A stretch of 32,000 bases of DNA from Dickeya dadantii NCPPB 898 (GTDB lineage: Bacteria; Pseudomonadota; Gammaproteobacteria; Enterobacterales; Enterobacteriaceae). The notes under the pieces are model-generated. The model saw only the letters and a program-made list of their open reading frames with translations. It did not search any database and was not told where the DNA came from. The translations under genes and the position numbers were made by a program. Each line of letters opens with the position of its first letter. Positions within the stretch are counted from its first letter, which is position 1. This document shows, in pieces, positions 1 to 32,000 of the stretch. The stretch lies in assembly GCF_000406145.1 (NCBI RefSeq), contig NZ_CM001976.1, positions 4,703,677 through 4,735,676 of the forward strand. Reading direction: 5' to 3'.

Positions 1-1796
1 GTGGATTTAGCCAGAATGTTGGACACGCGCTTGTTGGCGGCGGCCAGCGCTTCGGCTTGCTCCAGCGTACGGAAGTGGCTTACCGCTTTCACACGGGCGT
101 CGAAATCCGCCGGACGAGTCGGACGACGCGCCAGCACCGCCTGAATGGTGTCCACGCTGTGACCTTCTTCCTGATACCAGGCGCGGAAGCGGCCCAGCAT
201 GAACTCGATCACATCGTCCACCACGTTGGCGTTCCCTGCATTGATAGCACTCAGCTTGTCGCCGTACAGGCGCACCGCTTCTTCGGTCAGGGTTTGCAGA
301 TCCAGCGGCAGGCGTTTTTCCACGATGATGCGCAGTGCGCCCAGCGCGGCGCGGCGCAGCGCGAACGGGTCCTTATCGCCTTTCGGATGCTGGCCGATAC
401 CGAAGATCCCCGCCAGGGTATCCATCTTGTCGGCGATCGCCAGCGCACAGGCCACCGGCGAAGACGGCAGTTCATCACCGGCAAAGCGCGGCTGATACTG
501 TTCGTTCAGCGCTACCGCCACGTCTTCGGCTTCGCCGTCGTGACGGGCGTAGTGCATCCCCATCACGCCCTGGGTGTCGGTGAATTCAAACACCATGTTG
601 GTCATCAGGTCGCATTTGGACAGCAGGCCCGCACGTTTGGCGTGATTCACATCGGCGCCGATCTGTTCGGCCACCCAGCCCGCCAGCGCCGCGATGCGGT
701 CGGTCTTGTCGCGCAGCGTGCCCAGCTGCTGCTGGAACAGCACGGTTTCCAGACGCGGCAGATGGTCTTCCAGGCGTTTTTTACGGTCGGTATTGAAGAA
801 GAATTCGGCGTCGGCCAGACGCGGACGCACCACTTTCTCGTTACCGGCGATGATCTGCTGCGGGTCTTTCGATTCAATGTTGGCGACGAAAATGAAATTC
901 GGCAGCAGCTTGCCGTCGTTGTCGTAAACCGGGAAGTATTTCTGGTCGCCTTTCATGGTGTACACCAGCGCTTCCGCCGGCACCGCCAGGAATTTCTCTT
1001 CGAATTTGGCGGTCAGCACCACCGGCCATTCCACCAGCGAGGTGACTTCTTCCAGCAGGCTGTCGCTCAGGTCGGCATTGCCGCCAATCTTGCGCGCCGC
1101 GTCTTCGGCGTCGGCTTTGATTTTGGCTTTACGCGCCTCGTAATCGGCGAGCACCTTGCCGCGCTCCAGCAGAATCTGCGGGTACTGGTCGGCGTTATCG
1201 ATAGTGAATTCCGGCTCGCCCATAAAGCGGTGACCACGGATGGTGCGGGCGGAATCGATGCCCAATACGGTGCCCGGCACCAGTTCGTCGCCCAACAGCA
1301 GAGTCACGGTGTGTACCGGACGCACAAATTGAGTTTCTTTATCGCCCCAATGCATCAGTTTCGGGATCGGCAGCTTCGCCAGCGCGGTGCTGACCATGCC
1401 CGGCAACAGCGCCTGCGCCGCTTCACCCTTCACCTGAGCGCGGAACAGCAGCCATTCGCCCTTGTCGGTGGTCAGGCGTTCGGCTTGATCGACGGTGATG
1501 CCGCAGCCGCGCGCCCAGCCTTCCGCCGCTTTGGTCGGTTTGCCTTCGGCGTCAAACGCCTGCGCGATGGCCGGCCCGCGTTTTTCCACTTCCCGGTCCG
1601 GCTGAGAAGCGCTCAAACCGGCTACTTTCAGCGCCAGACGGCGCGGCGCGGCGAACCAGTTGACCGACTGATAACCCAGCCCGGCGGCATCCAGTTCAGC
1701 GGTAAAGTTGGCGGCAAAAGATTCCGCCAGGGTACGCAAAGCTTTCGGCGGCAGCTCTTCGGTGCCGATTTCCACCAAAAATGTTTTGTCTGTCAT
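1..1796 (-). CDS. glyS: glycine--tRNA ligase beta subunit (N-terminal ~598 codons; 3' end lies beyond the window edge)
   Basis: The reverse frame is open from the ATG at 1796 (cat at 1794-1796) to position 1. The translation starts [26 protein letters not shown], the canonical enterobacterial GlyS N-terminus. It begins 10 nt after the glyQ stop. It is missing from the ORF track only because it has no in-window stop. Confidence 0.95.
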
Positions 1797-1805
1797 CGCT
1801 GCCTC

Positions 1806-2720
1806 TCAGCTCTGTTTACGATTGCACATCGGGAAGCCCAGCGCCTCGCGGGAGGCATAGTAGGCTTCCGCCACCGCTTTGGTCAGGGTACGAATCCGCA
1901 GGATATAGCGCTGACGTTCGGTCACGGAAATGGCTTTGCGCGCGTCCAGCAGGTTGAAGCTGTGGGCGGCTTTCAGAATGCGCTCGTAAGCAGGCAGCGG
2001 CAGCGGTTTTTCCAGCGCCAGCAACTGCTGGGCTTCTTTTTCGTACTGCTCGAAGCAGGTAAACAGGAAATCCACGTCGGCGTATTCGAAGTTATAGGTG
2101 GACTGCTCCACTTCGTTTTGATGGAACACGTCGCCGTAGGTGGTTTTACCCAGCGGGCCATTGCTCCACACCAGATCGTAGACGCTGTCCACGCCCTGAA
2201 TGTACATCGCCAGACGTTCCAGACCGTAGGTGATCTCGCCGGTCACCGGTTTGCACTCCAGACCGCCCACCTGCTGGAAATAGGTAAACTGAGTCACTTC
2301 CATCCCGTTCAGCCACACTTCCCAACCCAGACCCCAGGCGCCCAGCGTCGGGTTTTCCCAGTTATCTTCCACGAAACGGATGTCGTGAATGGTCGGGTCC
2401 ATACCCAGCTCTTTCAGCGAACCGAGGTACAGCTCCTGAATGTTGTCCGGCGACGGCTTAATGATCACCTGAAACTGATAATAGTGTTGCAGGCGGTTGG
2501 GGTTCTCACCGTAGCGGCCGTCGGTAGGACGGCGGGACGGCTGCACATAGGCGGCGGCGATCGGCTCCGGGCCAAGCGCGCGCAGGCAGGTCATAGGGTG
2601 AGAAGTGCCGGCGCCGACTTCCATGTCCAGCGGTTGGACGATGGTGCAGCCCTGACGCGCCCAGTAATCCTGTAACGTCAGGATCAGGCCCTGAAAGGTC
2701 TTGGTATCAAACTTTTGCAT
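1806..2720 (-). CDS. glyQ: glycine--tRNA ligase alpha subunit
   Basis: The 304-aa [45 protein letters not shown]... is near-identical in pattern to E. coli GlyQ over its full length. It sits immediately upstream of glyS in the conserved glyQS arrangement. Confidence 0.97.
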
Positions 2721-2798
2721 GTTGGATTCGCACGCGATACAAGTGGTTTTTACAATGAAGGCGCCAGTATACCCTCTGAGTGCAAGATATACAGCCAG

Positions 2799-2824
2799 AA
2801 TGCGGCAACAACTTGGGCCGCATT
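2799..2824 (-). terminator. possible terminator hairpin between the TauE-family gene and glyQ
   Basis: Inverted repeat aatgcggc (2799-2806) / gccgcatt (2817-2824), an 8-bp stem with a 10-nt loop. Only a weak T-rich tail follows on the minus strand. Confidence 0.35.
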
Positions 2825-2864
2825 ATTCTGTAGCGGAGTTTTTCTTCCAGTTCCCGCGCGGCGA

Positions 2865-3671
2865 TTAGCCCGCGAACACGGTATGCAGCATTTTCAGGCT
2901 CAGCAGCAACAATAACCCGGCGAACGCCTTTTTCAACGTGACGACCGGCAGCCGGTGTGCCAGACGCGCGTCCACCGGCGCGGTGAAGAAACTGACCGCG
3001 GAGATCAGCGCCACCGCCGGCAGCGAGACATAACCGACGCTGAATGCAGGTAAGCCGGTCGCCGACCAGCCGTTGATCATGTAACCCAGCGCGCCGGACA
3101 AGGCAATCGGCAGGCCGACCGCCGCCGAGGTACCGATGGCCTGTTGAATACGCACGTTGCACCAGGTCAGAAACGGCACGGTGAGCGACCCGCCGCCAAT
3201 GGCGACCAGCGCGGAAATACCGCCGATAGTCAGCCCGGCCAGCGACATCCCCGGCACGCCCGGCAGTTGACGGTGGGGTTTAGGCTTGATGTTCAGTACC
3301 ATCTGCAACGAGACGTACGCCATAAAGCAGGAAAAGAAAATCGCCAGCGCGTGGGTCGGCAACAGCGCCGCCAGCCAGGTGGCGGCGAAGGTCCCCACCA
3401 GAATCGCCGGCGTGATGCGCCACACCACCGGCCACAGCACCGCCTGATGCTGATGGTGGGTACGCAGGCTGGAGATGGCGGTAATCACAATCGCCGCCAT
3501 CGAGGTGCCCAGCGCCAGATGCACCAAATGCGACGCTTCCACGCCCTGTGCGGCAAACAGTGCCGTCAGCACCGGCACCATGATGCCGCCCCCGCCAATA
3601 CCCAGTAATCCGGCCATAAATCCCACCACGGCGCCCAGCGCCAGATAGGCCAGAATCCACTCAATCCCCAT
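2865..3671 (-). CDS. TauE/SafE (sulfite-exporter/YfcA-like) family inner-membrane permease
   Basis: The ORF 2865..3719 is highly hydrophobic and carries the duplicated glycine-rich motifs typical of the family (GLLGIGGGGIMVP and ALVAIGGGSLTVP). I prefer the internal ATG at 3671 (MGIEWILAYLALG...), which follows a purine-rich aggggacgata sequence. The 16-codon upstream extension is hydrophilic. Confidence 0.8.
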   Translation of the reverse strand: MGIEWILAYLALGAVVGFMAGLLGIGGGGIMVPVLTALFAAQGVEASHLVHLALGTSMAAIVITAISSLRTHHQHQAVLWPVVWRITPAILVGTFAATWLAALLPTHALAIFFSCFMAYVSLQMVLNIKPKPHRQLPGVPGMSLAGLTIGGISALVAIGGGSLTVPFLTWCNVRIQQAIGTSAAVGLPIALSGALGYMINGWSATGLPAFSVGYVSLPAVALISAVSFFTAPVDARLAHRLPVVTLKKAFAGLLLLLSLKMLHTVFAG

Positions 3672-3916
3672 TATCGTCCCCTGTCGCTTATACTCTTTGT
3701 CATTTGATTCCGGCGTCATGCCTCACACGGCTCCTGTCTGCGCAGGGTTGCATCGCACCATGCTTAGGCTGATGATCGCCACACCACGCGGATGGTGCGC
3801 CGAAATCGGCCATCATCAATACCAACAATGCCGGTGAGTAGCAATGCCGGTGGATAGCCAATGTCTGCAGATAAACACTGTCTGTAGATAACAACCGTGG
3901 AGTAAGGGAGAAGAGG

Positions 3917-4477
3917 ATGACACGCTGTGGATGGGTCACGCAGGATACGCTGTATCAGGATTACCATGACAACGAGTGGGGAAAACCCTGCACCGACGGC
4001 CGGGCGCTGTTTGAACTGCTTTGTCTGGAAGGCCAGCAGGCCGGGCTGTCGTGGATAACCGTGCTCAAAAAGCGCGAGCACTACCGCCGCTGCTTCCACG
4101 GATTCGATCCTCACCGCGTCGCGGCCATGACCGACGACGACGTAAACCGGCTGGTGCTGGACCCCGGCATCATTCGCCATCGCGGTAAAATCGAAGCTAT
4201 TATCCGCAACGCCCGCGCCTGGCTGGCGATGCAACAGCAAGGGGAAGATTTCGCCGCCTTTATCTGGTCGTTCGTCAACCATCAACCGGTGATCAATCAC
4301 CCCGCGGCGCTGGCCGACGTGCCGGCGAAAACCGCCGTGTCGGACGCGATGTCCAAAGCGCTGAAAAAACGCGGCTTTACCTTTATCGGGTCCACCATCT
4401 GCTACGCCTTTATGCAGGCCGCCGGGCTGGTGAACGATCATACCACCGCGTGCTTCTGCCACCCGGAGGCGTCGTGA
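3917..4477 (+). CDS. tag: DNA-3-methyladenine glycosylase I
   Basis: The 186-aa ORF MTRCGWVTQDTLYQDYHDNEWGKP...LCLEGQQAGLSWITVLKKRE... matches the Tag family hallmark motifs over its full length. Confidence 0.93.
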   Translation: MTRCGWVTQDTLYQDYHDNEWGKPCTDGRALFELLCLEGQQAGLSWITVLKKREHYRRCFHGFDPHRVAAMTDDDVNRLVLDPGIIRHRGKIEAIIRNARAWLAMQQQGEDFAAFIWSFVNHQPVINHPAALADVPAKTAVSDAMSKALKKRGFTFIGSTICYAFMQAAGLVNDHTTACFCHPEAS

Positions 4478-4929
4478 TCCGACCCTACCGGCCGCAGGAC
4501 CTGGAACCGCTGGTGGTGTTATGGCTGGAAAGCACGACGCTGGCGCATCCGTTTATCTCGCCGCGCTATTGGCTGGAAAGCGAGGAACTGGTGCGCGGGC
4601 ACTATATTCCCCACTCGCAGACCTGGATTTATGAGGATGCGCAGGGCATCGGCGGTTTTATCAGCGTGATGGATCAGCGTTTTATCGGCGCGCTGTTTGT
4701 CCACCACAACCTGTACGGCCAGGGCGTGGGCGCCGCGCTGATGCAGCACATCCAACACCGCTTTCCCATGCTCAGCCTGGAGGTCTACCAACAAAACCGC
4801 CGCGCCTGCACCTTTTACCGCAAACAGGGGTTTATTACCGTGCAGGAAAGCTATCAACCCGAAACCCAGGCTAACCTGCTTGTCATGCACTGGCAGGATC
4901 AAGAGCTGCTCGCCTCCGTCATGTCCTGA
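4474..4929 (+). CDS. yiaC: GNAT-family N-acetyltransferase YiaC
   Basis: The product VIRPYRPQDLEPLVVLWLESTTLAHPFI...FVHHNLYGQGVGAALMQ...FYRKQGF resembles E. coli YiaC, and the tag-yiaC adjacency is conserved. I chose the GTG at 4474, which overlaps the tag stop (GTGA) and has GGAGG at 4465-4469. The ORF-track start at 4450 is less likely. Confidence 0.8.
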   Translation: MIRPYRPQDLEPLVVLWLESTTLAHPFISPRYWLESEELVRGHYIPHSQTWIYEDAQGIGGFISVMDQRFIGALFVHHNLYGQGVGAALMQHIQHRFPMLSLEVYQQNRRACTFYRKQGFITVQESYQPETQANLLVMHWQDQELLASVMS

Positions 4930-4942
4930 ATCTGGTTTTGGG

Positions 4943-4984
4943 TAACCGGGGAGACGGTTAGCACGACGCTGACGATCCAGCGTC
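4943..4984. terminator. two hairpins between convergent yiaC and the HNH gene
   Basis: The first is taaccg (4943-4948) / cggtta (4955-4960). The second is gacgctg (4965-4971) / cagcgtc (4978-4984). Neither has a clear U-tract. They sit exactly at the GC-rich to AT-rich transition. Confidence 0.4.
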
Positions 4985-4987
4985 ACC

Positions 4988-5635
4988 TTAATATTGCTCG
5001 TTATAACTCCAGGCATGGGTGAGAGCAGTACTGAACTCAAGAGCATATACCCTTGACAATGTCTCCTGTAAAAGCTCATCCAACTCTTCTTCTGTTAGTT
5101 CATTTTCCAGACTGTAAAACTCTTCAATTTCTTTAAGTTCCGCGTTAATAGCTTGTTTCCTGCTATTAAACAAAACAGTGTCATCATTTAAATTAAAAAC
5201 ACGAATAGTTTCCGAAGCCCTTACATGCTCAGCATCGGTAAGACCAGTACGGGGGCGAACCTTCCCAGTCGTCAAAAAATGAAGAAAGAATGACGGATTT
5301 TCCTCATCCGGTTTAATCAAATTCTCAGGTCTATATCCACCAGCGCCGTTATCTTTATAAATCCCACAACGCAACCATCCACCCTTCTGCGAAGTATCAC
5401 CGCAAGAGCCGAACAGATTTGCCCAGTCAAAAATTAAATCAGCATGCTCTTCACGCGTTCTGAAATGCTCAATGTGTTTACGATTTAAACGGCATTCACA
5501 ATAGGCACAAAAACCATGTTGCATAGCATCCAAGGCAGTCCAGATTTCATCCTTATTCGCAGCGCCCCAATGATCATGACCAGCGATTAGTTGATTTAAG
5601 CATTCTGGAGCTTCAGACCTATCTAATTTTTTCAT
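4988..5635 (-). CDS. HNH endonuclease, retron/Septu PtuB-like effector subunit
   Basis: The 215-aa ORF carries a CxxC...HxEH HNH core ([21 protein letters not shown]). Its ATG at 5635 overlaps the stop of the upstream ATPase gene (ATGA). It is the last gene of the RT-ATPase-HNH operon. Confidence 0.85.
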
Positions 5636-7287
5636 CCTTGCCGACCCTTATCCTGCTTCCTTGCTAGTGCCCTCAGCTTCATTGACTTGATTCGAATTAG
5701 GCTATCGCATCTCTTCAGTTCGAAACTATCCGGCCCGAAGTGTTCGCTTATTTTTTTATATAACTCTTTAGCTTCGAGGTTATTTTCGTAATCGCCTTGC
5801 TCCAATATAACCTCAAAATCCCCAACCCAATGAGACTCTGCAACACGAGGCGGTAATGCAAACACGTTCATAACCTGTTCAAGAATGTCAGAGTTAATTA
5901 CACCTTTAGTTTGAAACTTTGGCGAATCAAGTACTACTTCAGTCTCATCTCCATCGTCTCTGAATTGTCGTATGCATCTTTTGTCAACAGTTGAAAGTAC
6001 TATAGGGCTGTGTGTAGTTATGATTTGTTGGACATTGGGAAAGACTTTTCTCAGATTTTCAATTACATCTTGCTGCCACTTGGGATGAAGATGAAGCTCA
6101 ATCTCATCAATCAATATAATGCCTCTTCCTTCGAACGGGTTTTTCATTAGCGGATTTAGCATAATCATCCGTCGGGCAAGATCGGCGACTAAACTAAGGA
6201 AAACACGTTGTCCGTCAGAAAGTTGCTCAACTATTACCTGTTTACCGTCATTGATAACCTTAACCACATCGACACCGGAAGACGTTTCAACCCAAATATC
6301 ACTGATACTTGGCACTACAGTGCTAATAGCATAAACAATTAATTTTTTCTGTAAAGATTCTGGCAGATTATTGTTTTTTCGTTCTTTTGATATTAATTCA
6401 TTAAGCTTCATCTTAGTCTGCTCAAGTAAAGGTTTTACCGATAACAGACCATTATCAATCGATACTTGTAACTCGCTGACTTGCTGACGCAATATGTCAA
6501 CTGAAACAGACACATCATCGGCGGTTCGTTTATGCAGTGCGATAAACCATTCTATAAAATGATCGAAACGCCCAGCCCCAGCTAAGGCATTGGTATATGC
6601 ATCAAAGCGTTCTTCCCTCAGTCTCAGTTCCCCAGCGTCTTTTGTTAATTTATTGAATGGATGAGAACGTTCGACAGAATAAAATGCAAATATTGGAAGA
6701 TTCACAGTTTCATGCGCATTTACTATCCGCCATATATCTGATACTTCTTTGACCGATTTGACGATCCCATCCCGTCGCGTAGACGTTCCCGGTGCAGATC
6801 TCGAAAGTCGAACTTGTATATTTTTTAGCCCCTTACCAAAATAGAAATTACTATTTATATCAGCATATTTTTTTTCAGAACCATTTCTGATATCCGTTAT
6901 TTCGTTCAAACGCTGACCAATGCCGTCTTCTTTTAGAATATTTGCGCTAAACCAGCTTAGTGTTTTGGCAATTGCAGTAAGAATACTGGTTTTTCCTTCA
7001 CCATTGTTACCGATAATCACGGTGAGATCGTCTTCGAAATTCATGTCCAAAAACGCAAAACGACGAAAGTCAGTCAATGATAAAGAACGTAGATAGAAAT
7101 CATTTTCGGGACGAAATATGTTTAATTCGTTTACCTCACCAACCTGCAAGTAGCGCCAGCAGCGATCAAACCACTCCCTGGCTTTTTCTTTGCTATCGGG
7201 AGTGTCGCTTTTGGAAAAATGCTGATAAAGCTCAAATGCAGAAAGCAAATTCCCTCCCTTAGCTCTTCTTTCAAGTTGTTTAGTCAT
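5632..7287 (-). CDS. ABC/SMC-like (AAA_15/21-type) ATPase, retron/Septu PtuA-like effector subunit
   Basis: The 551-aa ORF has Walker [10 protein letters not shown], an ABC-signature-like LSDGQR, Walker [14 protein letters not shown] and an H-loop ITTHSP. Its ATG at 7287 overlaps the RT stop (ATGA). Confidence 0.85.
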
Positions 7288-8222
7288 TGATTGCTCCTGT
7301 GGATACTGCTGATTAAAGAAACAGTATACTTTTCATTCATTTTTATAATGAACTCGGGTTCGATATGATTAACAAAAGCCAGAAGGCCACACAGATATCC
7401 TATATCAGCTTCATCCAGTAAGCCGTATTTGTACTGATTGATTAGATGCTTTATAAAGCGCTTCCGTTCACGGCCCAAAGATAACTGTCCTTCATTATTA
7501 AGCGTGATACCGGTGACGTGACGGTTGTATGCCTTTGATGAGAATACCGTTTTGCCATGATTCAACCGCAAAGCATTTTTATATAGTTTCGTTAGCAATA
7601 CCTGAATAAAAGAGGGTAATAACCTCAACAGGTTTGGTGTGTTAGTGGAAAACGTTAGGTCATCAGCATATCTTGTATAAACAATATCCAATCTCAGGCA
7701 TTCGTCACTCAACAACCGATCAAACTCATAGAGGCAGAAATTTGAGACAGTTGGAGATGAAGGAGCCCCCACGCTCAGCATCAACGTATGTTTGCTGCGT
7801 TTTACTGGTTGCCAAAATAAGATTTTCTCCACGTAATTTTTGTCTTGCGTAGAAAATTGTGGGGTATCTACAGAACACTGCTCGAAGCAGTGCCAAAAAA
7901 CTGTAGGAGTGATTGAATTAAAAAAATCCTCCAGATCTGTTTTCAAAAGGTACCGGTTGTTGGCATGAGCGATCGCATTATCTCGGATACTTTTACCCTT
8001 CCGATATGCCATAGCAACATCATGAACAGGAAATGAGTAAAGCTGTATCAACGCTCGCTGATACTCTTTAAGAGCTTTAGCTGGCTGAGCGATGATCCTG
8101 AATCCATTCGTTCGTTTGGGGATTCGATAGACCTTGTACTTGAGAGGGGCGTTTTGCAGATAGAGTCTTACATCCGACTCACTTTGCCGTAAGATCGCAG
8201 CTAACGCTTTGATAATCTGCAT
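7284..8222 (-). CDS. retron-type reverse transcriptase
   Basis: The 312-aa ORF has the RT motifs [49 protein letters not shown] (YxDD) and LNHGKT. It also has the retron-associated NAxxH (NAIAH) and VTG (RHVTGITL) signatures. Its small size and the adjacent structured ncRNA fit a retron. Confidence 0.92.
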
Positions 8223-8231
8223 GACTTTACC

Positions 8232-8266
8232 TATAAAAAGCCCGGTAGCAAAGGTGCTTCCGGGCT
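8232..8266 (-). terminator. intrinsic-terminator-like hairpin plus U-tract between msd and the RT start codon
   Basis: On the minus strand the sequence reads agcccgg-a-agca-ccuu-ugcu-a-ccgggcu followed by uuuuaua. That is 7+4 bp with one A.A mismatch and a tetraloop. It ends 9 nt before the RT ATG at 8222. Confidence 0.45.
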
Positions 8267-8269
8267 CGA

Positions 8270-8412
8270 CTCTTTACTAGAGGAAGCGAAAGTGTCGCAA
8301 CCTGAAGGAGGAACGAATTCAGGTTGCGACACTTTCGCAACCCTAAATACGTTCAATAAATTAGTGTCTGGCTAATCACCCGACAAGACGTAATACGTCC
8401 AACACTAAAGAG
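8270..8412 (-). ncRNA. candidate retron msr-msd non-coding RNA (core between a1 and a2)
   Basis: It lies immediately upstream of the RT on the same strand. Candidate a1 is cucuuua (8412-8406) and a2 is uaaagag (8276-8270), giving 7 bp, with an unpaired G at 8405 directly 3' of a1 as the candidate branching G. The msr part has small hairpins (gacgu-auu-acguc; auuag-ccagaca-cuaau). The msd part carries the 21-bp perfect hairpin at 8286-8338. The exact transcript ends are unknown. Confidence 0.6.
8286..8338. repeat. perfect 21-bp inverted repeat (predicted msd stem-loop)
   Basis: gcgaaagtgtcgcaacctgaa (8286-8306) is the exact reverse complement of ttcaggttgcgacactttcgc (8318-8338). The loop is 11 nt. 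Confidence 0.9.
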
Positions 8413-8437
8413 CTTCGTAAGCTTAACTCACTATCCC

Positions 8438-8466
8438 ACTATAAACAACTCCGTTTTTCTTGTTTA
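8438..8466 (-). promoter_or_regulatory. possible sigma70 promoter for msr-msd/RT operon
   Basis: On the minus strand, taaaca (8466-8461) is followed by a 17-nt spacer and then tatagt (8443-8438). This would start transcription about 20 nt upstream of a1. It is a weak motif-only call. Confidence 0.3.
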
Positions 8467-8976
8467 ATTTCATATAATTACTTGAAATGTAATCTATAAT
8501 GCATGATAAAATATGCAAGTCGTGAACGATGATTTGGGAGGATAAGATTTGGGCCTGATTGGTACCTACAGTCAAACTGGGCATCACTCTTTCAGGTTGT
8601 CAGGTGCCACAGTATCGCGCTGAAAAACTTCATAAAACTTCCCTTCATCTGGAGGGTTATCTTTACCATTTATGATGTTACTTAACGCTTGATAACGGTT
8701 GCGTTTCATCAGGCCGGTTGTTGTACTACAAGCTGGGCAGCCCCTGTGCGGGAGAGCTATATCACCTCACAACTCGACACGTTAAGAGATAAAAAATAAT
8801 AATATCTGATTGTTTATCATGATATTTTATTGAATCCTCCAATCGTTTTTGGGCGATGGCACGGCAAAGACCGGGCATCAATATGCGAAGCTAGTAGAGC
8901 ACCCTTTTTTAAAAGACCGCTTTTAAATACAAGCGTCGTTTTAATCAGACAATCGCCTATCAGCCGGAGTGAACTG

Positions 8977-9939
8977 ATGAAACCTGAAGTGATCCTCTAC
9001 AGAAGTATCCCTGACGCGCTGCGCGCCCGCCTTGAGCAATACGCCACCGTGCATGAATTCAACGGGCTGCCGCCGGTCGATCACCCCGTACTTGAACGGG
9101 TGGAAGGATTGATCGGCTCCGGCGCCACGGTTAGCCGGGAATTTCTCTCCCATTTGCCGCGCCTGCGCGCCGTTTCCACCATCTCTGTCGGCTACGACAA
9201 TATCGATCTCGCCACCCTTAACGACAAAGGGGCGCTGCTGATGCACACGCCGACCGCTCTGACGGAAACAGTGGCGGATGCGGTGCTGACGCTGATGCTG
9301 ATGACCGCCCGCCGCGGGCTGGAAGTCGCAGAGCGGGTTAAAGCCGGAGAGTGGAAAACCAGTGTCGATAAAGACTGGTTTGGCATTGACGTGCACCACA
9401 AAACCATCGGTATTCTGGGTATGGGGCGCATCGGCCTGGCGGTGGCGCAGCGCGCGCATCTGGGCTTTGGCATGCCGGTGCTGTACCACGCCCGCCGTCA
9501 TCATCAGGAAGCGGAAACCCGCTTCAACGCCGGTTACCGCGACCTCGACGGCTTGCTGGCGGAGTCGGATTTTCTGTGCATCACCCTGCCGTTGACCCCG
9601 CAGACCCACCATCTGATCGGCCGCGAACAGTTGAAGAAAATGAAATCCAGCGCGATTGTGATCAACATCGGCCGCGGCCCGGTTATCGACGAACCGGCGT
9701 TAATTGAAGCGCTGACCGACGGCACTATTTACGCTGCCGGGCTGGATGTGTTCGAGCAGGAACCGCTGCCGGTAGACTCGCCGCTGCTGAAGCTGCCCAA
9801 CGTGGTCGCGCTGCCGCATATCGGCTCGGCCACCCATGAAACCCGCTATAACATGTCGGCCTGCGCGGTGGACAACCTGATCGCCGCACTGAGCGGCAAT
9901 GTCAAAGAGAACTGCGTCAATCCGGACGTGCTGAAGTAA
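8977..9939 (+). CDS. ghrB: glyoxylate/hydroxypyruvate reductase B (2-ketoacid reductase)
   Basis: From the ATG at 8977 (GGAG at 8966-8969) the product [21 protein letters not shown]...[21 protein letters not shown]...[15 protein letters not shown]...[11 protein letters not shown] is colinear with E. coli GhrB/TkrA. The 49-codon extension in the ORF track (from 8830) lies in AT-rich upstream DNA and is unlikely to be translated. Confidence 0.93.
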
Positions 9940-9970
9940 TTCAGCCAGTTACCTCCGTTATCAATTCAAT

Positions 9971-10002
9971 ATTCCCCCTTCCGGATATCAGGAAGGGGGA
10001 AT
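9971..10002. terminator. bidirectional terminator hairpin between convergent ghrB and the DUF4432-like gene
   Basis: attcccccttcc (9971-9982) pairs with ggaagggggaat (9991-10002), a 12-bp perfect stem with an 8-nt loop and A/T-rich flanks. Confidence 0.7.
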
Positions 10003-10041
10003 AACGGCATGAACCCTGACCTTAAGCTACGCTAAGATCGA

Positions 10042-11250
10042 TCACTCCACCGCGATCGGTTTTTCGGTCAGCGTGGTGGTGCGATCGCCCTGAATCGCTT
10101 TCACTTTCTGCTCGGTTTGCTGTACCGCCGCCGGGCTGCTCAACAGGCTGTAGGTCAGCTCAAAAGTAGTGCTCTGGCCGGGTTGCAGCTTCTTCACCCG
10201 TCCCTGCTGACGTTCGATGGTGACCGGGTAGGCGTAATTGGTGCCGGGCTCGATGCCGGTGACATAGCCCTGTTTCAGGGTGTCGGTGTTTTTCCACAGC
10301 GTCAGCAGCGGCAACTGATGGGTATCAAAGGCGATGGACACCCCTTTGTCGCCGGCGCGGTTCACCAGCGCGGCCAGGGTTTTACCCTCGTTATCCGCGT
10401 ACGGCGTCATGTTAAACACCATCTCGTCGAAGTCTTTGGTCGGCCCTTTATACGTCTGCCAGCTTTTCAGACCCGCTTTGGCGTAGTCGTTGAACGGCGA
10501 AATCTCTTTCACCGGCGCCAGGAAACGCGCGCCGTCTTCCAGAATCGGCGTACCAAAATTGCTGTGGTAGATGATCTGATAGTCGCGGGCGTAATCCGAC
10601 TTGTTGGTCAACACATCGTGTACGGTAAACGACTCGCTGCCCGGCACGTAACGCAGTTCAGTCCAGGTTTCGAGATTGGATTTCTTAAAGCTGTTTTCCT
10701 TCAGCAAACCGCGCACCGTGATGGTGTAAGGTGCCTTGTCGCTGACGTCCACCAGCACTTTCGACGCCGGCGTATTACCTGCGCGGCCGTGCAGGGTGTA
10801 AATCATACCGTCGCTGGTGACCGGGTGGCCGGTCCACTCATAACCGCAGCGCACCATCATCTCATTGAAACCTTCCAGCCAGCCCAGTCCGTTGCGGCTT
10901 TCCAGCGTAATCGTATTCGGGTTCACCACCTCGTCCACCGGTGAATCCCAGCCCAGCCGGATGTTTTTACCGGTGACATGCAGCAAATCCATGCCACGGG
11001 TCGGGCTAAGGGTGATTTTCAGCCCGTTCGGACTGGTGATGGTGAGAATTTTGCTGCCTTCCTGACGCCCGCCGTGCAGCACTTTTTGCTCGATGCTGAA
11101 GCGCTGATCCTTGATCTTCAGCGCGTCGCTGCTGATCTGCCAGTTTCCTTTCTCGGTGCTGCTTTCAACGTCCGTCAGCACAAAGGTCTGAGCCGATGCC
11201 TGCCAGGAAACCAGCGCCAGAGCGATACTTATTGCCAGTACATTTTTCAT
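10042..11250 (-). CDS. secreted aldose-1-epimerase-like (DUF4432-type) protein, function uncertain
   Basis: The 402-aa ORF has a clear Sec signal peptide (MKNVLAISIALALVSWQASAQ). The beta-rich sequence contains LHGRAGNTPA and IYHSNFG motifs that recall the mutarotase-like superfamily. The family assignment is from memory only. Confidence 0.7.
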   Translation of the reverse strand: MKNVLAISIALALVSWQASAQTFVLTDVESSTEKGNWQISSDALKIKDQRFSIEQKVLHGGRQEGSKILTITSPNGLKITLSPTRGMDLLHVTGKNIRLGWDSPVDEVVNPNTITLESRNGLGWLEGFNEMMVRCGYEWTGHPVTSDGMIYTLHGRAGNTPASKVLVDVSDKAPYTITVRGLLKENSFKKSNLETWTELRYVPGSESFTVHDVLTNKSDYARDYQIIYHSNFGTPILEDGARFLAPVKEISPFNDYAKAGLKSWQTYKGPTKDFDEMVFNMTPYADNEGKTLAALVNRAGDKGVSIAFDTHQLPLLTLWKNTDTLKQGYVTGIEPGTNYAYPVTIERQQGRVKKLQPGQSTTFELTYSLLSSPAAVQQTEQKVKAIQGDRTTTLTEKPIAVE

Positions 11251-11642
11251 CCCATGCGTCCTTCTAGCTGAATTGATTAAGCCTGTGGAGCTAAAAGACT
11301 ACAAATCCGGCTGACGGGAGAATGTGACTGCTATCACCAGATAACCAACTGCCATTTTTTCGCGATAAATTTGGATTGTTCATCACAAAATTACTAAGCA
11401 TGGTTAGTGTTTTTGCAGAAAAAACGTGAGAGGAATCAGACAAAAGCTGACGCGCGTTCAGCTTTTGGCGTCATTCGAGTGGGTTGCGCTGAAGCAGCCA
11501 GCAACCGTAGCAGTTAACTATTCCGTAATAACGAAAATAGACAGCATAAAGAGTGGATAAGGGTTTTCCGTTACGATTGCACCTGCCCGACACGCGCGCT
11601 AAGGTGTCGGTTTACCTGTGCTTCACCCTTTATTGACAAACT

Positions 11643-12899
11643 ATGAACTTTTCCCGTTTCGGCAACAAATTTACCCGCCATGCCGGCATTACCCAACTGA
11701 TGGACGACCTGAACGACGGGCTGCGTACCCCCGGCGCCATCATGCTGGGCGGCGGCAATCCGGCCCATATCCCGGCCATGGACGATTACTTTCAGCAGCT
11801 GTGTCGCGACCTGCTGGATCAAGGAAAACTGACGGATGCGCTGTGCAACTACGACGGCCCGCAAGGCAAAGATGAGCTGCTGCATTCGCTCTCCGGCCTG
11901 CTGCGCGAACAACTGGGCTGGGAGATTGGACCACAGAATATTGCACTGACCAACGGCAGCCAGAGCGCGTTTTTCTACCTGTTCAACCTGTTTGCCGGCC
12001 GCACCGACGACGGCCAGCGCCGCCGGGTGCTGTTCCCGCTGGCGCCGGAATACATCGGTTACGCCGATTCCGGGCTGGATGAGGACATGTTCGTCTCCGT
12101 TCGCCCGCAGATTGAGCTATTGCCCGAAGGGCAATTCAAATACCACGTCGACTTCGAGCAACTGCGCATCACCGACGACATCGGCATGATTTGCGTCTCG
12201 CGGCCCACCAACCCCACCGGCAACGTGCTGACCGACGAAGAGTTACAGCATCTGGATGCGCTGGCCCGCGAACATCAGATCCCGCTGGTGATCGACAACG
12301 CCTACGGCGTGCCGTTCCCCGGCATTATTTTCAGCGACGCCACGCCGCTGTGGAACCCGAACACCATCCTGTGCATGAGCCTGTCGAAACTCGGCCTGCC
12401 CGGTTCGCGCTGCGGCATCGTGATCGGTTCGGAGCAGCTAATCGAAGCGCTGGGCAACATGAACGGCATCGTCAGCCTGGCGCCCGGCTCCATCGGCCCG
12501 GCGCTGGCGCACGAGATGATCCAGCGCGGCGACCTGCTGCGGCTGTCCAACGATGTGGTGCGGCCGTTTTACCGTCAGCGGGTGGAACAGACCATCGCCA
12601 TCATCCGTCGCTATCTGTCGCCGGAAATCTGCCTGATCCACAAACCGGAAGGGGCGATTTTCCTGTGGCTGTGGTTCAAAGACCTGCCGATCACCACCGA
12701 CGTGCTGTACCAGCGGCTGAAACAGCGCGGCGTGCTGATGGTGCCGGGCCATTACTTCTTCCCCGGTCTGGAACAGGAATGGCCGCACGCTCACCAGTGC
12801 CTGCGCATGAACTATGTGCCGGAACCGGAAAAAATCGAGCAGGGCGTCGCCATTCTGGCCGAAGAAGTAGAGCGGGCGCGGAAAGAAGGCGGCATCTGA
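11643..12899 (+). CDS. avtA: valine--pyruvate aminotransferase
   Basis: The 418-aa ORF MNFSRFGNKFTRHAGITQLMDDLNDGLRTPGAIMLGGGNPA...CMSLSKLGLPGSRCG...HQCLRMNYVPEPEKIE is colinear with E. coli AvtA, including the PLP-lysine SLSK motif. Confidence 0.95.
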   Translation: MNFSRFGNKFTRHAGITQLMDDLNDGLRTPGAIMLGGGNPAHIPAMDDYFQQLCRDLLDQGKLTDALCNYDGPQGKDELLHSLSGLLREQLGWEIGPQNIALTNGSQSAFFYLFNLFAGRTDDGQRRRVLFPLAPEYIGYADSGLDEDMFVSVRPQIELLPEGQFKYHVDFEQLRITDDIGMICVSRPTNPTGNVLTDEELQHLDALAREHQIPLVIDNAYGVPFPGIIFSDATPLWNPNTILCMSLSKLGLPGSRCGIVIGSEQLIEALGNMNGIVSLAPGSIGPALAHEMIQRGDLLRLSNDVVRPFYRQRVEQTIAIIRRYLSPEICLIHKPEGAIFLWLWFKDLPITTDVLYQRLKQRGVLMVPGHYFFPGLEQEWPHAHQCLRMNYVPEPEKIEQGVAILAEEVERARKEGGI

Positions 12900-12923
12900 T
12901 ATCTGAACATTCCGGACACAAAA

Positions 12924-12946
12924 AAGCCGCCCGAAGGCGGCCTCAG
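12924..12946. terminator. GC hairpin, copy 1 of a duplicated 23-nt unit; oriented as a rho-independent terminator for minus-strand transcription
   Basis: The unit is aagccgcccgaaggcggcctcag, with stem gccgcc/ggcggc and a 4-nt loop. The A6 run at 12920-12925 overlaps its first two bases and becomes a U-tract on the minus strand. Confidence 0.6.
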
Positions 12947-13368
12947 ATTGCCGACAAAGTCCTTAAGTACAGGATGAAGCATTTTTCCGGCGTCAAAAAC
13001 TGTGCTGAGGTGGGCGACTTCGCCGGGTGAGCGACAGGACGTCGCGAAAGCCCGTGCCGCGTCTGACAAAAACGTTGGGAACGTTTTTGAACAGCGTTTA
13101 CGCTGGCCCGCAGGGCGAGCCCCAGGGATGGGGCGAGTAACCGCGTCACGGGCGGCCCGAACAGCGAAGGCGAATGCCGAAGGTAGCGCACAGCGCCGCA
13201 GTTTAGCCTCCAGCCAGTGGTCAAGGAGAGGTGGCGTTTGAACCTCTCCTTGTCGTGCGTGCGATGAAACAGCAAAGAAATTACACCGCTTATACCGCAC
13301 GAAACTATTCACTGACCGGACAAACTTCACCATTCACAAGACAACATAGCTGTTTGCCAACAGCCTCA
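12946..13368 (+). repeat. copy A of a ~420-bp non-coding, hairpin-rich repeat element (unknown family)
   Basis: It aligns along its length with 19157-19574. The core (~12989-13268 vs ~19200-19478) has about 30 mismatches by hand count. Conserved hairpins are at 13031-13045, 13067-13089, 13119-13134, 13186-13196 and 13222-13252. It is bounded by CCTCA at 12941-12945 and 13364-13368. The strand assignment is tentative. Confidence 0.85.
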
Positions 13369-13390
13369 AGCCGCCCGAAGGCGGCCTGAG
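13368..13390. terminator. GC hairpin, copy 2 of the duplicated 23-nt unit, downstream of the DUF1471 gene
   Basis: aagccgcccgaaggcggcctgag matches 12924-12946 at 22 of 23 positions. It lies 19 nt past the stop of the minus-strand gene at 13409. Confidence 0.55.
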
Positions 13391-13408
13391 CAACTGGGAA
13401 ACCGATTA

Positions 13409-13660
13409 TCAGTTGTAGATTTCTGCGACACCGCGCAGTTGGTTGTCGTTACCGGTCGCGGAGATGATGCGGAATGATTTAGCGCCGGCTGCGTTGGCTT
13501 TTTCAGACAGGCTGGCTTGCAGACCGTCCAGCGTACCGGCGGTGGCGCTCACGGTGCCGACGGACTGGCTGGCGCTGTGCTGTACTTCTGTCGCAGCAAA
13601 GGTGCCGAAAGAAACGGTAGCCAGGGCGATAACTGCAACAATATTTTTGATAGCTTTCAT
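13409..13660 (-). CDS. YdgH/BhsA/McbA-family (DUF1471) small secreted stress protein
   Basis: The product MKAIKNIVAVIALATVSFGTFAATEV...GTVSATAGTLDGLQASLSEKANAAGAKSFRIISATGNDNQLRGVAEIYN parallels E. coli BhsA, with a signal peptide and the C-terminal GAxxFRIxS...G.A.IY pattern. The ATG at 13660 has AAGGA 8 nt upstream. The ORF-track start at 13666 is a TTG. Confidence 0.85.
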   Translation of the reverse strand: MKAIKNIVAVIALATVSFGTFAATEVQHSASQSVGTVSATAGTLDGLQASLSEKANAAGAKSFRIISATGNDNQLRGVAEIYN

Positions 13661-13990
13661 GGTCAATATCCTTCACATTGAATTCGGTTAGTGTTCTTAA
13701 CTGGAGGCGTTATCGCCTTCGATGAAAGTGATAATAGACCTGTTGCCGGCGCGTTAAAAACGGGTTTATTTGTAGATATCATTCAAATTTTATGAAATAA
13801 AAAAACCCGCGATTTCGACGATTTTCTCCCCACCTCCACTTACCCCAAAACCAGATATTTATTACCGGTATTGTACTTTGTGGTTTCCGCATGCCTGTGG
13901 AAGTATCCCTTTCGTATGACAGCCTTTTCCCAGCCCTGACATCACCTGCACAGCGGCTGATAGCACTCTGATAACTAAAAGGAAAAAACC

Positions 13991-15634
13991 ATGTCTGGTT
14001 TCTTGAACGCTCGGCAGAAGCGGGGGATTGGTCTGCTTGTTTCATTAGCACTACTGGGGAATGGCGCGCAGGCGCTGGCCGCCGACGCGTCGCCCAAAAC
14101 CGGCGGTACGTTGATCTATCTGGAACAACAGCCGCACACCAATTTGTATCCGCCCGCAGGCGGTTTTTACCCCAACGGCGGCATCCTCAACCAAATCACC
14201 GACAAGCTGACCTACCAGAACCCGGAAACGCTGGAAATCGAGCCCTGGATCGCCGAATCCTGGACTATCAACGCCGACAGTACCGAATACACCTTCACGC
14301 TGCGCCCCGGCGTCACCTTCTCCGACGGCACCCCGCTGGATGCCAACGCCGTCGCTAAAAATTTCGACACCTACGGGCTGGGCAACAAGGAACTGAACCA
14401 GCCGGTTTCCGAAGTGATCAATAACTATTTGCGCAGCGAAGTCATCGACCCGCTGACGGTGAAGTTCTACTTCAAAAAACCGTCGCCCGGCTTCCTGCAA
14501 GGCACCGCCGCCATCGGTTCCGGGCTGGTGTCGCTGAGCACGCTGGCGCGCAACTTCAACCAGTTGGGCGACGCCACCCGCATCATCGGCTCCGGCCCGT
14601 TTGTGGTCAGCAGCGAAAAACCGGGACGCGAGCTGAAACTGGCGGCGCGCAAAGATTACAACTGGGCGCCGGTGAAGTTCACCCATCAGGGCCGCCCCTA
14701 TCTGGACGGCATCACTTATCTGGTGACGCCGGAAGACAGCGTGCGCATCGGCGCGCTGGTGTCCGGTCAGGCGGATTTCATCCGCCAGATTCAGGCTTAT
14801 GACGAAAAGCGGGTGCAGAGCGAAGGCATACGGATCTACGCCGCGCCCACCCGCGGCGTGAATAACAGCGTCAACTTCCGCCCGGACAACCCGCTGGTGG
14901 CGAATATCCGCGTGCGTCAGGCGCTGCGTTACGCCACCAACCCGAAAGAAATCATCCAGACGCTCTACTCCGATAACTACCCGCAGGCGACCTCGGTGCT
15001 GGCGAAAACCGCCGCCGGCTACGTCAACCTCGCCGACAAACTGACGTTCGACCCGGCCGCCGCCGCCCGCCTGCTGGACGACGCGGGCTGGAAAGCCGGC
15101 GCGCAGGGCGTCCGCCAGAAAGACGGCCAGTCGCTAGTGCTGACCGCTTACGAATCGCCGCCGCAGCCGCAAAACAAAGAGATGCTGCAACTGGTGGCGC
15201 AGCAGTGGGCCAAAGTGGGCGTGAAACTGAACGTGCTGGCGGGCGACGCGGGCACCAAAACCGTCGACAGTCTCGACCCGCTGAAAACCGGCGTGTCGCC
15301 GGGCATGGTGGGCCGCGCCGACCCGGATGTGCTGAAAAGCCAGTATTACCCGACGCTGCGCAACGTGCTGCTGCAAAAAGGCGGCGCCAGCGACAAGGTG
15401 AAAACCTTTGAAGACGCGCACCTCAACACGCTGCTGGACGGCATCGCCTCCGCCACCGATCGCAGCAAACGGCTGGCGCTGGTGGGCGAAGTACAGAACT
15501 ACCTGATCGATCAGGCGTACGTGATTCCAATTTTTGAAGAACCGCAGGTGTTCGCCGGGCGCACCGCTACCAAAGGGATCGGCTTTGAAGCCGTGGGCCG
15601 CCCCAGTTTCTACAACACCTGGCTGGACAAGTAA
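13991..15634 (+). CDS. ABC transporter substrate-binding protein, family 5 (peptide/nickel type)
   Basis: The 547-aa ORF has a signal peptide (LLVSLALLGNGAQALAADA) and typical SBP_bac_5 sequence character. It is the first gene of a four-gene importer operon, with an aaaagga RBS before the ATG. Confidence 0.9.
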   Translation: MSGFLNARQKRGIGLLVSLALLGNGAQALAADASPKTGGTLIYLEQQPHTNLYPPAGGFYPNGGILNQITDKLTYQNPETLEIEPWIAESWTINADSTEYTFTLRPGVTFSDGTPLDANAVAKNFDTYGLGNKELNQPVSEVINNYLRSEVIDPLTVKFYFKKPSPGFLQGTAAIGSGLVSLSTLARNFNQLGDATRIIGSGPFVVSSEKPGRELKLAARKDYNWAPVKFTHQGRPYLDGITYLVTPEDSVRIGALVSGQADFIRQIQAYDEKRVQSEGIRIYAAPTRGVNNSVNFRPDNPLVANIRVRQALRYATNPKEIIQTLYSDNYPQATSVLAKTAAGYVNLADKLTFDPAAAARLLDDAGWKAGAQGVRQKDGQSLVLTAYESPPQPQNKEMLQLVAQQWAKVGVKLNVLAGDAGTKTVDSLDPLKTGVSPGMVGRADPDVLKSQYYPTLRNVLLQKGGASDKVKTFEDAHLNTLLDGIASATDRSKRLALVGEVQNYLIDQAYVIPIFEEPQVFAGRTATKGIGFEAVGRPSFYNTWLDK

Positions 15635-15663
15635 CCGGGCAAACCGACGACGGAGGGCAAAAC

Positions 15664-16605
15664 GTGCGGATAACCTATCTGGCGACACGCCTCGGGCAGG
15701 CGCTGCTGGTGCTGTGGGCGGCATTTACCCTGTCGTTCATGCTGCTGCAGGCGCTGCCGGGCGATGCGGTGCTGATCAAATTCATGAGCCCGGAGCTGGG
15801 ATTAAGCGCCAGCCAGATAGCCGAACTGCGGCTGGCCTACGGCGCTGATGTGCCGCTGCTGACCCAGTACGCGGCGTCGCTGTCGCGCCTGCTGCACGGC
15901 GACTTCGGGCTGTCGCTGCAAGCTGGGCTGCCGGTCAGCGACCTGCTGGCGACTAACCTGCCGCCGACATTGCTGCTGGCGGTGCTGGGGTTCGGCGCGG
16001 CGCTGCTGCTGGCGTTCGCGCTGGCGTTTCTCTCGGCGCTGACCCCGTTCGCCTGGCTGCGCCAGCTGTTTCAGTCGGTGCCGTCGCTGCTGATATCCAT
16101 CCCCACCTTCTGGCTAGGCATCGTGCTGATTCAGGTGTTTTCCTTCCGGCTGGGATGGATTTCGGTGATCAACCCCGGCGAGTGGGAAGGGCTGGTTCTG
16201 CCGGTGCTGACGCTCTCGGTGCCGATTGCCGCCCCCATCGCCCAGGTGCTGATGCGCAGCATCGATCAGGTGCTGACGCAGCCGTTCGTGGCGGTGGCGC
16301 GCGCCAAGGGTCTGAGCCGTCGCGGCGTGCTGTGGCGCCACGTGGCGCGCAACGCCATGCTGCCGGCGCTGACGCTGGCGGGCCTGCTGCTGGGCGAGCT
16401 GATCGCCGGGGCGCTGATTACCGAAACCGTGTTCGGCCGCAGCGGGCTGGGCCAGTTGACGCAGGAAGCGGTCAACACCCAGGACGCCAGCGTATTGCAG
16501 GCCATCGTGCTGGTTTCCGCGACGGCGTTCGTGGCGGTCAACCTGCTGGTCGACCTGCTTTACCCGTGGCTTGATCCGCGTCTGAAAACCGCCTCGGAGG
16601 TGTGA
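15664..16605 (+). CDS. ABC transporter permease (DppB/OppB-like)
   Basis: The 313-aa polytopic ORF from the GTG at 15664 carries an EAA-loop-like motif (FVAVARAKGLSRRGVLWRHVARNA). Confidence 0.9.
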   Translation: MRITYLATRLGQALLVLWAAFTLSFMLLQALPGDAVLIKFMSPELGLSASQIAELRLAYGADVPLLTQYAASLSRLLHGDFGLSLQAGLPVSDLLATNLPPTLLLAVLGFGAALLLAFALAFLSALTPFAWLRQLFQSVPSLLISIPTFWLGIVLIQVFSFRLGWISVINPGEWEGLVLPVLTLSVPIAAPIAQVLMRSIDQVLTQPFVAVARAKGLSRRGVLWRHVARNAMLPALTLAGLLLGELIAGALITETVFGRSGLGQLTQEAVNTQDASVLQAIVLVSATAFVAVNLLVDLLYPWLDPRLKTASEV

Positions 16606-16606
16606 T

Positions 16607-17467
16607 ATGGCGAGCATTCAACTGGAAAAAATCGCTTTTCCGCTGCTGCGCAAGACGCCGCGCCTGCGCCGTTACGCCGCGCAACCCGGTCTGGCGCTTG
16701 CCTGGCTGGTGCTGCTGACGGTAACGCTGTGGGCGCTTTTCCCTAGTCTGTTTACCCACGCGTCGCCGATTGAGGGCGTACCGGGCGCGCAGCGGCTGGC
16801 GCCGGGCGGCGACTACCTGCTCGGCACCGACCAACTGGGGCGCGACCTCTACACCCGCATCGTCTACGGTTCGGCGCATTCGCTGTCCGGCGCGGTGATC
16901 GCCGTGTCGCTGGGTCTGGTGTTCGGCAGCCTGCTGGGGCTGCTGGCGGGCGCGGTCGGCGGCAGGCTGGATACGCTGGTGATGCGGAGCGTCGATGTGC
17001 TGCTGGCGATCCCCGGCTTGCTGCTGGCATTGAGCGTCATCATCCTGCTGGGGTTCGGCAACCTCAACGCCGCTATCGCGGTCGGCGTGACCTCGGTGGC
17101 GAATTTTACCCGACTGGTGCGCGCGGAAGTGCTGAGCGTACGCCGCAGCGATTACGTCGAAGCGGCGTTTGGCAGCGGCGGCACCTTCTTTGGCGTACTG
17201 TGGCGCCACATTCTGCCCAATTCGCTCACCAGCGTGCTGGCGTTCGCCGCGTTGCAGTTCGGCAGCGCGATTCTGGCGCTCGCCACCCTGAGCTTCCTCG
17301 GCTACGGCGCGCCGCCGCCGACGCCGGAGTGGGGCTTGTTGATCGCCGAAGGCCGCAACTACCTCGCCACCGCCTGGTGGCTGACCACCTTCCCCGGCCT
17401 GCTGGTGGTCGCCGTGGTGTTGGCGACCAACCGCATCAGCCAGTCAATCCGGAGATCAACGCGATGA
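16607..17467 (+). CDS. ABC transporter permease (DppC/OppC-like)
   Basis: The 286-aa polytopic ORF begins 2 nt after the previous stop and carries an EAA-loop-like motif (YVEAAFGSGGTFFGVLWRHILPNS). Confidence 0.9.
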   Translation: MASIQLEKIAFPLLRKTPRLRRYAAQPGLALAWLVLLTVTLWALFPSLFTHASPIEGVPGAQRLAPGGDYLLGTDQLGRDLYTRIVYGSAHSLSGAVIAVSLGLVFGSLLGLLAGAVGGRLDTLVMRSVDVLLAIPGLLLALSVIILLGFGNLNAAIAVGVTSVANFTRLVRAEVLSVRRSDYVEAAFGSGGTFFGVLWRHILPNSLTSVLAFAALQFGSAILALATLSFLGYGAPPPTPEWGLLIAEGRNYLATAWWLTTFPGLLVVAVVLATNRISQSIRRSTR

Positions 17468-19128
17468 GCCTGCCGCTAAGCTTGCAAAGCAGCACGACAA
17501 CACCGGTGCTGGAACTGGAAGACGTCGCCATCGCCTACCGCGACGACGACGGCGAACGCACGGTGGTGGAAGGCGTGTCCTTCGCCATCCAACCCGGCGA
17601 AGTGGTGGCGCTGGTGGGCGAATCCGGTTCCGGCAAAACCACTACCGCACAGGCGGTGATCGGCCTGCTGGCGGACAACGGCCGCCTGACGCGCGGGGCG
17701 ATCCGCCTTAACGGTGCCGATATCAGCCGCTGGTCGCAACCGCGGCTGGATAGTATTCGCGGTCGCGTGGTGAGCCTGGTGCCGCAGGATCCCGGCAGTT
17801 CGCTCAACCCGGTGAAAACCATCGGCGAGCAGGTGGATGAAATTCTGCGGCTGCACCAGAAAAGCGACCGCCACAGCCTGCGCCGGCAAACGCTGGCGCT
17901 GCTGACGCGCGTCGGGCTGACCGAGCCGGAGCTGCGCGCCGGCCAGTACCCGCACGAGCTCTCCGGCGGCATGAAACAGCGGGTGTTGATCGCCATCGCC
18001 ATCGCACTGAAACCGGCGCTGATCATCGCCGATGAACCGACCAGCGCGCTGGACGTCACGGTGCAAAAACGCATTCTCGACCTGCTGGACGAACTGCGCC
18101 GGGAAAACGGCACCGCCATTCTGTTCGTCACCCACGATCTGGCGGTCGCCGCCGAGCGCGCCGACCGCCTGCTGGTATTCCAGAAAGGCTATATTCAGAA
18201 GCAGGGGCCGACCCAACAGGTGCTGAGCGCGCCGCAAAGCCAGTACGCCCGCACCCTGCTGGCGAACATCCCGTCGCTGGCCCCGGCCCGCCGTCCGTCA
18301 CGCGCCGCCGCTCAACCTGCCGCGTCCGGTCAACCCATTCCCTGTGAACTAATTGTGCAGGTGGAACAGCTGGTGCAGGAATTCCCGCCGGCGGGCAACC
18401 GCAAACAGCCGTTCCGGGCGGTGGATGCGGTGTCGTTCAGCGTGGCGCCCGGCACCACCCACGCCATTGTCGGCGAGTCCGGTTCCGGCAAGACCACCAC
18501 CGCGCGCATGATTCTTGGTTTCCAGCGCCCGACCGCCGGCCGCATCCTGATCGACGGCACCGACATTACCCGGCTGCGCGGCGAAGCGCTGCGCCAGTTC
18601 CGCCAGACCATCCAGCTGGTTTATCAAAATCCGTTCAGCTCGCTCGACCCGTCGCAGCGGTTGTTCGACATCGTGGAAGAGCCGCTGCGCAATTTTAACC
18701 GCTACGCCCGGGCAGAGCGGGCCAACCGGGTACACGAGATATTCGAGCGGGTGGCGCTGCCCGCGTCGCTGCTGCAACGCCGACCGGCGGAACTGTCCGG
18801 CGGCCAACGCCAGCGGGTTGCCATCGCCCGCGCGCTGGTGCTGGCGCCGAAAGTGCTGGTGCTGGACGAAGCCGTCTCGGCGCTGGATGTCACGGTACAA
18901 GCCCAGATCCTGCGTTTGCTGGAGGAACTGCAAGCGTCGCTGGGGCTGACCTATCTGTTTATTTCCCACGATCTCGCCGTGGTGCGGCAGATAGCCGATA
19001 CCGTTTCCGTGCTGTATCACGGCAAACAGGTGGAATCCGGGCCGGTCGAGCAAATTTTCGCCCAGCCGGCCGAGCGCTATACCCGGGAACTGATCGACGC
19101 GATTCCCGGCCAGCGCCACGTCTCTTAA
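17464..19128 (+). CDS. ABC transporter ATP-binding protein with duplicated ATPase domains (DppD/DppF fusion type)
   Basis: It has two Walker A motifs (GESGSGKTT twice), two signature motifs (LSGGMKQR and LSGGQRQR) and two Walker B motifs (LIIADEPTSALD and VLVLDEAVSALD). The ATG at 17464 overlaps the permease stop (ATGA). The ORF-track start at 17200 is an in-frame read-through of the permease gene. Confidence 0.9.
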   Translation: MSLPLSLQSSTTTPVLELEDVAIAYRDDDGERTVVEGVSFAIQPGEVVALVGESGSGKTTTAQAVIGLLADNGRLTRGAIRLNGADISRWSQPRLDSIRGRVVSLVPQDPGSSLNPVKTIGEQVDEILRLHQKSDRHSLRRQTLALLTRVGLTEPELRAGQYPHELSGGMKQRVLIAIAIALKPALIIADEPTSALDVTVQKRILDLLDELRRENGTAILFVTHDLAVAAERADRLLVFQKGYIQKQGPTQQVLSAPQSQYARTLLANIPSLAPARRPSRAAAQPAASGQPIPCELIVQVEQLVQEFPPAGNRKQPFRAVDAVSFSVAPGTTHAIVGESGSGKTTTARMILGFQRPTAGRILIDGTDITRLRGEALRQFRQTIQLVYQNPFSSLDPSQRLFDIVEEPLRNFNRYARAERANRVHEIFERVALPASLLQRRPAELSGGQRQRVAIARALVLAPKVLVLDEAVSALDVTVQAQILRLLEELQASLGLTYLFISHDLAVVRQIADTVSVLYHGKQVESGPVEQIFAQPAERYTRELIDAIPGQRHVS

Positions 19129-19156
19129 GAGACACAGCCTAACCAGCGCGTCTTCA

Positions 19157-19574
19157 AGCTGGCGACAAATCTAAATAAGTGCGGGTTGGTGTGTTTTCTG
19201 GCGTCAAAAACTGCGCTGAGGTAGGCGACACCGCCGGGTGAGCCGCAGGACGCGGCGAAAGCCCATGCCGCGTCGGACAAAAACGTCGGGAACGTTTTTG
19301 AACAGCGTTTACGCTGGCCCGAAGGGCGAGCCCCAGGAATGGGGCGAGTAACCGCGTCATAGGCGGCCCGAACAGCGGTGACGAATACCGAAGGCACCGC
19401 GTAGCGGCGCAGTTTAGCCACCAGCCCGAGGTCAAGGAGAGGTGGCGCTTGAACCTCTCCTTGTCGTGCGTGCGATGACGTGACAGAGAAGGTGAGGCGG
19501 TTTATCCAGCACGAAACCACTCTCTGTTCTGACATGGCTCGCTAAAACAACGCGGTTTTTTGCCAACATCCTCA
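19157..19574 (+). repeat. copy B of the ~420-bp non-coding, hairpin-rich repeat element
   Basis: It is homologous to 12946-13368 and in the same orientation. Equivalent hairpins are at 19242-19256, 19330-19345, 19397-19407 and 19433-19463. It is bounded by CTTCA (19152-19156) and CCTCA (19570-19574). It fills most of the 476-bp gap between the ABC ATPase gene and the LLM gene. Confidence 0.85.
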
Positions 19575-19604
19575 AAGGACAACGCCTAAACCAAGGATTT
19601 AATC

Positions 19605-20645
19605 ATGACTCAAAAACGTCTGGGGTTTTTCACCCGACTGCTGGATGACGTGCCCGCCGGGCAGCGTTACCGGCTGGCCGCCGAGCAAATCATCAAAGCC
19701 GAGCAGTTGGGCTTCGACAGCGCCTGGGTGGCGCAGCATCACTTTCACGCCGACGAAGGCGGCCTGCCGTCGCCGCTGGTGTTTCTGGCGCAGGTCGCGG
19801 CGCAGACCCGCCGCATCCGGCTTGGCACCGGGGTGATCACCCTGCCGATGGAACAACCGTTGCGGGTGGCGGAAGACACCGCCGTGCTTGACCTGCTCAG
19901 CAACGGCCGGCTGGAAGTCGGCATCGGTTCCGGCGGTACGCCGTCGTCGTTTACCGCCTTCGGCCACAACAGCGAACAGCGCGGCGAGATTCTGGGCCGC
20001 TATCTGGCGCAGGTGCGCGCCGCCTGGGCGGGCGAACCGCTGAGCGCCGACGGCAACCGGCTTTACCCGGCCGCACCGCACCTCAACCGCCGCGTGTGGC
20101 AGGCCACTTTTTCGGTGGAAGGCGCCATCCGCGCCGGTCAGGCGGGCGACGGGCTGATGCTGTCCCGCACCCAGCCGCGCCCGGACGGCTTCCCTGACGC
20201 CACGCTGGCCGACCTGCAAAATCCGATGATCGACGCCTATCTGGACGCGCTGCCGCCCGGCGTCGCGCCGCGCATCATGGGCTCGCGCAGCGTGTTTGTG
20301 GCCGACGATCGGGCGCTGGCGCTGCAACTGGCGCAAACCGGGCTGCAACGCTCCGCCGCCCGGCTGGCCCAGTTGGGCCGCCCGGCCCGCAACGGCTCGG
20401 TGGAAGAGCTGATCGCCTCGTTTGACAGCCATGTCGGCACGCCGGAAGACGTCATCGCCTCGCTGCAGGCCGACGGCTCACTGGCGCGCACCACCGACCT
20501 GGCGTTTCAGGTGCACTCCATCGACCCGCCGCACGCCCATATTCTGCGCTCGCTGGAACTGATCGCCGCCCGGGTAGCGCCCGCGCTGGGCTGGTCGCCC
20601 GCTACAGATAAACACACCAGCCCGGCCGGGCAGGAGGTCGCATGA
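19605..20645 (+). CDS. luciferase-like (LLM-class) flavin-dependent monooxygenase
   Basis: The 346-aa ORF MTQKRLGFFTRLL...GFDSAWVAQHHF...LGTGVITLPMEQPLRVAEDTAVLDLLSNGRLEVGIGSG is typical of the bacterial luciferase-like family. An aaggattta sequence precedes the ATG. Confidence 0.88.
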   Translation: MTQKRLGFFTRLLDDVPAGQRYRLAAEQIIKAEQLGFDSAWVAQHHFHADEGGLPSPLVFLAQVAAQTRRIRLGTGVITLPMEQPLRVAEDTAVLDLLSNGRLEVGIGSGGTPSSFTAFGHNSEQRGEILGRYLAQVRAAWAGEPLSADGNRLYPAAPHLNRRVWQATFSVEGAIRAGQAGDGLMLSRTQPRPDGFPDATLADLQNPMIDAYLDALPPGVAPRIMGSRSVFVADDRALALQLAQTGLQRSAARLAQLGRPARNGSVEELIASFDSHVGTPEDVIASLQADGSLARTTDLAFQVHSIDPPHAHILRSLELIAARVAPALGWSPATDKHTSPAGQEVA

Positions 20646-21760
20646 CACAGTCAACATCCGACATGTTGGATACACTGGCGGAAATCGCCCCGGATTCACC
20701 GCTGGCGCAAGCCAGAGCCACCCGCGATGCCGCCACCCGTCACGCGCAGGGCAGTTATGAAGCGCTGTTCAGCCACACTGAGGACGGTAACCTGCCGTTG
20801 GCGCTGCGCTTTTTCATCGCCGAAAAGGTCAGCGGCTGGCATCAGAACACGCGGTTACAGCACTTTTACGCCCAACGGCTGGCGGACTTTCCGGCCCCGA
20901 CGCCCAATGCGGCGCTGGACCGGGCGCTGGAACATGCCGAACGCCTGACCCACCAGCCGGTGGCGGCGCAACCGGAGCAACTGCAGGCGCTGCAACAGGC
21001 CGGTTGGTCGGGGGATGATATCGTCACCCTGTCGCAGTTAGTGGCGTTTGTCAGTTTTCAAAGCCGGTTGCTGCACGGTTACCGGTTGCTGGTCGGTCAC
21101 GCTGAAGACCCGGCGCTCTCCGTGCCCGCCGCCGTCGCCGGTCGCTGGCACACCCAGCCGCAGACCCACAGCGGCAAAACCGCCCCGGATGCATTTACAC
21201 AGGCCGAACTGGGCTGGGAACCGTGGATCCCCGCCAAACCGCTGGCGGCATTCACCGCCGACGAGCAGGCGATTCTGGCGCGTTTCGGCCATACCGATTC
21301 CGACTATTTCCGCCTGCTGGGCCGTAATCTGCCGGTGCTGGAACAACGCACCCTCACCGACAAGGGGATTTTCTATACGTCCGGCGGCCTGCCGCGCAAA
21401 GACCGGGAGCTGGCTGCCGCGGTGGTCAGCAAGGTCAACGGCTGTATTTATTGCGCCTCGGTGCATGCCCGCAAAGCCAGCCAGTTGTCGAAACAGGACG
21501 GTGCGGTACAGCGCCTGCTCGACGTGCCGCCGGGCGGCGATCTCGCTGCCGGGCAGGACGCGCGCTGGCAGACGATCATCACCTTCGCCGCCCGGCTGTC
21601 CACCACGCCGTCACAGACCAACGCGCAGGATCTGGCGCGGCTGCGCGAGCAGGGGTTGGACACGCTGGAGATTCTCGACCTGATTCAGTCCACCGCGTTC
21701 TTCGCCTGGGCTAACCGGCTGATGCTGACGCTGGGCGAACCGTTCTGGCCGCTGCGGTAA
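20642..21760 (+). CDS. fused CMD/AhpD-like (carboxymuconolactone decarboxylase family, alkylhydroperoxidase-domain) protein
   Basis: The 372-aa ORF has its ATG overlapping the LLM stop (ATGA). The C-terminal half carries the AhpD-type CxxC-containing motif NGCIYCASVHARKA, and the N-terminal half has a second CMD-like repeat. Confidence 0.8.
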   Translation: MTQSTSDMLDTLAEIAPDSPLAQARATRDAATRHAQGSYEALFSHTEDGNLPLALRFFIAEKVSGWHQNTRLQHFYAQRLADFPAPTPNAALDRALEHAERLTHQPVAAQPEQLQALQQAGWSGDDIVTLSQLVAFVSFQSRLLHGYRLLVGHAEDPALSVPAAVAGRWHTQPQTHSGKTAPDAFTQAELGWEPWIPAKPLAAFTADEQAILARFGHTDSDYFRLLGRNLPVLEQRTLTDKGIFYTSGGLPRKDRELAAAVVSKVNGCIYCASVHARKASQLSKQDGAVQRLLDVPPGGDLAAGQDARWQTIITFAARLSTTPSQTNAQDLARLREQGLDTLEILDLIQSTAFFAWANRLMLTLGEPFWPLR

Positions 21761-21794
21761 ATGCTGTTGTTCTGCGGATGAAAGCGCAGACGAT

Positions 21795-21817
21795 CCGGTA
21801 ACCCGCAAGGTTACCGG
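21795..21817. terminator. hairpin between convergent CMD gene and glk
   Basis: ccggtaacc (21795-21803) pairs with ggttaccgg (21809-21817), a 9-bp perfect stem with a 5-nt loop. There is no clear U-tract. Confidence 0.5.
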
Positions 21818-21834
21818 ACGCTGACGAGAGTAGA

Positions 21835-22803
21835 TTACAGGGTCTGACCCAGCGCCTGACGCAGGTACGCGCCGGCGCCCAGCAGCCCCGGCTGCGGGTG
21901 GGTGATCATGAACACCGGAATATCGGCGAGGTAATCGCGGAAACGGCCTTTGTCTTCAAAAGCGCTGCGAAAACCGGAGTTGCGGAAGAATTCCAGAAAA
22001 CGCGGCACGATGCCGCCGGCGATGTAGACGCCGCCGAAGGTGCCGAGCGTCAGCGCCAGATTGCCGCCAAAGCGCCCCATCAGCACGCAAAACAACGACA
22101 GCGCGCGCAGACAGTCAACATCGCTGTGCGCCAGCGCCCGTTCAGACACCACCTGCGGGGTCAGCGCTTCCGGCACCCGGTCGTCCGCTTTGACTATCGC
22201 CCGGTAAATATTCACCAGCCCCGGCCCGGACAGCACGCGCTCGGCGGAGACGTGTCCCAGCTCCTGACGCAATACCTGTAGCAGGATGTCCTCTTCTTCG
22301 CTGTTGGGCGCAAAATCCACGTGACCGCCCTCACCCGGCAGGCTTAACCACGTGCCGTTCACCGGCAGCAGGTGCGCCACGCCGAGCCCGGTTCCGGCGC
22401 CGTACACCGCCACCGGCTTACCGGCGACCGCGTCGGCGCCGCCCAGTTGAATCACATCCTCCGGCGTCAGCACCGGAATCGCCATGCTGACGGCGGTAAA
22501 ATCGTTGATCACGTCCAGACGCTCAAACCCCAGGTTCTGCCGCATGGCGTCAATGGAGAACGCCCAGTGATGATTGGTCATCTCCACCCAGTCGTCGGTC
22601 ACCGGGCAGGCAATGGCAATACAGGCTTCCTTGATGGTGAGATCCGCGTGTTCCGCCAGAAACAGACGAATCGCCGCTTCCAGGCTGTCATGCTGCTGAA
22701 CCGCGTACTGTTTACTGTGTGACAGATGCCCATTCGCCAGTTCGCAAAGGGCAAGACGTGCGTTGGTGCCACCGACATCACCTACCAGCGCATACTGATG
22801 CAT
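21835..22803 (-). CDS. glk: glucokinase
   Basis: The 322-aa [24 protein letters not shown]...[12 protein letters not shown]...[15 protein letters not shown]...[11 protein letters not shown] is colinear with E. coli Glk. Confidence 0.95.
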
Positions 22804-22943
22804 AAATTACGATCTCCCATTGAAATATCATCATGCGTACTTGAGCGCCCGGAAAAAACCGCGCGCCGATGACGGCGAGTACGCCCGAATCTCACTCACA
22901 TTCACCGGCAGTCCATGCCATCAGGGAGACGTGACGCAATAAA

Positions 22944-23234
22944 TCAGGCCGTCTCCCCCCGTTTCAGCCGCAGCATAAAGTCCCGAAATGCGGGAGCCAA
23001 TTCCTGGAACAAAGCCTCTTTGCGATGAGTCATCATGACCTCGCTAAACAGCTTCAATCCGGTGCAGAACGCGGCGACTTCCGAGTCCGGCAAAATCCCC
23101 TTTGACCGAACTTTCTCAATGATTTCCAGAATATCGTCATGATTGATGACGTCAAACGTCAGTGCGCGATTTTGCGGCGTTTCGTCGCGATTATCGGTGA
23201 GATTTTCCAGCGTGATACGATAGTGATAAGGCAT
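22944..23234 (-). CDS. small conserved hypothetical protein (DUF3861-like; assignment from memory)
   Basis: I prefer the ATG at 23234 (MPYHYRITLENLTD...), which has AAGGA 7 nt upstream. The longer ORF-track version (to 23321) would run through the operator/promoter region of the divergent MarR gene. Confidence 0.55.
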   Translation of the reverse strand: MPYHYRITLENLTDNRDETPQNRALTFDVINHDDILEIIEKVRSKGILPDSEVAAFCTGLKLFSEVMMTHRKEALFQELAPAFRDFMLRLKRGETA

Positions 23235-23303
23235 AGTTTTATCCTTGCGGTTGAGTGGTGCGATTGAATGGCACGATGAGTGGCGACCGGGCGTCGCCAC
23301 ATG

Positions 23304-23348
23304 GTTGATATTGTCAACCATATAATCCGAATAGTTGATAAGGTCAAC
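23304..23348. promoter_or_regulatory. twin palindromic operator sites flanking a TATAAT box in the DUF3861/MarR divergent intergenic region
   Basis: The sites are gttga-tattg-tcaac (23304-23318) and gttga-taagg-tcaac (23334-23348). A perfect TATAAT sits between them at 23321-23326. Confidence 0.5.
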
Positions 23349-23354
23349 AAATTA

Positions 23355-23795
23355 ATGCGTGACACCCTTGATACCCAGACCTTCGAGTTACTGGGAGAAC
23401 TGATCCACGGTTTTAAACAGCGTCTGCAGGAGAGCGACGCGCTGACGCAGACGGGCCTCGCCCCGTTTCAGGCGCGCACGCTGGCGCTGATCGCCCGTCA
23501 TCCCGGCCAAAGCCAGCATTTTCTGGCGCAGTACATGGGGCGAGACAAGGCGCAGATTGCCCGTCTGCTGAAAGATCTGGAAACGCTGGGGCTGATCACC
23601 CGCCAGCCTTCGCCGGCCGACCGGCGGGCGCAGGTGGTATCGCTAACGGCAAAAGGCGAAGAGACGCATCGCCGTTTCGCCGATGCGCGCACCGACCTGT
23701 TGCAGCGCGCTTTTGCCGACGTCACGCCGGAAGAGCGCCGCCAGTTTGTGCAGGTATTGCAGAAAATGAAGGCCAACCTGACGACGCCGGAATAA
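23355..23795 (+). CDS. MarR-family transcriptional regulator
   Basis: The product MRDTLDTQTFELLGELIHGF...LAPFQARTLALIARHPGQSQHFLAQYMGRDKAQIARLLKDLETLGLITRQPSPADRRAQVVSLTAKGEE has a winged-HTH MarR pattern. I chose the ATG at 23355 because earlier in-frame starts lie inside the operator region. Confidence 0.85.
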   Translation: MRDTLDTQTFELLGELIHGFKQRLQESDALTQTGLAPFQARTLALIARHPGQSQHFLAQYMGRDKAQIARLLKDLETLGLITRQPSPADRRAQVVSLTAKGEETHRRFADARTDLLQRAFADVTPEERRQFVQVLQKMKANLTTPE

Positions 23796-23813
23796 CGCCG
23801 GCATCAGGTCAGC

Positions 23814-24296
23814 TCAGGACATCGTCCCGGTGTTGTAGACGTTTTTGTTGTAAACATCATTGCTGTAGATGTCCTTGCGAACAAACGTCCAGGCATAATC
23901 CTGACGATTGACCGGCTCGTATCCTACTTTCTGATACAGCCACGGCGCGGTAGAGGTGAGCAGCAGCTGACGACGCAGGCGCTGTAAGCGTGGGTGGTTT
24001 ACCGTGCATTCCACCAGAAAACGGCCCAGCCCGGCGCCCTGATGCGCGGGCAGCACAAACACATCACACAGATAGCCGAAGGTGGCGAAATCGGTCACCA
24101 TGCGGGCAAAACCAATCTGACGCGCCTGATGATACAGCCCGAAACACAGACTGTTGGCGACGGACAGCGCGACCGTTTCCCGGTCGATACCCTCCGCCCA
24201 ACTGGAGGTGGTGAGGTAGCCATGAATGATGTCCAGTTCGAGCCGCTGCGGATCCGTCGATACCTGGTAGTCTTTTTTCTCCCATTGTGCTGACAC
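23814..24296 (-). CDS. GNAT-family N-acetyltransferase
   Basis: The 160-aa ORF has the acetyl-CoA binding motif VLPAHQGAGLGRFLVE and the overall GNAT pattern. Confidence 0.8.
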   Translation of the reverse strand: MSAQWEKKDYQVSTDPQRLELDIIHGYLTTSSWAEGIDRETVALSVANSLCFGLYHQARQIGFARMVTDFATFGYLCDVFVLPAHQGAGLGRFLVECTVNHPRLQRLRRQLLLTSTAPWLYQKVGYEPVNRQDYAWTFVRKDIYSNDVYNKNVYNTGTMS

Positions 24297-24812
24297 AGTA
24301 TTACTCCTTTTGATCGTGATGAGGGTTCATCATCCCACCAGACAGCCCACCTGAACAACGCCGATGACAACGATAAACCCCCGGCACCACCAGCAGCACC
24401 GCCTGTAAGCAGGCGACGGCGTAATCCCGAATGCCGTCGGCATCCGACATTTGCTCTTCTCTGCCCGGCGAATCCAAAAAATCGCCGGAGACGAAATCCA
24501 AACCTTAAACACATTACCACCGCATGGCATGTCAGTTGGTTCTGGTCGGCAAGCCTCGCAAATAAAACGCTTACCCACCTGAAGCGTGGTACCTTCCCTG
24601 ATATTGGCGCAATGAATATTGCGAATAGCCGGCCTTTATCGTTCCTCAACGGTTCTCAGCATTGCCAGCTTCGTTTTTCTGCAAGCGTGAAGAATATCGA
24701 CCAGAGAATAACCGATGGCAAGGCGAGTTAGCCGCTTGTTTATAATGCTCATCGTTAATCTGTTTTTTCATTATGTATACGAAATGTACCCGTTGACGAA
24801 AACAGGTAAAAC

Positions 24813-25709
24813 TTAGACCTGACACAACGACTGAATTAACGTCCACACTGCGGTTGCCGCGGTGGAGAGCGAACGGTTACGACGGCGTACCAATTGCAAT
24901 CGTCGGTTCTCTATTGGCCATAACTGACGTACGGCCAGACCAGAGCATTCAAGGGAAGATAACGCCAGCTGCGGGATGACCGACACCCCGATACCCGACT
25001 GTAAAATGCGAAATATTGTGGTTACATGCCCAAGTTCCTGAATGACATGTGGAGTAACACCATGACGAATCAATGCATTATCGATTAAGGGGCGACTGCC
25101 TGAGGCATAGTCAAGTAACACCAGCTCTTGATTCTGCAGGTCACGCCACGTCACCTTTTTCAGACGTGCAATCTGGTGGTGCTCAGGCAATACCAGACAA
25201 AATGGTTCCTCCATGAACGTTTCCGTGTACAGGTCAGACGGTACGGAAGGTTCGATAATCACACCAAAATCAACCTCACCATTCAATACCATCTGCATAG
25301 CCTGCTGTTGTACCTGATCATGGATTATCAGATTGATCTGTGGGTAATTTTCAACAATCTGCGCAATGCAATCCGGCATGATTCCCGCCGAAATCGTCGG
25401 ACTGGTCGCTACGTGAACCAACCCACGTCGTCGCTCCGCCCGGCTTTGAGCAGTACAGAGTGTCGTTTCCAGTTCACCCAGCACACGACGGAGTGCTTCT
25501 GACAACTCAGCCCCCTCTTGCGTTAACAACACCTCCCGGGTCGTGCGCTCAAATAACCGGATCCCCAACTCGCTTTCCAGATCACCGATACTGTGACTCA
25601 TAGCAGACTGAGTCAGGGAAATCATGTTGCCAGCACGGCTAAAGCCATGATGCTCTGCAACGGCTAAAAAAATGCGTAACTGTCTTAACGATATATTTGA
25701 AATATTCAT
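24813..25709 (-). CDS. LysR-family transcriptional regulator
   Basis: The 298-aa ORF has an N-terminal HTH (LRQLRIFLAVAEHHGFSRAGNMISLTQSAMSHSIGDLE) and a LysR substrate-binding domain. It is divergent from the oxalate gene cluster. Confidence 0.9.
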   Translation of the reverse strand: MNISNISLRQLRIFLAVAEHHGFSRAGNMISLTQSAMSHSIGDLESELGIRLFERTTREVLLTQEGAELSEALRRVLGELETTLCTAQSRAERRRGLVHVATSPTISAGIMPDCIAQIVENYPQINLIIHDQVQQQAMQMVLNGEVDFGVIIEPSVPSDLYTETFMEEPFCLVLPEHHQIARLKKVTWRDLQNQELVLLDYASGSRPLIDNALIRHGVTPHVIQELGHVTTIFRILQSGIGVSVIPQLALSSLECSGLAVRQLWPIENRRLQLVRRRNRSLSTAATAVWTLIQSLCQV

Positions 25710-26351
25710 GATTTTAAGTCATCGATAGATTAAAAAAAAACAATTTCCACAGTCAGCAGCTTGTGGTTATTAATAAATACCAGAAAAAGAACGAAGAGCA
25801 ATTTTATTATGACGACAACAAATCAGTTATCAAAATGACCAGAAAAACCTCCATAATTTATTAAAGAGGAAGCAGTCAATACAAATAAAAGGTGAATGGT
25901 TATTAATTAGTAACGACAATGTTTCACATTGCTTTATCGTCGATAACATTGAATTACGCAGGAGGTCTATTTCTGATGAGTTGTATAAGTATGTTCTTAA
26001 TCATTCTCGATTTTAAAATCGTAACCATCTGTATCCAGAAAAATACAGTGATTTAAAAATCCATCAGACTTCGCCTTTAGCGAAGAGAAATAATTAAAAC
26101 CGAATCAATTAGTCGGGTGAAAAATAACTCATCCGACACACATGTAACCATCGCGTAAAGCCATATTGTTGGAATAAGTAAAGAAATGGAGGCAAGTAAG
26201 ACAATCAATACACCTGCAAATAAAAGAAATCATAAATAGATAAATCAAGTAAACATGTTGTGAATAAGTGGCTATTATTATGGCCACATTATTCCCTTCC
26301 TGTTTCGCTCCAACTCTTATTTTCAAATTCTCTAAATCAGGAGAGTGTATT

Positions 26352-27659
26352 ATGAGTGAAATAATAACTATGCAAAATCGAACGGATAAGGACATACTCG
26401 GTTTTAACCGATGGTGGCTTTTTGCATTGGCTTTTTTGGCAATGTCCGTTATTAGTCCTTATGAATACGCCTGGTCGGTTATTGCCCCGCATTTTGCAAA
26501 AATTTATGGCTGGGAGCCAACCAAAATATCGCTGATGTTTAGCATGTTCGTCATTTTTCAGGCGTTCGGCACCTTGCCCGGAGGGATTTTTCGTGACAAG
26601 TTTGGCCCGAAGGCAGTTTCTGTCGTCGCCGGTATTTTTTCGGGCATCGGTCTTCTGGTTTGTGCATTTGGGCAGGAGCTATCCTATAACGTCGTGCTCA
26701 CTGTCTGGTGTATTGGTTGTTTTTTCTGCGGATTCGTCTATAACGCGGCGATTACCACCTGCAACAAGTGGTTCCCTGACCACAGGAACATCACCATAGG
26801 TCTTATTTCTGCTGCTTTCTCCTGGGGAGCATTACCTTTTATTTTCCCAATTCGTAGTATTCCGGAGAGTGCCCCTGACAGTACATTCTTCAATGTTATT
26901 TTCATTATGACCGCGGTCATCTCCGGCGTCATTATTATCACGGGCCTATTAATGAAAGACCCGCCGAAAGGCTGGCGTCATTCCACGCCATCATCGGCAA
27001 CAAAGAATAAAGTGGCAAAACGGCCTTGTGAGAAGCAATACAGTATGGGAGAAGCAATGCATACCTGGCAGTTCTGGGTGTTAATTGCCTCTTTCGTTTT
27101 GGTATCCGCGTCTGGTTTAACCTTTATTTCAAATAGCATCAAGTTTGCGTCAGCGTTCCACTTTAGCCTGACAGCAGGCACCGTTGTCACCGTCGGGATG
27201 GCAGTCACCAGTGGTCTTAGCCGGGTTGTGGGCGGTTGGATTGCAGATAAGATTGGCATCGATAAAACCATGACCATCTTTTATATCCTGTGCGGTGTGT
27301 TTTCCCTTGTCGCGCTGTTTCTTGCTGAAGCGGGTAGCGCAACAGGGTTCATCAGCAGCTGTATTATATCGATCTTCTTCTGGGGGGCGTTATATTCACT
27401 GTTTGCGTCAATCGTTGGTTATTACTACGGCGAAGTCGCTTCCGGTTCCAACTACGGCATGCTTTATGCCTCAGCCAAGGGATTAGGCGGAATTTATGGT
27501 GGCGTGCTGTCCGCCTATTTAATTTCCACCTATGGCCACCCCTTCACCATTATTGTTTCTTCCATCATGGCGCTACTTTCCGGGCTCATTCTGATTCCAC
27601 TTTGGAAACATCCGCCGGTCTGGAAAGAAACCAATGGCGTGCTAATAACAACACACTAA
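26352..27659 (+). CDS. MFS transporter of the oxalate:formate antiporter (OFA/OxlT-like) family
   Basis: From the ATG at 26352 (AGGAG at 26338-26342) the product has about 12 hydrophobic segments. It shares FNRWW..., DKFGP and NKWFPDHR motifs with Oxalobacter OxlT as I recall it. The 28-codon ORF-track extension is AT-rich leader sequence. Confidence 0.8.
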   Translation: MSEIITMQNRTDKDILGFNRWWLFALAFLAMSVISPYEYAWSVIAPHFAKIYGWEPTKISLMFSMFVIFQAFGTLPGGIFRDKFGPKAVSVVAGIFSGIGLLVCAFGQELSYNVVLTVWCIGCFFCGFVYNAAITTCNKWFPDHRNITIGLISAAFSWGALPFIFPIRSIPESAPDSTFFNVIFIMTAVISGVIIITGLLMKDPPKGWRHSTPSSATKNKVAKRPCEKQYSMGEAMHTWQFWVLIASFVLVSASGLTFISNSIKFASAFHFSLTAGTVVTVGMAVTSGLSRVVGGWIADKIGIDKTMTIFYILCGVFSLVALFLAEAGSATGFISSCIISIFFWGALYSLFASIVGYYYGEVASGSNYGMLYASAKGLGGIYGGVLSAYLISTYGHPFTIIVSSIMALLSGLILIPLWKHPPVWKETNGVLITTH

Positions 27660-27716
27660 CAACCCACATTCATTACAAAACCGAATAAATAATATTGCAA
27701 ATTAAAGAGAGGTCTT

Positions 27717-29462
27717 ATGTCTTCTATTACCGAAATTGAAACCGCAACTGATGCGGCATCAGAAAAAACAACATTGATTGACGGCTTTCACCTTTTTCTG
27801 GAAGCGCTCAAACTGAATGATATCGATACCCTCTTCGGTTTGCCCGGCATTCCGATTACCGACCTTCTGCGTATGGCTCAGGCGGAAGGGATGCGGGTGA
27901 TTTCTTTCCGTCATGAGCAGCACGCCGGTAATGCAGCGGCGGCGGCCGGTTTCCTCACCGCCAAACCCGGTATCTGTATGACGGTTTCAGCGCCCGGCTT
28001 TTTGAATGGTTTGACCGCGCTCGCCAACGCCACCACCAACTGTTTTCCTATGATCCTGATCAGTGGTTCCAGCGAACGCGAAATCGTCGATTTACAGCAA
28101 GGCGATTACGAAGAAATGGATCAACTGGCCATCGCCAAACCGCTGTGTAAGGCCGCCTTCCGCGTGTTACGGGCCGAAGATATCGGTGTCGGTATTGCCC
28201 GTGCCATCCGCGCAGCCGTATCCGGGCGCCCCGGCGGGGTCTATCTGGATCTGCCGGCCAGGCTGTTCTCGCAAACCATGCCGCTGGATGCCGGGCGTAA
28301 ATCGTTAATCAGGGTCGTAGACGCCGCGCCGCGCCAGCTGCCGGCACCGGATTCGGTTACCCGGGCGCTTGAACTGCTCAAAAACGCCAGAAAGCCCCTC
28401 ATTCTGCTGGGAAAAGGAGCGGCTTACGCACGTGCCGATGCCGAGATTCGCGCTTTGGTCGAAAAAACCGGTATCCCCTACTTGCCGATGTCCATGGCCA
28501 AGGGCTTGCTTCCTGACACGCATGAACTGTCGGCCGCCGCCACACGTTCCTATGTATTGAAAGAAGCGGATGTGGTGCTGCTGATCGGTGCGCGTCTGAA
28601 CTGGTTGCTCTCGCACGGTAAAGGCAAGACTTGGGGGCAGGAAAACGGGCCGAAGAAATTTATCCAGATCGATATCGCGCCGACTGAAATCGACAGCAAT
28701 GTCGCCATTGATGCGCCGCTTATCGGTGATATCGGCTCTTGCGTAAAAGCATTGTTGAACGGCATCGGCAACGACTGGGCCAAACCGTCGAATGACTGGA
28801 CCGGCGTTATCGCCGAACGCAAAGCCAAAAACGTCAACAAGATGGCCGACATGCTGGCCGCACGCCCATCACCGATGAACTTCCATAGCACACTGAGCGT
28901 GGTGAAAGAGGTCGTGAAGGACAACCCGGAAGCCATCGTCGTCAGCGAAGGCGCCAACACGCTGGATTTTGGCCGCAGCATCGTGGACATGTACCTGCCG
29001 CGTAAACGCCTGGATGTCGGCACCTGGGGAATTATGGGCATCGGCATGGGCTTCGCCGCCGCCGGCGCGGTCGTGACGGGCAAGCCGGTCATCGCCATTG
29101 AGGGCGATTCCGCCTTCGGCTTCAGCGGCATGGAGGTTGAAACCCTCTGCCGCTATCACCTGCCCGTCTGCATTGTCGTGTTCAACAACAACGGCATTTA
29201 CAAAGGGACCGACACCAATGCCTCCGGCGGCGCCGACATGGCTCCCACCGTGTTCGTCAAAGACGCACGCTACGAAATGATGATGCAGGCCTTTGGCGGC
29301 GTGGGCGTGCATGTCACCACCACTGACGAACTGCACCGCGCCATGAATGAAGCCATTGCCTCCGGCAAACCAACGCTTATCAACGCCGTGATTGACGAAA
29401 CCGTCGGCACCGAAAGTGGCCGCATCACCAACCTGAACCCTGCCAAGGCGATTAAAAAATAA
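27717..29462 (+). CDS. oxc: oxalyl-CoA decarboxylase (ThDP-dependent)
   Basis: The 581-aa ORF has the ThDP-enzyme layout (GIPITDL...FRHEQHAGNAA; GDSAFGFSGMEVET...NN). Its length and context, next to frc, are typical of Oxc. Confidence 0.93.
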   Translation: MSSITEIETATDAASEKTTLIDGFHLFLEALKLNDIDTLFGLPGIPITDLLRMAQAEGMRVISFRHEQHAGNAAAAAGFLTAKPGICMTVSAPGFLNGLTALANATTNCFPMILISGSSEREIVDLQQGDYEEMDQLAIAKPLCKAAFRVLRAEDIGVGIARAIRAAVSGRPGGVYLDLPARLFSQTMPLDAGRKSLIRVVDAAPRQLPAPDSVTRALELLKNARKPLILLGKGAAYARADAEIRALVEKTGIPYLPMSMAKGLLPDTHELSAAATRSYVLKEADVVLLIGARLNWLLSHGKGKTWGQENGPKKFIQIDIAPTEIDSNVAIDAPLIGDIGSCVKALLNGIGNDWAKPSNDWTGVIAERKAKNVNKMADMLAARPSPMNFHSTLSVVKEVVKDNPEAIVVSEGANTLDFGRSIVDMYLPRKRLDVGTWGIMGIGMGFAAAGAVVTGKPVIAIEGDSAFGFSGMEVETLCRYHLPVCIVVFNNNGIYKGTDTNASGGADMAPTVFVKDARYEMMMQAFGGVGVHVTTTDELHRAMNEAIASGKPTLINAVIDETVGTESGRITNLNPAKAIKK

Positions 29463-29501
29463 GCGTAACGGCAATTAATGAATAACCATGGAGATAATTT
29501 T

Positions 29502-30779
29502 ATGAATAACAACAACGATCTGCCTTTGGCTGGCGTCAGAATCATCGACTTCACACACGTGCAGGCCGGCCCTGCATGTACACAAATGCTGGCGTGGTTC
29601 GGTGCCGATGTCATCAAAATCGAACGTCCCGGCTCGGGGGACATCACCCGTAACCAGTTGCGCGACATTCCAGATGCGGACGCCCTGTACTTCACCATGC
29701 TCAACAGCAACAAACGTTCGCTCACCCTGGATACCAAAAAGCCTGAAGGCAAGGAAGTTCTGACCCGCCTTATCAAAGAGTGTGACGTGATGGTGGAAAA
29801 CTTCGGCCCCGGCGCGCTGGATCGCATGGGTTTTACCTGGGAGCACATTCAGGAACTGAACCCTCGCATGATTCTTGCCTCGGTTAAAGGCTTCAGCGAA
29901 GGCCACCACTACGAACACCTGCGAGCTTATGAAAATGTCGCCCAATGTGCGGGGGGTGCGGCCTCAACCACCGGCTGGTGGAAGGGTGAGAACGCCGGGC
30001 CGACCATTTCGGCTGCCGCGTTAGGCGACAGCAACACCGGTATGCATTTGGCTATCGGCATCCTGACCGCGTACATCGGCCGTCAGAAGACCGGCAAAGG
30101 GCAGAAAGTCGCCTGCGCCATGCAGGATGCGGTGCTTAACCTCTGCCGCGTCAAAATGCGCGATCAGCTGCGTCTGGACAAAGTCGGCTATCTGGAAGAG
30201 TACCCGCAGTATCCGCATGAAGCGTTCACCGACGTGGTGCCGCGCGGCGGTAATGCCGGCGGCGGCGGCCAGCCAGGTTGGATCCTCAAGTGCAAAGGCT
30301 GGGAGACCGACCCCAATGCTTACATCTACTTCACAGTACAGGACCTGGTCTGGACGCCGATTTGCGACGCGATAGAACGCCCGGAATGGCGAGACGATCC
30401 CGCCTATACCACCCCGAAGGCGCGTCAACCGCACATCATGGATATTTTCGGCGCCATTGAGAGTTTCATTTTGAGGGCCGGTAAAAGCAAGTTCGACGCG
30501 GTGGAGTACTTCGGGAAGTTCGGCATCCCCTGTGCGCCAGTGATGTCGATGAAGGAACTGCTGCACGACGAATCGCTGCGTAAGAGCGGCTCCATCGTCG
30601 AAGTGCCGCACAAAGTGCGCGGCAGTTACTGGACCGTCGGCTGCCCGATCAAGTTCTCGGCTCTCAAACCTGAGATCACCGCCTCGCCGCTGCTCGGTGA
30701 GCACACCGACGACGTGCTGGCGGAACTGGGCTACTCGAAAGAGCAGATTGCGCTCATTCACACAGCCAAAGCGGTGTAA
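29502..30779 (+). CDS. frc: formyl-CoA:oxalate CoA-transferase
   Basis: From the ATG at 29502 (GGAGA RBS) the product ...[34 protein letters not shown]...[16 protein letters not shown]...[31 protein letters not shown] is colinear with E. coli YfdW/Frc and Oxalobacter Frc. Confidence 0.93.
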
Positions 30780-30781
30780 GC

Positions 30782-31216
30782 ATGATGGCACTCACGCTAC
30801 CGCAGTTCCTCACGGTGATAGGTGACGCCGTCATTATTTGCGATGTCGACGGCACCATCACCGCCTGGAACCCCGCAGCCGAACGTCTGTTCGGCTTCAC
30901 CCAGAGCGAGGCGTTGGGTGCCTCGCTCAACATCATCATTCCCGAGCGACAACGCCAGCGGCACTGGTCCGGCTACCACCAGACCATGCAAAGCGGCCTG
31001 ACCCGGTACGGAACATCACTACTTCACGTACCGGCCCTGACGCGTGAAGGCGGCACGATTTCCATCGCCTTCACCGTGGCCCTGCTACCCGGAGAGGACG
31101 GCAAGCCGGCGTCAATCATCGCCATCATCCGCGATGAGACCGCGCGCTTCAACGAGGAACGCGCATTGCGCCAACGTCTGGCCGAGGCGGAGCAGCGAGC
31201 AACACCGCCGTCATAA
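30782..31216 (+). CDS. stand-alone PAS-domain protein
   Basis: The 144-aa ORF starts 2 nt after the frc stop. The PAS S-box-like core is AVIICDVDGTITAWNPAAERLFGFTQSEALGASLNIIIP...ISIAFTVALL...IIAIIRDET. No output domain is present. Confidence 0.75.
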   Translation: MMALTLPQFLTVIGDAVIICDVDGTITAWNPAAERLFGFTQSEALGASLNIIIPERQRQRHWSGYHQTMQSGLTRYGTSLLHVPALTREGGTISIAFTVALLPGEDGKPASIIAIIRDETARFNEERALRQRLAEAEQRATPPS

Positions 31217-31317
31217 CCAGGCGGCTGATGACACGCCCTGACCGTCGCCGCTGACTCTCAGGGCGAACAAACCCGAGGAATGATGAATAGAGGTGAATAG
31301 ATTCGAGGAGAATTTTC

Positions 31318-32000
31318 ATGAGCAAGGCATTAGACGGGATCAGAATTATTGATTTTACCCATGTACAGTCTGGCCCGAGCTGTACCCAGTTGCTCGCCTG
31401 GATGGGCGCAGACGTGATCAAGATCGAACGCGTCGGCGAGGGTGACGCGACACGCAAGCAACTACGCGACATTCCCGGCGTGGACAGTCTGTATTTTACC
31501 ATGCTGAACCACAACAAACGCGCCGTCACACTCAACACCAAGACACCCGAAGGCCTACAGGTGCTGGATAGCCTGATCAAGCGCTGCGACGTGCTGGTGG
31601 AGAACTTTGCTCCCGGCGCGCTCGACCGCATGGGGCTGACCTGGGAGCACATCCACGCCGTCAATCCGCGGATGATCCTCGCGTCGGTCAAAGGCTTTGG
31701 TCCCGGTCGTTACGAAGACTGCAAATCCTACGAAAACGTGGCGCAATGCGCCGGCGGCGCCGCATCGACCACCGGCTTCAACGATGGCCCGCCGATTGTC
31801 ACCGGCGCCCAGATCGGCGATTCAGGTTCGGGTTTGCACCTCGCGCTGGGTATTGTCTCCGCGCTTTTCCAGCGTCACACCTCCGGACGCGGACAAAAGG
31901 TCTCGGTATCAATGCAAGACGCCGTGCTCAATCTATGCCGGGTAAAACTGCGTGACCAGCAACGGCTGGAACGTACCGGCGTATTGGAAGAGTATCCACA
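31318..32000 (+). CDS. second formyl-CoA transferase paralog (family III CoA-transferase), 3'-truncated by the window edge
   Basis: From the ATG at 31318 (GAGGAG RBS) the frame is open to the window end. The product [40 protein letters not shown]...[17 protein letters not shown]...[23 protein letters not shown] is Frc-like, roughly two-thirds identical to the first copy by eye. It is missing from the ORF track because it has no in-window stop. Confidence 0.9.

Follow-up and report, generated by a model that had tools for sequence, protein, structure and literature searches.

A type I-A retron locus resembling Retron-Eco7 on a low-GC island of Dickeya dadantii

The window that we analyzed, a stretch of 32,000 nucleotides from Dickeya dadantii NCPPB 898, carries on its minus strand, between positions 4988 and 8413, a structured noncoding RNA (ncRNA) of the msr-msd type followed by genes for a reverse transcriptase (RT) and two putative effector proteins. 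The protein-coding genes, in the order in which they would be transcribed, are as follows.

7284-8222, minus strand: retron RT of 312 amino acids (WP_038912299.1), identified by PADLOC, NCBIfam and alignment to the Ec78 RT.
5632-7287, minus strand: PtuA, an ABC/SMC-type ATPase of 551 amino acids (WP_038912298.1), identified by PADLOC, NCBIfam and alignment to Ec78 PtuA.
4988-5635, minus strand: PtuB, an HNH nuclease of 215 amino acids that carries a Cys4 zinc finger (WP_038912296.1), identified by PADLOC, NCBIfam and alignment to Ec78 PtuB.

A prior description made from the nucleotides alone, which we call the sequence-only reading, had proposed three minus-strand genes joined by four-nucleotide overlaps, and both the open reading frames and the overlaps (RT/PtuA at 7284-7287 and PtuA/PtuB at 5632-5635, each ATGA on the coding strand) lie exactly where it had put them. 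Its choice of 4988-8466 as the functional unit is also right, and the block of foreign DNA that surrounds this unit is larger (4950-8795). We assigned families by using PADLOC models, NCBIfam curated cut-offs, Rfam gathering scores and alignment to the solved Ec78 chains. All three proteins pass their NCBIfam curated cut-offs (retron St85-family RT, Ec78 PtuA and Ec78 PtuB), and the HMM E-values for the retron proteins range from 1e-64 to 1e-203.

The RT carries the motifs NAIAH at residue 82, YADD at 185 and VTG at 236, and thus the YADD, NAxxH and VTG elements noticed earlier were all located. Placement by HMM, a check that the sequence-only reading had proposed, yields RT_I-A as the best of 71 PADLOC models (455.5 bits), followed by RT_II-A (359.4), and the NCBIfam retron_St85_RT model scores 308.3 against a cut-off of 235. 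That reading had also named group II intron, DGR, Abi and UG RTs as relatives incompatible with a retron. We rejected an RT of the group II intron, DGR, Abi or UG/DRT type because the NCBIfam scores are far below cut-off, both for the group II intron RT model (37.7 against 300) and for Drt2, Drt3a and Drt4 (no more than 35 bits, with cut-offs of 200-450). The protein is 67.6% identical to the Ec78 RT, matches the solved Ec78 complex with an E-value of 3e-145, and retains the residues whose mutation abolishes or weakens defense in Eco7, namely Y32, R42, Q46, D187 and D188, the last two within the YADD motif (185-188).

The motifs attributed earlier to the two effectors were likewise found. PtuA exhibits a Walker A motif (GNNGEGKT at 93), a signature motif (LSDGQ at 356), a Walker B motif (LIDE at 392) and an H-loop (TTHS at 424), and PtuB carries the CxxC and HxEH elements of an HNH protein as CAYC at 43 and HIEH at 54. 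PtuA is matched best by the PADLOC PtuA (Septu) model (673 bits), with ATPase_I-A a close second (615.7 bits), and PtuB by the PtuB (Septu) model (235 bits), with HNH_I-A close behind (214 bits). The Ec78-specific NCBIfam equivalogs score 648.6 for PtuA (cut-off 500) and 224.5 for PtuB (cut-off 150), and PtuB also scores 143.4 with TIGR02646, above the cut-off of 52. Identity to Ec78 PtuA is 62.0% across residues 1-548 (E = 3e-221), a span that takes in the N-terminal domain specific to retrons, and PtuB, the most diverged of the three components, is 53.0% identical to its Ec78 counterpart (E = 5e-75). Residues retained in PtuA are N95, K99, T100, R126, R163, R171, K180, D394, E395, H399, H401 and D520, and those whose mutation abolishes or weakens Eco7 defense are conserved as well (N95, D395, E396, H400, R126, R163, R171, K180 and D521, as listed for Eco7 PtuA). 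PtuB keeps the four zinc-finger cysteines (C43, C46, C78 and C90), H54 and the catalytic H57; mutation of H57 or of the zinc finger likewise abolishes or weakens Eco7 defense.

Upstream of the RT gene, the sequence-only reading had proposed a structured noncoding region with a perfect 21-bp hairpin. The hairpin coordinates and the computed fold bear this out, and the region can be divided into the following features.

8269-8413, minus strand: retron ncRNA msr-msd, from a1 to a2 (Rfam, fold and covariation).
8406-8413, minus strand: a1 inverted repeat, GCUCUUUA, which pairs with a2 at 8269-8276 (fold, repeat search and alignment).
8405, minus strand: predicted guanosine for branching and priming, which immediately follows a1 on its 3′ side and faces G8277 (position of the a1/a2 helix).
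8365-8400, minus strand: msr hairpins SL1 (8386-8400) and SL2 (8365-8385) (fold and covariation).
8278-8354, minus strand: msd template for a predicted msdDNA of 77 nucleotides, which would have the plus-strand sequence from 8278 to 8354 (ends placed by homology to Eco7).
8235-8267, minus strand: terminator-like hairpin, GAGCCCGG...CCGGGCUU, with a run of U residues, between the msd and the ribosome-binding site of the RT gene (fold and covariation).
8438-8466, minus strand: candidate sigma-70 promoter, TAAACA, a 17-nucleotide spacer and TATAGT (consensus scan, weak).

Rfam model RF00170 (msr) matches positions 8348-8413 with 77.4 bits, above its gathering score of 52, and RF02058 (STnc400, representing the St85-type msd region) matches 8228-8345 with 59.5 bits, which is under its gathering score. 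The 193-nucleotide ncRNA region folds into the canonical topology with a free energy of -84.4 kcal/mol (z = -7.7 versus 200 shuffles). Among 11 type I-A loci, 97.4% of the cells in the structural alignment are paired and 19 of 50 base pairs exhibit compensatory changes, a level reached by none of 500 shuffled controls, and controls in which the structure was slid along the alignment are approximately 43% paired. The 8-bp a1/a2 helix has seven invariant pairs, the SL1 and SL2 helices (helices 2 and 3) are paired in 100% of cases across the 11 loci, and a block of sequence, TTTATTGAAC, is nearly invariant in the type I-A alignment. Judged by these sequence and structure data, the ncRNA is a bona fide msr-msd RNA.

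We predict G8405 as the branching site because its position follows from the a1/a2 helix. This nucleotide is invariant among the aligned type I-A loci, and its arrangement with G8277 agrees with that of Eco7, in which the stem closes with G0, the branching nucleotide, and a G that faces it (PMC12673091). SL2 corresponds to the hairpin that serves in Eco7 as the handle bound by the RT thumb (PMC12673091). The perfect 21-bp hairpin within the msd (8286-8306 paired with 8318-8338, with a loop of 11 nucleotides) lies 64 nucleotides upstream of the RT start, and the linker at 8355-8364 ends in U8355 and A8357, the counterparts of Eco7 U(-49) and A(-47), which are the residues that define termination of reverse transcription (PMC12673091). 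The sequence prerequisites for an msDNA are thus present (YADD, SL2, the linker residues U8355 and A8357, and the branching G), and by analogy with Eco7 the product is predicted to be approximately 77 nucleotides in length.

We compared the locus with the classification of Mestre et al. 2020, in which the Ec78/Eco7 group belongs to type I-A and the HNH component is that of cluster 39_1 (PtuB). The locus has a clade 1 (I-A/II-A1) RT, an IA1/IIA1-family ncRNA that includes a1/a2 repeats and the branching G and lies directly upstream on the same strand, an ATPase, and an HNH protein encoded downstream of the ATPase. The type I-A (Ec78/Retron-Eco7) reading advanced earlier is therefore supported by PADLOC, NCBIfam, Rfam and the end-to-end match to the Ec78 chains. 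One might argue instead that the RT and ncRNA constitute a type II-A retron resembling St85/Sen2, or that a free-standing RT happens to sit beside an unrelated stand-alone Septu system. Types I-A and II-A1 do share one ncRNA-RT module (PMC7736814), and the Dickeya copy has it in common with Retron-Sen2 (St85, type II-A1): its RT passes the NCBIfam 'St85 family' model, with RT_II-A coming second among its PADLOC matches, and the Salmonella STnc400 model matches the msd region together with the 3′ hairpin. However, RT_I-A leads RT_II-A by 96 bits, and the effector module differs from that of Retron-Sen2, in that the only downstream genes are those for PtuA and PtuB and no II-A effector gene is present, which effectively refutes a type II-A1 assignment. 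Stand-alone Septu systems (8ee4 and 8ee7) comprise a homologous pair of ABC ATPase and HNH nuclease, but these lack an RT and ncRNA, their PtuA is devoid of the N-terminal domain specific to retrons, and they are distant from the Dickeya proteins (124 bits for PtuA with 8ee4, and 31 bits for PtuB). The Dickeya PtuA, in contrast, has this domain, aligns over residues 1-548 with Ec78 PtuA, and conserves the residues that bind msDNA. We rejected a stand-alone Septu system given that the locus has an RT and ncRNA, which the ATGA overlaps couple translationally to the effectors. Taken together, we consider these alternatives scarcely credible.

The closest characterized relative is Retron-Eco7 (Ec78; cryo-EM structures 9l7p, 9kjx, 9vhe, 9nnb and others), which has the same order of msr-msd, RT, PtuA and PtuB and proteins whose lengths are equal to within 1-2 residues. 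Every residue tested in Eco7 for a part in catalysis, the zinc finger, the dimer interface or msDNA contact is kept in Dickeya, and the ncRNA architecture, a1/a2 sequence, termination linker and predicted 77-nucleotide msdDNA are alike. Differences include three substitutions (PtuA Walker A K97E, and PtuB R160K and E192T), of which the two in PtuB change salt-bridge partners to PtuA and were counted against an Eco7-like mode of working. The apex of the msd hairpin also differs: the stem is a perfect 21 bp in Dickeya, whereas the Ec78-like locus of E. coli has one of about 17-19 bp. Furthermore, the host genus and genomic site are distinct, as the Dickeya copy resides in the yiaC-ghrB spacer whereas that of E. 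coli M121 lies on an island with integrase and IS1 genes at its flanks.

The earlier proposal of a yiaC/ghrB insertion site is borne out, as the retron is flanked by genes resembling yiaC, for a GNAT acetyltransferase, and ghrB, for a 2-hydroxyacid dehydrogenase. Between them lies the foreign DNA, bounded on the basis of blastn comparisons with nine D. dadantii contigs that lack the retron and carry a conserved 352-bp spacer, in place of which the island stands.

4950-8795, no strand: whole foreign island, 3,846 bp.

The island has approximately 40% GC in a genome of approximately 60% GC, and strain-variable low-GC islands are a typical setting of defense systems. The retron is missing from most sister strains, occupies the same site in D. 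dianthicola, and is intact and 95-98% identical between the two species, which argues for maintained function.

Two features could nevertheless be read as signs of a decaying or silent relic that provides no defense. First, promoter prediction is weak. The candidate at 8438-8466, which we regard as a weak proposal for the promoter of the retron operon, matches 9 of 12 consensus positions, and such sites are no more numerous in this region than in shuffled sequences. Conservation in D. dianthicola reaches 88% over approximately 95 bp upstream of the msr (8424-8508) and does not extend to DNA farther upstream. Second, the hairpin with its U-run at 8235-8267 separates the ncRNA from the RT gene. 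This element, however, is kept in 11 of 11 loci, among them functional relatives and the E. coli Ec78-like locus, with compensatory changes in four of its six pairs (helix 7), and it falls within the Rfam STnc400 model. We speculate that it may be a transcriptional attenuator that gives a high ratio of ncRNA to protein in type I-A and II-A1 retrons, a role left unmentioned in the retron papers that we consulted. In addition, the three open reading frames are full length compared to Ec78 with all tested catalytic residues intact, and the near identity of the locus in two Dickeya species likewise speaks against decay, making a relic very unlikely. We conclude with high confidence that D. dadantii carries here an intact anti-phage system of the type I-A retron kind, an ortholog of Retron-Eco7 (Ec78) from E. 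coli, on a horizontally acquired island of 3.85 kb. The system class is well studied and, as the sequence-only reading had recognized, already known, and the D. dadantii copy is not a new class; RefSeq already gives Ec78-type names to exactly these three proteins. A literature search on Dickeya retrons returned nothing.

The mechanism of type I-A retrons has been described in several reports (PMC12673091, PMC12640716, PMC12804668, PMC12819146, PMC12475279, PMC11555353), from which a course of events for the Dickeya system can be proposed. A single transcript starting just upstream of 8413 would yield the msr-msd ncRNA, and read-through of the hairpin and U-run would yield the mRNAs for RT, PtuA and PtuB. 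By homology, the RT bound to SL2 of the msr would prime at the 2′-OH of G8405 and copy the msd into approximately 77 nucleotides of DNA with the 21-bp hairpin as its core. As in Eco7, two PtuA dimers, each with one PtuB, would clasp the msDNA hairpin to form an inactive PtuA4-PtuB2 assembly with RT-msDNA serving as antitoxin and PtuAB as toxin, an arrangement demonstrated for Eco7 whose contact residues are conserved here. We infer that the Dickeya retron neutralizes PtuAB in this way and protects against phages because R126, R163, R171, K180 and the PtuA N-terminal domain are conserved. When a phage infects, its flap endonuclease or exonuclease would cut the msDNA and free PtuAB, as established for Eco7, where the trigger is D15 of T5-like phages, and for the FORC82 retron. 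The freed PtuAB, which requires ATP hydrolysis, would then deplete a host tRNA whose variable arm is long, leading to a stop in translation and abortive infection.

Even in the case of Eco7, the evidence on this last step is divided, in that tRNA-Tyr cleavage occurs in vivo while two groups, including that of PMC12673091, failed to reconstitute it in vitro. Released PtuAB of Dickeya might instead work chiefly on DNA, nicking or degrading that of the host or the phage, with any loss of tRNA being secondary. One group observed ATPase-dependent nicking of supercoiled plasmid by released Ec78 PtuAB in vitro, stand-alone Septu PtuAB offers a precedent for a DNA target, and the top PADLOC models for both effectors are those of Septu. 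This is improbable, however, when weighed against the in vivo data. [quoted passage not shown] Moreover, the purified Eco7 complex is almost without DNase activity (PMC12673091), and the FORC82 retron caused nucleoid compaction rather than DNA degradation (PMC12475279). By analogy with Eco7, the target of the Dickeya PtuAB would most likely be tRNA-Tyr.

Targets do vary among type I-A systems, and the Dickeya retron might attack a class II tRNA other than tRNA-Tyr, such as tRNA-Ser, or be set off by nucleases from phages of Dickeya that have no relation to T5. The E. coli FORC82 retron (9n69; George et al. 2025, PMC12475279) shares the four-part architecture and the degradation of msDNA by a phage nuclease, yet it makes an msDNA of approximately 90 nucleotides, depletes tRNA-Ser rather than tRNA-Tyr, and is not evaded through T5 tRNAs or ORF75, from which it follows that the target can differ within the family. 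Retron-Eco4 (Ec83; 9e8z), a type I-A system of like RT, PtuA and PtuB architecture that is farther from the Dickeya copy (RT 260 bits, PtuA 197 bits), is reported in work cited by PMC12673091 to degrade ssDNA and not tRNA. The divergence of PtuB and an apical msd hairpin unlike that of the E. coli Ec78-like locus are also compatible with another target. Against this, FORC82 is far more distant than Ec78 (283, 262 and 111 bits versus 486, 739 and 255 bits for RT, PtuA and PtuB), so that the Dickeya PtuB is much nearer to Ec78 PtuB than to the FORC82 HNH protein, and truncation of the msd loop left FORC82 defense unchanged. We view a different target or trigger as unlikely, although decidedly less so than DNA cleavage as the main activity. 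Likewise doubtful is the joint proposal that the trigger or tRNA target is unlike that of Eco7 and that the hairpin at 8235-8267 is a functional attenuator.

The value of this locus is modest; it is biologically ordinary and leaves the present understanding of retrons unchanged. What the annotation gains is the ncRNA with its predicted branching G and 77-nucleotide msDNA, features that protein-based pipelines such as RefSeq naming are not expected to capture. With 53-68% identity to Eco7, the system offers a possible point of comparison for the choice of tRNA target and the range of triggers in type I-A, and should its trigger or target prove to be different, it would be a natural variant for mapping tRNA specificity in PtuB. 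It is also a further compact candidate retron for editing tools. Phage biocontrol is under development against D. dadantii, an important plant pathogen that causes soft rot, and strain-variable defense content at the yiaC-ghrB site may influence phage host range. The yiaC-ghrB region is a small defense hotspot with two independent variable slots, with the retron located upstream of ghrB. In other strains, the second of these slots, downstream of ghrB, holds an AbiL-like gene pair.

The three minus-strand open reading frames from which the sequence-only reading had assembled an operon of reverse transcriptase (RT), ATPase and HNH nuclease genes are all present where it had placed them, and reading of the coding strand confirms ATGA overlaps at both gene junctions. 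The motifs that it had listed can likewise be located, with NAIAH at residue 82, YADD at 185 and VTG at 236 of the RT, GNNGEGKT at 93, LSDGQ at 356, LIDE at 392 and TTHS at 424 of the ATPase, and CAYC at 43 and HIEH at 54 of the nuclease. The features of the locus are as follows.

4988-5635, minus strand: PtuB HNH nuclease, 215 aa, RefSeq WP_038912296.1
5632-7287, minus strand: PtuA ATPase, 551 aa, RefSeq WP_038912298.1
7284-8222, minus strand: retron RT, 312 aa, RefSeq WP_038912299.1
8235-8267, minus strand: terminator-like hairpin (GAGCCCGG...CCGGGCUU) with a U-run, between msd a2 and the RT ribosome-binding site
8386-8400 and 8365-8385, minus strand: msr hairpins in the fold, with the msd hairpin next
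G8405, minus strand: predicted branching G, opposite G8277
8406-8413, minus strand: a1 repeat, paired with a2 (8269-8276) in the fold

The proposal that these genes form an Ec78-like type I-A retron, and thus a system of a known kind, is upheld by PADLOC, NCBIfam, PDB and Rfam, which all agree. The best PADLOC model for the RT is RT_I-A (455.5 bits), followed by RT_II-A (359.4 bits), in full-length matches. The ATPase matches PtuA (673 bits) and ATPase_I-A (616 bits) and the nuclease matches PtuB (235 bits) and HNH_I-A (214 bits), again over their full lengths. All three proteins pass the cut-offs of the corresponding NCBIfam models, which are retron_St85_RT (308.3 versus 235), Ec78 PtuA (648.6 versus 500) and Ec78 PtuB (224.5 versus 150), and the RT is of the retron type as had been claimed, with the models for group II intron and DRT RTs falling far under their NCBIfam cut-offs. 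Pfam matches are to RVT_1 for the RT and to AAA_15, AAA_21, AAA_23 and SMC_N for the ATPase; the Pfam search of the nuclease returned no match. In a PDB search, the RT, PtuA and PtuB align end to end with the cryo-EM-resolved components of the E. coli retron Ec78/Eco7 (hereafter Eco7), with E values of 3e-145, 3e-221 and 5e-75 and identities of 67.6%, 62.0% and 53.0%, respectively, whereas the FORC82 type I-A retron (9n69), Ec83 (9e8z) and stand-alone Septu (8ee4) are more distant matches. We consider the identity of the system to be settled by these full-length matches to solved structures together with the curated equivalog models.

All of the type I-A features that are readable from sequence are present (a clade-1 RT, an IA1/IIA1 ncRNA, an ABC ATPase, an HNH nuclease and the operon order), and the locus does not show what defines stand-alone Septu or a type II-A1 retron. 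RefSeq holds the exact proteins from Dickeya dadantii, naming the RT a 'retron St85 family RNA-directed DNA polymerase' and its partners 'retron Ec78 anti-phage system effector ATPase PtuA / HNH endonuclease PtuB', and also holds close variants from D. dianthicola. Our literature search on Dickeya retrons found no paper. The locus adds a member that had not been characterised before to a family that is itself thoroughly studied, and automatic annotation already recognises its proteins.

The ncRNA upstream of the RT gene is equally typical. The perfect 21-bp inverted repeat described from the raw sequence (8286-8306 and 8318-8338, with an 11-nt loop) is indeed there, and the Rfam msr model (RF00170) matches 8348-8413 on the minus strand with 77.4 bits, versus a gathering score of 52. 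A sub-threshold match to STnc400 (RF02058) covers 8228-8345, which is understandable given the one ncRNA-RT module common to types I-A and II-A1 (St85/Sen2; PMC7736814). The 193-nt region folds into the canonical retron shape with an energy of -84.4 kcal/mol (z = -7.7). We aligned the ncRNAs of 11 type I-A loci, comprising that of Dickeya and ten others from Moellerella, Providencia, Pantoea, Photorhabdus, Erwinia, Shewanella, a soil MAG and E. coli; msr scores above the gathering score in each of these ten. The proportion of paired cells in the alignment is 97.4%, and compensatory changes occur in 19 of the 50 pairs, a result reached by none of 500 shuffles; pairing drops to approximately 43% when the partners are slid by 1-3 columns. 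In Eco7, the flipping-out of U(-49) and obstruction of the active site by A(-47) mark the point at which reverse transcription ends (PMC12673091). The matching Dickeya linker (8355-8364) lies inside a nearly invariant block and has U8355 at its end as well as A8357. Because these residues correspond to those at which Eco7 terminates, we infer an msdDNA of 77 nt, with the plus-strand sequence of 8278 to 8354.

All residues at which a mutation abolishes or weakens defence in the Eco7 structure-function study (PMC12673091) were mapped onto the Dickeya proteins. Y32, R42, Q46, D187 and D188 of the RT are all conserved, as are N95 and the Walker A residues K99 and T100 of PtuA, its msdDNA contacts R126, R163, R171 and K180, and the residues D394/E395, H399/H401 and D520, which are equivalent to D395/E396, H400/H402 and D521 of Eco7. 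In PtuB, H57 and the zinc-finger cysteines C43, C46, C78 and C90 are retained. Differing from Eco7, PtuA has K97E within Walker A, at a position that is not catalytic, and PtuB has R160K and E192T; reversing the charge of the PtuA residues that pair with R160 and E192 has no effect in Eco7 (PMC12673091).

In Eco7, the RT-msDNA complex scaffolds four PtuA and two PtuB subunits and serves as an antitoxin until the D15 flap endonuclease of T5-family phages cleaves the msdDNA, after which PtuAB is freed, tRNA-Tyr undergoes cleavage between U47 and C48, and infection is aborted (PMC12673091, PMC12640716, PMC12804668). This mechanism is the best-supported one for the Dickeya locus, where the sequence prerequisites are present and the remainder is extrapolated from Eco7. 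RT-msDNA would hold PtuAB in check as an antitoxin, and a phage nuclease that cuts the msdDNA would free PtuAB, which would deplete a tRNA and abort the infection. The target and the trigger are the least certain steps, because tRNA cleavage by Eco7 has not been reconstituted in vitro (PMC12673091) and because tRNA-Ser, not tRNA-Tyr, is what the type I-A retron of FORC82 depletes (PMC12475279). Freed PtuAB of Ec78 also nicks supercoiled plasmid. Since the Dickeya PtuB scores far higher against Ec78 PtuB (255 bits) than against the HNH protein of FORC82 (111 bits), tRNA-Tyr would be our first guess for the target.

The terminator-like hairpin at 8235-8267 is kept in 11 of 11 type I-A loci, with compensatory changes in four of its six pairs, and is part of the Rfam STnc400 model. 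Our consensus terminator scan missed this element because its apical part exceeds the loop limit, and it was detected by folding and covariation. It resembles an intrinsic terminator or attenuator, and it might attenuate read-through into the RT, ptuA and ptuB genes and thereby determine how much ncRNA is made relative to protein. A search of two retron papers for the word 'terminator' gave no occurrence. A scan for the retron promoter gave only a weak candidate (9/12), and promoter-like sites were not enriched over shuffles. The best promoter-like site of the region is directed at ghrB (8774-8803, plus strand; TCGACA, 18-nt spacer, AATAAT; 10/12); it spans the junction between island and core DNA, such that the island may give the ghrB promoter its -35 element in retron strains.

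The retron block has approximately 40% GC and the surrounding DNA approximately 60%. Among D. dadantii contigs fetched via the flanking tag gene, nine have tag-yiaC-ghrB without a retron and one has it with a retron. These nine empty sites carry a conserved 352-bp spacer with 54% GC (9033-9384 in L012, one such contig), and a search of the window for remnants of it gave only chance matches of 10-15 nt. Homology between the window and the empty-site contigs ends at 4949 and restarts at 8796. Given this break and a spacer that has no counterpart in the window, the 3,846-bp island replaces the 352-bp yiaC-ghrB spacer and is not a clean insertion. Insertion by a mobile element was also considered and rejected; neither an integrase nor a tRNA gene was found at the island ends, and no direct repeats flank it. 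Approximately 240 bp of AT-rich island DNA on the upstream side of the retron promoter region (8509-8745) match none of the compared loci, including the D. dianthicola retrons, and have no Rfam match and no convincing ORF.

In D. dianthicola, the retron occupies the same site. Comparison of the two species gives identities of 95-96% for the retron genes and 98% for the ncRNA, with 90-94% for the neighbouring core genes tag, yiaC and DUF4432 and only 81% for ghrB (8977-9939 versus L023, a contig compared with the window). Long-standing residence with repeated loss would account for this pattern, and so would exchange through the flanking DNA by homologous recombination. The divergence of ghrB may be the trace of a recombination tract associated with the hotspot. 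Among 5,426 complete E. coli genomes, we found one distant match (73% over the RT gene and ncRNA), which is an Ec78-like locus, and no other copy; the locus is not an E. coli element.

In D. dianthicola contig L022 (6936-7907), the exact RT inside a phn operon is accompanied by a 323-aa protein without a Pfam match, an apparent new effector. This product is the N-terminal 60% of PtuA (PADLOC PtuA, 317 bits) and ends at an X, from N bases at a scaffold join. Because PtuA breaks off at this join, the supposed different effector is an assembly artefact. In Pantoea coffeiphila, at L003 4169-5578, the type I-A retron lies approximately 230 bp downstream of a CRISPR array with at least 24 repeats (Rfam CRISPR-DR4).

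The mechanically called ghrB ORF (8830-9939, plus strand, 369 aa from a TTG at 8830) begins too far upstream; the gene is called with 320 aa in sister genomes, which places its start at about 8977 and makes the non-coding gap between the RT and ghrB starts approximately 750 bp. A second strain-variable slot lies directly downstream of ghrB (10898-12657 in L012; also in sister contigs L013, L014, L017 and L019). In sister D. dadantii it holds an AbiL-like gene pair (PADLOC AbiLi, 230 bits; AbiLii, 41 bits), and in the window it is empty (9940-10041), such that ghrB has an independent defence slot on each side. Elsewhere the window holds ordinary housekeeping, transport and oxalate-catabolism genes, and it contains no tRNA genes. 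A TPP enzyme gene (581 aa) followed by a formyl-CoA transferase gene (NCBIfam, 742 bits) at 27717-30779 on the plus strand looks like an oxc-frc pair for oxalate catabolism, unrelated to the retron.

Follow-up and report, generated by a model that had tools for sequence, protein, structure and literature searches.

Two copies of a mobile repeat in Dickeya dadantii NCPPB 898, probably a long variant of the YPAL/RU-2 type, and the four-hairpin module at its apex

Two related intergenic blocks in the window

The stretch of 32,000 nt of Dickeya dadantii NCPPB 898 analysed here (contig NZ_CM001976.1; hereafter the window) carries two copies of one element, A and B, whose coordinates are collected in Table 1 together with those of the neighbouring features. 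Copy A is placed between two convergent genes, avtA and a bhsA-like gene, while copy B is located inside an operon, between the gene of an ABC-transporter ATPase, which ends with a stop codon at 19126-19128, and that of a luciferase-like monooxygenase, which starts at 19605. The repeat search of the window returned this single family, as a 285-nt match of 90% identity between 12983-13267 and 19194-19478, and a MAFFT alignment showed weaker similarity reaching outward to about 12942-13368 and 19153-19574. No third copy was found in the window by low-stringency blastn. Copy A begins with CTCAGATTGCCGACAAAG and finishes with GTTTGCCAACAGCCTCA; these ends follow from the duplication that flanks it and from the termini of the YPAL repeat discussed below.

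Table 1. Positions of the element, its structural parts, its target duplications and the genes beside copy A, in window coordinates.
Feature	Position	Strand	Details
avtA	11643-12899	+	Gene left of copy A
Left target duplication of A	12925-12941	.	AGCCGCCCGAAGGCGGC; identical to 13369-13385
Copy A of the element	12942-13368	+	427 bp, 56% G+C; from alignments
Domain I, nested imperfect palindrome	12997-13204	+	Helices shared by the alifold folds of the two strands
Domain I, long-range helices	12997-13004/13197-13204, 13009-13023/13164-13178	+	alifold
Domain I, long-range helices	13024-13027/13156-13159, 13050-13061/13142-13153	+	alifold
Module, copy A	13062-13141	+	Covariance model R1, 13061-13145, 95.3 bits
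Domain II	13217-13312	+	Helices 12-14
Right subterminal hairpin	13348-13365	+	AGCTGTT-tgcc-AACAGCC; helix 15
Right target duplication of A	13369-13385	.	Perfect, 17 bp
bhsA-like DUF1471 gene	13409-13666	-	Gene right of copy A
Left target duplication of B	19127-19145	.	Diverged; AAGAGACACAGCCTAACCA versus TTAAGGGACACAGCCTCAACCAAGG in the empty site
Copy B of the element	19153-19574	+	422 bp, 58% G+C
Module, copy B	19273-19352	+	Covariance model R1, 19272-19356, 95.0 bits
Right target duplication of B	19575-19593	.	Diverged; AAGGACAACGCCTAAACCA, compared with the empty site

The original prediction, made from the sequence of the window by itself, had described two copies aligning end to end with about 30 mismatches in a core of roughly 285 nt. 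The boundaries now obtained lie within four bases of the earlier ones, and 29 differences are counted in the core, 16 of them in paired columns. Among them are six base pairs in which both partners differ; a further pair of this kind, 13218/13311, reaches beyond the core with its 3' partner. The pairs changed on both sides comprise not only those of local hairpins but also the long-range pairs 13019/13168, 13020/13167 and 13054/13149. All the hairpins named in the prediction are present at the coordinates it gave: that at 13031-13045 (GCGAC/GTCGC in A, GCCGC/GCGGC in B), that at 13186-13196 (GCGC/GCGC versus CCGC/GCGG), that at 13119-13134 (GCCCCA-GGGA-TGGGGC versus an identical stem with a GGAA loop), the stem of 9-10 bp at 13067-13089 and the 11-bp stem at 13222-13252. 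Long open reading frames on the minus strand overlap both copies; 1-nt indels disrupt every reading frame in most copies, in line with the non-coding nature proposed earlier.

Insertion sites and further copies

Related genomes were reached through homologues of the window's substrate-binding protein. The nearest genome, CP076386.1, encodes a protein (annotated Dickeya dadantii) that is 99% identical, and its shared DNA is 96-97% identical to the window; for D. chrysanthemi and D. zeae the DNA identity is about 90% and about 87%, respectively. In both of the latter species the junction between the ATPase and monooxygenase genes is only 28-30 nt long (TTAAGGGACACAGCCTCAACCAAGGATTTAATCATG) and free of the element, whereas in the window copy B widens this stretch of about 30 nt to about 476 nt. 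At site A the element is absent from D. zeae, and in D. chrysanthemi both the element and bhsA are absent.

Copy A is bordered by the perfect duplication listed in Table 1, which blastn detects as part of a 23-nt repeat around the flanks. According to a terminator scan, the duplicated target is a terminator-type hairpin followed by a T run on the minus strand. The duplication at B, of about 19 bp, is recognised on both flanks against the two empty sites, those of D. zeae and D. chrysanthemi, and through it the downstream gene retains an intact ribosome-binding region. Two observations count against the interpretation as a mobile repeat of the YPAL type: a 7-nt filler, GCGCGTC (19146-19152), separates the left duplication of B from the element, and clear duplications are limited to A, B and one further locus, L049, where the duplication is of about 13 bp. 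Locus L036 has a possible one of 5 bp, and at L007 and L053 no target duplication is recognisable.

The original prediction had suggested counting copies in the host and its relatives, and further ones were indeed found. A 23-mer scan of reference genomes yielded four, two in D. oryzae and two in D. undicola, and metagenome contigs contain at least seven more, five of them on separate contigs of one assembly. The flanks of all these copies are unrelated to the window. All 12 copies that could be assessed are situated 1-52 nt from a gene stop: in nine of them the left end follows the stop codon of a co-oriented upstream gene by 7-52 nt, and in the other three a gene stop lies 3-16 nt from the right end. 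The left end of L007 starts 3 nt past a terminator hairpin. In the same nine of 12 copies the plus strand is sense with respect to the upstream gene, a bias that is suggestive and not significant (one-sided p ~0.07).

Taken with the empty sites, the flanking sequences indicate that copies A and B are insertions, and that the element is mobile and not a gene. It would land a few nucleotides away from the 3' end of a gene, on or next to a dyad symmetry that resembles a terminator, and its insertion would copy a target of variable and unusually long size (17 bp for copy A, about 19 bp for copy B).

Fold and covariation

Consensus folding of both strands with alifold gave 15 helices, made up of 95 base pairs that the strands share. 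Domain I, closed by the long-range helices of Table 1, encloses the hairpin at 13031-13045, the four-hairpin module described below and the hairpin at 13186-13196; in its helices 2-6, across 14 copies, both partners have changed in 15 pairs. Domain II consists of the 11-bp hairpin at 13222-13252 and a stem, 13253-13259/13296-13302, around about 36 variable nt. The right subterminal hairpin is terminator-like on the minus strand, and in other copies it takes the compensatory forms GGCGGTT/AACCGCC and GGTTGTT/AACAACC. The element is predicted to fold as a nested imperfect palindrome of 15 helices with the 80-nt module at its apex, its Watson-Crick complementarity being kept by paired changes on both sides of the stems.

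The original prediction argued for selection on the secondary structure. In comparisons with shuffled alignments and with slid controls, compensatory change exceeds what chance would give. Among six copies, 97.9% of cells are paired and 19 pairs are changed on both sides, against 7.1 ± 1.9 in shuffles (0/500) and 0-3 in slid controls; among 14 copies the corresponding values are 97.7%, 21 pairs, 9.1 ± 1.8 (0/500) and 2-3. Secondary structure, short-range and long-range alike, is kept through such changes, and the structural constraint claimed at the outset is upheld. Relative to shuffled sequences the fold has a z score of -3.1 for the plus strand and -4.8 for the minus strand.

In the shared helices of the element 548 of 565 cells are Watson-Crick, and G·U pairs number five on the plus strand and six on the minus strand. 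In the six copies both partners have changed in 17 pairs, and five of these changes are of the transversion type (GC to CG, TA to AT, GC to TA), for which a wobble intermediate is impossible. This symmetric, wobble-poor pattern is not the usual signature of an RNA selected on one strand; it fits selection on a DNA hairpin, selection for perfect stems, or template switching from arm to arm.

The four-hairpin module

The apex of domain I is formed by four consecutive hairpins: hairpin 1 at 13067-13089 (loop TGGGA), hairpin 2 at 13092-13105, hairpin 3 at 13106-13116 and hairpin 4 at 13119-13134 (loop GGGA), followed by a tail, GAGTAAC. No part of the element varies less than this module, whose nucleotide diversity (pi) is 0.062 compared with 0.14-0.15 in the flanking core, that is, 2.3 times less. 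In copy B of CP076386.1 (L008) the segment corresponding to 19277-19352 is replaced by 3 nt, GAG, as judged from the blastn break points, and one D. undicola copy (L005) has a second, diverged module at another position; several other loci likewise have second, diverged modules near the first, as matched by model R1.

When plasmids and E. coli genomes were searched with the whole element, the module alone was matched. Among 5,426 E. coli genomes there was one match, to the module, and the matches among plasmids, confined to the central 80-100 nt, came from a Salmonella plasmid, a Klebsiella plasmid and a Pantoea megaplasmid; the one on the Salmonella plasmid sits within an ERIC repeat between ybtP and ybtA. 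ERIC repeats in Salmonella and E. coli DNA have the module at their apex, and an uninterrupted E. coli ERIC differs from two interrupted ones by exactly the module at this place. In a Pantoea homologue of YPAL the module lies within the central hairpin loop. As far as these alignments go, the module is a separable unit whose gain and loss do not depend on the element that hosts it.

When metagenome contigs were scanned for the hairpin 4 motif, at least 120 were found to carry the module, one carrier being an Acidiferrobacterales-like gammaproteobacterium. With a covariance model derived from 14 diverse instances, 113 matches, 84 of them distinct, were obtained among the contigs listed. In hairpins 1 and 2 of these modules 294 cells are changed on both sides versus 69 in shuffles, and the covariation score is 0.40 versus 0.11. 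The stems are again nearly pure Watson-Crick (1864 of 1928 cells), and G·U occurs as rarely as A·C (18 versus 17 cells). The linkers GAAC, GCGAG and GAGTAA, as well as the loops, stay fixed while the stems turn over.

The original prediction had pointed to three short hairpins with GGA in their loops on the plus strand. They are present, as AGGAC at 13036-13040, TGGGA at 13076-13080 and GGGA at 13125-13128, and the observation proves stronger than claimed: among the 84 distinct modules listed, the loop of hairpin 1, which lay outside the search pattern, has GGA in 76, and TCC occurs in a hairpin loop in none. Only one of the two strands shows conserved GGA loops.

Relationship to known repeats and RNAs

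YPAL, or RU-2, is the Yersinia palindromic sequence, known from Yersinia and Pectobacterium and reportedly described by De Gregorio et al. in 2006 and by Delihas in 2007. The properties used here for comparison were drawn from reviews: YPAL is about 168 bp long, has no TA ends, has its inverted repeats internally and is not A+T-rich; it duplicates targets of 3-26 bp that span or adjoin dyad symmetries, and its hosts are Yersinia and Erwinia carotovora (PMC2229807). The printed sequence of RU-2 of Y. pestis starts with TTCAGACTGCTGACAAACC and ends with TTTGTCAATAACCTCA (PMC2759123). The left end of D. oryzae copy L006 agrees with RU-2 in 19 of 19 positions and the right end of L007 in 15 of 16, while the consensus of 14 copies, TTCAGATTGCnGACAAACC ... 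TTTGTCAACAGCCTCA, agrees in 17 of 19 on the left and 14 of 16 on the right. The termini of A and B themselves have diverged from YPAL, with 3-5 mismatches in 17-19 nt, which counts against the relationship.

With YPAL the Dickeya element shares the ends TTCAGACTGCTGACAAACC ... TTTGTCAAYAACCTCA, has no TA ends, is not A+T-rich and has internal inverted repeats. Its duplications are long and of variable length, within the 3-26 bp range, and its targets just past genes span or adjoin dyad symmetry, as seen at the target of A, at L007 and in the positions relative to gene stops. Both repeats have a strongly predicted hairpin fold with GGA in an apical loop, and YPAL is already known from another species of the Pectobacteriaceae, namely E. 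carotovora. On the other hand, the element, at 422-427 bp, has 2.5 times the length of YPAL (~167-168 bp) and shows no full-length homology to it: in blastn only the termini, of about 19 and about 16 nt, align, and the interior does not. The four-hairpin module and the second structured domain (domain II) set it apart as well. It also differs in copy number, with two copies seen per genome and five in one metagenome assembly, whereas about 100 YPAL copies are reported in Y. pestis. Because the interior is unaligned and the length is 2.5-fold, the Dickeya element can be considered a long variant sharing the ends and insertion behaviour of YPAL and not a plain member of that family. The Pantoea element aligns to the YPAL interior on either side of its central module, and this alignment indicates that a YPAL relative bearing the module exists.

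Copies A and B are therefore best described, with fairly high confidence, as non-autonomous, non-coding mobile repeats, miniature insertion sequences of the YPAL/RU-2 type, representing a long variant of about 425 bp from the genus Dickeya. The original prediction could place the repeat in no known family, and this view has to be given up: the ends, the long variable duplications and the terminator-proximal targets are those published for YPAL/RU-2, and the module is a known ERIC insertion. The prediction had also considered a match to the end of a known IS or MITE free of structural constraint; the ends do match those of a MITE-like repeat, but the constraint is present. No report of Dickeya repeats of this kind was found in the literature. 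Clustering of the open reading frames around the 122 module-bearing loci listed revealed no transposase or other recurrent gene; those that recur are either spurious and repeat-derived or belong to common families (ABC ATPase, LysR).

ERIC, an imperfect palindrome of 127 bp, has CCCCAGGAGCTTACATAAGTAAGTGACTGGGGTGAGCG as its conserved core. The internal insertion of about 70 bp known in ERIC (IRU, RU-1) corresponds to the four-hairpin module of 74-80 nt at the apex of the Dickeya element, and in both repeats forms with and without the module coexist. Unlike in ERIC, however, the arms of the Dickeya element are unrelated to the ERIC palindrome and no ERIC core is present, the module alone matching ERIC-bearing DNA.

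A check against Rfam, as suggested in the original prediction, gave no match for the element at the gathering thresholds, and a permissive search (E up to 10) returned one weak match only, RF02902, or AaHKsRNA22 (Aggregatibacter sRNA 22). This family resembles the module in its full-length alignment, in the order of the hairpins and in the linkers GAAC, GCGAG and GAGU, and differs in the loop of hairpin 4, which lacks GGA. Its gathering score of 39.8 is reached neither by the window (21.6 bits) nor by the ERIC insertion (29.7 bits), and the source paper of the family says nothing specific on sRNA 22. A group II intron fragment, an IscB/TnpB guide RNA and a retron RNA were also considered and found no support in Rfam. 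The tRNA-like T-arm apparent around environmental modules, GGTTCGA...ATCC, is a plain closing stem.

Origin of the paired changes and possible ligands of the loops

The paired changes could result from mutation, by template switching at quasi-palindromes or conversion between arms, and not from selection on a folded molecule. Several features agree with such an origin: the near purity of the Watson-Crick stems in the element and the module, the lack of a G·U strand bias, the transversion-type changes that have no wobble route, and the small indels at hairpins, namely a 17-nt duplication at L131, a 13-nt deletion at L004 and the deletion of the module at L008. The mutational model does not account, however, for loops and linkers that stay fixed despite the turnover of the stems, for the lower variability of the module relative to its surroundings, or for a four-hairpin architecture persisting from Enterobacterales to an Acidiferrobacterales-like organism. 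The loops and linkers conserved on one strand and the low variability of the module speak against a purely mutational origin. As a replacement for selection this account is possible though rather unlikely; as a contributing process it is compatible with the main explanation and no alternative to it.

A second proposal is that the element works as a functional RNA, either whole or through its module, and binds the global regulator RsmA/CsrA by the GGA loops, serving as a decoy or placing neighbouring genes under Rsm control. The three plus-strand loops are spaced by 40 and 49 nt; as in CsrB, RsmB and RsmZ, GGA is found in the loops of short hairpins at distances that a CsrA dimer could bridge. 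The CsrA/RsmE binding consensus is CANGGANG in a loop, and the sequence of hairpin 4, CCCAGGGAUGGG, resembles it. To this can be added the retention of GGA in hairpin 1, with TCC in no loop, above stems that covary freely, the loop AAGGA of the central YPAL hairpin, the prevalence of the sense orientation relative to upstream genes, and the span of RF02902, a family found by RNA-seq in Aggregatibacter, over the module, albeit below threshold. Against these stand the absence of any predicted sigma-70 promoter in the scan of the element and of a plus-strand terminator, and the lack of a CsrB/RsmB-type match in Rfam at E values up to 10. The Dickeya element, unlike the CsrB-type decoys, offers just three GGA loops, has no promoter or terminator of its own, is mobile and is absent from close relatives; low copy number together with this absence is at odds with a core regulatory role. 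G·U is as rare as A·C on either strand of the module stems, three copies are antisense to both neighbouring genes, and the orientation bias falls short of significance. The case for CsrA/RsmA is one of motif resemblance, and such binding appears improbable.

The element might instead move as single-stranded DNA by means of an HUH/Y1 enzyme, like REPINs and derivatives of IS200/IS605, its hairpins and one-strand loops being the recognition sites. REPINs, BIMEs and IS200/IS605-derived palindromes are also intergenic hairpin repeats kept by compensatory change, and they are thought to work as single-stranded DNA. Stems confined to Watson-Crick pairs with strand-specific conserved loops, the subterminal hairpins, a YTCAR motif common to the left flank and the right end, and the intergenic location near terminators would all suit such a mechanism. 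IS200/IS605 elements and REPINs are not known, though, to produce target duplications, while the element shows clear ones of 17 and about 19 bp; REPINs and IS200/IS605 derivatives go together with a RAYT or TnpA gene, whereas no Y1 transposase or RAYT gene, and no recurrent transposase-like open reading frame, was found at the 122 loci listed, and the Rfam families linked to IS605 and HEARO are without a match. This route therefore has little to recommend it.

Finally, practically no credence can be given to the idea that the element is a regulatory leader acting in cis, or a riboswitch, for the monooxygenase operon, or else the decayed remnant of a coding gene: copy B does lie immediately upstream of the monooxygenase gene and long minus-strand frames cover both copies, but these ideas are ruled out by the empty sites, the operon junction of D. 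zeae and D. chrysanthemi lacking the element, and by the pattern of 1-nt indels that break every frame, while copy A lies between convergent genes and the other copies beside unrelated ones.

Possible effects and meaning

For YPAL and ERIC in Yersinia an effect on the stability or processing of mRNA has been reported (PMC2229807). A mobile repeat of the YPAL/RU-2 type within a transcription unit probably acts in a similar manner, altering the stability or processing of the mRNA as well as the coupling of upstream and downstream genes; a transcript across copy B would carry an RNA structure with a predicted free energy of about -158 kcal/mol. As regards annotation, both intergenic blocks of the window can be named insertions of the YPAL type, copy B being one that has recently disrupted a gene junction within an operon. 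In the typing of Dickeya, the presence or absence of the element offers one polymorphic marker, and the presence or absence of the module a second.

One shared four-hairpin module links YPAL, ERIC with its insertion and the Aggregatibacter "sRNA", that is, families that were described apart. It may be speculated, with low confidence, that the module is ancient and spread across Gammaproteobacteria, that it hops into the apical loops of palindromic repeats unrelated to one another, ERIC and the YPAL type among them, and is lost from these, and that its two invariant GGA loops, taken on one strand, bind a conserved factor. Its range would then include Enterobacterales, probably Pasteurellales, and an Acidiferrobacterales-like lineage, and the factor would be either CsrA/RsmA acting on RNA or an undiscovered enzyme of single-stranded DNA by which the repeats are moved. 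Were CsrA/RsmA the factor, these repeats would be portable switches of the Rsm regulon. The present data set, in which heavy covariation of the stems is combined with fixed loops and no G·U strand bias, bears on the question of whether selection acts on the palindromic repeats of enterobacteria at the level of RNA or of DNA, and of what moves them. It is the module that is of most interest in this respect, by its wide distribution, its loops fixed on one strand and the factor that may read them.

Variants of the Dickeya-Type Element

The four-hairpin module is accompanied in many metagenome and viral contigs (L013, L014, L025, L040, L043, L048, L061, L088, L102, and L104) by a second, more diverged four-hairpin module located 60–150 nt from the first; thus, the modules often occur in tandem or nested pairs.

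Two further sequences, L131 (positions 111–422) and L114 (2130–2426), carry distinct copies of the element, respectively 95% and 86% identical to copy A, with different left flanks. Both copies break off at the identical point, where the 11-bp hairpin has its loop. Beyond it L131 and L114 share one unrelated DNA, TAACCGTGTTGCCAGTCAAG..., which in L114 adjoins a yajD-like HNH gene. The L131 element additionally contains an internal 17-nt tandem duplication, CTTCGCCGGGTGrGCGA, at about 300–340 on the minus strand.

At copy B, 7 nt (GCGCGTC, 19146–19152) separate the left target duplication from the left end of the element. Nothing corresponds to these nucleotides in D. zeae and D. chrysanthemi, where the site of copy B is empty; they are also found in CP076386.1, the nearest genome.

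Other Repeats and RNAs

The window contains a second direct repeat, 29536–29835 versus 31340–31639, of 300 nt with 70% identity and the two parts 1.8 kb apart; given the long ORFs in this region, it may derive from paralogous genes. In the Klebsiella plasmid record L001, positions 4140–4333, inside phoH and antisense to it, strongly match the Yersinia sRNA 251 of Rfam (RF02855, 166 bits). This match is unrelated to the Dickeya-type repeat.

Retron Island

Genes and RNA of the retron island
Feature	Position	Strand	Rfam match
msr RNA	8348–8413	-	RF00170, 77 bits
Reverse transcriptase, type I-A/St85 family	7284–8222	-	
PtuA-like ATPase	5632–7287	-	
PtuB-like HNH nuclease	4988–5635	-	

The window also harbors a strain-specific retron island (4953–8806), missing in the 97%-identical strain of CP076386.1, in D. 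chrysanthemi, and in D. zeae. The island is an anti-phage system of a known kind.
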